UHGV virus genome: UHGV-1734134 | From: a virus | DNA length: 13,378 nt | Reading direction: 5' to 3' (one strand) | Part shown: one piece after another, positions 1 through 13,378 of the stretch | Numbering within the stretch: the stretch's first letter is position 1 | Layout of the letters: each line of letters opens with the position of its first letter | Notes under the pieces: generated by a model | Told to the model about the DNA's origin: nothing | The model's database searches: none | Seen by the model: only the letters and a program-made list of their open reading frames with translations | Translations under genes and position numbers: made by a program

Positions 1-105
1 AGATTCTTTTGGGATTGGCTTGCGTTTATTTCTGGAGCGTTTCGTTGGAAGGTATTTGCAGTTTTCGCAGATGATGTCGGTGAAACTTCGTCGCTGTCGT
101 CTCAT
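1..105 (-). CDS. ninE: NinE (N-terminal 35 codons; gene continues beyond the window's left edge)
   Basis: Minus-strand ATG at 105 with GGAGG upstream. Translation [35 protein letters not shown] matches the lambda NinE N-terminus as I recall it. Start overlaps the ninB stop (ATGA). Confidence 0.75.
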
Positions 106-512
106 TCGTACCTCCTGTCGGTAAATCTGACACCCTTACCAATAGCCCATGCTGTCGTGTACTCAATCAGACTTGCCATACGCTTCACGCTCATCTGTGC
201 GCTGCTCTCACGAATGTTGACGTATTCGCCTTCAAGCCCGGGCAAAACATCAGCTTCCTGCTTTGTCGCCACTGCATGACCGCTTATCAACAAAACCTTC
301 CATTGTTCTGGTTTTAACCATTTATCGCACCATTGAACCTGACGTGCGATATCCGCCAGCATCGCGTGAAATTTTGCGTTCTGGTCAAGGTTGCGCTTGT
401 AGTCAGTAATGCGGATTGTGACTGGCTTGTCTTTATCGAGTGGTGTTGCGAGGATGGCATTTATTGCAGCTTGCTGTTGTTGCTTAGTTCGGAGGAAGAT
501 TGTTTGCTTCAC
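102..512 (-). CDS. ninB: NinB recombination protein
   Basis: 136-aa ORF with a GTG start preceded by AAGGAG at 6 nt spacing. Length and several sequence blocks resemble lambda NinB (e.g. DQN(A/R)K..., GEYVNI...S). Sits in the nin region upstream of ninE. Confidence 0.8.
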
Positions 513-523
513 TGAATACTCCT

Positions 524-709
524 TTATTTTTTATGCCTGTAACCCCATTCTTCCAGCAACCTTGCGGCGTACCACCCAAGAAACAAAGGAAAGAACATTA
601 CAATGAGATATTCCCCGCCACGGTCAATGTTCGAAATTGACCAGATTACGATGTAACCAGTGCAGGACAGGAATATTACAAACCCCAAAAAGCTACTTCG
701 TCGACTCAT
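524..709 (-). CDS. Small hydrophobic protein (two predicted TM segments), function unknown
   Basis: ATG at 709 with AAGGAG 5 nt upstream; the track's GTG start at 715 is two codons earlier. Hydrophobic stretches FLGFVIFLSCTGYIVIW and LIVMFFPLFLGWYAA. Confidence 0.5.
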   Translation of the reverse strand: MSRRSSFLGFVIFLSCTGYIVIWSISNIDRGGEYLIVMFFPLFLGWYAARLLEEWGYRHKK

Positions 710-711
710 GC

Positions 712-1026
712 TCACTCCTTCACTTTGATTCCAGCAGCGCGGATGTTTTCCTCATAAGCATCCATTGCATCACCGAAGCCATTGGAATAATCAACAGTAA
801 ACCCTTTGGCTAATGCTTCTCTGCTGTCGATAAACTTTGGCGCGGTTATTTCAATATCTGCTCGCGATGCCTGCCATAAAGTCCACCACTCATTTAAGGA
901 GTGACGAATATCCATGCTTGAAAATGCGAAGTACCTATCACCATTTCTTGCCTCGGTTATCATCTCGAATGGTAATCTCAATTTTTTGGCAACGTATTCC
1001 TCAAACTGCTTTCTTGATTCGTCCAT
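712..1026 (-). CDS. Hypothetical phage protein (104 aa)
   Basis: Intact ORF with GAGGG upstream of the ATG. Its stop overlaps the RBS of the next gene, so it packs as an operon. No recognisable motif. Confidence 0.6.
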   Translation of the reverse strand: MDESRKQFEEYVAKKLRLPFEMITEARNGDRYFAFSSMDIRHSLNEWWTLWQASRADIEITAPKFIDSREALAKGFTVDYSNGFGDAMDAYEENIRAAGIKVKE

Positions 1027-1043
1027 CGGTACTTACCCTCAGT

Positions 1044-1250
1044 TCAACTCACAAAACGCCACGCCACTTTTGCAACGACAACAGGCATAACACCGATAAT
1101 CACCCACAGGAAAATGCTACCGAAAAGCACACCCACCAGGTCTTTACCTTCGCCTACCAACCGGACAAAACTTCCGACAACCACAATGAACGTCGACACC
1201 ATCCACATAGCACCGAGAATCCTCAATGCAGAGAAAATTAACTCAGCCAC
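1044..1250 (-). CDS. Small membrane protein (68 aa), function unknown
   Basis: GTG start with GGGGGAG upstream. Almost entirely hydrophobic, about two TM helices. First gene after the terminator downstream of the helicase. Confidence 0.5.
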   Translation of the reverse strand: MAELIFSALRILGAMWMVSTFIVVVGSFVRLVGEGKDLVGVLFGSIFLWVIIGVMPVVVAKVAWRFVS

Positions 1251-1273
1251 GATTTACTCTCCCCCAAATAAAA

Positions 1274-1297
1274 AGGCCTGCGATTACCAGCAGGCCT
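1274..1297 (-). terminator. Rho-independent terminator downstream of the helicase gene (tR2-like position)
   Basis: Perfect 8-bp stem AGGCCTGC/GCAGGCCT with an 8-nt loop. On the minus strand it is followed by a TTTTTATTT run (1264-1273). Confidence 0.6.
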
Positions 1298-1325
1298 GTT
1301 ATTAGCTCAGTGATGTAGATGGTCA

Positions 1326-2762
1326 TCAGAATCCTCCTTTCTTCTTGGACTGCGGTTCCTCTCGTTCACGTCGGCGCATTTCAGCAGACTGTTGGTCTGT
1401 GTCATAAATAGCGCCATTTGCCTGAATGCAATACACCGTGCCGGTATTGCCATGACGATTGAGACGAAGGATTAGTTCGGTTTCACCAGGTGGAACACTG
1501 TCATCAAAAGCGCCTTCACGATGGATCCCAACCCAATAATCGCAATCCTGTTCAATCTGCCCTGTATCTCGTGAGTCACTTGGTAATGGGCGTTTATTGG
1601 TTCGGCTTTCCAGTGCGCGGTTAAGCTGTGTCAGAAGCACAACAACGCAATCAAGCTCTTTGGCAAGGTTCTTCAGTCCTTTGGTGATCATGCCGTAAGC
1701 AAGGTCGTTGCGATCGGCCTTCTCAGCGGTCATTAGTGTCAGGTAATCGACCAGAATCATGCCAACATATCCTTTTTCTCGCTTGATTCGACGGCTTTCG
1801 CTGACGATTTGAGCCAGAGATAATCCCGGCGTGTCGTCGATGTAAAGCATGTCGATTTCACTCAAGCGATTGGCTGTTTCGATCGCCCTGTTGAAGTCAC
1901 CATCGTAATCACCCTGATAGCCGTCATCAGCGTCATTTGTCGCCGGAAGGTAAAAAATATTCGGGTTAACACCAGACTTCTGCCCTACCAGTTTTTCCAG
2001 TATCTGGTCACCGGGCATTTCAAGGCTGAACATCAGAGCGGGCTTTTTCTCATGCACTGCGCAGTTGATTGCCATCTGGCTGTATAGCGTCGTTTTCCCC
2101 ATCTTAGGGCGAGCGCCAATGACAAACAGAGAGCCTTTCACCAGACCTTTCGGTGACAGCATCCTGTCCAGCGATGGGATCCCTGTGCTCATTCCTCGTT
2201 GTTCGCCTGACGGGTCAAATCGCTTCTCAAGGTCGCTAACCCAGTCTTCCATGACCTCACCAAATGAGCGAAGGCCGCGACGCGATCCGGTTTTTGCATG
2301 GTCTGTCAGTTGCGTGAAAATCGCCTGAATAGCTTCGTACTTCTGCGTTGCAGTCATTCCGTTGCGGGAATAGAGCAATTCCGTCGCTTCAGTCATGCGG
2401 TTGATGGCGTAGCGTTCCATTGCGGTTTCACGAACCTGCATTGCATAGGCAACGATGTTTGCTGCGCTTGGCGTGTTCTTTGCGATCTCAGCGATATAAG
2501 CAAAACCGCCAACAGACGCCGTTAACGATTTACGCTCCAGTTCATCGAAAAGCGTCAGGCCATCTACTGGCTTTTGCTCCCGGTGCATTCTGGTTATTTC
2601 TTCGAAAAGGATTTTGTGTGGCCGGCTGTAAAATGAGTCAGGCTTCAGCATCGCCAGAACTTTCTGGACGCGCTCACTGCTGTCATCATCCAGAAGCAAT
2701 CCACCAATCACCGCCTGCTCTGCCTCGATGCTATGGTGCGGCGCATAAAAATTATCGGTCAT
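1326..2762 (-). CDS. Replicative DNA helicase, DnaB family (P22 gene 12-like)
   Basis: About 478 aa from the ATG at 2762 (GAGGGTG upstream); the track's GTG start at 2777 adds 5 aa. N-terminal DnaB-type block (IEAEQAVIGGLLLD...), Walker A GARPKMGKT, Walker B-like MILVDYLTLM. Overlaps the O-like gene end by 11 nt. Confidence 0.9.
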   Translation of the reverse strand: MTDNFYAPHHSIEAEQAVIGGLLLDDDSSERVQKVLAMLKPDSFYSRPHKILFEEITRMHREQKPVDGLTLFDELERKSLTASVGGFAYIAEIAKNTPSAANIVAYAMQVRETAMERYAINRMTEATELLYSRNGMTATQKYEAIQAIFTQLTDHAKTGSRRGLRSFGEVMEDWVSDLEKRFDPSGEQRGMSTGIPSLDRMLSPKGLVKGSLFVIGARPKMGKTTLYSQMAINCAVHEKKPALMFSLEMPGDQILEKLVGQKSGVNPNIFYLPATNDADDGYQGDYDGDFNRAIETANRLSEIDMLYIDDTPGLSLAQIVSESRRIKREKGYVGMILVDYLTLMTAEKADRNDLAYGMITKGLKNLAKELDCVVVLLTQLNRALESRTNKRPLPSDSRDTGQIEQDCDYWVGIHREGAFDDSVPPGETELILRLNRHGNTGTVYCIQANGAIYDTDQQSAEMRRREREEPQSKKKGGF

Positions 2763-3651
2763 CGTGTTCACCCTCACGAACTTTCAGGTAGGTATTATCG
2801 TTAAGCAGGAAATCAAATCCCTTTTTGTGCCAGACGGTTCCGCGTTGATGGTTTGGGCGCTCTTCGAACATCCATCGGCAATTTTCGCCAACGTAGCTCA
2901 AATAATTTCTCCAGTCCTGCATCGTGAACCCATGCCCGTCAAGCTGGCGGGTTATCACTCCGGCTTTGCGCCAGAACGTTCGGATCTGGTTTTTACGCTT
3001 GTCATTCAGTGCGCGGATTCTTGGAGCTTCAGGAAGGATTTCGTGGTAAGCATCGACAACATCCTGACAGCTGACGGAAGGTTTTTTCTTGTCAGACTTT
3101 TTGTCTGCTGCGGTACTCTCTAATACGTCAGTATTAGAGATAATATTATTATATTCTTTATCTGTGGTAATTTGCTGGTAATCTGCTGGTACAGTATTGC
3201 TTGCAGGCATTGGTATTGCTGGCTTTGAGGTGGTAATTTGCTGGTAATCTGCTGGTACAAAATTTGACTGATAATCGTCATATTTCTCTACCGAGAAAAC
3301 TGAGAATTTACCGTGTGAAACCCAGTCAATCATGCCGAGTTTTTTGAACTTTCTAAGCAGGTACTGAACGCGATCTGGTTTGAGTCCTGTTTCAAACGCC
3401 AGAGAGTTTCTACCGCCAAGTAGCTTCCCTCTGCCTACCAGAATTTCTCCTGCGTCAGTCATTACATACTCAGGCGTATGCTTTGCTTTGAGGATTAAGT
3501 GAACCCACAGATGCGCAGCTTCTGCGTCCTTGTAAAACGGCACATCCATAATTTTACGGTGCAGCAAGGCATACCCCTTACCGCTGCTTTGATGCGGTTG
3601 TTGTAGCCTTCTGGCCTCTCTGGCTTCGGCTAGATTAGATATGTTACTCAT
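2752..3651 (-). CDS. Replication initiator protein, lambda O-like (replisome organiser)
   Basis: 299-aa ORF with AAGGAG upstream of the ATG. Sits immediately upstream of the helicase, as O/gene 18 does in lambdoid phages. Its central linker is encoded by the iteron repeats (tandem peptide [10 protein letters not shown]). Confidence 0.8.
3121..3259. repeat. Putative phage origin of replication: AT-rich block plus iterons inside the O-like gene
   Basis: Perfect 30-bp direct repeat GTGGTAATTTGCTGGTAATCTGCTGGTACA at 3164-3193 and 3230-3259, each built from TGGTAAT(N)TGC sub-repeats. Adjacent AT-rich stretch 3121-3160 (taatacgtcagtattagagataatattattatattc). Same architecture as ori-lambda inside O. 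Confidence 0.65.
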
Positions 3652-3790
3652 GACCTTTCTCCTTCTGCATCAGCTTCACTTTTTCCAACTCAGCCCGGAA
3701 TCGACCAGGCTGCTTGAAGCTGGACAGGAAGCGATCACGTAGTATGTGTTTGTGAATTTTGTCCTGGTAAGGACTGAGTTGTTTTGTCAT
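3644..3790 (-). CDS. Small ORF (48 aa) between cII and the O-like gene
   Basis: ATG at 3790 with GGGAG 6 nt upstream. Translation [48 protein letters not shown]. Stop overlaps the O-like start. Below the ORF-track size cut-off. Confidence 0.4.
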
Positions 3791-3824
3791 AATTACTCCC
3801 GTGGATTGATCCAGTCTTTCTACA

Positions 3825-4103
3825 TTAGGCCTCGAAGAATTCGCCGTTCTTCGGGGCTTTTTCTTTTGTCAGCATTCTGGCTACTTTCTTAGCCAGTTCC
3901 GCCAACTCCTCGTCTTCAACACCCCATTCAAGAACAGCCAGAAGCATTCCCATTTTTGGGATGAAGCTGTCTTTCCATCGCGAAATTTGCGATTCATTAA
4001 TCCCTAACGCGTCGGCAACATTTCGCTGGCCACGTACAGCAATTCGATTCAGGATGTTGCTTGTAATTGCATTCGCTTTCTTGCGAGTACTTGTAAGTTG
4101 CAT
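3825..4103 (-). CDS. cII: CII transcriptional activator
   Basis: From the internal ATG at 4103 the protein is 92 aa. It aligns closely with lambda CII as I recall it (e.g. [20 protein letters not shown]). The track's upstream start at 4163 would run into the nutR/tR1 region. Confidence 0.9.
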
Positions 4104-4120
4104 ATGTAAGTATTTCCTTA
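4081..4120 (+). promoter_or_regulatory. Putative PRE (CII-activated promoter) overlapping the cII start
   Basis: TTGC-N6-TTGT (4081-4094), the CII-site type, with a -10-like AAGTAT downstream, oriented toward cI antisense to cro. By analogy to lambda; not a strong sequence call. Confidence 0.35.
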
Positions 4121-4182
4121 GATAACAATTGATTGAATGTATGCAAATAAATGCATACACCATAGGTGTGGTTTAATTTGAT

Positions 4183-4214
4183 GCCCTTTTTCAGGGCTGG
4201 GATGTGTAAGAGCG
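4183..4214 (-). promoter_or_regulatory. nutR (boxA + boxB) N-utilisation site
   Basis: Minus-strand boxA CGCTCTTA (plus-strand TAAGAGCG at 4207-4214) followed by the boxB hairpin GCCCTGAAAAAGGGC (4183-4197). Same as lambda nutR. Located between cro and cII. Confidence 0.85.
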
Positions 4215-4222
4215 GGAATGTC

Positions 4223-5575
<1,353 letters not shown>

Positions 5576-5624
5576 TCCCCACCTCAATCTCGATAACCAA
5601 AAACAAACTATTTTTCATTTAAAA

Positions 5625-5638
5625 ACAATGGAGTTTGT
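5625..5638. promoter_or_regulatory. Operator OL3 (434-type 14-mer)
   Basis: ACAATGGAGTTTGT, ACAA-N6-TTGT form. Confidence 0.7.
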
Positions 5639-5655
5639 TTTTCACGCCCCTTTTT

Positions 5656-5669
5656 ACAATATTTCTTGT
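5656..5669. promoter_or_regulatory. Operator OL2 (434-type 14-mer)
   Basis: ACAATATTTCTTGT, reverse complement ACAAGAAATATTGT. Confidence 0.75.
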
Positions 5670-5697
5670 TTACAACATACAATCTTTCTTGTAATTT
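5669..5697 (+). promoter_or_regulatory. Putative PL promoter
   Basis: -35-like TTTACA (5669-5674), 17-bp spacer, -10-like TAATTT (5692-5697). Interleaved with OL1/OL2 and oriented toward nutL and N. Confidence 0.55.
5679..5692. promoter_or_regulatory. Operator OL1 (434-type 14-mer)
   Basis: ACAATCTTTCTTGT, reverse complement ACAAGAAAGATTGT. Overlaps the proposed PL spacer and -10. Confidence 0.75.
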
Positions 5698-5736
5698 TAA
5701 GCCATCAGCAGGACGCACTGACCACCATGAAGGTGA

Positions 5737-5767
5737 GGCTCTTAAAAATTAAGCCCTGAAGAAGGGC
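5737..5767 (+). promoter_or_regulatory. nutL (boxA + boxB)
   Basis: boxA-like GGCTCTTA (5737-5744), then the boxB hairpin GCCCTGAAGAAGGGC (5753-5767), which is identical to lambda nutL boxB. Confidence 0.85.
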
Positions 5768-6035
5768 AGCATTCAAAGCAGAAGGCTTTGGGGTGTGGTG
5801 AAGCCAGCTAGTCACTGGCAAGTGCTTACCTACTGTTGAGCGGTGAAGCGCTCCCAACGCTAGCAATAGCGTGGACGAGATGGGGAGCCGCGGGCGATAA
5901 GGCCGCCATAACGCGCACGTTGTCGCATGGAAAAATCGCTGGGGTGCCGGTTATACCCCTCCGAATGAGACTCAACAAGCTGGAGCTAGACTACCAGCCA
6001 CCACACCACCAAAGCTAACTGACAGGAGAATCCAG

Positions 6036-6368
6036 ATGGATGCACAAACACGCCGCCGCGAACGTCGCGCAGAGAAACAGGCTCAATGGAAAGCAGCAAA
6101 TCCCCTGTTGGTTGGGGTAAGCGCAAAACCAGTTAACCGCCCTATTCTCTCGCTGAATCGCAAACCGAAATCACGAGTAGAAAGCGCACTGAATCCGATA
6201 GACCTTACGGTGCTGGCTGAATACCACGAACAGATTGAAAGCAACCTGCAACGTATTGAGCGCAAGAATCAGCGCACATGGTACAGCAAGCCACGCAGTG
6301 AAATGGGTGTGACCTGCTCAGGCCGCCAGAAGCAACGCGGAAAATCAATTCCAGCTTATTACGATTGA
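6036..6368 (+). CDS. N: Antiterminator N (lambda type)
   Basis: 110 aa with AGGAG upstream. MDAQTRRRERRAEKQAQWKAANPLLVGVSAKPVNRPILSLNRKPKSRVESALNPIDLTVLAEYH... matches lambda N as I recall it, including the arginine-rich boxB-binding motif. Confidence 0.92.
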   Translation: MDAQTRRRERRAEKQAQWKAANPLLVGVSAKPVNRPILSLNRKPKSRVESALNPIDLTVLAEYHEQIESNLQRIERKNQRTWYSKPRSEMGVTCSGRQKQRGKSIPAYYD

Positions 6369-6376
6369 GGTGAGCC

Positions 6377-6514
6377 ATGCTCAAGAAAGTCAAACGCCGA
6401 CTTTACAAAGAAGGTAGATATTCATGCCAGTTGCCAAAATGCGACACAACAAAATGGAGTGTCGACGATTGGTGTAACTGGATAGATAGATACGGAACTT
6501 GGTGGGATAAATAA
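6377..6514 (+). CDS. Small basic, Trp/Cys-containing ORF (45 aa), function unknown
   Basis: ATG at 6377 with GAGGTGA 5 nt upstream, directly after the N stop. Translation MLKKVKRRLYKEGRYSCQLPKCDTTKWSVDDWCNWIDRYGTWWDK. Below the ORF-track size cut-off. Confidence 0.45.
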   Translation: MLKKVKRRLYKEGRYSCQLPKCDTTKWSVDDWCNWIDRYGTWWDK

Positions 6515-6571
6515 CAGGTAACTTAAGCGTATTTACTTTCGCAGCAAACCACTTATTTGAGAGGAATTAAT

Positions 6572-7195
6572 ATGTCATCAATCCGCTTAACTACGAGAAT
6601 GAAAGAGGAAATCGCTCGTAACGCTTTAATTAAGTCTGGGGTCTTCACTGAACTTGAAGAAGTAACAAAGTTAAAGAACCAGCTTGCACTTGACGCCAGA
6701 GTTATTGCGTTTGGCGGTAAAAAGAAAACTGAGGAAGTGGATCAGTTATCATCCAAGTTGGTAGCTATAAGTGAAGAACTTGAAAAGATGGGATGTTCAT
6801 TTTACTCATACGATGTTAGTTCTACTTCAATTTATCTGACTGTATCTGGCAGAAGGGTTGGATGGCATTCATATGGGAAAGACGGCAACGGCGAAGATAT
6901 ATTGCTCCCTACTCCGACCAAAGATAAATGCATGTTTAGCGCAGAACACGAAATAACAAAAAGGTTTGATGAAATCTGCGCATTGCAACAAAAACTTGAA
7001 GCCAAGAAAAAGGATATCGAATCAAATGTATGGGCTGCTTTGAACTCAGTCACAACAGTTAAGCGACTTATTGAAGTTTGGCCTGAAAGCAAAGAATTGC
7101 TACCAAAAGAAGCAGATAAAGCAAGTACAGCACTTCCTGCTTTACGGGTAGAAGATTTGAATAAGATGATTGGACTTCCTTCCGAGGCCGCATAG
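6572..7195 (+). CDS. Hypothetical protein (207 aa), AT-rich moron-like gene in the PL operon
   Basis: ATG at 6572 with GAGAGGAA upstream. No TM segment or signal peptide and no motif I recognise. Visibly lower GC than the flanking N and cIII/kil genes. Followed immediately by a terminator. Confidence 0.75.
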   Translation: MSSIRLTTRMKEEIARNALIKSGVFTELEEVTKLKNQLALDARVIAFGGKKKTEEVDQLSSKLVAISEELEKMGCSFYSYDVSSTSIYLTVSGRRVGWHSYGKDGNGEDILLPTPTKDKCMFSAEHEITKRFDEICALQQKLEAKKKDIESNVWAALNSVTTVKRLIEVWPESKELLPKEADKASTALPALRVEDLNKMIGLPSEAA

Positions 7196-7210
7196 TCGGC
7201 CTTTATTTTT
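7185..7210 (+). terminator. Rho-independent terminator after the 207-aa gene
   Basis: Stem AGGCCG/CGGCCT with a 6-nt loop, followed by TTTATTTTT. Overlaps the stop codon. Confidence 0.6.
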
Positions 7211-7240
7211 GGCATAAACAACAGAATAAACACTGCACTG

Positions 7241-7268
7241 TGTATTCATTCCAACGAGTGAATACACG
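7241..7268. promoter_or_regulatory. Perfect 9-bp inverted repeat (possible protein-binding site or RNA hairpin)
   Basis: GTGTATTCA, 10-nt spacer, TGAATACAC. No U-tract follows, so not a typical terminator. Confidence 0.35.
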
Positions 7269-7329
7269 GAGCAATGTCGCTCGTAACTAAACAGGAGCCG
7301 ACTTGTTCTGATTATTGGAAATCTTCTTT

Positions 7330-7355
7330 GCCCTCCAGTGTGAGGGCCTTTTTAT
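7330..7355 (+). terminator. Rho-independent terminator (tL-like)
   Basis: Stem GCCCTC/GAGGGC with loop CAGTGT, followed by CTTTTTAT. Confidence 0.55.
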
Positions 7356-7368
7356 ATGCATACCAATA

Positions 7369-7392
7369 ACGCTTCATTCGAGGCGTTTTCGT
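7369..7392 (+). terminator. Possible third terminator hairpin
   Basis: ACGCTTC / GAGGCGT stem (one G-U pair) followed by TTTTCGTT. Weaker than the two upstream. Confidence 0.35.
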
Positions 7393-7419
7393 TATGCAAT
7401 CAAATATAAGGAGTTACCC

Positions 7420-7554
7420 ATGATGCACTTTCAGCTCGCGGGTAGCGGCGTCATGTCCGCTTTCTACCCGCACGAATCTGAATTATCACGCCGAGTTAAA
7501 CAATTAATCAGAGCAGCAAAGAAACAACTGGAGGCGTTATGCGCAATGAAATAG
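7420..7554 (+). CDS. cIII: CIII-like protein (FtsH inhibitor that stabilises CII)
   Basis: 44 aa with AAGGAG upstream. MMHFQLAGSGVMSAFYPHESELSRRVKQLIRAAKKQLEAL follows the lambda CIII pattern (MQYAIAGWPVAGCPSESLLERITRKLRDGWKRLIDIL, from memory). Sits immediately upstream of and overlapping kil, as in lambda. Confidence 0.6.
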   Translation: MMHFQLAGSGVMSAFYPHESELSRRVKQLIRAAKKQLEALCAMK

Positions 7555-7691
7555 CCATCAATCACCAGATGCTTCGTGCTGCACAAAACAAAGCAGTAAT
7601 AGCCAGATTTATTGGTGATTCCAAAATGTGGCTTGAAGCAAATAAAGCGATGAAATCAGCTATCAACCTTCCGTGGTATCGCAGGAAATGA
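7539..7691 (+). CDS. kil: Kil-like host-killing protein
   Basis: 50 aa. The block VIARFIGDSKMW resembles lambda Kil TIATFIGDEKMF (from memory). Overlaps the cIII end, as in lambda. Below the ORF-track size cut-off. Confidence 0.5.
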   Translation: MRNEIAINHQMLRAAQNKAVIARFIGDSKMWLEANKAMKSAINLPWYRRK

Positions 7692-7846
7692 GTTTTACAG
7701 ATAACTGGTCAGACGAAGAATTCATTCGTCAGATGAAAGAATTAATCGGTAACGAAGGAGATATTCATGTCACTTGCAACCACAGTGAAGGAGAGCAAGT
7801 TACAGAGACGCATGTACACGCAGAAAGCTCTCTGGTATCGCCATAA
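7688..7846 (+). CDS. Small acidic ORF (52 aa), start coupled to the kil stop
   Basis: ATGA overlap with kil. Translation MSFTDNWSDEEFIRQMKELIGNEGDIHVTCNHSEGEQVTETHVHAESSLVSP. No obvious RBS beyond the coupling. Confidence 0.3.
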   Translation: MSFTDNWSDEEFIRQMKELIGNEGDIHVTCNHSEGEQVTETHVHAESSLVSP

Positions 7847-7937
7847 TGGCGACCGCGAAGGAATGCGGGTATGCCTTAATTTGTCTCGAGTCGAAGTATT
7901 AAATCAGCGTTATTTCCTTGGGCCGTGTCCATTCTGA
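7767..7937 (+). CDS. Small basic ORF (56 aa) overlapping the previous ORF in another frame
   Basis: ATG at 7767 with AAGGAG 7 nt upstream. Translation MSLATTVKESKLQRRMYTQKALWYRHNGDREGMRVCLNLSRVEVLNQRYFLGPCPF. Ends 9 nt before the annealase gene. Confidence 0.4.
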   Translation: MSLATTVKESKLQRRMYTQKALWYRHNGDREGMRVCLNLSRVEVLNQRYFLGPCPF

Positions 7938-7945
7938 GGTGAATT

Positions 7946-8653
7946 ATGGATTTGAATAAATTCGATGAGCCATTCAGCCCTGAAGATATCGAATGGCGAA
8001 TACAGCAAAGCGGTAAAACACGCGATGGCAAAGTGTGGGCTATGGTGCTGGCTTATGTCACGAACCGGGCAATCATGAAACGCCTGGACGATGTTTGCGG
8101 CAAAGCAGGATGGCGCAATGAATACCGCGATATTCCCAACAACGGAGGCGTTGAATGCGGCATATCAATCAGGATTGATTCCGAATGGGTAACCAAATGG
8201 GATGCTGCTGAAAACACGCAGGTAGAAGCCGTCAAAGGTGGTCGTTCAGGTGCAATGAAGCGTGCTGCCGTTCAGTGGGGAATCGGTCGGTATCTGTATA
8301 ACCTTGAGGAAGGTTTCGCACAAACATCTCTCGATAAAAAGCAGGGATGGCACAGGGCAAAACTCAAGGATGGAACAGGATTTTACTGGCTCCCTCCATC
8401 GCTGCCGGGATGGGCAATCCCAGCATCAGATAACAAACCATCACCAGAAAATACCAACCAGAAATCTCCATCGGTTGACTGCGAGCAAATCCTGAAAGAC
8501 TTCAGCGATTATGCGTCAACAGAAACTGACAAGAAAAAACTCATCGAGCGTTATCAGCGTGACTGGCAATTAATGGCTGGCAACGAGGAGGCGCAGGCTA
8601 AATGCGTTCAGGTAATGAACATCAGAGTTAACGAACTAAAACAGGCGGCATAA
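7946..8653 (+). CDS. Single-strand annealing protein, Rad52/Rad22 (Sak-like) family
   Basis: 235 aa with GAGGTG upstream. The core ...GGVECGISIRID...GGRSGAMKRAAVQWGIGRYLYNL is characteristic of the Rad52/22 annealase fold. Sits in the position lambda uses for bet. Confidence 0.75.
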   Translation: MDLNKFDEPFSPEDIEWRIQQSGKTRDGKVWAMVLAYVTNRAIMKRLDDVCGKAGWRNEYRDIPNNGGVECGISIRIDSEWVTKWDAAENTQVEAVKGGRSGAMKRAAVQWGIGRYLYNLEEGFAQTSLDKKQGWHRAKLKDGTGFYWLPPSLPGWAIPASDNKPSPENTNQKSPSVDCEQILKDFSDYASTETDKKKLIERYQRDWQLMAGNEEAQAKCVQVMNIRVNELKQAA

Positions 8654-9121
8654 ATGTCTCACTTGGACGGAATTATTAAAAGATTCGAGTCCAGCTACAA
8701 AGTTAATGAAACAACAGGTTGCTGGGAGTCTACCTATTCAAAAAACAAAGGAGGATACACAAAATTTGTAGCCTTTGGCGTAACAATGCTTTCTCATCGG
8801 GTTGCTTTTGAGCTTTATCACTCCCCCATTCCATCTGGGAAGATGGTTTGCCACAAATGCGATAACCCATGCTGCGTTAATCCTGAACATCTCTTTTTAG
8901 GTAGCGCGCAAGAAAACATGGACGACAAGATAGCAAAAGGAAGGCATCGTGGAGCCAAAAAAGGTCATGCTCATCATGGTGCAAAATTAACAGAGTGGCA
9001 GGTTATAGAAATTAGGAAAAGACTCTCTGAAAAAGAGAGTCAGTACAAGATAGCAAAAGACATGGGTGTATCTCAATCAATTATAAGCAACATAAAAATT
9101 GGCAAGAGGTGGAGCAAATGA
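8654..9121 (+). CDS. HNH homing-type endonuclease
   Basis: 155 aa. HNH motif [15 protein letters not shown]..., with a C-terminal basic helix-rich region ([13 protein letters not shown]) typical of the DNA-binding tail of HNH homing endonucleases. Lower GC. Wedged between the annealase and SSB with abutting start and stop codons. Confidence 0.8.
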
Positions 9122-9633
9122 GTTCTCGCGGGATAAATAAGGTGATCATTATTGGTCGCCTTGGGCATGATCCAGAAATCAGATATTCACCATCAGGAAC
9201 GGCATTTGCAAACCTTACAGTTGCTACGTCAGAACAATGGCGTGATAAGCAAACTGGAGAGCAAAAGGAGCATACGGAGTGGCACCGTGTGGTAATGAGC
9301 GGGAAACTGGCAGAAATTGCCAGCGAGTATCTGCGGAAAGGCTCAGAGGTTTATCTTGAAGGCAAATTGCGGACAAGAAAATGGCAGGATCAAAGTGGAC
9401 AGGATCGGTTCACTACCGAAGTCATCGTAGGCGTTGGTGGAACCATGCAAATGCTTGGTGGCAAGCAAGGAGGAAATGAACAGTCTTCTCCTCAGCGAAA
9501 TAACGGTCAGCAACAAAGACAGCAACCTCAGCAGCAGGGAAATCACAGCGAACCACCTATGGAGTTTGACGACGATATACCATTTGCGCCAGTAACTCTC
9601 CCCTTCCCTCGTCACGCTATTCACGCAATTTAA
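9118..9633 (+). CDS. ssb: Single-stranded DNA-binding protein (SSB) with an extended C-terminus
   Basis: ATG at 9118 overlaps the HNH stop (ATGA). The OB-fold N-terminus ([20 protein letters not shown]...TEWHRVV...) and Gly/Gln-rich linker are typical. The canonical DDDIPF tail is followed by 15 more residues ([15 protein letters not shown]). Confidence 0.9.
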
Positions 9634-9646
9634 TCAGGAGAAAATC

Positions 9647-9940
9647 ATGCCAGCGCCTCTGTATGGTGCGGACGACGTGCGCCGCTGTTCCGGCAATTCC
9701 GTATCGGAGGTGCTGGATAAATTCAGAAAAAACTACGACCTGATAATGTCGCTACCGCAGGAAACGAAAGAGGAAAAGGAATTTCGTCATTGTATATGGC
9801 TTGCAGAGAAAGAAGAACGCGAGCGAATTTACCAGACATCAATCCGACCATTCCGCAAAGCCACATATACCCACTTCCCTGAAATTGACCCGCGCCTGCG
9901 TAATTACCGCTCACGCTATGGCGCTATCAGTAATGACTGA
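9647..9940 (+). CDS. Hypothetical phage protein (97 aa)
   Basis: ATG with CAGGAG upstream. No recognisable motif. Confidence 0.6.
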
Positions 9941-9950
9941 GGAATTTACC

Positions 9951-10115
9951 ATGAGAGGACTTGCATACAATCCCGGCATTCTTCCGGCAGAAATGATTAT
10001 TCGCCAACGCGTAAAGCCAATGCCATCGAGAGAGGAATTGCTTAAAAGGAAGAGTTTCGGTTCTGTTAATGACAACAAATATCTTAATGCGATGTGGCGG
10101 AGTGGGAAGAAATGA
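9951..10115 (+). CDS. Small hypothetical protein (54 aa)
   Basis: ATG at 9951 with GAGGAA upstream. The track's longer ORF from 9801 overlaps the previous gene. Confidence 0.45.
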
Positions 10116-10594
10116 AACAAATGTCACTAATTGAGATGGATGGTTTTCTGAAAGGTAAATGCATCCCGCGAGATTTAAAGGTTAACGAAACAAACGCTGA
10201 ATATCTGGTGCGTAAATTTGCTGAAGCGGAGGCCAAGATTTCGGCTCTGTACGAAGACCAGCAGAGAGCGATTGAGTCAATTAAGCAAGCTGATTCGGCT
10301 GTTAAGTTGGCACACGAGAAGTTTTCAGCGCTGGCGGCGGAGAATGCGGGGCTGAAACATGCAATGGCTGTAACTCTTGAGCATGTGTCGGTCACGGATG
10401 CAGGGCAGGCCGGAGTTGCTGCAATGATTATCAACGATGCCCTGCACCACAGCGAAACTCCAGCCACCGACGCCTTCCTGGCTGAAGTGCGGGCTCAGGG
10501 TGTGGAGATGTTTGCGGAGTGTGCATACACACTTGAACATCATGATCACGCAGTAGCTTTTGCCGCCGAGCTACGCAAAGGAGGCAACCAGTGA
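10112..10594 (+). CDS. Hypothetical phage protein with a coiled-coil region (160 aa)
   Basis: ATG at 10112 overlaps the previous stop (ATGA). Heptad-like segment [23 protein letters not shown]... The GTG at 10094 is an alternative start. Confidence 0.6.
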
Positions 10595-11184
10595 GCAAGA
10601 TTGACTATCAGGCACTGCGTGAGGCAGCAGAAGCAATAAAAGTCGTGGCAACGCCGCAAAAATTGCTTGCGTTTCGTATGAAGGTCACACCGCAGGTTGT
10701 GCTGGCGCTACTGGATGAACGGGAAAGAAACCAGCAATACATCAAACGCCGCGACCAGGAGAACGAGGATATTGCGCTTACGGTTGGGAAGCTGCGCGTT
10801 GAGCTGGAAGGCAAAGACAGCAAAATAGCCAATCTTACCGCCGAACGCGATGCTCTTCGTGAAGGTGAGATGGGCGACGCTAGGCATAGCAACACACGGG
10901 CCGCAGCTGATATCTACTTCCAACTGGTCGAGGAATGCGAAATTCCTGCTGGCGGATCTCTGGTCGAGTACGTTGACGATATGCGCGAGAAGCTGGAAGC
11001 CGCAGAGAAGCGCATTGCAGAACTGTCTGCTAGCCACAGCAAATTGCGCGACACAATGGCTGGCATCCACAACACAATCCGAATGGATGGCGGCTATACG
11101 CCACTGGCAGCAATCCTTAACGCTGCTAAACGCGCATATGAAGAATCAGCAAGCGCAGCTGGCATTCGCATCAAAGGAGAGTGA
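10591..11184 (+). CDS. Hypothetical coiled-coil protein, possibly Ead/Ea22-like (197 aa)
   Basis: GTG start with a strong AAGGAGG RBS at 6 nt spacing; overlaps the upstream stop (GTGA). Coiled-coil-rich. The family assignment is a guess from position and composition. Confidence 0.6.
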   Translation: MSKIDYQALREAAEAIKVVATPQKLLAFRMKVTPQVVLALLDERERNQQYIKRRDQENEDIALTVGKLRVELEGKDSKIANLTAERDALREGEMGDARHSNTRAAADIYFQLVEECEIPAGGSLVEYVDDMREKLEAAEKRIAELSASHSKLRDTMAGIHNTIRMDGGYTPLAAILNAAKRAYEESASAAGIRIKGE

Positions 11185-11185
11185 T

Positions 11186-11395
11186 ATGGCTATTGCCGCA
11201 AGTTACACCATGCATCTCTATTGTGACTGCCGCCAGTGTACGGAAGGTGTATATCCAGTGCCAGACTTCGGTGAGTATATCGGTACGTCATGGTCTGGTT
11301 GTGCAAAAGAGGCGCGCAAGGATGGCTGGCGAATAAGCAAAGACAAAACGCGTGCTTTTGCGCCCGGGCATAAAGTTTTGAGGATTAACAAATGA
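11186..11395 (+). CDS. Small Cys-rich protein (69 aa), possible zinc-binding
   Basis: ATG at 11186 with AAGGAG upstream. CDCRQC...C cysteine cluster. The track's longer out-of-register ORF from 10850 is unlikely. Confidence 0.55.
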   Translation: MAIAASYTMHLYCDCRQCTEGVYPVPDFGEYIGTSWSGCAKEARKDGWRISKDKTRAFAPGHKVLRINK

Positions 11396-12681
11396 CCACT
11401 ATTACCAGAGAACAAGCTCTGAAAATTATTGAGGCAGCCGATGAGGTTATTAGTGCGCTTGCCGGAACTAACGAGGATGTTCACCCTGGTAGCGATAACA
11501 TGCTACGCCTGTGGGATGACCTGAATGACCGTTACGCGCCGCCGGAAGTTGTGCGTGAGCTGGCACGGATTGCACTGGCCTCGCTTGAGGCAGAGCCAGT
11601 TGGTGCATTCCACATTGCTGAACAGCAAGTTGACGGCACAAGTGACTATCTCAAGGATGGAGAATGGCCTATTGATAATGGGATTATTGAAGCCTACGCC
11701 GCTCCGCCAGTACCGGTAGTACCTGCTGCATTACCTGAGAACGACGATGAGGACGGGCATGACATTGATTATCTTGAGCCATCTGAAGTTTACGCGCTTG
11801 GGCGAACAGCTGGCTGGAACGCCTGCCGCGCCGCCATGCTTCAGTCCGGAAACTTTCGGGAAAATAAGAATTCGTCAACCAATAATTTTCGGGAAATCGC
11901 GGAAACGTCAACCAACTATCCGGTAATTCCTAGTGAGGTGTTGTCCGCAATCCTGAAGGTTGCCAAGATTCGTGCCGATTTCGATGATTTTGACGGCGAC
12001 AGACGAGGTATCGGTGATTGTCTGGATGAGGCTGAGCAAGAGCTTATCGTTACCATTAACAAATATGCCAGTCAGTTGGCAGCAGAACCGATAGCGACTA
12101 ATGACGTTCGAGAGCAGCAGACAGCCGTTCCGCCAGTTCCGGAAATACAGGCTGATGTCGGGCAGTCAATTGAAAAACTCAAACGGAAATTAGTGGAATG
12201 CAATCGCTATAACTACTGCGCAGATGCAGTTAAGGGCGTTGAGTATGCCTGCCACGCTGCCATGCTTCAGGGTAGCCAACCTGTAAGCCAAACTTACAAG
12301 TTTCCAGTTAATACACCTTGCCAGGATGCGCCAGCCCATATCTGGCTGCAAACAGCTGGAGTATGGCCAGAAGATGGCGAGTTAAGCGAATTAACGTGGT
12401 GCAGCCACAATCAGCACCATGATGACACGCTATATGTTCGAGCTGACTTGGTAAATGGCAATTCTCCGGTAACTCCGGATGGTTGGATAAGCTGTAGTGA
12501 TCGAATGCCGGAAGACACCAAAATGTTACTGGCATTTAGTCAAGGTGAAATCGTGGCAGCATATTGGAACTGGGTTGTAAATCCAATTGATTACAAAAAA
12601 TATAGAGCTTTCACGTATTTATCAGGAAATATCTTGGATGACGTAACTCACTGGATGCCGCTACCAGAGCCTCCACTTTGA
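11392..12681 (+). CDS. DUF551 domain-containing phage protein (429 aa)
   Basis: The C-terminus WISCSDRMPEDTKMLLAF...VTHWMPLPEPP matches the DUF551 signature as I recall it. ATGA overlap with the upstream gene. Contains an internal repeated motif (see findings). Confidence 0.8.
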   Translation: MTTITREQALKIIEAADEVISALAGTNEDVHPGSDNMLRLWDDLNDRYAPPEVVRELARIALASLEAEPVGAFHIAEQQVDGTSDYLKDGEWPIDNGIIEAYAAPPVPVVPAALPENDDEDGHDIDYLEPSEVYALGRTAGWNACRAAMLQSGNFRENKNSSTNNFREIAETSTNYPVIPSEVLSAILKVAKIRADFDDFDGDRRGIGDCLDEAEQELIVTINKYASQLAAEPIATNDVREQQTAVPPVPEIQADVGQSIEKLKRKLVECNRYNYCADAVKGVEYACHAAMLQGSQPVSQTYKFPVNTPCQDAPAHIWLQTAGVWPEDGELSELTWCSHNQHHDDTLYVRADLVNGNSPVTPDGWISCSDRMPEDTKMLLAFSQGEIVAAYWNWVVNPIDYKKYRAFTYLSGNILDDVTHWMPLPEPPL

Positions 12682-12777
12682 AAGCGAAGCTTATACATAT
12701 CTTTTACATCAGCAATCTATTGTTAATCTCCAATCAATGTTACGTTGTCATCTCACTCATGCTTTGGAGGTAGTGAT

Positions 12778-12957
12778 ATGTCTTGTCCAAAATGCGGTTC
12801 TGGAAATATTGCAAAAGAAAAAACAATGCGTGGATGGTCTGATGATTATGTGTGCTGCGATTGCGGATACAACGACTCTAAAGACGCATTTGGAGAGCGT
12901 GGTAAAAACGAGTTTGTTAAAATTAATAAAGAACGCGAAGGTAACGAAAAAAGCTAA
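12778..12957 (+). CDS. Small zinc-ribbon protein (59 aa)
   Basis: ATG at 12778 with GGAGGT upstream. CPKCGSG...CCDCG double CxxC pair. Low GC. Confidence 0.5.
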   Translation: MSCPKCGSGNIAKEKTMRGWSDDYVCCDCGYNDSKDAFGERGKNEFVKINKEREGNEKS

Positions 12958-13020
12958 TTTATTTATTCATATATGAAAACAATGTAACCAATATTCGAAT
13001 TGAAGAACTGAAAGAACACC

Positions 13021-13043
13021 AAGCCGCCTGATGGCGGTTTTTT
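13021..13043 (+). terminator. Rho-independent terminator closing the PL-side operon
   Basis: Stem CCGCC/GGCGG (extendable with one mismatch) with loop TGAT, followed by TTTTTT. Confidence 0.6.
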
Positions 13044-13053
13044 ATTACCTGAT

Positions 13054-13069
13054 TTGCAGGTTCGATTCC
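13054..13069 (+). other. 16-nt fragment matching the T-arm region of tRNA-Arg (argW-type); not an intact tRNA
   Basis: TTGCAGGTTCGATTCC matches the T-stem/loop segment of E. coli tRNA-Arg(CCU) as I recall it (...AATTGCAGGTTCGATTCCTGCAGGGGACACCA). The match breaks after 16 nt. Confidence 0.4.
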
Positions 13070-13088
13070 CTATTCGGAGATAGCACTC

Positions 13089-13289
13089 ATGCAACACGAA
13101 CTACAGCCTGATTCCCTGGTTGATTTGAAATTCATCATGGCCGATACTGGCTTCGGTAAAACCTTCATCTATGACCGGATTAAGTCCGGAGACCTGCCTA
13201 AAGCCAAAGTTATCCACGGGCGAGCAAGATGGTTATATCGTGACCATTGTGAATTCAAAAATAAGCTCTTAAGCCGCGCCAATGGGTAA
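13089..13289 (+). CDS. torI: TorI-like excisionase / recombination directionality factor
   Basis: 66 aa with GGAG upstream. MQHELQPDSLVDLKFIMADTGFGKTFIYDRIKSGDLPKAKVIHGRARWLYRDHCEF... matches my recollection of E. coli TorI, the excisionase of the KplE1/CPS-53 prophage. Lies next to the att core. Confidence 0.75.
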   Translation: MQHELQPDSLVDLKFIMADTGFGKTFIYDRIKSGDLPKAKVIHGRARWLYRDHCEFKNKLLSRANG

Positions 13290-13362
13290 AATAGCGGGTA
13301 AAATATTTCTCACATCTAAAAAACATCATTCCAATCAATCCCCTGCCGCTTCAAGTAGATGT

Positions 13363-13378
13363 CTGCAGGGGACACCAT
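13363..13378 (+). other. Prophage att core (attR-type) identical to the 3' end of tRNA-Arg
   Basis: CTGCAGGGGACACCAT. The first 15 nt equal the 3' acceptor end and CCA of tRNA-Arg(CCU), and I recall this 16-mer as the KplE1 att core. A 7-bp inverted repeat CCCCTGC/GCAGGGG (13340-13346 and 13365-13371) flanks it. The window ends here. Confidence 0.6.

Follow-up and report, generated by a model that had tools for sequence, protein, structure and literature searches.

The question raised by this locus is whether a pair of perfect repeats inside a phage replication gene serves as DNA, as coding sequence, or as both. Within the window, that is, the whole stretch of 13,378 nucleotides of viral DNA analysed here, the 30-bp sequence GTGGTAATTTGCTGGTAATCTGCTGGTACA was found in two mismatch-free direct copies (3164–3193 and 3230–3259) with a start-to-start distance of 66 bp, which confirms the two perfect direct repeats that the initial annotation had reported within the initiator gene. 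A simple calculation gives about 1e-10 as the number of perfect 30-mer pairs that 13.4 kb of random sequence would contain by chance. Tandem Repeats Finder detected three tandem arrays across the window; two are the 30-mer copies, each with an internal period of 11 bp, and the third is a 19-bp array at 9612–9630. No second repeat array was found in 2700–3700, which comprises the initiator gene and its immediate flanks. The shorter sequence TGGTAATNTGC has four exact matches window-wide, all of them within the two 30-bp repeats. On the minus strand, the repeats are part of an open reading frame and encode the same 10-residue peptide twice between the N- and C-terminal domains of its product, so that the proposed tandem peptide repeat in the inter-domain linker could be read directly from the 299-residue translation.

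The initiator gene (2752–3651, minus strand, 299 amino acids) is called 'O' in HK022, HK620 and VT2-Sakai, gene 18 in phage L and gene 43 in Sf6. Its product is 99–100% identical to O of mEp235, Stx2 phage 86, VT2-Sakai and HK022, and across all 900 bases the DNA shares 99.0–99.6% identity with mEp235, Stx2 phage 86 and VT2-Sakai and 98.6% with HK620. For the N-terminal domain (residues 1–122, encoded at 3286–3651, minus strand), AlphaFold predicted a winged-helix DNA-binding fold when residues 1–131 were modelled with an alignment, and we presume that this domain is the iteron reader. The iterons adjoin its coding region. PDB sequence searches with the whole protein and with an N-terminal-domain profile returned chance-level matches only. 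What remains of the linker, together with the C-terminal domain (residues about 179–299), is encoded at 2752–3116 (minus strand), and the C-terminal domain presumably acts as the helicase-recruiting module. Downstream follows a DnaB-like replicative helicase gene (1326–2762, minus strand), known as 'P' in HK022 and VT2-Sakai and as gene 12 in L. The corresponding open reading frame (1326–2777) matched Pfam DnaB_C (2.3e-60) and DnaB (2.2e-30), and the start at 2762 was adopted from homologues of 478 amino acids. The helicase gene overlaps the end of the initiator gene by 11 nt, an arrangement shared by homologous loci.

Both repeats resolved into blocks of three 11-bp units. Read on the coding strand, block 1 (3225–3259, containing the 30-mer 3230–3259) consists of TACCAGCAGAT (3257–3247), TACCAGCAAAT (3246–3236) and TACCACCTCAA (3235–3225), and block 2 (3159–3193, containing the 30-mer 3164–3193) of TACCAGCAGAT (3191–3181), TACCAGCAAAT (3180–3170) and TACCACAGATA (3169–3159). 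The third unit of each block begins with TACCAC. The sub-iteron motif TGGTAAT(N)TGC given by the initial annotation thus captured the first two units per block but missed the third. A fast-evolving spacer of 12 codons (3194–3229) separates the blocks and holds a degenerate fourth unit, AGCCAGCAATA (3224–3214), with an in-phase fourth CCA at offset 63. No inverted repeat was reported inside the blocks, and TACCAGCAGAT is not self-complementary. As candidate DnaA boxes, TTACCAGCA and TTACCACA were rejected by eye, since they do not fit TTATNCACA and are one base short.

A repeat that is translated may simply be a duplicated stretch of linker that is favoured by selection, or tolerated, as peptide, while the DNA itself has no function. 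The region is indeed translated, the 66-bp unit amounts to 22 whole codons, it occurs in 1 to 4 copies, a variation also known from many low-complexity linkers, and a single-sequence AlphaFold model of the full protein (pLDDT 44.7) left residues 121–192 without secondary structure, at low confidence. Comparison of relatives speaks against this explanation. The 11-bp period is not a multiple of three and places the unit in all three frames, where it encodes three different peptides (V-P-A-D, Y-Q-Q and I-T-T); since the period is out of codon phase, the constraint acts on the DNA and not on the peptide. When iteron number was compared across relatives, as the initial annotation had suggested, two blocks of three 11-bp units were found at the same codons in more than 110 related loci; 76 of 80 IMG/VR loci have the two-block layout. 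In an alignment of 35 non-redundant relatives from many Enterobacterales genera (43–100% amino acid identity), 33 carry CCA at offsets 30/41/52 and 96/107/118 nt past a KYD[DE][YF]Q motif, the two exceptions having a 12-bp spacing; that is, the layout is fixed even at 43% amino acid identity. In natural variants, the 66-bp unit is present once, three times or four times, which indicates a tolerant linker. The one-block variant (L084) may mean that two blocks are not strictly required, or the L084 element may be defective.

The same picture emerged from nucleotide diversity. Among 38 unique same-class sequences, a grouping that makes the measured conservation partly circular, diversity amounted to 0.056 for block 1, 0.016 for block 2 and 0.018 for the four complete cores, versus 0.238 in the spacer, where 30 of 33 columns vary, and 0.246 at third codon positions of the N-terminal domain; the circularity is mitigated by binning on N-terminal-domain identity and by only 10 of 66 columns being fixed. 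Iteron DNA, its own third positions included, is therefore 4–15 times less diverse than the spacer or the other third codon positions of the gene. Among pairs with 70–90% DNA identity in the N-terminal domain, iteron blocks were 91–96% and spacers 63–65% identical. The spacer peptide evolves freely between the conserved blocks. Together with the concerted change of all six units described below, these results make a mere peptide duplication extremely improbable. The 10-residue peptide would then occur twice as a by-product of bases that double as linker-coding sequence.

The 8-bp core of the unit is uniform within each genome, and identity between block 1 and block 2 is usually 0.85–1.0. Across the family we distinguished about seven core classes (TGCCAACA, GTCCAGCC, GTCCAACG, TACCAGCA, ATCCAAAG, TACCAACA and TACCAAGC), and all six units switch together between classes. 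Sequence comparison supports the conclusion that the class of the core goes with the winged-helix N-terminal domain and not with the C-terminal domain. Mantel r was −0.59 for the former (0 of 5,000 permutations) versus −0.13 for the latter, an association that could partly reflect physical linkage in mosaic recombination instead of recognition. Individual pairs illustrate the coupling: Sf6 shares 100% of the C-terminal domain with the window but 50% of the N-terminal domain, and differs at 4 of 8 core positions, whereas a Pantoea prophage has the same core with 44% identity in the C-terminal and 75% in the N-terminal domain. IMG/VR loci with an N-terminal domain at least 82% identical to that of the window have TACCAGCA as prevailing core, although their C-terminal identity ranges from 46 to 100%; three of them contain one variant unit. 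A natural chimera extends this pattern. In gp58 of Erwinia phage vB_EhrS_59, a window-type N-terminal domain is joined to a lambda-O-type C-terminal domain (70% identical), and the gene keeps two perfect 31-bp blocks 66 bp apart as well as a palindrome, while the next gene encodes a lambda-P-like loader. The set of iterons, palindrome and N-terminal domain thus appears, as these comparisons support, to be a portable module.

Next to the iterons, the initial annotation had placed a 40-bp AT-rich block. AT-rich DNA is present at this site (GC 0.20 at 3120–3159 and 0.225 at 3140–3179 in 40-nt windows, with flanks at 0.4–0.6), but the block proper covers about 23 bp (3141–3163) and is followed by a perfect palindrome, which starts 4 bp beyond the feature span of 3121–3259 that had been assigned and within which the repeats do lie. 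The block, which encodes DKEYNNII, is the presumed DNA-unwinding element, and an AT-rich NNINN-type stretch occurs at the same place in all 35 aligned relatives. As it also encodes this conserved NNINN-like peptide, part of its constraint may be at the protein level.

The palindrome, TCTCTAATAC-gtca-GTATTAGAGA (3117–3140), has 10-bp arms and a 4-nt loop, encodes ISNTDVLES and folds as single-stranded DNA at −7.5 kcal/mol (z −5.4) on either strand. In the 35 relatives, its covariation was 0.588, versus 0.151 after shuffling (0 of 500) and 0.06–0.18 when the frame was slid, and the ten pairs are kept via compensatory changes (94 double-sided, none one-sided). Two further outermost pairs were considered and discarded, as only 0–1 of 35 sequences pair there; the stem is 10 bp. 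The compensatory substitutions force correlated amino acid changes in the initiator (N..L, L..R, I..I and S..E). A conserved hairpin might also act in RNA, either as an antisense, plus-strand intrinsic terminator or as a hairpin of the initiator mRNA. A consensus scan did flag plus strand 3117–3140 followed by TAATATTATT as terminator-like, and the phage L record holds automatic antisense 'terminator' predictions in the region. However, the stem contains only three G-C pairs, the T run is interrupted and no promoter-like site was found in 2700–3800. The absence of one-sided, G-U-type changes fits a strict Watson-Crick DNA palindrome, readable from either strand, better than an RNA helix, and a palindrome occupies the equivalent position in ori-lambda. 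A scan of the whole window against Rfam gave no match, so that no described RNA family accounts for the palindrome or the region. We therefore regard an RNA-level signal as unlikely.

The reading of these repeats as origin iterons is already known, and public phage records annotate them as such. In VT2-Sakai (99% identical), the misc_binding features 'ori iteron 1' and 'ori iteron 2' coincide exactly with 3230–3259 (block 1) and 3164–3193 (block 2), the HK620 rep_origin maps onto the same repeat bases, and in Sf6 (rep_origin) and phage L the corresponding region is annotated as putative origin. VT2-Sakai, HK620, HK022 and mEp235 carry the same element as the window, with no substantive difference (initiator gene DNA 98.6–99.6% identical; amino acid identity to mEp235 and HK022 98–100%), and in the window, as in the HK022-type module, a DnaB-like helicase gene lies downstream and orf48/DUF2740 upstream. 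Sf6 and L share the layout but have a different core, GTCCAACG. Every public annotation of this origin carries the word 'putative'; in the four records that we examined, neither the palindrome nor the AT-rich block is marked, and the term iteron is applied to the full 30-mer instead of the 11-bp unit. Our analysis adds the palindrome with its 10-bp stem, the natural chimera with a lambda-type C-terminal domain and the unit copy number of 1 to 4.

Helically phased direct-repeat arrays also occur in plasmid control and centromere sites. The units might accordingly be regulatory sites for the initiator or another protein, serving autoregulation, a transcription roadblock, copy-number handcuffing or a partition-like function, with the origin elsewhere in the module. 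In the searchable literature we found no EMSA, footprint, origin-cloning or replication-mapping experiment that locates the origin in this initiator family, and a search for the VT2-Sakai iterons gave no match. For phage L, six 11-bp repeats (TGTCCAACGGA) in gene 18 were termed the likely origin, and phage crosses with substitution of the whole region placed the origin inside the replication region (PMC8022706). That result, the joint conservation of iterons, AT-rich block and palindrome in ori-lambda order, the joint transfer of module and N-terminal domain into lambda-type surroundings, and the lack of another candidate array near the gene (the only other one in the window is that at 9612–9630) argue against a purely regulatory role, which we consider very unlikely. 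As a further genetic argument, we considered Salmonella relatives (66% identical) as 'P22-type', with the lambda(18,12)P22 hybrid (PMC3349717) as proof. The argument does not transfer and was dropped, because gp18 of P22 proper shares only 25% identity with its phage L counterpart and carries four repeats, each about 20 bp long (PMC8022706).

The likeness to ori-lambda, which the initial annotation had invoked, holds for the layout but not for the type of iteron. In both systems, the initiator gene contains the origin, placed between the segments for an N-terminal DNA-binding and a C-terminal recruiting domain, and the same tools gave the same order along transcription: iterons (3259 to 3159 in the window, 735–821 in lambda, numbered as in our locus L008), AT-rich block (3163–3141 versus 820–859) and palindrome with a 4-nt loop (3140–3117 versus 863–890). 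Both initiators comprise 299 amino acids, both pair an N-terminal domain and iterons as one specificity module with a C-terminal domain that matches the next gene, and the linker of lambda O tolerates in-frame changes (PMC6022878), as does that of the window family, to judge by its natural copy variants. Lambda iterons, however, are dyad-symmetric, 18–20 bp long and each bound by an O dimer (PMC6022878), whereas the window has 2 x 3 direct 11-bp units without dyad symmetry. The protein matches phrog_345 ('replication initiation O-like', E 5.6e-88), but neither BLASTP (E 4.7) nor hhalign (probability 0.14%) detected similarity between its sequence and that of lambda O. The Pfam family PF04492 Phage_rep_O is matched by lambda O (5.7e-36, 123 bits); the window protein gave no match to this family at E limits of 0.01 (whole) and 1 (two halves), and none in NCBIfam. 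Lambda P is a loader of host DnaB, whereas the partner in the window is a DnaB-like helicase; among window-type modules, the Erwinia phage chimera alone combines a lambda-type C-terminal domain with a P-like loader.

SPP1 oriL/G38P shares direct repeats (AB boxes) and an AT-rich unwinding element within the initiator's own gene, an initiator without AAA+ domain and a phage-encoded DnaB-type helicase (PMC5737612). The N-terminal domain scored E 0.09–0.12 (about 13 bits, under the 23.3-bit cut-off) against PF09681 Phage_rep_org_N, with 4 of 24 members of the family giving weak matches, and families labelled 'DnaD-like helicase loader' in PHROG matched at 1e-10 to 5e-21. Unlike SPP1, which has a G39P-like loader gene, the window has none between initiator and helicase, where the 11-nt overlap leaves no room for such an open reading frame. 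The SPP1 origin is proven biochemically, whereas that of the window is putative and derived from sequence comparison. Plasmid iterons (pPS10, R6K, RK2, pSK41-type RepA_N) are 17–22 bp in length, are located outside the rep gene and have an additional role in handcuffing control. The units of the window, in contrast, are 11 bp long and lie inside coding sequence, and similarity to plasmid Rep proteins is limited to the generic winged-helix fold.

Taken together, we conclude with a probability of roughly 0.85 that the repeats belong to the replication origin of an HK022/HK620/Sf6/L/VT2-Sakai-type lambdoid prophage module, located within the part of the initiator gene that encodes the linker. DNA-level conservation, the out-of-phase period and the coupling to the N-terminal domain support the earlier proposal that this DNA is constrained as an initiator-binding array. 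In the mechanism that we infer, the winged-helix N-terminal domain would bind the direct 11-bp units through the core TACCAGCA, three head-to-tail per block at about one per helical turn, with the blocks 66 bp apart. The resulting nucleoprotein complex would destabilise the adjoining AT-rich block (3141–3163), and the palindrome (3117–3140) would border or stabilise the unwound stretch, probably by forming a hairpin or cruciform. The C-terminal domain could then recruit the phage's own DnaB-like helicase, encoded immediately downstream.

A bolder version of this origin model holds that the palindrome is an obligatory third origin element, acting as DNA hairpin or cruciform, and that the seven or more iteron classes, every one matched to a winged-helix variant of its own, are mutually orthogonal initiator-origin pairs. 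We offer it tentatively and at somewhat below even odds. As an obligatory element, the palindrome might hold the bubble open or mark a loading site for helicase or primase.

The main finding is correct but ordinary, in that a known annotation was re-derived from raw sequence. Of 5,426 complete E. coli genomes, 229 contain at least 80% of the 3100–3290 region. The module is part of Shiga-toxin-converting phages (VT2-Sakai, Stx1 and Stx2 phages, Stx2 phage 86) and also of Sf6 and HK620, and phage replication raises stx gene dosage. Studies of Stx phage replication have dealt with the lambda-type O/ori (PMC7466680) and not with the type found in the window. The origin has been annotated as 'putative' since 1999–2001, and precise, cheap experiments can now start from the comparative picture, in which the unit is 11 bp long, its class switches in step with the N-terminal domain, the origin module is portable and the palindrome covaries. 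If the initiator-origin pairs are indeed orthogonal, a recognition code, with one 11-bp unit per monomer, could be readable from the covariation of N-terminal-domain residues and core bases.

The 30-mer GTGGTAATTTGCTGGTAATCTGCTGGTACA was found twice without mismatch by repeat search, at 3164-3193 (block 2) and 3230-3259 (block 1), with a start-to-start distance of 66 bp. Both copies lie in the linker region of the initiator gene (2752-3651, minus strand), whose 299-aa product carries the encoded 10-aa peptide twice, 22 residues apart. The two perfect direct repeats and the tandem peptide reported in the initial annotation are thus confirmed as written, while two details could be refined. The sub-iteron motif proposed there, TGGTAATNTGC, has four exact matches in the window, all within the 30-bp repeats. 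Tandem Repeats Finder detected an 11-bp period within each copy (the whole window has only one further tandem array), and each block consists of three 11-bp units, reading TACCAGCAGAT, TACCAGCAAAT and TACCAC... on the coding strand. The AT-rich block is also real, with GC dropping to 0.20-0.225 across 3120-3179, and resolves into about 23 bp of AT-rich DNA (3141-3163) and then a perfect palindrome (3117-3140). Besides the full units, a degenerate fourth one (AGCCAGCAATA, coding strand) lies at 3214-3224, after block 1 and in helical phase with it; it recurs as AGCCAGTG and AGCCAGGC in two relatives (L010 and L019), and an in-phase fourth CCA is found in most IMG/VR loci of the window's core class.

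An 11-bp period is not divisible by 3, which places each of a block's three units in a different reading frame (giving VPAD, YQQ and ITT); a repeat at the peptide level cannot produce this pattern. Among 38 unique sequences of the window's core class, diversity was 0.056 in iteron block 1, 0.016 in block 2 and 0.018 in the four full cores, versus 0.238 in the inter-block spacer and 0.246 at third codon positions of the N-terminal domain. Pairs were also binned by N-terminal-domain DNA identity, so that groups were not defined by the iterons themselves. In the 70-90% bins, iteron identity was 91-96% versus 63-65% for the spacer; below 70% it falls to about 62-67%, the point of class switch.

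Relatives were drawn from annotated phages (L003-L007, L045), one genome per species (L009-L041) and IMG/VR (L046-L125). Counted from the K of the KYD[DE][YF]Q motif, CCA triplets lie at offsets of 30/41/52 and 96/107/118 nt in 33 of 35 non-redundant relatives, down to 43% amino acid identity and across Escherichia, Salmonella, Klebsiella, Enterobacter, Yersinia, Erwinia, Pantoea, Edwardsiella and other genera. The same two blocks occur in 76 of the 80 IMG/VR loci; in the others the number of blocks is three or one, or the gene is truncated. The two exceptions, from Silvania hatchlandensis (L030) and a Leclercia MAG (L031), have 12-bp spacing (about 1920-2020; CCA offsets 53/65/77 and 121/133/145), which places the repeat in codon phase and makes it encode xYQx repeats. 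Initiator genes of the window's enterobacterial type also occur in assemblies labelled Bacteroidota (L015, Chryseobacterium sp. 18061, 799-kb contig, where the gene is Sf6-like) and Actinomycetota (L038, Catenulispora yoronensis, 501-bp contig), likely through mislabelling or contamination. Many 'partial' initiators of about 95-182 aa in a public protein collection (P0121-P0184) terminate at the repeat region or shortly past it; the iteron repeats seem often to interrupt assemblies or gene calls.

The 8-bp core of the units has one form within a genome and varies between genomes (TGCCAACA, GTCCAGCC, GTCCAACG, TACCAGCA in the window, ATCCAAAG, TACCAACA and TACCAAGC). The Mantel correlation of core distance with domain identity was r -0.59 for the N-terminal domain (0 of 5000 permutations) but only r -0.13 for the C-terminal domain. 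Between the window and Sf6, the C-terminal domain is 100% identical, but the N-terminal domains are 50% identical and the cores differ at 4 of 8 positions; with a Pantoea prophage, the C-terminal domain is 44% and the N-terminal domain 75% identical, and the core is the same. In the IMG/VR loci, TACCAGCA prevails as core wherever the N-terminal domain shares 82% or more identity with that of the window (three loci with one variant unit), at C-terminal identities of 46-100%, and N-terminal domains at 63-65% have GTCCAGCC, one of them with GTCCAGCA. Core class follows the N-terminal domain; physical linkage contributes to this association, which is nonetheless the one that an origin-specificity module would predict. 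The clearest case is gp58 of Erwinia phage vB_EhrS_59 (NC_048198.1, chimeric initiator and loader region at 317-1968). Its N-terminal domain is of the window type (47% identical) and is accompanied by two perfect 31-bp blocks, 66 bp apart (713-743 and 779-809), and the palindrome. Its C-terminal domain is of lambda O type (70% identical to lambda O residues 178-299), and a lambda-P-like loader gene follows. This natural chimera shows that N-terminal domain and origin move as one module and that the C-terminal domain matches the downstream partner.

Comparing iteron number among related prophages, as the initial annotation had proposed, revealed a range of one to four blocks. Initiators of 321 and 343 aa contain three and four copies of the 22-aa unit, and tandem 66-bp units (iteron plus spacer) are seen in the DNA. 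IMG/VR added a further three-block and a one-block locus, giving one block in L084, three in L043, L044 and L046, and four in L042. These initiators are otherwise 98-100% identical. The range of block numbers shows that the linker tolerates changes in repeat number. The one-block locus could represent either a minimal origin or a defective one.

Directly beyond the AT-rich DNA, the palindrome reads TCTCTAATAC-gtca-GTATTAGAGA. Either strand, taken as single-stranded DNA, folds at about -7.5 kcal/mol (z -5.4). A simple scan also gave a weak terminator-like call for the antisense strand, and a role as antisense-strand terminator is retained as a rival reading. In the alignment of 35 relatives, ten stem pairs are kept almost everywhere while the sequence varies (arm pairs TCTCTAATAC/GTATTAGAGA, CTCTCTTAC/GTAAGAGAG, CTTACTACC/GGTAGTAAG and CTCAATATC/GATATTGAG). 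For a 12-pair structure, 94 cells had both-sided changes and none a one-sided (G-U-type) change, with a covariation of 0.588 versus 0.151 after shuffling (0 of 500 reached 0.588) and 0.06-0.18 with the partner slid. The two outermost pairs were unsupported, leaving a 10-bp stem. At the protein level, substitutions are correlated in pairs (N..L, L..R, I..I, S..E), which, together with the lack of one-sided changes, points to selection on a Watson-Crick DNA palindrome. None of four inspected public records (VT2-Sakai, HK620, Sf6 and phage L) annotates it.

The iterons themselves are already known. Across the whole initiator gene, identity is 99.0-99.6% to O of mEp235, Stx2 phage 86 and VT2-Sakai and 98.6% to that of HK620; the protein is 98.3% identical to HK022 O. 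The VT2-Sakai record (AP000422) places misc_binding features 'ori iteron 1' and 'ori iteron 2' at exactly 3230-3259 and 3164-3193, the rep_origin of HK620 covers the same span, and the Sf6 and phage L records annotate a 'repeat region reminiscent of the phage lambda origin' and a 'putative origin of replication'. A published account of phage L describes six 11-bp repeats in its gene 18 as the likely origin, and distinguishes from its product the gp18 of true P22, which is only 25% identical and has four repeats of about 20 bp (PMC8022706). Our literature search found no binding or origin-function experiment for the window-type family; experimentally, these origins are still 'putative'.

The comparison with ori-lambda holds for element order, position in the linker of a 299-aa initiator and modular logic. 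In lambda, analysed with identical tools, four 20-bp iterons spaced by 20-24 bp (PMC6022878) are followed by an AT-rich block (GC 0.225) and a palindrome, GTCAGAGAATTC-tggc-GAATCCTCTGAC. However, the lambda iterons are dyad-symmetric, whereas those of the window are direct 11-bp units. The proteins belong to different families (BLASTP E 4.7, hhalign probability 0.14%); the window initiator matched PHROG 345 ('replication initiation O-like', E 5.6e-88) but neither Pfam Phage_rep_O nor any NCBIfam model. Its partner gene encodes a DnaB-like helicase instead of P. An experimentally proven analogue is SPP1 oriL, which lies within gene 38, comprises AB boxes plus an unwinding element and likewise works with a phage DnaB-type helicase (PMC5737612); the window initiator did not fall into the SPP1 Pfam family.

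The window represents the early region of an Sf6/HK633/mEp235-like, mosaic lambdoid prophage. Its minus-strand genes are, in order, cII (Pfam Phage_CII), the DUF2740/orf48 gene, the initiator and the helicase gene, whose start overlaps the initiator end; on the plus strand, a cI-type repressor precedes N, Erf, an HNH endonuclease and SSB. An oop-like antisense unit lies at 3783-3859, where Rfam reported nothing. The conserved 33-bp pO/oop 5' motif of lambdoid phages matches 3783-3815 (minus strand) with one mismatch (0 expected by chance), and a strong intrinsic terminator (plus strand, 3827-3859; 14-bp stem, then TTTCTTTTGT) overlaps the cII 3' end. The HNH ORF (8654-9121, plus strand; PHROG 59 and related, E 1.6e-32), between the genes for an Erf-like annealing protein (7946-8653) and SSB (9109-9633), resembles a mobile element inserted into the recombination module.

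Taken as sequence comparison, strong evidence supports a putative origin within the initiator gene, matching public annotation and published description. To this we add the 11-bp unit as the entity that evolves, the coupling of class switching to the winged-helix N-terminal domain, a portable origin module, a covarying palindrome and a range of copy numbers. These additions leave the kind of element unchanged and make the origin directly testable.

Follow-up and report, generated by a model that had tools for sequence, protein, structure and literature searches.

The unannotated 204-nt segment between nutL and N of a lambdoid phage is probably a replaceable distal domain of the lambda-type N-leader stem-loop

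The antitermination leader of rRNA operons, with its boxA and boxC, precedes a long-range stem that is processed by RNase III and loops out the 16S rRNA. The RNase III stem-loop of the lambda PL/N leader reportedly was studied by Kameyama et al. in 1991 and by Wilson et al. in 1997 and 2002. In passages of PMC5725501 that cite Wilson 1997 and 2002, N and the Nus factors at nutL are described as repressing N translation, and the sequence from nutL to the N start is described as highly structured. A passage of PMC8708148 states that the lambda N mRNA is regulated by RNase III binding, and the weak terminator tL0 is said, in a passage of PMC7315355, to accompany lambda's own insert in this leader. 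The rRNA leader-trailer helix is touched on in PMC2724277 and PMC10250234, and the nutL "boxC" is named in PMC2724277.

We analyzed a 13,378-nt stretch of the virus genome UHGV-1734134 (here termed the window), the plus strand of which has the orientation of a lambdoid early leftward (PL) operon. As a whole, the window is mosaic and is matched best by Shigella phage Sf6 (57% covered, 98.4% identity) and by HK633. Landmarks were placed by identity with lambda, together with the annotated records of HK544 and Sf6; all of those described here are on the plus strand. The putative PL transcription start was assigned by lambda identity to the A of ATCAGCAGG at 5704, and the HK544 record (EF120455) labels the homologous base "5' nt of sequence similar to lambda pL transcript." nutL has its boxA at 5737-5744 (GGCTCTTA here versus CGCTCTTA in lambda) and its boxB hairpin at 5753-5767 (GCCCTGAAGAAGGGC, identical to that of lambda nutL). 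The gene for the N antitermination protein occupies 6036-6368, with its ATG at 6036 and a GGAG Shine-Dalgarno sequence at 6025-6028, and encodes a 110-amino-acid protein of the lambda type.

The region upstream of PL also was inspected. ACAA-N6-TTGT operators of the 434/Sf6 type are located at 5656-5669 and 5679-5692, just upstream of PL, so the window combines 434-type immunity with a lambda-type nutL and N. The cI operon probably ends at 5600-5652, in a Timm-like terminator made up of an AT-rich hairpin and a T run.

Pairwise alignment with lambda (J02459) was used to compare the leaders. From the PL start (~5704) to 5797, where it ends in ...GCAGAAGGCTTTGGGGTGTG, the 5' flank is lambda sequence with 1 mismatch, and from 6002 (CACACCACCAAAGCTAACTGACAGGAGAATCCAGATG...) into N the 3' flank matches lambda exactly. 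Between the flanks, the window has 204 nt (5798-6001) in place of the 94 nt of lambda, and there is no real similarity between the two. In a megablast comparison of 5700-6040, lambda covered 43% of the region, as two pieces, and spanned 232 nt compared with 341 nt in the window. The GC content of the segment is 57.8%, compared with 46.4% for the whole window. The original prediction, that a leader resembling lambda just after nutL and just before N encloses a middle that is different, longer, and GC-rich, is upheld by these comparisons. The coordinates that it gave for the middle (5790-5995) identify the right object, but the ends are 6 to 8 nt away from those given by the alignment.

The leader was folded both as a whole (5706-6050) and from 5784 to 6016. 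The lambda-identical flanks are mutually complementary and form the two strands of one long-range helix, in which GGCUUUGGGGUGUG(GUG) at 5784-5800 pairs with (CAC)CACACC-A-CCAAAGCU at 5999-6016. In the lower part of the helix, GGCUUUGG (5784-5791) pairs with CCAAAGCU (6009-6016); in the upper part, GGUGUGGUG (5792-5800) pairs with CACCACACC (5999-6007). The helix is made up of 8 bp, a bulged A, and 9 bp, and there is an additional 3-bp outer helix in which CAG (5779-5781), invariant in all alleles described below, pairs with CUG (6019-6021), as judged from the folds and from pair counts. Positions 5784-5797 of the 5' strand (GGCUUUGGGGUGUGGUG) are identical to lambda and include a GGUGUGUG-like boxC, and so are positions 6002-6016 of the 3' strand (CACCACACC-A-CCAAAGCU, with A6008 bulged). 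The distal domain closed by the helix (5801-5998) lies within the 204-nt segment.

The basal helix was present in both the minimum free energy (MFE) and the centroid structures. The fold of the whole leader (5706-6050) had a z score of -4.45 relative to dinucleotide shuffles, and 0 of 100 shuffles were as stable. The interior alone showed no excess stability (z = -0.56 on the plus strand and -0.27 on the minus strand), which indicates that the stability signal comes from the long-range helix. The spacing around the helix is constant. It begins 11 nt after the end of boxB, and 3 nt separate its other end from the Shine-Dalgarno sequence, regardless of the length of the insert.

Approximately 240 related loci were compared, comprising 80 IMG/VR loci and 31 genome loci with relatives of N, 49 loci with the segment, and 80 loci with the N of Stx phages. 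The left (...GCAGAAGGCUUUG) and right (CAAAGCUAACUGACAGGAG) sequences are kept in all leaders, with AACUUUG and CAAAGUU in the Stx type. At this one leader position, at least eight mutually unrelated inserts of ~45 to 204 nt were found across the loci. Allele A (204 nt) is that of the window and is the longest. Allele B (108 nt) is represented by locus L011, and allele C (93 to 95 nt) is that of lambda. Allele D, the commonest in IMG/VR, has 47 nt over a perfect 16-bp stem and measures ~60 nt from CUUUG to CAAAG. Alleles E and F (~130 to 150 nt) have their outer layers in common and differ in their cores. Allele G (~100 nt) was found at L104, in Enterobacteriaceae bacterium G50, and allele H (~90 nt) was found in Stx-type leaders (L164). 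A search for motifs shared between the alleles found none, and only E and F have common ends; a GAUAAG loop common to A and D did not stand out.

Every allele (8/8) has complementary ends of its own that extend the helix. When alleles A to F were folded separately, their common base consisted of the 3-bp outer helix and a 15- to 17-bp stem, with a single bulged A at one position in five of the six. Above the basal helix, the predicted top was multibranched and allele specific. The basal architecture of alleles A to F also was found in the Stx-type N leaders.

Part of the comparison came from a search of genome contigs with N, which returned mostly lambda contamination and was also the source of allele G. 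Loci L086-L103 and L106-L114 are short, low-coverage contigs that encode a lambda-type N and carry lambda's leader allele where checked. They are almost certainly lambda DNA contaminating assemblies of unrelated organisms, which include Shewanella, Paenibacillus, Capnocytophaga, Desulfovibrio, Nocardioides, and others.

The basal helix was examined for covariation in a two-arm alignment of ten distinct non-D variants. In this alignment, 98% of the cells were paired and 6 of the 20 pairs had changed on both sides; the observed covariation score was reached by 0 of 500 shuffles. Shifting the 3' strand by 1 to 3 columns reduced pairing to 32 to 40%. With allele D counted, the lower stem was 100% paired, and its top pair was G-C, A-U, or G-U. 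The pair G5785-C6015 becomes A-U in the Stx-N context, and a coupled change (GGUGUGUG/CACACAAC) occurs in a lambda-like sub-allele. The leader of the window therefore has the position, the helix of about two turns with lambda's cut-site sequence, and the compensatory changes of a lambda-type stem-loop. Taken together, the alignments demonstrate that the predicted helix is common to the leaders of unrelated N genes.

The bulge is found at the same helix position in all alleles but D. Most leaders have A as the bulged nucleotide (6008 in the window), and some have G (L079, L178, and L214). A single bulged nucleotide at this position may have a role in RNase III recognition or in the choice of cleavage site.

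Within the window, boxC (GGUGUGUG) corresponds to 5790-5797 and belongs to the 5' helix strand. In alleles D, E, F, and H (L004, L005, L082, and L164), the upper half of the helix is replaced, and boxC with it, and compensating changes are present on the opposite strand. Although boxC is missing from these alleles, their boxA, boxB, and N do not differ, which argues that boxC is conserved as a helix strand. On this comparative evidence, the conservation of boxC in nutL probably reflects pairing rather than a function in antitermination.

Allele A is 100% identical in 19 phage records, which include Sf6, Sf101, HK446, HK544, HK633, mEp213, mEp043, vB_EcoP-720R6, and CurroJimenez_Bas106. It also is present at an identity of at least 98% in approximately 60 of 5,426 complete E. 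coli genomes (~1%), and it was found in 49 IMG/VR contigs. Allele A occurs upstream of four nutL/N combinations: a lambda-type N with boxB GCCCUGAAGAAGGGC; the 127-amino-acid N of Stx-converting phages with boxB GCGCUGACAAAGCGC (12 loci listed, with the tandem locus L138 counted); a diverged lambda-like N (L118); and a fourth N type (L122). In Stx phages, the 127-amino-acid protein carries the annotation antitermination protein N; it is marginally similar to lambda N, in the arginine-rich motif only. In addition, allele A is found behind at least eight PL promoter/operator types. Its occurrence in four nutL/N contexts and behind at least eight PL types indicates that the helix and its top form a self-contained, exchangeable module. 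More generally, the cassettes are exchangeable between phages of different immunity and N type.

The PL-nutL region next to the cassette also is variable. When 5704-5783 of the window was compared with L004-L083, three to four polymorphic sites (ACTGACC/ACTAACC; GTGAGG/GTGACG/GTGATG, at the first base of boxA; and ATTAAGC/ATTTAGC) were found, and all of their combinations with the alleles and immunity types occur. Such free combination indicates frequent recombination in the 80-nt stretch. As the polymorphisms are common to all cassette alleles, the variation is old, and each cassette looks either young or constrained.

Several loci depart from the usual arrangement. Loci L138 and L211, both from IMGVR_UViG_3300045988_069239, have two leader cassettes in tandem (L211, ~270-730) in the order allele A, the first 11 nt of a Stx-type N with a remnant of the nutL spacer, allele B, and an intact N; this looks like the product of unequal recombination between two leaders. 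At L022, L023, L074, and L122, a small open reading frame (ORF) uses the ribosome-binding site of N just after the hairpin, and N itself lies further downstream. These small ORFs at the N start (MKHNEHFMAWLKSMRDEAKRPETTMTRIVEIFSCISKYATCQ in L022, MNNEALKEMIAKLLEDARRIQEVEPNAGTQSRIDEAMKLLKGE in L023 and L074, and another in L122) are moron-like insertions. L084 (E. coli P276M; NZ_CP044293.1, 503215-503305) is a decayed P22-like prophage with a deletion end inside the cassette, and it retains only a match to 5908-5998 of the window, beside N, fused to a tail-gene pseudogene. A partial match (H89) in a "packaged DNA stabilization protein" pseudogene was rejected as a second context, being a deletion junction in a decayed prophage.

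We consider it likely that the 204-nt segment is the replaceable, looped-out distal domain of a hairpin that brings nutL beside the ribosome-binding site of N and offers RNase III a place to cut. In lambda, the helix formed by the conserved flanks is where RNase III cleaves the N leader. The lambda cuts, which we take to be at +88/+89 and +197/+198, both fall inside the shared arms and, counted on the lambda alignment, would leave a 2-nt 3' overhang on this helix, as is typical of RNase III. By analogy with lambda, the folded hairpin would loop out the insert and hold the N/Nus complex at nutL beside the N start, where the complex would repress N translation whether the insert is 94 or 204 nt long. 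RNase III would be expected to cut both strands of the basal helix, at 5791/5792 and 6010/6011 in the window. Such cleavage would detach nutL from the N start and so relieve the repression, leaving an N mRNA that starts ~25 nt upstream of the AUG and excising an RNA of ~219 nt. For allele A, both the cleavage and its consequence for N synthesis are predictions from lambda. The interior would have to do no more than fold on itself and not interfere, so recombination in the conserved arms could exchange its sequence and length entirely. On this reading, the segment is an unremarkable variant of a regulatory element that is already known, rather than a new RNA gene.

A scan of 5500-6400 for transcription signals found no sigma-70 promoter-like site and no plus-strand terminator-like site. 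The lambda leader, scanned likewise, gave no consensus terminator, and tL0 was not located by that scan. tL0 has been reported with the lambda insert and the segment has no terminator motif, so the alleles may differ functionally.

An alternative is that the interior itself has an allele-specific function, either as a stable, excised RNA of ~219 nt acting in trans (as a sponge, as a decoy, or by base pairing) or by tuning RNase III cleavage and thereby setting N levels. We regard this as unlikely. The alleles are discrete and very uniform inside. Across 23 allele A loci, nucleotide diversity (pi) was 0.0025 in the interior (5798-6001), 0.023 in the PL-nutL leader, 0.007 in the 5' half of N, and 0.118 in the 3' half of N, which is mosaic. 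Even at L118, the interior differs at 13 of 204 positions (94% identity), compared with identities of ~80 to 83% for N and nutL as estimated from the alignment. The exact cassette sequence is kept while it moves between unrelated N/nut systems, and RNase III cuts in both strands would free a defined fragment. The uniformity of the interior is not by itself explained by the view that it is a mere spacer, and it could reflect real constraint or selection on the interior. The simpler reading is that it reflects recent spread by recombination in the arms. Low diversity extends beyond the interior, to the translation initiation region (TIR) adjoining the cassette (pi = 0) and to the start of N, and such a block fits a young haplotype as well as it fits constraint.

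The structure of the interior gives no support to an allele-specific function either. Besides lacking excess folding stability, the interior showed no compensatory changes in nine predicted helices among 13 distinct allele A variants, which are 99% alike and thus too little varied to show that interior pairing is lacking; the sole compensatory change among these variants is in the basal helix. Of the 13 differences in the interior of L118, 4 break predicted pairs, 4 create wobble pairs, and 5 are at unpaired positions. Two or three predicted local hairpins are consistent with the few changes seen. These are at 5803-5819 (present in both the MFE and the centroid structures, with a lone L118 change in the loop), at 5854-5874 (the GCGCUCCCAACGCUAGCAAUAGCGUGG region, where one variant changes C-G to U-G), and at 5978-5997 (the last such hairpin, with two L118 changes, both in the loop). 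A search of the whole window against Rfam at the gathering score gave no match, and at E < 10 the region 5600-6100 gave three chance-level matches, none of which was in the segment. No repeat or complement of the segment of at least 11 nt was found elsewhere in the 13-kb window, where ~1 would be expected by chance. The lack of a motif common to the eight alleles points in the same direction.

Known phage-encoded small RNAs were considered as candidates and set aside. The anti-sRNAs AgvB and AsxR are not relevant, as they map downstream of PR', nor is the Pas sRNA pair PasD1/PasD2 (the only Pas pair for which the context was checked), which maps near Q.

A more specific proposal is that the tops of alleles A to H are discrete, structured RNAs of ~70 to 220 nt that are excised by RNase III early after infection or induction and act in an allele-specific manner, which we think quite improbable. 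If it were true, the excised RNAs would serve as decoys or sponges for a factor of the host or of a rival prophage, or the tops would tune cleavage and set N dosage, and tuning of N dosage would in turn set the bias between lysis and lysogeny. The proposal would also explain why unrelated alleles each stay near-invariant while they move between unrelated N/nut systems.

At the other extreme, the segment would be a functionless recombination scar or filler that is not even part of the hairpin. The inserts are indeed unrelated in sequence and in length (~45 to 204 nt), and neither a structural nor a coding signal was detected in the interior. Random filler would not, however, be expected to have complementary, helix-extending ends in all eight alleles, and alleles E and F differ only in the core, so replacement respects the helix. 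We therefore hold this explanation to be very improbable. The original prediction had suggested that the segment could be a structured RNA element, a site of RNase III processing, a small RNA, or a scar left by recombination. The first of these is correct for the stem-loop as a whole, given its z score and covariation, but is not supported for the interior alone, where neither signal and no Rfam match was found. The RNase III site comes nearest, although it is the conserved flanks, which the prediction took for ordinary lambda leader, that make up the helix, and not the new segment. No support was found for an independent small RNA gene, as the scan of 5500-6400 gave neither a promoter nor a terminator for it. 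"Scar" is too weak a term, since the segment is one discrete allele of a multiallelic cassette that is swapped as a unit.

It is highly improbable that the segment encodes a small protein, whether from the 60-amino-acid ORF at 5836-6018 or from a minus-strand ORF. The plus-strand ORF exists, and an automatic "hypothetical protein" call in CurroJimenez_Bas106 is the one annotation of the segment in the matching records. The ORF starts with TTG, is not preceded by a Shine-Dalgarno sequence within 20 nt, and extends through the 3' arm of the helix. In L118 a stop codon breaks it, in L072 (a variant present at two loci) a 1-nt deletion does so, and comparison of the three ORFs over the segment (this one and two on the minus strand) with Pfam and PHROGs gave nothing at E < 1. 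The original description of the segment as noncoding, with a lone ORF lacking a ribosome-binding site, thus holds. A small mobile element in the leader (a miniature inverted-repeat element [MITE], an insertion sequence [IS] remnant, or a hairpin-targeting insertion) might account for the inverted repeats (the arms) that flank the cassette and for its presence upstream of different N genes, but there is hardly any chance of this, as all 67 usable copies (from IMG/VR, the phages, and the window, with a few contigs counted twice) are in PL leaders, always between a boxB-type hairpin and the start of an antiterminator gene or of a short ORF preceding one, the 28 Gb of E. coli genomes have matches in only 69 places, the arms occur with every other allele and so belong to the site and not to the insert, and the 94 nt of lambda are replaced rather than interrupted.

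The reading of the segment as a looped-out distal domain has consequences for annotation. The ~200 nt upstream of N in Sf6, HK544, HK633, mEp213, and ~1% of E. coli genomes can be annotated as the distal domain of the N-leader stem-loop, and should neither stay blank nor be called a hypothetical protein. The leaders also amount to a natural mutagenesis experiment, in which at least eight unrelated inserts have been tolerated where the basal helix is kept along with its distances from nutL and the ribosome-binding site; this tolerance supports the proposed role of the hairpin in bringing nutL up to the N start and in presenting an RNase III site. The allele swaps found in nature are ready for use in testing whether the top of the hairpin tunes N expression. 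A lambda specialist is unlikely to be surprised by the result. The segment was already present, unannotated, in sequenced phages; among the useful by-products of the analysis is the catalogue of at least eight interchangeable tops.

Of the described systems, the closest is the RNase III stem-loop of the lambda N leader itself. The element in the window likewise lies between nutL and the N start, both of its basal strands are identical to those of lambda where lambda is cut (5784-5797 and 6002-6016), and it has the same bulged A and the same distances from boxB and the Shine-Dalgarno sequence. It differs from that of lambda in having a distal domain of 204 nt instead of 94 nt, of unrelated sequence, and a helix that is 1 to 3 bp longer (the GUG/CAC extension); cleavage of the window allele and its effect on N are predicted by analogy. 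The other leader alleles (B and D to H) have interiors unrelated in sequence to allele A but resemble it in their flanks, basal helix architecture, genomic position, and exchangeability. The rRNA leader-trailer helix is a more distant parallel, in which the looped-out 16S rRNA is the product, whereas no function is evident for the RNA looped out here. In both systems, a site for the loading of Nus factors is followed by a long-range helix that is cut by RNase III (in the window, by prediction) and loops out the RNA between its strands, and in both boxC forms one strand of that helix.

Follow-up and report, generated by a model that had tools for sequence, protein, structure and literature searches.

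Two apparently unrelated accessory genes, of the DUF5484 and Nmad5 families, ahead of tL2-like terminators in the early-left operon of a lambdoid prophage

In the early-left (PL) operon of lambdoid phages, the slot between N and cIII holds different genes in different phages, among them ral, sieB, orf28 and ea10 of lambda, the HK022-type Nun and gene 17 of P22, with functions in restriction alleviation, exclusion or termination of a competing phage's transcription. The lambda tL2 terminator cluster (tL2a, tL2b), which goes together with this slot, was reportedly described by Luk and Szybalski in 1983. Two further systems are relevant here. The T4-type gene 55.4 has small early genes as its neighbours in T4-like phages, with nrdG and nrdH close by, and Nmad5 (Pfam PF18757) belongs to the Nmad domains, which are said to have been defined in a paper by Iyer et al. 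in 2013. The Nmad5 genes of the Dhillonviruses phiSMS22 and phiSMA8 are the locus of mutations that escape Tmn defence: the substitution K296E leads to escape, deletion of the gene leaves the phage viable and gives no escape, and attempts to clone the wild-type gene failed, apparently due to toxicity (Yamashita et al. 2025, PMC11846954).

Here we analysed the interval that follows N in the window, i.e. in the whole stretch of 13,378 nt (13.4 kb). The prophage is lambdoid, its immunity is of the 434 type, and the surrounding DNA is its early-left (PL) operon. The other genes of the window are N, cIII, kil, a Rad52-like gene, an HNH gene, SSB, Abc2, Ead/Ea22 and a DUF551 gene. The upstream part contains the following features.

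5640-5704, plus strand: OL/PL region with 434-type operator half-sites (ACAA...TTGT) and a putative promoter (TTTACA-17-TAATTT)
5753-5767, plus strand: nutL boxB hairpin GCCCTGAAGAAGGGC; nutL is annotated in Sf6 at the homologous place
6036-6368, plus strand: antiterminator N of the lambda type, 110 aa (Pfam N36, E 1.6e-26)

The PL transcript would start at about position 5704. The promoter hexamers were read by eye from the sequence, and an automated promoter scan made no call at PL; OL and PL are annotated at the homologous position in the Sf6 record, and positions 5700-6561 of the window are 99.4% identical to Sf6 (BLAST). The homology to lambda begins at position 5703, which equals lambda 35583, and N shows 97.7% DNA identity to lambda N. 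The scan for terminators also flagged the nutL boxB hairpin, on the minus strand.

The reading we tentatively favour, as a possibility that stops somewhat short of probable, is that the interval is a piece of the PL operon in which two unrelated and independent accessory genes precede the tL2 block, and that the second of these genes, Nmad5, encodes an early-acting, non-catalytic binding protein. The two genes and the boundary between them are as follows.

6377-6514, plus strand: ORF45, a small basic, Trp-rich protein of the DUF5484 family (Pfam PF17583, 46.7 bits against a cut-off of 27)
6541-6561, no strand: mosaic-module junction, with Sf6-type DNA up to 6561 and HK542/mEp235-type DNA from 6541 (BLAST boundaries)
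6572-7195, plus strand: Nmad5-family protein, 207 aa, one full-length domain (Pfam PF18757, E 1.2e-71)

The initial annotation, which was made from the letters of the sequence, had described a basic 45-aa ORF with Trp and Cys right after the N stop codon and a soluble protein of 207 aa, and both descriptions hold. ORF45 (45 aa, pI 9.4, 5 Trp, 3 Cys) starts 8 nt past the N stop with the Shine-Dalgarno sequence GAGGTGA ahead of it; the 207-aa ORF starts with ATG and contains no hydrophobic segment, and neither ORF is frameshifted. The annotation had recognised no motif in either protein, but both match curated families (DUF5484 and Nmad5) well above threshold, and neither is novel: the 207-aa protein is 100% identical to RefSeq WP_001519588.1, which, like its homologues, carries the product name 'Nmad5 family putative nucleotide modification protein'. 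The homology searches it had proposed identified both families, and they turned up no homologue whose function is established.

Residues 5-42 of ORF45 correspond to positions 3-41 of the 43 positions of the PF17583 profile, the match to phrog_1871 has an E value of 1.4e-22, and the annotation of Sf6 gene 36 spans the same stretch. In a tblastn search ORF45 matched 1037 phage records, for the most part of T4-like phages, and it is 50% identical to gp55.4 of RB32 over about 41 residues. With gene 55.4, Sf6 gene 36 and DUF5484 in general it shares its length and the conserved pattern of Lys, Arg and Trp; K6, R7, K11, G13, Y15, P20, T24, W27, W32, I36, D37, G40 and W42 are invariant in the family alignment. 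The setting is a different one, since gene 55.4 has its place near nrdG and nrdH, whereas ORF45 follows an antiterminator. Zinc binding by the three Cys residues was considered and rejected because these vary across the DUF5484 alignment. When ORF45 was folded by itself, the model was of low confidence (pLDDT 62) and we place no weight on it, and a literature search on DUF5484 returned nothing relevant. The matches show ORF45 as a DUF5484 (T4 55.4-like) protein that travels with this N allele, as in Sf6.

The two ORFs had been regarded as one two-gene cassette, which does not agree with their distribution. They come from different mosaic modules that meet at 6541-6561, and E. coli genomes repeat this break point at query positions 173-193. 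ORF45 is located directly upstream of Nmad5 in 4 of the 80 IMG/VR loci whose Nmad5 protein is at least 95% identical to that of the window, and both parts occur together in 25 of 355 matching E. coli genomes. In Sf6, ORF45 is accompanied by ral, while Nmad5 directly follows N in HK542 and a Nun-like gene in mEp235. That the two proteins cooperate as a two-component system is barely conceivable to us: the genes are adjacent and co-oriented, both have a GC content of about 40%, and about 25 E. coli genomes show this arrangement, but each gene is far more common without the other, and most members of the ORF45 family are found in T4-like phages, nowhere near an Nmad5 gene. By co-occurrence, this explanation is largely refuted. 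Our comparisons instead show two accessory genes that are unrelated and swapped independently, with Nmad5 forming a stand-alone module of its own, as in HK542 and mEp235.

The comparison across related phages, which had been suggested beforehand, thus did reveal swapping, namely of separate modules. Occupants of the N-cIII slot in relatives comprise ral, a Nun-like protein, a TolA-like protein, a phrog_1636 ORF and ea10, and lambda carries sieB, orf28 and ral there, as had been stated. The view of the interval as a hot-spot, a hyper-variable accessory slot, is supported by this. The described occupants (ral, sieB, orf28 and ea10 of lambda, the HK022-type Nun, P22 gene 17) resemble ORF45 and Nmad5 in their slot in the PL operon, in the flanking block with the tL2 terminators and in the pattern of module swapping, but no sequence similarity to ORF45 or Nmad5 was detected, and their functions are not transferable to the two genes. 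Horizontal acquisition had been proposed on grounds of AT-richness. The genes are indeed exchanged horizontally; the interval (40% GC) is more AT-rich than N (51%) and cIII (47%), with a window mean of 46%, but not more than kil (41%) or the HNH gene (40%). Overall, the interval is ordinary mosaic phage DNA, one of many N-cIII mosaics.

Downstream of Nmad5, the following elements were identified.

7184-7212, plus strand: first intrinsic-terminator-like site after PL, GAGGCCG-CAUAGU-CGGCCUU followed by UAUUUUU (dG -11 kcal/mol)
7186-7357, plus strand: conserved lambdoid intergenic block, common with the lambda ral-ea10 spacer and overlapping the Sf6 'boundary sequence' bsq4
7238-7269, plus strand: perfect 14-bp stem with a 4-nt loop, without a U-run (dG -22.8 kcal/mol, z -7.05)
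7330-7355, plus strand: homologue of lambda tL2a, GCCCUC-CAGUGU-GAGGGC followed by CUUUUUAU (-10.7 kcal/mol)
7368-7395, plus strand: homologue of the hairpin in the lambda ea10-cIII spacer, followed by a U-run (dG -9.9 kcal/mol)
7420-7554, plus strand: cIII, the first gene past the terminator block (Pfam PF08134, E 2e-30)

A hairpin terminator overlapping the stop codon had been noted before, and indeed the TAG of Nmad5 (7193-7195) is located in the loop of the 7184-7212 hairpin. The 3' arm and the T-run of this site are conserved in lambda, Sf6, HK542 and mEp235, with a weaker stem in the lambda version of the 7184-7203 hairpin. Positions 7192-7357 of the window are 97% identical to lambda 34087-33923 and positions 7185-7353 are 97% identical to Sf6, in which a 'terminator tL2A, homology to phage lambda' is annotated at 3269-3297 of the locus, corresponding to 7328-7356 of the window. 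Positions 7358-7396 are 95% identical to lambda 33522-33483 in the ea10-cIII spacer, the hairpin of which we take to be tL2b. Compared to the lambda tL2 cluster, the hairpins and U-runs are thus the same, and the DNA is 95-97% identical to the respective spacers, but the window lacks ea10, so that the two terminators are about 20 nt apart. The stem at 7238-7269 is invariant in all five aligned phages, and none of 200 shuffled sequences folded as well. Three terminator-like sites on the plus strand fall within about 210 nt, whereas shuffled sequences contained on average 2.6 such sites per 2.2 kb, counting both strands. These data show the terminators to be homologous to tL2a and tL2b of lambda, with one additional hairpin ahead of them. 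The stacked terminators of the initial annotation are real, with three sites, but they are not the cassette's own: they are located in a conserved block common to lambda, Sf6, HK542 and mEp235. A literature search on tL2 returned nothing relevant. The single Rfam match, a ToxT thermometer on the minus strand, was below threshold (28 bits against 81) and was taken as chance.

The scan for terminators identified no intrinsic-terminator-like site on the plus strand from PL to 7184. Because both genes are located between PL/nutL/N and the first intrinsic terminator, ORF45 and Nmad5 would be read along with N as soon as infection or induction begins, and they would not depend on N antitermination; this is in line with the initial annotation in that the genes would be read by any PL transcription. 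From the same layout, both genes would be expected to be silent in a repressed lysogen. This bears on the idea of a defence module, i.e. that one or both genes provide prophage defence or superinfection exclusion in the manner of sieB, Nun or P22 gene 17, which we consider highly improbable. Exclusion genes do occupy the slot elsewhere, namely sieB in lambda and a Nun-like gene in mEp235, and also in P22-type phages, and a GP17-family neighbour of Nmad5 was seen once. However, both ORFs are co-oriented in the cI-repressed PL operon and no promoter of their own was found: a scan of 5500-7700, which was insensitive and missed PL itself, returned no promoter-like site, and none was seen by eye in 6369-6571. 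In addition, a scan of ORF45, Nmad5 and a 158-aa ORF against PADLOC-DB gave no match at E values up to 1, and the Nmad5 family is abundant in strictly lytic phages, in which a role in protecting lysogens makes no sense. A validated defence system in the DefensePredictor paper contains an 'NMAD' domain, but this domain is Nmad2 (PF18753), not Nmad5. A literature search on lambdoid anti-defence genes returned nothing relevant.

Regarding the Nmad5 protein itself, residues 4-203 match the complete profile of PF18757 (positions 1-206 of 206) with 241.5 bits against a threshold of 27, and the match to phrog_1965 (PHROG 1965) has an E value of 6e-84. The proteins of HK542 and mEp235 are 98% identical to that of the window. 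The family signature, an N-terminal R-L-T...N-A...K-x-G and a C-terminal WPE..EL.P plus L-N-x-x-I-G-L-P, is present in the window protein, which also shares the stand-alone architecture of about 200 aa. The C-terminal part, in its near-universal form T-x-K/R-(K/R)-L-L-x-x-W-P-E-x-x-E-L-L-P ... L-P-A-x(5)-L-N-x-x-I-G-L-P, was seen in 24 sampled representatives. R5, L6, W170, P171, E172, L196, N197, G201 and P203 are invariant among Enterobacterales, and positions 165, 169, 171, 177, 195 and 196 (L, W, E, P, L and N, numbered on the first sequence of the alignment) are invariant among 41 sequences of about 30% identity; no invariant residue looks catalytic. The protein is near-neutral (pI 6.2), and its AF2 model (pLDDT 85) confidently predicts a helical bundle that includes a small beta element, a fold that is not enzyme-like. 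Of the 80 copies, 65 are cleanly intact, and a dN/dS of about 0.4 among close relatives places the gene under purifying selection. The model resembles no solved structure, which suggests that Nmad5 is unrelated to structurally characterised anti-defence proteins. Sequence searches of the PDB with the single protein and with the family profile returned only chance coiled-coil matches, and a scan of NCBIfam gave no match. In the literature searched, no Nmad5 member was biochemically characterised and no partner or activity was reported; a search on PF18757 and the PHROG identifiers found nothing relevant, and a bioRxiv paper naming HK542 for its OLD system is silent on the Nmad5 gene. An antisense ORF of 133 aa (6832-7233) without a family match was dismissed as a shadow of the AT-rich gene.

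The family comprises 2318 clusters at 50% identity, with members in lambdoid, N4-like and T1-like phages as well as in Yuavirus. A profile search of genome contigs with the alignment of close Nmad5 sequences retrieved four species only. In temperate Enterobacterales phages Nmad5 is the first or second gene after PL, and in Klebsiella and Serratia prophages it is the first ORF after the repressor, with a promoter-like site ahead of it in the Klebsiella locus examined. A role as a substitute for N in these N-less prophages was rejected, since the protein is structured, has a pI of 6.2, co-exists with N here and occurs in lytic phages. Elsewhere the gene is located in the head module of Dhillonvirus (on the opposite strand), in a tail module, in early-gene blocks and in replication modules. 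Nmad5 behaves like an accessory, moron-like gene: the 150 best-scoring of the 2318 cluster representatives are all short single-domain proteins, and members are found in unrelated genome modules.

The neighbourhoods also bear on two alternative functions. Among 132 neighbour ORFs scanned at 17 diverse loci, HTH and S24 repressors of the immunity region were the most common; DUF2800, Enc34 SSB, DNA polymerase A, PD-(D/E)XK, Rv2179c-like exonuclease and helicase C were also matched by at least two ORFs, and RecT, YqaJ, AAA_24 and a primase zinc ribbon by single ones. Sak4/RecT is among the replication and recombination genes that are enriched near diverse members. A role in nucleotide or DNA base modification, as the family name and the RefSeq product line imply, is improbable in our view. 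It would fit the Yuavirus PAE1 of Pseudomonas, in which Nmad5 is located between a 5-hmdU DNA kinase with HNH and a thymidylate-synthase-like gene with a deoxynucleotidase, and the genome note of SN1, which counts Nmad5 in a thymidine hypermodification cassette. It would also fit N4-like phages, where the genes run polymerase, thymidylate synthase, Nmad5, PD-(D/E)XK nuclease, primase-like and Sak4. The gene neighbourhood from which the family took its name is, however, absent at the window locus: no modification enzyme is encoded in the 13.4-kb window or in its close relative AW1.7, no base-modifying enzyme is among the Pfam families matched at least twice by the 132 ORFs, and neither the model nor the invariant residues resemble those of an enzyme. 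No hypermodified bases are known from lambdoid coliphage DNA.

The second alternative, an accessory subunit of the phage's own replication, recombination or nucleotide supply without a role in immunity, we regard as somewhat unlikely. Nmad5 could serve as a scaffold or mediator for the recombinase, SSB or nuclease encoded in its operon; in the window, the operon goes on to encode a Rad52-like annealing protein, SSB and Abc2. The replication and recombination genes at the 17 loci and the position between thymidylate synthase and nuclease in N4-like phages are in line with this. However, other copies of the gene are found in head or tail modules or on the opposite strand; in lambdoid phages it is freely replaced by ral, a Nun-like gene or no gene at all, independently of variation in the recombination module; the Dhillonvirus deletion is viable; and the most common neighbours belong to the immunity region. 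Against our favoured reading, the location of Nmad5 beside replication/recombination or thymidylate genes elsewhere fits a role in phage DNA metabolism equally well.

The favoured reading, an early non-catalytic binding protein, draws on the Dhillonvirus data. The Dhillonvirus protein shares the Pfam domain (E 1.2e-55) and is 31% identical to the window protein over the C-terminal 100 residues; it differs in its length of 334 aa with an N-terminal extension, and in its origin from a lytic siphovirus. Its K296 aligns with R165 of the window protein, within TxK(K/R)LLxxWPE, the most conserved motif. K296E is a gain-of-function allele, and wild-type Nmad5 is therefore not shown to counter or trigger anything. 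The Tmn escape mutant is the sole experimental link of Nmad5 to immunity and, concerning a distant homologue, would apply to the window protein by analogy. That Nmad5 is an anti-defence gene may be regarded as a reasonable hypothesis based on its position, its non-enzyme-like fold and this genetic link. In our proposal Nmad5 would be a non-catalytic binder of a host, defence or DNA-metabolism component that acts early, which is the weakest part of the proposal, and would serve as a dispensable take-over or counter-defence accessory rather than as a defence system or a nucleotide-modifying enzyme. A further-reaching version, which we judge to be unlikely, is that Nmad5 is a very widespread immediate-early adaptor for counter-defence or host takeover, which uses its invariant C-terminal WPE / LNxxIGLP module to bind a conserved component of bacteria. 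The Tmn-escape substitution would then rewire this same contact, and 'nucleotide modification' would be a misnomer.

ORF45, Nmad5 and the terminators are all catalogued already. As a sequence feature the interval is therefore of little importance, and its remaining value is as a lead on Nmad5, a large phage family. The database name of this family suggests an enzyme, but the fold, the lack of nearby modification genes and the early position point away from catalysis. Since HK542 and mEp235, two plaque-forming laboratory phages, carry a 98% identical gene, the question of what Nmad5 does is directly testable.

The DNA comes from a lambdoid prophage, whose early region it represents; the leftward operon is drawn on the plus strand, and the features are as follows.

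4542-5174, cI repressor with S24 peptidase domain
about 5640-5704, 434-type ACAA...TTGT operators and PL
5753-5767, nutL boxB hairpin
6036-6368, plus strand, lambda-type N
6377-6514, plus strand, ORF45 (45 aa)
6572-7195, plus strand, ORF207 (207 aa, Nmad5 protein)
7184-7203 (7184-7212 including the U-run that follows), plus strand, terminator-like site 1, -11 kcal/mol, TAG stop in the loop
7330-7347, plus strand, terminator-like site 2, followed by a U-run
7368-7387, plus strand, terminator-like site 3, followed by a U-run
7420-7554, plus strand, cIII
7539-7691, plus strand, kil

The repressor of the window (4542-5174) presumably resembles that of phage 434. The operon runs N, ORF45, ORF207, cIII, kil, Rad52-like annealing protein, HNH endonuclease, SSB and Abc2, and the matching interval of the lambda record reads N, sieB, orf28, ral, ea10, cIII, which agrees with the initial annotation in placing sieB and ral there. 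The HNH gene (8654-9121, 40% GC) looks like a homing-endonuclease insertion, since the Rad52-like and SSB genes flanking it abut directly in Sf6 and mEp235.

ORF45 and ORF207 had initially been described as a two-gene cassette. BLAST against annotated phages divides the DNA differently: positions 5700-6561 are 99.4% identical to Sf6, which has the order N, gene 36 (the ORF45 counterpart), ral, and the DNA from 6541 onwards matches mEp235 (6541-7700, 98.4% identity; order N, Nun-like gene, Nmad5) and HK542 (6541-7413, 98.6% identity; Nmad5 directly after N), which places a module junction at 6541-6561. In 4 of the 80 IMG/VR loci whose Nmad5 protein shows 95% identity or more, ORF45 is the immediate upstream neighbour, and in a fifth it lies at a distance of 499 nt upstream. 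Part of 6369-7215 is matched by 355 complete E. coli genomes, only 25 of which match at least 80%, and most matches begin or end at query positions 173-193. We firmly conclude that the N-cIII interval of the PL operon, a known hyper-variable slot, holds ORF45 and Nmad5 as accessory modules independent of each other, and that both belong to catalogued families without assigned function. That the two, adjacent as they are here, form a functional pair is hardly credible. Their AT-richness (40.6% GC in ORF45; 40.2%, GC3 34.6%, in ORF207; window 46.4%) holds against N (51.4%) and cIII (47.4%) but not against kil (41.2%).

The stacked terminators proposed to close the cassette exist as three sites with U-runs, the stop codon lying in the first loop, but they are firmly part of the slot rather than of the genes, and the tL2 block is conserved there. 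Positions 7192-7357 share 97% identity with lambda 34087-33923, which separates the ral stop from the start of ea10, and 7358-7396 are 95% identical to lambda 33522-33483, the ea10-cIII spacer; the Sf6 record annotates a "terminator tL2A, homology to phage lambda", which maps to 7328-7356, and also a "boundary sequence" over the block. We take the lambda-matching terminators to be tL2a and tL2b, which in lambda belong to the tL2 cluster; they appear stacked, about 20 nt apart, because ea10 is absent from the window. Lambda, too, has the 3' arm and T-run of the first hairpin (7184-7203), though with a weaker stem; in the window the 5' arm is built from the last Nmad5 codons. The conserved block usually follows Nmad5 immediately in the 80 IMG/VR loci; in about a dozen of them (among L020-L099) a segment of about 0.5 kb intervenes, which in the one locus examined (L023, 5688-6158) codes for a 156-aa ORF of phrog_1636. 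Within the ral-ea10 part of the block, a hairpin with 14 perfectly matched base pairs and a 4-nt loop (7238-7269, -22.8 kcal/mol, z -7) does not vary among lambda, Sf6, HK542 and mEp235; no U-run follows it. We know of no function assigned to this hairpin, which could be an RNA processing site, e.g. for RNase III.

No terminator-like site was found on the plus strand between PL and 7184. By BLAST, nothing in the window corresponds to the lambda segment between N and ral, presumably the carrier of tL1, so that 7184-7212 would be the first intrinsic terminator after PL. ORF45 and Nmad5 would thus be read on an N-independent immediate-early transcript, and cIII and the genes beyond would need N, as initially proposed from sequence. 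Expression in the lysogen as a defence gene is a very unlikely role for Nmad5; a better candidate for a lysogen-expressed moron or exclusion gene is the ORF at 5099-5575, because of its location between cI and PL. Lying where lambda has rexAB, immediately after cI, this ORF is the counterpart of Sf6 gene 38 and matches phrog_2651 but no Pfam family; its more likely start is 5171, and from M25 it has a signal-peptide-like N-terminus.

Contrary to the view that neither ORF carries a recognisable motif, ORF45 scores 46.7 bits against Pfam DUF5484 (cut-off 27) and also matches phrog_1871. It starts 8 nt past the N stop behind the Shine-Dalgarno sequence GAGGTGA and is, as described, basic (pI 9.4) with five Trp and three Cys. 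The family alignment retains K6, R7, K11, G13, Y15, P20, T24, W27, W32, I36, D37, G40 and W42 but not the cysteines, which makes zinc binding unlikely. The Sf6 record calls gene 36 similar to T4 orf55.4, and 1037 phage records, for the most part T4-like, match by tblastn at about 50% identity; in RB32 the neighbours of the homologue are small early genes, with nrdG and nrdH close by. PGAP leaves the 45-aa ORF unannotated in E. coli AW1.7 (L184, 9001-9203), whose arrangement is identical, so annotation of the gene across RefSeq prophages is probably incomplete.

ORF207 consists of one complete Nmad5 domain (PF18757, E 1.2e-71; phrog_1965, E 6e-84) and is identical to WP_001519588.1, which is annotated on a circular P22-like element. 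Its ATG, behind GAGAGGA, is confirmed over an upstream TTG by homologues opening with MSSIRLT, and it has no hydrophobic segment. The gene shows no frameshift and is functional; 65 of the 80 copies are cleanly intact, and dN/dS is about 0.4 among close relatives. In the Stx2a-converting phage records listed (H41-H47), the tblastn match spans only residues 34-207, with a second matching place in each, which suggests that the 5' end is disrupted or rearranged in that lineage. A sub-threshold Rfam match to the ToxT 5' UTR thermometer antisense to the gene (6900-6978, minus strand; 28.3 bits, gathering threshold 81, E 0.06) was put down to chance in AT-rich sequence.

Searched with a profile, 1.84 billion cluster representatives yielded 2318 clusters at E ≤ 1e-3, and the best-scoring 150 representatives are all short and single-domain, mostly about 200 aa. 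The C-terminal third is the most conserved part, with the motif [ST]-x-x-T-x-K/R-(K/R)-L-L-x-x-W-P-E-x-x-E-L-L-P, a variable linker and L-P-A-x(5)-L-N-x-x-I-G-L-P. The AlphaFold2 model (pLDDT 85, pTM 0.71) begins with three long helices and a small beta element and continues with another long helix and short helices at the C-terminus; confidence is low at the linker and the last residues, though both flank the conserved C-terminal motif. Judged by this model, the protein does not look like an enzyme.

NCBI names the homologues "Nmad5 family putative nucleotide modification protein". The source of this name is the neighbourhood of the Yuavirus type, where in PAE1 the gene is flanked by a 5-hmdU DNA kinase and an HNH gene on one side and a thymidylate-synthase-like gene on the other; in N4-like phages thymidylate synthase and a PD-(D/E)XK nuclease flank it. 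No modification gene is present in the window or in its close relative AW1.7, and in a small sample biased by the search pattern (132 ORFs at 17 loci, Nmad5 proteins less than 70% identical to each other) no base-modifying enzyme was hit by more than one neighbour. We consider a true nucleotide-modification role quite improbable. HTH and S24 repressors were the most frequent neighbours in the same sample, and replication and recombination proteins came next; action within the phage's own replication/recombination machinery, the main rival, is possible if rather doubtful. Elsewhere the gene lies inside the Dhillonvirus head module on the opposite strand, in the tail module of one Vibrio phage and in clusters of small early genes. 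Prophages of Klebsiella and Serratia (L004-L008, 6001-6630) have it next after the repressor, at the head of the early-left operon, with no N gene called in between; in the sole leader examined (Klebsiella, L006) it lies upstream of kil and about 265 nt downstream of a promoter-like TTGACG-17-TATTAT. An HTH_ParB gene (PF17762) occurs within 6 kb in all five of these long loci.

The only experiments on the family concern the Dhillonvirus homologue, which carries the same Pfam domain. Mutants escaped the Tmn defence system through K296E in this protein or, in another phage, through K216E (Yamashita et al. 2025, PMC11846954). The deletion mutant was viable and still Tmn-sensitive, so the escape allele is a gain of function, and the wild-type gene was uncloneable, apparently toxic (PMC11846954). 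K296 aligns with R165 of ORF207, within the K/R-K/R pair that the core motif conserves. A 2026 preprint describes recognition of RIIB of phage T2 by Tmn, so Nmad5 is no general Tmn trigger. We tentatively favour a non-catalytic early binding protein aimed at a host, defence or DNA-metabolism component. ORF45, Nmad5 and the terminators are already known from databases.

What the first reader, a model, noticed from the sequence alone, without database searches (positions are those of the whole stretch)
9118..9633. Phage SSB whose DDDIPF tail is internal, with a 15-residue extension after it
Bacterial and most phage SSBs end exactly at ...DDDIPF, and the free C-terminal Phe carboxylate is part of the docking site for partner proteins. 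Here the reading frame continues as [21 protein letters not shown] before the stop. This would mask the canonical tip, which could alter or block host-partner interactions, or it could be a sequencing or frameshift artefact.
Basis: partly seen in the sequence, partly recalled or inferred. Interest (0 to 1): 0.4.

Follow-up and report, generated by a model that had tools for sequence, protein, structure and literature searches.

The report
Conserved cap on phage SSB tail
This prophage's single-stranded-DNA-binding protein carries a conserved 15-residue peptide after the normally terminal DDDIPF docking tip; the same kind of cap sits on many phage and plasmid SSBs, so it is a real, selected and apparently undescribed feature whose function is still unknown.

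Summary
The ssb gene (9118-9633, +) encodes 171 aa ending ...[27 protein letters not shown].

It is not an artefact. 117 of the 120 best homologous protein clusters carry the same 15 residues. So do 293 of 5426 complete E. coli genomes.

It is not neutral. The extension is as conserved as the OB fold (0.35 vs 0.32 bits) and far more than the linker (1.37 bits).

Tip plus cap behave as one portable, disordered C-terminal module. It sits on at least seven unrelated phage SSB-like families, on a phage-plasmid and on IncN conjugative plasmids. Other cap classes occur in prophages of Pseudomonas, Rhizobiales and others. In a sample of 120 viral FDDDIPF tails, 35 were capped.

Cap-less variants exist naturally. 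In Sf6-type phages a homing-endonuclease gene sits exactly at the IPF|AP junction and supplies a stop codon after Phe.

The function was not determined. The likeliest reading is that the cap removes the free Phe carboxylate that host partner pockets require and adds contacts of its own, which changes which proteins can dock. A pure mask, a degron or a removable pro-peptide remain possible. I found no paper describing it.

The parts
9118..9633 (+). ssb gene, 171 codons plus TAA
   Evidence: Translation. Pfam SSB match. RefSeq annotation of the 99.4% identical locus at the same length.
9133..9432 (+). OB-fold ssDNA-binding core (residues 6-105)
   Evidence: PF00436, E 3e-38. phmmer to E. coli/Klebsiella SSB structures, E about 1e-64.
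9454..9549 (+). Gln/Gly/Pro-rich disordered linker (residues 113-144)
   Evidence: Read directly from the sequence. Highest variability among homologues, 1.37 bits. AF2 pLDDT below 50 from residue 106.
9550..9585 (+). Host-type acidic tip [12 protein letters not shown] (residues 145-156), here internal
   Evidence: Entropy 0.23 bits over 117 sequences. pN/pS 0.025.
9586..9630 (+). 15-residue cap [15 protein letters not shown] (residues 157-171)
   Evidence: Present in 117 of the 120 best clusters. Entropy 0.35 bits; L161, F163, R165 and H166 invariant. Predicted disordered. Also an island of near-identical DNA, pi 0.015-0.05, between diverse flanks.
8654..9121 (+). Free-standing HNH endonuclease gene directly upstream; its stop overlaps the ssb start (ATGA)
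   Evidence: Pfam HNH_3, E 1e-13. phrog_59 and other HNH families. Absent from ECP1/HZ41, whose similarity starts at window 9134.
7946..8653 (+). Rad52-type single-strand annealing protein, the recombination partner gene of the module
   Evidence: Pfam Rad52_Rad22, E 7e-26.
9647..9940 (+). abc2 anti-RecBCD gene, starting 13 nt after the ssb stop
   Evidence: Pfam Anti-RecBCD_p2, E 9e-64. In related phages a 182-aa exonuclease gene takes this position right after the same TAA.

Best explanation
The 15 codons are a genuine, selectively maintained part of ssb. Together with the acidic tip they form one intrinsically disordered C-terminal docking motif: DDIPF-AP-[IV]-[GT]-L-x-[FY]-x-R-x-x-I-[HY]-x-[ILM]-COOH. 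Mobile elements of enteric and Vibrio-type hosts attach this motif to their SSBs and SSB-like proteins.

Shown here: the cap is conserved, is always terminal, is always joined to IPF, is portable between unrelated N-terminal domains, and occurs on phages, prophages, a phage-plasmid and IncN plasmids.

Inferred mechanism: putting Phe156 into a peptide bond removes the alpha-carboxylate that the canonical partner pockets need (ExoI, RecQ, chi, PriA, RecO and others). The phage SSB therefore cannot be read like host SSB. The conserved cap residues (a second Leu-Pro-Phe, Arg165, His166/169 and a hydrophobic C-terminus) supply replacement contacts. The tail then docks to a narrower or different set of proteins than the host tip does. 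The likeliest target is a host genome-maintenance protein that differs between host lineages.

The identity of the partner is unknown.
For: 1. Recurrence. 117 of the 120 best 90%-identity clusters carry the cap. 293 of 5426 complete E. coli genomes have the contiguous tip+cap DNA.

2. Purifying selection on the protein. Column entropy is 0.32 bits for the OB fold, 1.37 for the linker, 0.23 for the tip and 0.35 for the cap. Remote phages keep the residues with different codons (JK004, KB57, V039C).

3. The tip stays host-identical next to the cap (pN/pS 0.025), so the tip is still in use.

4. Portability. A tail-only profile found 62 representatives at 50% identity. Of the 24 longer ones scanned, hits fell in phrog_44, 2544, 4477, 32668, 9002, 743 and 3284, and in Pfam DUF669.

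5. One unit. All 25 genuine C-terminal APIGLQYP tails in IMG/VR are preceded by [DE]IPF.

6. The same cap class occurs on IncN plasmid pTR4 (no phage genes nearby) and on a phage-plasmid. This argues against a partner encoded only by P22-like phages.

7. Other host lineages have other cap classes: Pseudomonas APLHHLAGA, Rhizobiales APEWR.

8. AF2 predicts no autonomous structure for the tail, as expected for a short linear motif.

9. The alpha-carboxyl requirement of known pockets is stated in PMC3159472. SSB with a blocked C-terminus is dominant negative (PMC7293020).
Against: No binding partner was identified and no interaction was tested. Complexes could not be modelled with these tools.

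Cap-less SSBs occur in closely related, viable phages (Sf6, 103203_sal5). Orthologues differ too: Bas52_0087 is free while KB57 gp040 is capped. The cap is therefore dispensable in at least some settings.

Cap sequences differ widely between host lineages, from 5 to 16 aa. That would also fit a non-specific mask or a generic degron.

Within P22-like and lambdoid phages the cap codons are nearly invariant even at synonymous sites (pS 0.07 vs 0.48). Part of the conservation in that group is therefore at DNA level (mosaic boundary or homing-related conversion), not protein level.
Confidence: 0.45

Rival explanations
1. Pure mask (a 'private' or dominant-negative SSB). The only job of the cap is to deny the free Phe carboxylate. 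ssDNA coated by the element's SSB then does not recruit host nucleases, helicases or RecOR. Alternatively, mixed tetramers poison the host SSB hub. No new partner is involved.
For: Known pockets need the alpha-carboxyl group (PMC3159472). C-terminally blocked SSB is dominant negative (PMC7293020). Caps vary greatly in length and sequence across host lineages. The OB core is very close to E. coli SSB, so heterotetramers are conceivable.
Against: A mask needs no particular sequence, yet L161, F163, R165 and H166 are invariant in 117 sequences. The APIGLQY core is shared by unrelated protein families. If nothing reads the tip, its host-identical conservation (0.23 bits) is unexplained.
Confidence: 0.2
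2. Degron or pro-peptide. The hydrophobic C-terminus (...RHAIHAI; elsewhere ...HCI, ...NCM, ...LAGA) is recognised by a host protease such as ClpXP, Lon or FtsH. This would either make the element's SSB short-lived or trim the tail so that IPF-COOH or a tail-less SSB results.
For: The cap is always terminal and ends in small-then-hydrophobic residues. From my own recall, this resembles the MuA-type RRKKAI and ssrA LAA signals. It sits on a long disordered linker. Many lambdoid early proteins and plasmid leading-region products act transiently (general knowledge). Homing-endonuclease variants keep a stop exactly after IPF, which shows the free-tip form is functional.
Against: No protease site or adaptor motif was demonstrated. 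I know of no cytoplasmic enzyme that cleaves precisely at F|AP. The most conserved part of the cap is the N-terminal AP-[IV]-G-L-x-Y next to IPF rather than the extreme C-terminus. One extra residue after the hydrophobic end is tolerated (...YAIS...NCMG).
Confidence: 0.15
3. No protein function. The 45 nt are conserved as DNA, either as a mosaic boundary sequence or as the target or flank of the homing endonuclease that inserts at IPF|AP. The extra residues are a tolerated read-through.
For: Among 52 P22-like and lambdoid alleles, synonymous diversity is 0.07 in the cap against 0.48 elsewhere. There is a sharp nucleotide-diversity trough at 9584-9628 between variable flanks. Alternative modules (abc2 or an exonuclease gene) begin right after the TAA. 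Endonuclease genes insert at this junction.
Against: Remote phages and plasmids keep the amino acids with different codons and different neighbours. The motif is shared by unrelated protein families. No RNA structure, promoter or Rfam match lies in the stretch. The endonuclease family profile does not include the cap residues.
Confidence: 0.07
4. Sequencing or frameshift artefact that hides a stop after DDDIPF.
For: None beyond the rarity of such tails in textbook SSBs.
Against: The same reading frame appears in hundreds of independent genomes and phage isolates.
Confidence: 0.01

Closest known systems
E. coli SSB C-terminal tip (SSB-Ct, ...PPMDFDDDIPF-COOH), the docking hub for ExoI, RecQ, chi, PriA, RecO, DnaG and others
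   Same: Same OB core family, same disordered linker architecture and an almost identical acidic tip, [12 protein letters not shown].
   Different: The tip is not terminal. Phe156 is followed by 15 conserved residues, so the alpha-carboxylate that known pockets bind (PMC3159472) is absent.
SSBs with a free tip in related phages: Sf6 gp27, Salmonella phage 103203_sal5
   Same: Same gene, same genomic position in the recombination module, and 93-95% identical over the shared part.
   Different: Those proteins end at ...D(S)DIPF* or ...DDEIPF*, because a homing-endonuclease gene follows and supplies the stop. In Sf6 the old cap codons are read as the last 14 residues of the endonuclease.
Phage HK620 SSB and its annealase Sak4 (PMC5928155)
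   Same: A phage SSB next to a single-strand annealing protein and abc2. Its last six residues (NDYPPF) are needed to recruit the cognate annealase.
   Different: HK620 SSB is a distant SSB type whose tip is terminal. No cap is present. Here the annealase is Rad52-type.
Bas52_0087, the SSB-like protein of a Vequintavirus that is required to trigger the DRT10 defence system (bioRxiv 10.64898/2026.04.29.721553)
   Same: A phage SSB-like protein with an FDDDIPF tail, linked genetically to host ExoI. Its 39%-identical homologue in Klebsiella phage KB57 carries the same cap family as the window.
   Different: Bas52_0087 itself ends at a free ...FDDDIPF*. Its N-terminal fold is unrelated to PF00436.
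Free-standing homing endonuclease genes that insert into conserved phage genes (the general class known from T-even and other phages; from my own knowledge)
   Same: HNH or CapR-domain genes sit precisely in the most conserved DNA of ssb. They carry a recoded copy of the tip plus a stop codon.
   Different: In the window the junction is uninterrupted. Its HNH gene lies upstream of ssb instead.

Membership tests
Bacterial-type OB-fold SSB (Pfam PF00436) | N-terminal OB-fold ssDNA-binding domain | tested here: met
   PF00436 at residues 6-105, E 3e-38. E about 1e-64 to E. coli/Klebsiella SSB structures.
Bacterial-type OB-fold SSB (Pfam PF00436) | Disordered Gly/Gln/Pro-rich linker followed by an acidic tip | tested here: met
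   Residues 113-156 read directly from the sequence. AF2 pLDDT below 50 from residue 106.
Bacterial-type OB-fold SSB (Pfam PF00436) | Homotetramer formation and ssDNA binding | not testable with these tools
   Only inferred from the high similarity of the OB core to E. coli SSB.
Canonical SSB-Ct docking tip | Sequence D-F-D-D-D-I-P-F | tested here: met
   EFDDDIPF at residues 149-156.
Canonical SSB-Ct docking tip | Phe is the last residue, with a free alpha-carboxylate for the basic residue of partner pockets | tested here: not met
   Fifteen more codons follow before TAA. The requirement is stated in PMC3159472.
Canonical SSB-Ct docking tip | Binds ExoI, chi, PriA, RecO, RecQ and the like | not testable with these tools
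   No binding assay or complex prediction was possible.
Capped SSB tail of mobile elements (the grouping proposed here) | [DE]-[IV]-P-F followed by a 14-16 aa cap of the form A-P-[IV]-[GT]-L-x-[FYH]...hydrophobic end, at the very C-terminus | tested here: met
   The window tail fits the consensus derived from 83 unique tails. All 25 genuine pattern hits in IMG/VR have the same layout.
Capped SSB tail of mobile elements (the grouping proposed here) | Encoded on a mobile element (phage, prophage, phage-plasmid or plasmid) | tested here: met
   The window is a lambdoid or P22-like early region: CI, CII, N, DnaB-like helicase, Rad52, abc2. Homologues lie in prophages and plasmids.
Gene split by a homing endonuclease at the tip (Sf6 type) | Stop codon right after IPF, followed by an endonuclease ORF | tested here: not met
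   The junction is contiguous in the window. Sf6-type junctions occur in 99 E. coli genomes, against 293 with the contiguous form.
Beta-clamp-binding motif (QL[SD]LF / QLxLxL; consensus from my own recall) | Gln at position 1, with hydrophobic residues at positions 2, 4 and 5 or 6 | tested here: inconclusive
   PVTLPF and PIGLQY fit the x-hydrophobic-x-L-x-aromatic shape but lack the Gln. The LGHGYG..., Pseudomonas and Rhizobiales cap classes do not fit. Inspection only.
C-terminal degradation tags (ssrA LAA, MuA RRKKAI type; from my own recall) | Non-polar last residues with a free carboxylate, recognised by ClpX or other AAA+ proteases | tested here: inconclusive
   The cap ends in ...HAI...YVI...HCI...NCM. 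No stability data exist.

The most novel reading that the evidence does not exclude
Capped SSB tails are a widespread, previously unrecognised class of short linear motif. Phages and plasmids would use them to seize or disable one specific host genome-maintenance protein, for example an ssDNA exonuclease such as ExoI, a RecA loader or a replisome component. The host-type tip would act as the address, and a host-lineage-specific cap as the high-affinity or inhibitory part. That would make them a new kind of host-takeover or counter-defence device.
Probability: 0.3. Interest if true: 0.8.

Novelty: new variant of a known kind. Interest (0 to 1): 0.6.

Why it matters
The free C-terminal Phe of SSB is treated as the universal handle by which bacterial genome-maintenance enzymes find ssDNA. 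It is also a drug target.

In the sample taken here, about three in ten viral FDDDIPF tails hide that handle behind a short conserved peptide. If that holds generally, mobile elements have a systematic way of rewiring or evading the SSB interaction hub.

This bears on four areas:
- recombineering, where annealase and SSB must be compatible;
- plasmid establishment;
- how defence systems sense phage SSBs;
- the design of SSB-Ct mimetic inhibitors.

Nature has also supplied matched capped and uncapped alleles in near-isogenic phages, so the question is directly testable.

Tried and rejected
1. Artefact: rejected on recurrence.

2. Cap as the native C-terminus of the Sf6-type endonuclease: rejected. 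The endonuclease family profile ends at residue 143 of 159, and the cap occurs in many genomes with no endonuclease nearby.

3. RNA or regulatory element in the 45 nt: no stable fold (z = 0.46), no promoter or terminator, no Rfam match.

4. Autonomous fold of the tail: AF2 on the whole protein (pLDDT below 45 in the tail) and on the tail alone with a 70-sequence alignment (no secondary structure) gave nothing.

5. Solved structures: no PDB chain contains the cap.

6. Literature: full-text searches for the peptide strings found no relevant paper. Concept searches found only canonical-tip work.

7. Link to the DRT10 trigger: Bas52_0087 turned out to have a free tip, so that study says nothing about the cap.

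8. Cap tied to one annealase family: not supported. Capped genes follow YqaJ, Rad52, Sak4-like or ERF genes, and the IncN plasmid pTR4 shows none near its ssb.

9. 'Free-standing tail' mini-proteins (P0048 and similar): these are remnants of an SSB-like gene split by a CapR-domain gene, not independent decoys.

10. The first protein search, with a 44-aa profile, returned only short fragments because candidates are limited by length. One tblastn query returned nothing, perhaps because of the low-complexity filter.

Full report
**Observation.** Window 9118-9633 (+) is an intact 171-codon ORF. It ends ...[31 protein letters not shown], then TAA.
- Residues 6-105 are a Pfam SSB domain (E 3e-38).
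- The OB core matches E. coli and Klebsiella SSB structures at E about 1e-64. The match to E. coli SSB stops at query residue 156, which aligns with the last residue of that chain.
- The acidic tip (9550-9585) is therefore host-like but internal. Fifteen further codons (9586-9630) follow.

**Context.** The window is the immunity and early-left region of a lambdoid or P22-like prophage.
- It encodes a DnaB-like helicase, CII, a CI-type S24 repressor and N.
- The recombination module follows: Rad52-type annealase (7946-8653), an HNH endonuclease (8654-9121, whose stop overlaps the ssb start), ssb, and the anti-RecBCD gene abc2 (9647-9940).
- The nearest relative is a prophage in E. coli N9 (99.4% identity). 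RefSeq annotates its ssb at the same length.

**Not an artefact, not rare.**
- The same tail is present in phages ECP1, HZ41, HK75, mEpX2, mEp235, epsilon34, g341c and CP-1639.
- 117 of the 120 best 90%-identity clusters found with the whole protein carry it. They come from E. coli, Klebsiella, Citrobacter, Salmonella and Enterobacter.
- The contiguous tip+cap DNA is present in 293 of 5426 complete E. coli genomes.
- The Klebsiella homologues checked lie in lambdoid prophages.

**Not neutral.**
- Across 117 sequences that are 73-95% identical overall, column entropy is 0.32 bits in the OB fold, 1.37 in the linker, 0.23 in the tip and 0.35 in the cap. L161, F163, R165 and H166 are invariant.
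- Remote elements keep the peptide with different codons. Examples are Cronobacter phage JK004 ([15 protein letters not shown]), Vibrio phage V039C (APVGLQYGRNLLHVI) and Klebsiella phage KB57 gp040 (APIGLPYGRNFIHCI).

**A portable composite module.**
- A profile of the last 32 residues was searched against 1.84 billion representative proteins. It found 62 representatives.
- Together with the earlier hits these give 83 unique tails. Caps are almost always 14 (24 tails), 15 (45) or 16 (13) residues long, and always at the very C-terminus.
- The consensus is A-P-[IV]-G-L-[QPM]-[YH]-x-[R/x]-x-x-[IL]-[HYN]-x-[IML].
- Of the 24 longer representatives scanned, hits fell in canonical SSB (phrog_44) and in phrog_2544, 4477, 32668, 9002, 743 and 3284, and in Pfam DUF669.
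- A DNA pattern for APIGLQYP, with no constraint upstream, gave 34 hits in IMG/VR. All 25 hits that are C-terminal tails are preceded by [DE]IPF. Eight are chance internal matches, and one is a frameshifted ssb.
- Tip and cap are therefore one unit.
- AF2 gives the tail no structure, either in the full protein or alone with a 70-sequence alignment. This fits a short linear motif that folds on a partner.

**Beyond phages and beyond enterics.**
- The same cap class is on the SSB of IncN conjugative plasmids. pTR4 ends ...[25 protein letters not shown], next to antirestriction genes.
- It is also on a non-mobilisable Salmonella plasmid, probably a phage-plasmid.
- A scan of one genome per species for DDIPFAP found other cap classes in SSB genes with phage-like neighbours: Pseudomonas (APLHHLAGA, APMHHLAGV), Rhizobiales and Devosia (APEWR, APETRG), Paenalcaligenes (APLLARCEYVI) and others.
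- In an arbitrary sample of 120 viral contigs encoding FDDDIPF, 84 end at Phe, 35 carry a 1-24 residue extension and 1 is internal.

**Natural cap-less alleles and homing endonucleases.**
- In Sf6, the SSB ends ...NFDDSDIPF*. The same two-piece match pattern in IME10, N7 and Bas106, and the Sf6-type junction DNA in 99 E. coli genomes, point to the same arrangement.
- An HNH endonuclease gene follows. Its last 14 residues are [14 protein letters not shown], the old cap.
- Homology with the window resumes exactly at codon P158. Upstream, the endonuclease cassette brings a recoded copy of the tip.
- The endonuclease family profile ends before the cap residues.
- Salmonella phage 103203_sal5 has a different HNH gene after ...DDEIPF* and has lost the cap.
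- A metagenomic phage has a CapR-domain gene between an SSB-like protein ending DFDDIPF* and a 79-aa remnant that carries a second tip plus cap.
- At least three endonuclease-like gene types have therefore landed at or next to the IPF|cap junction, each leaving a stop right after Phe.
- The free-tip form is thus functional and the cap is an optional add-on. The same holds for orthologues: Bas52_0087 is free and KB57 gp040 is capped.

**A DNA-level peculiarity.**
- Among 52 distinct P22-like and lambdoid alleles, synonymous diversity is 0.48 in the OB fold, linker and tip but 0.07 in the cap.
- Nucleotide diversity drops to 0.015-0.05 at 9584-9628, between variable flanks.
- Two alternative modules, abc2 or a 182-aa exonuclease gene, start right after the TAA.
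- In this phage group the cap codons therefore also act as a mosaic boundary or conversion tract.
- No RNA structure, promoter or Rfam family explains this.
- It does not explain the amino-acid conservation in remote elements.

**Mechanism.**
- Established knowledge: SSB-Ct pockets hold the Phe side chain and its alpha-carboxyl group (PMC3159472). A C-terminal GFP fusion of SSB is dominant negative (PMC7293020). The capped tail therefore cannot dock in the canonical way.
- The tip stays host-identical beside the cap, and the cap is conserved across unrelated carriers. I therefore favour a composite motif with altered partner specificity (0.45).
- The rivals are a pure mask (0.2), a degron or pro-peptide (0.15) and a DNA-only explanation (0.07).
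- The partner is probably host-encoded. The same cap class occurs on IncN plasmids and on phages with different annealase types, and cap classes appear to follow host lineage.
- Resemblances to beta-clamp-binding and ClpX-type signals rest on inspection only and do not generalise to the other cap classes.

**Comparison and novelty.**
- The protein is a member of the OB-fold SSB family but fails the defining 'terminal Phe' feature of the canonical SSB-Ct.
- The literature searched has no description of the cap.
- I rate it a new variant of a known kind, with moderate to high interest, because it is widespread, contradicts a textbook rule and is easy to test.

Noticed in passing
window 8654-9121 (+): A free-standing HNH_3 endonuclease gene is wedged between the Rad52-type annealase gene and ssb, with its stop overlapping the ssb start (ATGA). 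ECP1 and HZ41 lack it; their similarity to the window begins at 9134. A similar HNH_3 gene sits downstream of ssb in Salmonella phage 103203_sal5.
   Followed up: partly
L002 (Sf6) 2985-3947; junction at 3440-3470 and 3895-3947: Sf6 gp26, an HNH endonuclease gene, is inserted exactly between the IPF codons and the cap codons of ssb. It brings a recoded tip (DDSDIPF) plus a stop, and it ends by reading the old cap in frame. The same junction is present in 99 complete E. coli genomes.
   Followed up: yes
window 9584-9633, compared across L006-L085: The 45 cap nucleotides form an island of near-identical DNA (pi 0.015-0.05) between highly diverse ssb alleles upstream and two alternative downstream modules (abc2, or a 182-aa DnaQ-like exonuclease gene) that begin right after the TAA. 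It looks like a mosaic boundary or a homing co-conversion tract.
   Followed up: partly
L088 402-2465; L089 4157-6225: In metagenomic contigs of DNA-polymerase-A-encoding phages, an SSB-like protein ends DFDDIPF*. It is followed by a CapR-domain, zinc-finger gene (split in two in L089). Then comes a 74-79 aa ORF carrying a second tip plus cap (DWDSDIPFAPIGLQYPQLLWCM). This looks like another mobile-gene insertion that duplicated the tail.
   Followed up: partly
L126 3982-5208 (phage Bas52/RudolfGeigy) vs L004 1364-2584 (phage KB57): Bas52_0087, the SSB-like protein needed to trigger DRT10, ends at a free FDDDIPF. Its 39%-identical Klebsiella-phage homologue carries the 15-aa cap. Capped and uncapped orthologues could respond differently to that defence system.
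   Followed up: partly
L132, L135, L183, L221 (Pseudomonas); L143, L169, L191, L202 (Rhizobiales, Devosia and a related alphaproteobacterium); L137 (Paenalcaligenes): SSB genes with phage-like neighbours in other Proteobacteria carry different, shorter caps after DDDIPF: APLHHLAGA, APMHHLAGV, APEWR(G), APETRG, APLLARCEYVI. Further classes turned up in viral contigs, such as ...CWRAM and ...PYRGARSLLI.
   Followed up: partly
L086 2005-3353 (IncN plasmid pTR4): The capped ssb of this IncN plasmid lies next to a convergent SprT-family zinc metalloprotease gene and to antirestriction genes (an antirestriction protein and ArdR). The nearby protease may be a coincidence.
   Followed up: no
L128 7461-7718 (Klebsiella prophage): Prophages carrying the capped ssb also encode a homologue of the DNA polymerase III theta subunit (PF06440), and a DnaQ-like exonuclease right after ssb. 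Several genes in this operon therefore touch the host replisome.
   Followed up: no
window 6557-7195 (+): A 212-aa protein matches Pfam Nmad5 (nucleotide modification associated domain 5) over its full length (E 1e-71). It lies between N and the kil/cIII region. The nearest E. coli prophage has superinfection-exclusion and TolA-like genes at this position.
   Followed up: no
window 11392-12681 (+): A 429-aa ORF has a recognisable domain (DUF551) only in its last 65 residues. The large N-terminal part has no Pfam match.
   Followed up: no
L123 241-901: An IMG/VR contig has an ssb in which the cap (APIGLQYPALLMCM) is out of frame after DDDIP. This is either a frameshifted pseudogene or an assembly error.
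   Followed up: partly

Follow-up and report, generated by a model that had tools for sequence, protein, structure and literature searches.

The HNH endonuclease gene that separates the annealase and single-strand-binding protein (ssb) genes of a lambdoid prophage belongs to a mobile unit which covers approximately bases 8654–9135 of the UHGV virus genome UHGV-1734134 (13,378 nt; this whole stretch is called the window below). The limit is placed beyond the end of the gene because a recoded block of ssb codons is linked to it in every carrier. The gene is a minority insertion with about 10% occupancy at one exact position. The most probable explanation, to which we attach a rough probability of 0.65, is that it is a free-standing homing endonuclease cassette engaged in active homing; the limits of the cassette, its polymorphism, its linkage to the recoded codons, an intact catalytic motif and the association of its clade with ssb are seen directly in the sequences, while cleavage, the location of the cleavage site and spread driven by the nuclease are what we infer from their comparison.

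The window represents the early region of a lambdoid prophage and carries immunity, replication and recombination genes only (Table 1). The HNH open reading frame (ORF) belongs to the recombination module carried by the early-left operon (N to int). The initial annotation had placed an HNH gene exactly between the annealase and SSB genes, and the ORF is indeed present there, with Pfam matches for all three proteins. It had also read the junctions correctly. The annealase stop codon (TAA, 8651–8653) directly abuts the HNH ATG at 8654 (TAAATG), and the ssb ATG (9118–9120) and the HNH TGA (9119–9121) overlap as ATGA. In the program-made ORF list, ssb begins with an in-frame GTG (9109); RefSeq, by contrast, annotates the starts as given here, with the ATG for ssb, in an E. 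coli locus of 97% identity, and SSB homologues begin MSSRG or MASRG.

Table 1. Features in and around the HNH cassette (positions are those of the window)
Feature	Position	Strand	Evidence or remark
ninB, DnaB-type helicase gene, cII, cro-like HTH gene		-	
299-aa ORF, possibly a replication gene		-	
cI-type repressor gene	4542–5174	+	
N gene	6036–6368	+	
Nmad5 gene	6557–7195	+	Pfam Nmad5 (nucleotide modification associated domain 5), E 1e-71
Rad52/22-type single-strand annealing protein gene	7946–8653	+	Pfam Rad52_Rad22, E 7e-26
HNH endonuclease ORF, 155 aa, ATG to TGA	8654–9121	+	Candidate free-standing homing endonuclease
HNH_3 (His-Me finger) catalytic core, residues 48–89	8795–8920	+	Pfam HNH_3
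C-terminal three-helix helix-turn-helix DNA-binding module (predicted), residues 111–146	8984–9091	+	Weak HTH_38, model, Foldseek
Shine-Dalgarno-like AAGAGGTGGAG for ssb, within the last HNH codons (conserved K-R-W motif)	9104–9114	+	Sequence reading
Phage ssb, 171 aa, type A allele	9118–9633	+	Pfam SSB, E 3e-38
Recoded ssb codons 2–6	9121–9135	+	29 carrier versus 120 empty loci
abc2 anti-RecBCD gene, downstream member of the recombination module	9647–9940	+	Pfam Anti-RecBCD_p2, E 9e-64
Ead/Ea22-like gene, then DUF551 gene	after abc2	+	

A lower GC content had also been put forward. The difference from the neighbouring genes exists (0.404 for the HNH ORF compared to 0.483 for the annealase gene and 0.481 for ssb) but, since this value only corresponds to the 8th percentile of 468-nt windows in the stretch and the Nmad5 gene is equally low (0.399), it is a real but weak sign of foreign origin and is not diagnostic alone. 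The Nmad5 gene (GC 0.40, like the HNH gene) also belongs to the early-left operon, downstream of N.

HNH DNA occurs in 41 of 5426 complete E. coli genomes, at least 98.9% identical and adjoining ssb in all copies; 40 of the 41 are full-length. The annealase-ssb junction itself was found in 398 E. coli genomes, and about 40 of these approximately 400 are occupied, among them that of a prophage of the EPEC strain E2348/69; elsewhere the annealase stop abuts the ssb start directly. IMG/VR includes 24 occupied versus at least 120 empty junctions. A megablast search with 7700–9940 against 50,697 phage records retrieved the flanks in 243 records, with the HNH part covered in none. The annealase stop directly abuts the ssb start in phages ECP1 and HK75, and Sf6, mEpX2 and CurroJimenez share this empty junction but have other cassettes after ssb. 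The empty junction of Sf6, ECP1 or HK75 contains AACTAAAACAGGCGGCATAAATGGCAAGCAGAGGCGTAAATAAGGTGATC. The comparison of relatives suggested by the initial annotation therefore reveals a gene which is far from universal. Sporadic presence and absence at one precise site, the distribution by which free-standing homing endonucleases are recognized, is accompanied here by identical boundaries in every copy and by carrier flanks that match empty alleles within 0–2 nt. The corresponding intergenic site, which had been proposed as the target, does not exist. Since the annealase TAA abuts the ssb ATG in the empty alleles, the likely target is this junction together with the first ssb codons.

The only match among the 41 E. 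coli genomes which is not full-length is that of strain Z0117EC0133 (locus L008, 2282–2868). It lacks the first 100 nt of the HNH gene and abuts DNA-ejection genes on the opposite strand, an arrangement which indicates that a prophage rearrangement removed the annealase gene. The E2348/69 records include, besides the copy adjacent to ssb, a second place which matches HNH DNA and may be a partial copy in another prophage. In strain ET650 (locus L010) there are two further annotated HNH endonuclease genes in the same early-left operon (720–1136 and 4947–5468); annealase and abc2 are frameshifted in this decaying prophage, which has accumulated several HNH genes.

The anatomy of the cassette was examined by aligning four empty loci with six intact carriers and the window, and in a larger comparison of 29 carrier loci with 120 empty loci. 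Twenty-eight of the carriers, including the window, have an intact HNH gene, the 29th being L008. The window copy differs from each of the 27 others at 0–4 of 464 nt. To the left, all alleles have an annealase gene of about 98% identity, this flank shows no association with the insert, and the junction is identical in HNH-carrying and empty alleles. To the right, ssb exists as two main alleles which have diverged by 20–45% over most of their length. Identity between +19 and +400 of ssb averages 87% among carriers, with a minimum of 64%. Both alleles accompany the HNH gene (type A in 7 and type B in 22 of the 29 carriers), with an enrichment of type B compared to the empty loci (49 of 120, together with 60 of type A). 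For 25 of 32 carrier loci there is an allele without the HNH gene whose right flank differs by no more than 2 nt per 382.

Every carrier reads AGT TCT CGC GGG ATA in ssb codons 2–6 after the ATG (AGTTCTCGCGGGATA) while empty alleles read GCA AGC AGA GGC GTA or a close variant (GCAAGCAGAGGCGTA); the host E. coli ssb begins like the empty phage alleles. The carrier allele is one in which the junction is split by the insert and 10 of the 15 nt of codons 2–6 are recoded. The ten positions concerned have a frequency of 1.0 in the 29 carriers and of 0–0.09 in the 120 empties. The effect on the protein is slight (MSSRGINK in carriers, MASRGVNK in empties). Recoded codons without the HNH gene were found in none of the E. 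coli genomes, IMG/VR sequences or metagenome contigs searched; as a positive control, the search of the metagenome contigs recovered eight occupied junctions. The recoded block would fit a destroyed target site which travels with the HNH gene, and we propose that codons 2–6 are its altered (immune) half. The ATGA overlap forces an A as the first base of ssb codon 2 but does not explain the other seven changes in the block. Nor, judging by prediction, would relief of mRNA structure at the ssb start account for the recoding: native and recoded codons are predicted to leave this start equally accessible (0.60 versus 0.61, and 0.44 versus 0.41).

The mobile unit is flanked on both sides by the pentamer AAATG, and the recoded block is followed by AAATAAGGTGAT. 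One carrier (L009) is chimeric: it has type B polymorphisms for about 35 nt past the recoded block and then switches to type A, which looks like a short co-conversion tract immediately downstream of the insert. A different ssb start, ATGGGAAGTAGAGGCGTA, is present in ECP1 (L002, 2455–2472) and in 7 of the 120 empty alleles. It departs from the common ATGGCAAGCAGAGGCGTA at three positions, and these minority alleles could be partly resistant variants of the target.

The initial annotation supposed that the operon had been invaded without being disrupted, and the way in which the translation signals are shared agrees with this. The HNH ATG holds the place of the ssb ATG of empty alleles, behind the same AAACAGGCGGCATAA. 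These last approximately 15 nt of the annealase gene (8639–8653) provide the translation-initiation region for ssb in empty alleles and for the HNH gene here. In return, the last HNH codons (K-R-W-S-K) read AAGAGGTGGAGCAA and furnish the displaced, overlapped ssb start with a new Shine-Dalgarno sequence, AAGAGGTGGAGCAAATG standing in front of ssb as its ribosome-binding site. Most related HNH-ssb loci have an equivalent AAAGGTGG motif ahead of the ssb ATG; in two of them it is reduced to GATGG or AATGG. A consensus promoter and terminator scan of 7600–10000 gave sites no commoner than in shuffled sequence and placed none for the HNH gene. We therefore treat the cassette as promoter-less.

Phages commonly encode homing endonucleases with an HNH_3 domain, and intronless homing is a well-known phenomenon. 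The protein encoded here matches Pfam HNH_3 (PF13392) over residues 48–89 (51 bits against a gathering threshold of 24.8; E 1.1e-13) and PHROG HNH families at E 1e-32 to 1e-17. The core includes H48-R49, a Cys/His cluster (C66, H67, C69 and C74), D70, N76, H79 and N88. An alignment of 52 sequences has 16 invariant columns (C23, R49, H67, C69, D70, C74, N76, P77, H79, L80, G83, N88, D91, K95, R97 and W153), and H48 is conserved in at least 90% of the sequences and present in the window protein. The initial annotation would have abandoned its reading had catalytic residues been missing from the alignment; every invariant residue is retained, although the catalytic roles of individual residues are putative assignments. 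The AF2 model (mean pLDDT 91.2) shows a core of strands followed by a helix, consistent with a beta-beta-alpha metal-finger fold, and helices at 114–125, 130–137 and 141–149. The best Foldseek matches in the PDB are I-HmuI, over the full length, followed by another His-Me finger enzyme, the His-Cys box homing endonuclease I-PpoI, and related Smad MH1 domains, all with marginal E-values (1e-3 to 1e-2), and a sequence search of the PDB yielded nothing significant (best E 0.049, a designed protein). Foldseek also matches the C-terminal part to helix-turn-helix DNA-binding domains, as does Pfam HTH_38 weakly and below its cut-off. The predicted protein would thus combine a nuclease domain with a sequence-reading DNA-binding module, the C-terminal three-helix helix-turn-helix. 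Judged by its substitutions, it is under purifying selection: dN/dS is 0.07 between the Cronobacter-type and Citrobacter-type lineages, and synonymous sites are saturated in comparisons with the E. coli type (pS 0.79–0.88, pN 0.17–0.19).

All seven relatives examined with 51–74% identity are encoded immediately upstream of ssb with an overlap of 4–8 nt. They come from enterobacterial prophages (P0002, 73%, in a cluster named for Cronobacter sakazakii), Citrobacter (P0003, 74%), Vibrio phage 1.079.O (61%), Shewanella algae (P0007, 59%) and metagenome contigs (P0005, 64%; P0009, 57%; P0015, 51%). A tblastn search of sequenced phage genomes gave a best match of 61% (the Vibrio phage, where the gene is beside ssb) and at most 51% in the other matches listed. 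The upstream neighbour, in contrast, varies among six families (Rad52-type annealase, ERF-type annealase, YqaJ exonuclease, Sipho_Gp157 and two unknown proteins). The association with recombination genes noted in the initial annotation thus holds for ssb, which is constant, but not for the annealase. Beyond this range the linkage disappears. A relative with 47% identity (P0018) is found among unrelated genes, and ssb is directly downstream in 0 of 79 IMG/VR relatives at 36–54% identity and in 3 of 80 genome relatives at 32–48%. The latter come from a scan of genome contigs (one genome per species) which contained distant relatives alone (32–48%) and served as a control for ssb linkage. Because distant relatives almost never adjoin ssb, the broad family is not an SSB partner. 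One clade, rather, is fixed at the ssb 5′ end, the pattern expected of homing endonuclease lineages, each of which is tied to one target.

The enterobacterial lineages also share the recoded ssb start, AGTTCTCG(C/T)GG. The three HNH lineages concerned are 68–75% identical in nucleotide sequence and their synonymous sites are near or at saturation. That the block is nevertheless kept indicates a constraint on it at the nucleotide level.

Several identities can be set aside. The gene is not of an intron- or intein-encoded type: non-coding DNA is lacking on both sides, the adjacent genes are read in other frames than the ORF, and a search of the window against Rfam gave no match. Its location between recombination genes of the early-left operon distinguishes it from the packaging-associated HNH proteins of the HK97 gp74 type, which are encoded beside terminase and cos. 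As to a component of a defence system, PADLOC returned only a generic homing-endonuclease model (E 2e-7) and NCBIfam has no model for the protein.

We propose that bases 8654–9135 behave as a promoter-less mobile cassette of about 480 bp which comprises the HNH gene and five recoded ssb codons. When a genome carrying it encounters a relative without it, in a co-infected cell or on infection of a lysogen by a phage, the enzyme would cut or nick the empty allele at or near the junction between AAACAGGCGGCATAA and ATGGCAAGCAGAGGCGTAAATAAGG, and repair would then use the carrier genome as the template for the cassette. Protection of the carrier allele itself would come from the splitting of its site by the insert and the recoding of the right half. 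The lineage as a whole would specialize on ssb 5′ ends. This free-standing homing endonuclease, already suspected in the initial annotation, is favoured by the near-identity of the gene in diverged ssb backgrounds whose flanks have identical empty counterparts, by the perfect linkage of the recoded codons, by presence or absence at one exact position and by the location upstream of ssb of all relatives examined with at least 51% identity, and almost none of the distant ones. The retention of the family-invariant residues, the confident model resembling I-HmuI and I-PpoI with its helix-turn-helix, and purifying selection point in the same direction. Sequence data cannot by themselves prove active homing of a nuclease gene (PMC10448857). 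Some observations also run counter to it: with 40 of the 41 E. coli copies full-length, there is hardly any of the degeneration to which selfish endonuclease genes are often subject, the recoded codons could be a remnant of a donor ssb, and long-term, tight HNH-ssb linkage together with purifying selection would also fit a gene whose function is useful to the phage.

Among the alternatives, it is unlikely, in our estimation, that the HNH-ssb pair is more than a passing parasite and represents an old clade of ssb-start endonucleases which has become locked to ssb in gammaproteobacterial phages and serves as a weapon in phage competition. The overlap, and the location of the ssb ribosome-binding site in the last HNH codons, would prevent clean loss; the enzyme would cut the conserved ssb start of rival prophages, and carriers would owe their immunity to the recoded codons. 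The host ssb might be cut too, since only 2 of its first 26 nt differ from the empty phage allele. It is less probable still that the HNH protein is a genuine or domesticated part of the recombination (Rec) module, a nuclease or nickase co-translated with SSB and working with it and the annealase, for example in making ends for recombination-dependent replication. Conservation of the overlapping HNH-ssb pair from E. coli prophages to Vibrio and Shewanella (57–74% protein identity), the strong purifying selection, the intactness of 40 of the 41 E. coli copies and the argument that HNH genes packed tightly into lambdoid Rec modules probably belong there legitimately (PMC12315714) would all suit such a role. 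However, about 90% of otherwise near-identical modules do without the gene, six different gene families provide its upstream partner, the more distant members of its own family are hardly ever located near ssb, and the linked recoding of ssb would have no obvious role, predicted mRNA accessibility being unchanged; moreover, the HNH gene of ES18 named in PMC12315714 is encoded after ssb, like Sf6 gp26. Nor does the gene fill a missing nuclease slot, because other nucleases of the module co-occur with it: a DnaQ-like 3′-5′ exonuclease in L008–L011 and YqaJ in L103, L107 and L108. ORFs of the Rv2179c-like family (as the DnaQ-like gene) also follow ssb in L012–L014 and L016–L018.

Lambdoid phages are highly mosaic, and homologous recombination at conserved flanks could move a cassette of this type without any nuclease. 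The gene might then be a passive accessory whose product serves another purpose, such as cutting competing phages or host DNA, with the recoded codons as the leftover 5′ end of a donor ssb. Flanking homology is ample (the annealase gene, about 98% identical, on one side and AAATAAGGTGAT on the other), the left flank shows no allele association with the HNH gene, and other cassettes, the 3′-5′ exonuclease and the Sf6 gp26-type endonuclease, occupy nearby slots. We nevertheless judge such passive spread improbable, given that all copies, and three diverged HNH lineages, share one right boundary, that the domains of the protein are arranged as in sequence-specific homing enzymes, with a generic homing-endonuclease model as its sole PADLOC match, and that the whole lineage is faithful to one insertion point beside one gene, as homing directed to a target predicts.

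Among known systems, the nearest documented parallel to the homing cassette proposed here is segG of T4, which is located beside gene 32 (the T4 SSB gene), cleaves gene 32 and has gene 32 promoters embedded in it (PMC2988022). In both cases a free-standing endonuclease gene lies beside the gene of a phage single-strand-binding protein, as a cassette in an existing operon, and includes expression signals for the latter: promoters in T4, a Shine-Dalgarno sequence and start overlap here. There are also clear differences. SegG is a GIY-YIG enzyme of demonstrated activity whereas the HNH enzyme is predicted from its sequence and model; T4 gp32, unlike the SSB of the window, is not of the bacterial type; and the free-standing T4 enzymes cleave hundreds of bp from their insertion, while the recoding observed here points to a site at the insertion point. 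I-HmuI, an HNH homing endonuclease of phage SPO1 (PDB 1U3E), gave the best structural alignment (164 columns; Foldseek E 1.1e-3, probability 1.00). It appears to share the order of an N-terminal His-Me finger nuclease and a C-terminal helix-turn-helix with the modelled protein, but is only 17% identical, intron-encoded and a nickase. The Cys/His cluster (C66, H67, C69, C74) recalls the zinc loop of I-PpoI, for which the Pfam match is weak and below cut-off. The T4 Mob-class (MobE) and ICP1 HNH-3 genes also have the Pfam HNH_3 domain and are small, free-standing, located between essential genes and often promoter-less (PMC2790892, PMC10448857). The present gene differs from these in its predicted helix-turn-helix instead of a zinc finger, its temperate lambdoid prophage context and its putative target, ssb. 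The ES18 HNH and Sf6 gp26 genes occur sporadically in the same recombination module beside ssb. Sf6 gp26, however, has no sequence homology with the HNH protein (BLASTP E 18) and is encoded at the 3′, not the 5′, end of ssb.

The module includes other polymorphic slots. The gp26 cassette, unrelated to the HNH gene and at the other end of ssb, is present in Sf6 (L003, 2455–3417), L005 (2226–3188) and L009 (about 3437–3935). In Sf6-type alleles SSB ends early (...DSDIPF, followed by the stop codon), and the next ORF, gp26, is Cys/His-rich and without a Pfam match. Since gp26 ends with the last 14 residues of the full-length phage SSB of the window, it apparently inserted within the 3′ end of ssb and acquired the ssb tail. 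L009 has both the HNH and a gp26-type cassette, the second of which is left unannotated in RefSeq. The gap between ssb and abc2 is another presence/absence polymorphism, because it measures 13 nt in the window (9634–9646) and is filled in many relatives by a gene for the DnaQ-like 3′-5′ exonuclease (Pfam Rv2179c-like; L004, 2970–3518; L011, 3489–4037). Finally, genes for ERF-type (PF04404) and Rad52-type annealases share the same end, ...ELKQAA and stop (aaacaggcggcataa), just before the junction (L012, L014 and L015, about 3980–4000, compared to 8630–8653 of the window). A C-terminal tail or module thus seems to have been exchanged between unrelated annealase families, and may be either the left half of the homing site or a tail for interaction with SSB.

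The status of HNH genes in lambdoid Rec modules, as functional components or as mobile passengers, had been left open by a recent survey, which regards some as probable genuine members (PMC12315714). For the present HNH type, a mobile cassette is what the population data point to. The analysis extends the initial annotation by the exact cassette including the recoded ssb codons, a quantified polymorphism and a clade of HNH proteins associated with ssb starts in gammaproteobacterial phages. It provides a candidate target of about 35 bp, a natural and putatively resistant variant which differs at 10 nt, and sequenced phages with the empty site (Sf6, ECP1 and HK75). If the homing interpretation is correct, this would represent a small sequence-specific nuclease with a known natural target. 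It would also extend intronless homing, best characterized in T4-like lytic phages, to temperate enterobacterial phages and would illustrate the role of such elements in shaping the mosaic boundaries of the Rec module.

Follow-up and report, generated by a model that had tools for sequence, protein, structure and literature searches.

A tRNA-Arg T-arm sequence upstream of torI in a prophage attachment module

Layout and identity of the attachment end

The stretch of DNA analysed herein (the window; 13,378 nt) terminates exactly on a 16 nt attachment core, as the earlier note on this sequence had supposed. From left to right, the terminal region carries an intrinsic terminator, a sequence matching the T-arm of a tRNA-Arg gene (the T-arm box), the torI gene, two arm-type repeats and the core itself (Table 1). 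The TorI-like excisionase gene of the earlier note is torI, the product of which agrees with K-12 TorI at every residue. On this attR side the gene reads towards the core, and its stop codon lies 73 bp ahead of it. The terminator that follows eag insulates torI against early-left transcription from upstream.

Table 1. Coordinates of features at the right end of the window
Feature	Position	Strand	Detail
Intrinsic terminator, 8 bp stem and T-run	13021-13045	+	Terminator scan; 3′ of eag
T-arm box, TTGCAGGTTCGATTCC	13054-13069	+	16/16 copy of E. coli K-12 argW nt 46-61
Candidate degenerate second pentamer, ATTCG (13072-13076), weak	13072-13079	+	12 bp after the GTTCG start at 13060; overlaps the Shine-Dalgarno sequence
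Shine-Dalgarno sequence of torI, GGAG	13076-13079	+	
torI (hkaC / Sf6 gene 18), 66 aa, recombination directionality factor	13089-13289	+	Protein 66/66 identical to K-12 TorI
Direct repeats, two copies of GGGTAAAATA	13284-13293 and 13296-13305	+	Repeat search; HK620 annotation 'attP repeat'
Inverted repeat of 8 bp, TCCCCTGC / GCAGGGGA	13339-13346 / 13365-13372	+	Right arm inside the core
attP/attR arm directly left of the crossover, GTAGATGTC	13354-13362	+	Degenerate T-loop copy; consensus of relatives TTCGATGTA
att core of 16 nt, CTGCAGGGGACACCAT	13363-13378	+	argW nt 61-75 plus the following T; attR crossover region; window stops here

The core represents the displaced 3′ end of argW, in agreement with the earlier reading of these residues as a tRNA acceptor end; it is annotated in K-12 as the pseudo-tRNA 'pawZ', and matches the published 16 nt core of KplE1 (PMC2951348). 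The two direct repeats very probably represent arm-type sites for IntS within the P arm, and the arm-type motif GGGTAAAA that occurs between torI and the core is also present in the P′ arm of attL. The only other arm-like motif nearby, GGTAAAA within torI (13155-13161), was considered as a third such site and rejected, as its synonymous positions vary freely in relatives. A 7 bp inverted repeat had been reported to flank the core; the repeat exists, but it is 8 bp in length and its right arm falls within the core rather than beyond it. In many relatives the arrangement CCCCTGC...TGCAGGGG is retained across this region. A small ORF annotated in HK620 and Sf6 (hkaB / gene 17) corresponds to positions 13282-13378 (+), beginning in the region of the torI stop codon and crossing the attP core; it is severed at the core upon integration, and is therefore probably not a real gene.

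Positions 12700-13378 are 98.5% identical to the coliphage HK620 and positions 12984-13378 are 98.5% identical to the Shigella phage Sf6 (both Lederbergvirus), with each alignment spanning the annotated attP core. The order of features is likewise the same, comprising eag (in HK620 only), terminator, box, hkaC or gene 18, and core. In the two phage genomes, however, the P′ arm and int come after the core, whereas the window stops at the core, as an integrated copy should. Homology to the KplE1 element (CPS-53) of K-12 begins in the T-run of the terminator (about 13039-13045), as seen upon alignment with K-12, HK620 and Sf6, and continues at near identity to position 13378, such that both share the T-arm box, an identical TorI, the GGGTAAAATA repeats, the 8 bp inverted repeat and the 16 nt core. 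Upstream of this boundary the two diverge, with yfdT/ypdJ in K-12 as opposed to eag and the terminator in the window. Moreover, KplE1 is a 10 kb remnant, whilst the window forms part of an apparently intact lambdoid early region.

Those marks of the KplE1/HK620/Sf6 argW module that can be assessed within the window, namely the core, a TorI-type recombination directionality factor (RDF) and the arm-type repeats, were all found. It is thus virtually certain that positions 13021-13378 constitute the right attachment end (attR) of a lambdoid, P22-like prophage, and there is equally little doubt that this prophage carries the KplE1/HK620/Sf6 recombination module and is inserted in argW, the tRNA-Arg(CCU) gene. 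No integrase domain was detected in the ten largest ORFs scanned, which bears out the earlier remark that the window lacks an integrase. By analogy with the published layout, in which the RDF gene sits at attR and IntS beside argW at attL, IntS and the regenerated argW would belong at the far end of the prophage, beyond the window. This layout, which the earlier note had proposed, can be observed in its complete form in a related 39 kb P22-like prophage of E. coli XYEH3934 (L120), which is bounded by two copies of the core in the order dsdC / core, torI ... tailspike, gtr genes, intS, core, intact argW. In K-12, strain 55989 and XYEH3934, the host genes found beyond the core are dsdC or the csc genes.

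The attachment arrangement is therefore known biology, with identical sequence in E. coli K-12, and the argW module has been published with regard to its 16 nt core, the role of TorI as RDF and its conservation in HK620, Sf6 and CUS-3 (PMC2951348, PMC3509656). In this respect the window adds nothing new, and is one more mosaic prophage with the KplE1/HK620 module. The only part that appears to be undescribed is the T-arm box before torI, of which no description was found in PMC2951348, PMC3509656, GenBank annotations or a full-text sequence search, with mention elsewhere being possible.

The T-arm box and its conservation across torI loci

Alignment to K-12 argW upholds the earlier identification of the box as tRNA-Arg T-arm sequence, and shows that it runs from the end of the variable region through the 5′ strand of the T-stem and the T-loop to the second base of the 3′ strand. 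A chance match is excluded by the expected number of exact copies in the window, which is about 6e-6 for a given 16-mer and about 4e-4 for any 16-mer of argW. A second copy of the box was not found in the window, even when up to 3 mismatches were allowed. Box and core share residue C61 and between them cover the terminal 30 nt of the tRNA (argW nt 46-75), so that the two pieces are contiguous in the tRNA but separated here by 293 bp containing torI, much as the earlier note had it (about 290 bp). As a half-site, the box equals the portion of attB directly 5′ of the crossover, with 13-16 nt identical to argW up to the overlap region. It also holds the TorI recognition pentamer GTTCG (13060-13064). 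The window contains no tRNA gene that is detectable by ARAGORN, and the pieces form neither a foldable cloverleaf nor a contiguous tRNA segment, being 293 bp apart and with the box lacking both the 3′ strand of the T-stem and the acceptor strand; only the core, and not the box, corresponds to pawZ. A further sequence, CCTGATTCCCTGGTT (13107-13121, torI codons 7-11), forms an 80% direct repeat of CCTGATTTGCAGGTT (13048-13062), the latter overlapping the box; the two have GATTCCCT in common, and the repeat is probably due to chance.

The upstream fragment had been interpreted as part of a tRNA 3′ end that torI separates from the remainder, as the remnant of an older att site, or as a second crossover point, and none of these readings is supported. 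Directly left of the crossover, the exact hexamer TTCGAT is present in 14 of 30 distinct variants, with the others being 1-2 mismatches away. In these 14 the attP arm reads TTCGAT-GT(A/T/C), never TCC; the consensus of relatives is TTCGAT-GTA followed by TGCAGGGG, and in E. coli the arm reads GTAGAT-GTC. This T-loop copy departs from the tRNA at just the three bases adjoining the overlap. As the attP arm beside the core thus carries its own T-loop, the T-loop is duplicated and not split, and insertion of torI into a longer tRNA block is rejected as a simple story, given that a T-loop lies on both sides of the gene. Conservation of the box across genera far exceeds what is expected of a decaying scar, which speaks against an older att remnant. 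As for a second crossover point, the bases after the box are CTATTCG, as opposed to TGCAGGG in the core; the box is without the overlap region, and strand exchange with the core is therefore impossible. Furthermore, excision proceeds in vitro with a 135 bp attR, the outer primer of which sits in the last torI codons (PMC3509656); this working attR excludes the box, and the upstream copy consequently lies outside functional attR. The upstream 16-mer is therefore a genuine copy of the argW T-arm, but a second and separate one.

The conservation of the box was assessed using torI homologues of 60-98% protein identity, together with their flanks, from species-representative genomes, assemblies and IMG/VR, which yielded 65 distinct upstream variants. 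The form (C)AGGTTCGATT(C/T)C occurs in 45 of these, drawn from about nine named genera, including E. coli, Enterobacter, Citrobacter, Serratia, Pantoea (represented by two species), Edwardsiella and Hafnia, as well as from metagenomic and viral contigs. The part conserved between genera is CAGGTTCGATTCC (13057-13069), within which TTCGATT (13061-13067) is invariant. In the box-carrying variants TTCGATT starts at a fixed -28/-27 from the torI ATG, with the few values of -19 in the position table reflecting a wrongly picked start codon. The DNA upstream of the box is unrelated among box-carrying lineages, and the box thus marks the left edge of the torI module.

An alignment of 12 sequences quantifies this pattern, with the reservation that its identity figures are inflated by ascertainment, the 12 having been picked for carrying the box: TTCGATT has an identity of 1.00, and mean pairwise identity is 0.90 for the box, 0.85 for codon positions 1 and 2, 0.67 for third codon positions, 0.55 for the stretch between box and ATG, and 0.33 for the DNA preceding the box. 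That bias does not touch the constant position of the box or its recurrence in different lineages. Tandem copies of the box are present in four variants, being 16 bp apart in L139 and L142, and 13 bp apart in L136 and L009. Some lineages with a single box have a second pentamer (GTTCG, GTCCG, GTACG or ATTCG) located 12-13 bp downstream, just 5′ of GGAG; the weak ATTCG of the window would occupy this same position, at which several relatives display GTTCG, GTCCG or GTACG.

The box is not universal, and is absent in about ten lineages, amongst them Klebsiella, Cronobacter, Dryocola, Tatumella, Rahnella, Mixta, Proteus and Arsenophonus. In Klebsiella, torI overlaps the preceding gene, and the only relative locus that contains a tRNA-Arg gene, that of Proteus (L021), is likewise one without the box. 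A few E. coli-type loci have point mutations in the box. Such absence or mutation in some lineages indicates that the box is dispensable, and therefore useful rather than essential. Variation within species is too low to reveal constraint, with singleton mutations falling inside and outside the box alike. On the strength of these comparisons, the upstream copy is very probably a conserved, separate cis element that bounds the torI module on its left.

Possible roles of the T-arm box

The explanation favoured herein has three parts, namely an attR end, a separate conserved box, and a role for this box as an operator for TorI and/or IntS; taken whole, it has about an even chance of being right. 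With regard to the last part, the element is short, fixed in position, conserved in sequence and sometimes tandem, and on these grounds can be read as a protein-binding site. That it is an operator for TorI and/or IntS, controlling torI, is a tentative proposal, and each step of the mechanism is one that we infer. The DNA-binding proteins of the module itself would control torI expression through the box. The first candidate binder is TorI, which might thereby exert negative autoregulation on its own gene, whilst the second is IntS, the core-binding part of which might occupy the box. Put more specifically, and with marginally less assurance again, the box could be an operator that mimics a tRNA, used either by TorI on its own gene or by IntS recognising a decoy of the chromosomal half-site. 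Likeness to the tRNA would then be kept since the specificity of the binder is pinned to a T-loop that cannot change.

Small winged-helix RDFs of the AlpA family, such as Vis of P4, are known as autoregulating repressors, which provides a precedent for the first candidate. In favour of TorI, GTTCG occurs within the box, and this protein is known to bind tandem direct repeats. On attL, TorI has five sites, consisting of GTTCG, GATCG or GTCCG in direct repeats, which mediate repression of the intS promoter (PMC2951348). Relatives, Proteus among them, retain arrays of the GTTCG type in their P′ arms. The likeness between these sites (I1-I5, the operator of the intS promoter in KplE1) and the box extends to the pentamer and to a position by the start of a recombination gene, and their direct-repeat organisation is resembled by the boxes of some relatives. 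Against TorI, the base after GTTCG is C or T, and never A, in the profile of known sites, yet is A in the box; the spacing between boxes or pentamers is 12-16 bp rather than the 10 or 20 bp of known arrays; E. coli has a single good copy; and the invariant TTCGATT.C fits the T-loop better than it does a loose TorI site profile.

In favour of IntS, the box exactly matches the attB half-site, which this integrase must recognise, and which is unable to drift because it is the T-loop of a tRNA. Binding by IntS would therefore explain why exactly TTCGATT.C is frozen. Against this candidate, lone core-type half-sites are usually weak binders of integrase. Mutation of the core in attL, moreover, left IntS binding unchanged (PMC2951348). 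The free variation of the arm-like GGTAAAA within torI at its synonymous positions likewise counts against IntS. It had also been suggested that regulatory sequences overlap the att site; such overlap is documented for attL and the intS promoter, but not for the attR side (PMC2951348).

As TorI is already known to repress intS, an operator at the box would complete a feedback loop in a module that is found in many enterobacterial prophages. The authors of the KplE1 work place the main control of excision at the RDF gene (PMC2951348), and the box is a candidate for the missing control point of that gene, in a setting where HK620, Sf6 and KplE1 are all genetically tractable. The box would in addition provide a small example of a tRNA-derived sequence that is kept, and even duplicated, in a phage for reasons other than strand exchange.

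The main rival is that the box is a relic without present function: what remains, as a passenger of torI, either of an older att site or of a longer tRNA-derived block in an ancestral attP. This is rather unlikely, but has several points to commend it. In E. coli the box abuts the core exactly in tRNA coordinates, and the match to the tRNA extends differently between lineages, by TTG on the left in E. coli, and by TG on the right in Serratia (L011 and L201) and Pantoea (L014), as would be expected if a longer ancestral copy of the T-arm had eroded. Its dispensability in about ten lineages, with the Dryocola locus (L013) resembling a clean deletion, and for excision in vitro (PMC3509656), is similarly what a relic would display. 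Against it stand the invariance of TTCGATT and the identity of the box, which exceeds that of both flanks and of synonymous sites, subject to the ascertainment noted above, as well as the fixed distance to the ATG and tandem duplication that has apparently occurred more than once, at spacings of 13 and 16 bp. The T-loop also occurs in duplicate, and a split block would hence not by itself account for the box. An origin in a tRNA copy would nonetheless be compatible with a function at present.

Less probable still is that the box forms part of a cII-activated promoter of the P_I type. This is how the HK620 GenBank record annotates the stretch: in window coordinates, its 'promoter, phage integration' spans 13044-13082 and its cII site 13045-13057. 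Transcription towards int would, on this annotation, begin no earlier than the ribosome-binding site of torI. Lambda, in which P_I lies inside xis, offers a parallel for a start near the torI ATG, and a precedent for a regulatory element immediately before or inside an excisionase gene. HK620 and Sf6, both of which are annotated in this way, have TTGC-N5-TTGC at the proposed site, and a CII of the lambda type is encoded in the window. The canonical cII site is, however, TTGC-N6-TTGC straddling the -35 region, and none is present within one mismatch upstream of torI. Furthermore, where HK620 and Sf6 have TTGC in the first tetrad, the window and K-12 have TTAC (13046-13049 in the window), giving TTAC-N5-TTGC. 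The tetrads are not kept in Hafnia, Edwardsiella, Serratia and Pantoea, whereas the T-loop box is, and a sigma-70 scan found no promoter, with the would-be -10 (GAGATA) being poor. The only perfect CII site in the window is the P_RE-like TTGCTTGTAATTGC at 4057-4070 (+), within the 5′ part of cII and pointing to cI.

Finally, it is most improbable that the box is an RNA element of the torI 5′ leader, either a T-arm-like hairpin recognised by tRNA-processing or tRNA-modifying enzymes or an anti-Shine-Dalgarno segment masking the ribosome-binding site: Edwardsiella and P. stewartii do have a perfect hairpin at the box (ACAGG-TTCGATTC-CCTGT), and the GGAG of the ribosome-binding site is a possible pairing partner for UUCC in the box, but the 3′ strand of the T-stem is lost in most lineages, E. 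coli included, and the prediction of RNAalifold for 12 diverged leaders, a consensus of only -1.15 kcal/mol with no compensatory pair, largely refutes such a structure. A search of 12900-13378 against Rfam at E<=10 returned only sub-threshold matches, none below E=0.4. The best of these was to the Salmonella sRNA candidate STnc130 (13012-13139, -; 22.6 bits against a cut-off of 55, E=0.43), a similarity on the complementary strand to torI that takes in both terminator and box.

Related loci and the remainder of the window

Several of the related loci display features of their own. In L139 (1460-1500) the tandem consists of two perfect copies of CAGGTTCGATTCCC, 16 bp apart, and that of L009 is located at 2170-2200. 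The attR core of some relatives is truncated to CTGCAGGGGACAatcc or TGCAGGGGGCAata, without the CCA end (L007 at 3290-3310, L017 and L217), which suggests either decay of the displaced tRNA end or integration at secondary sites. In a Hafnia locus (L104, 10001-13438), a second integrase and a P4-cII-like gene come directly after torI and the core, and a second element appears to lie in tandem at the same core. The Proteus hauseri locus (L021, 2992-4567) has a tRNA-Arg(CCT) gene without an encoded CCA, followed by an int that is convergent with, and overlaps, torI; here the T-arm box is lacking, and the GTTCG arrays are kept in the P′ arm.

Beyond the attR region, the window begins in a nin/replication region and constitutes a lambdoid early region, encoding a DnaB-type helicase, CII, CI, a Rad52-type recombinase and Eag. 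Compared with complete E. coli genomes, its best match covers 64% of its length, as befits a mosaic prophage. The early-left operon harbours a gene of the nucleotide-modification-associated Nmad5 type (6557-7192, +). An HNH endonuclease gene (8654-9118, +) lies directly 3′ of the gene for the Rad52-type recombinase. An ORF of 429 aa (11392-12678, +) matches only DUF551 at its C-terminus, with its N-terminal 360 residues corresponding to no Pfam family.
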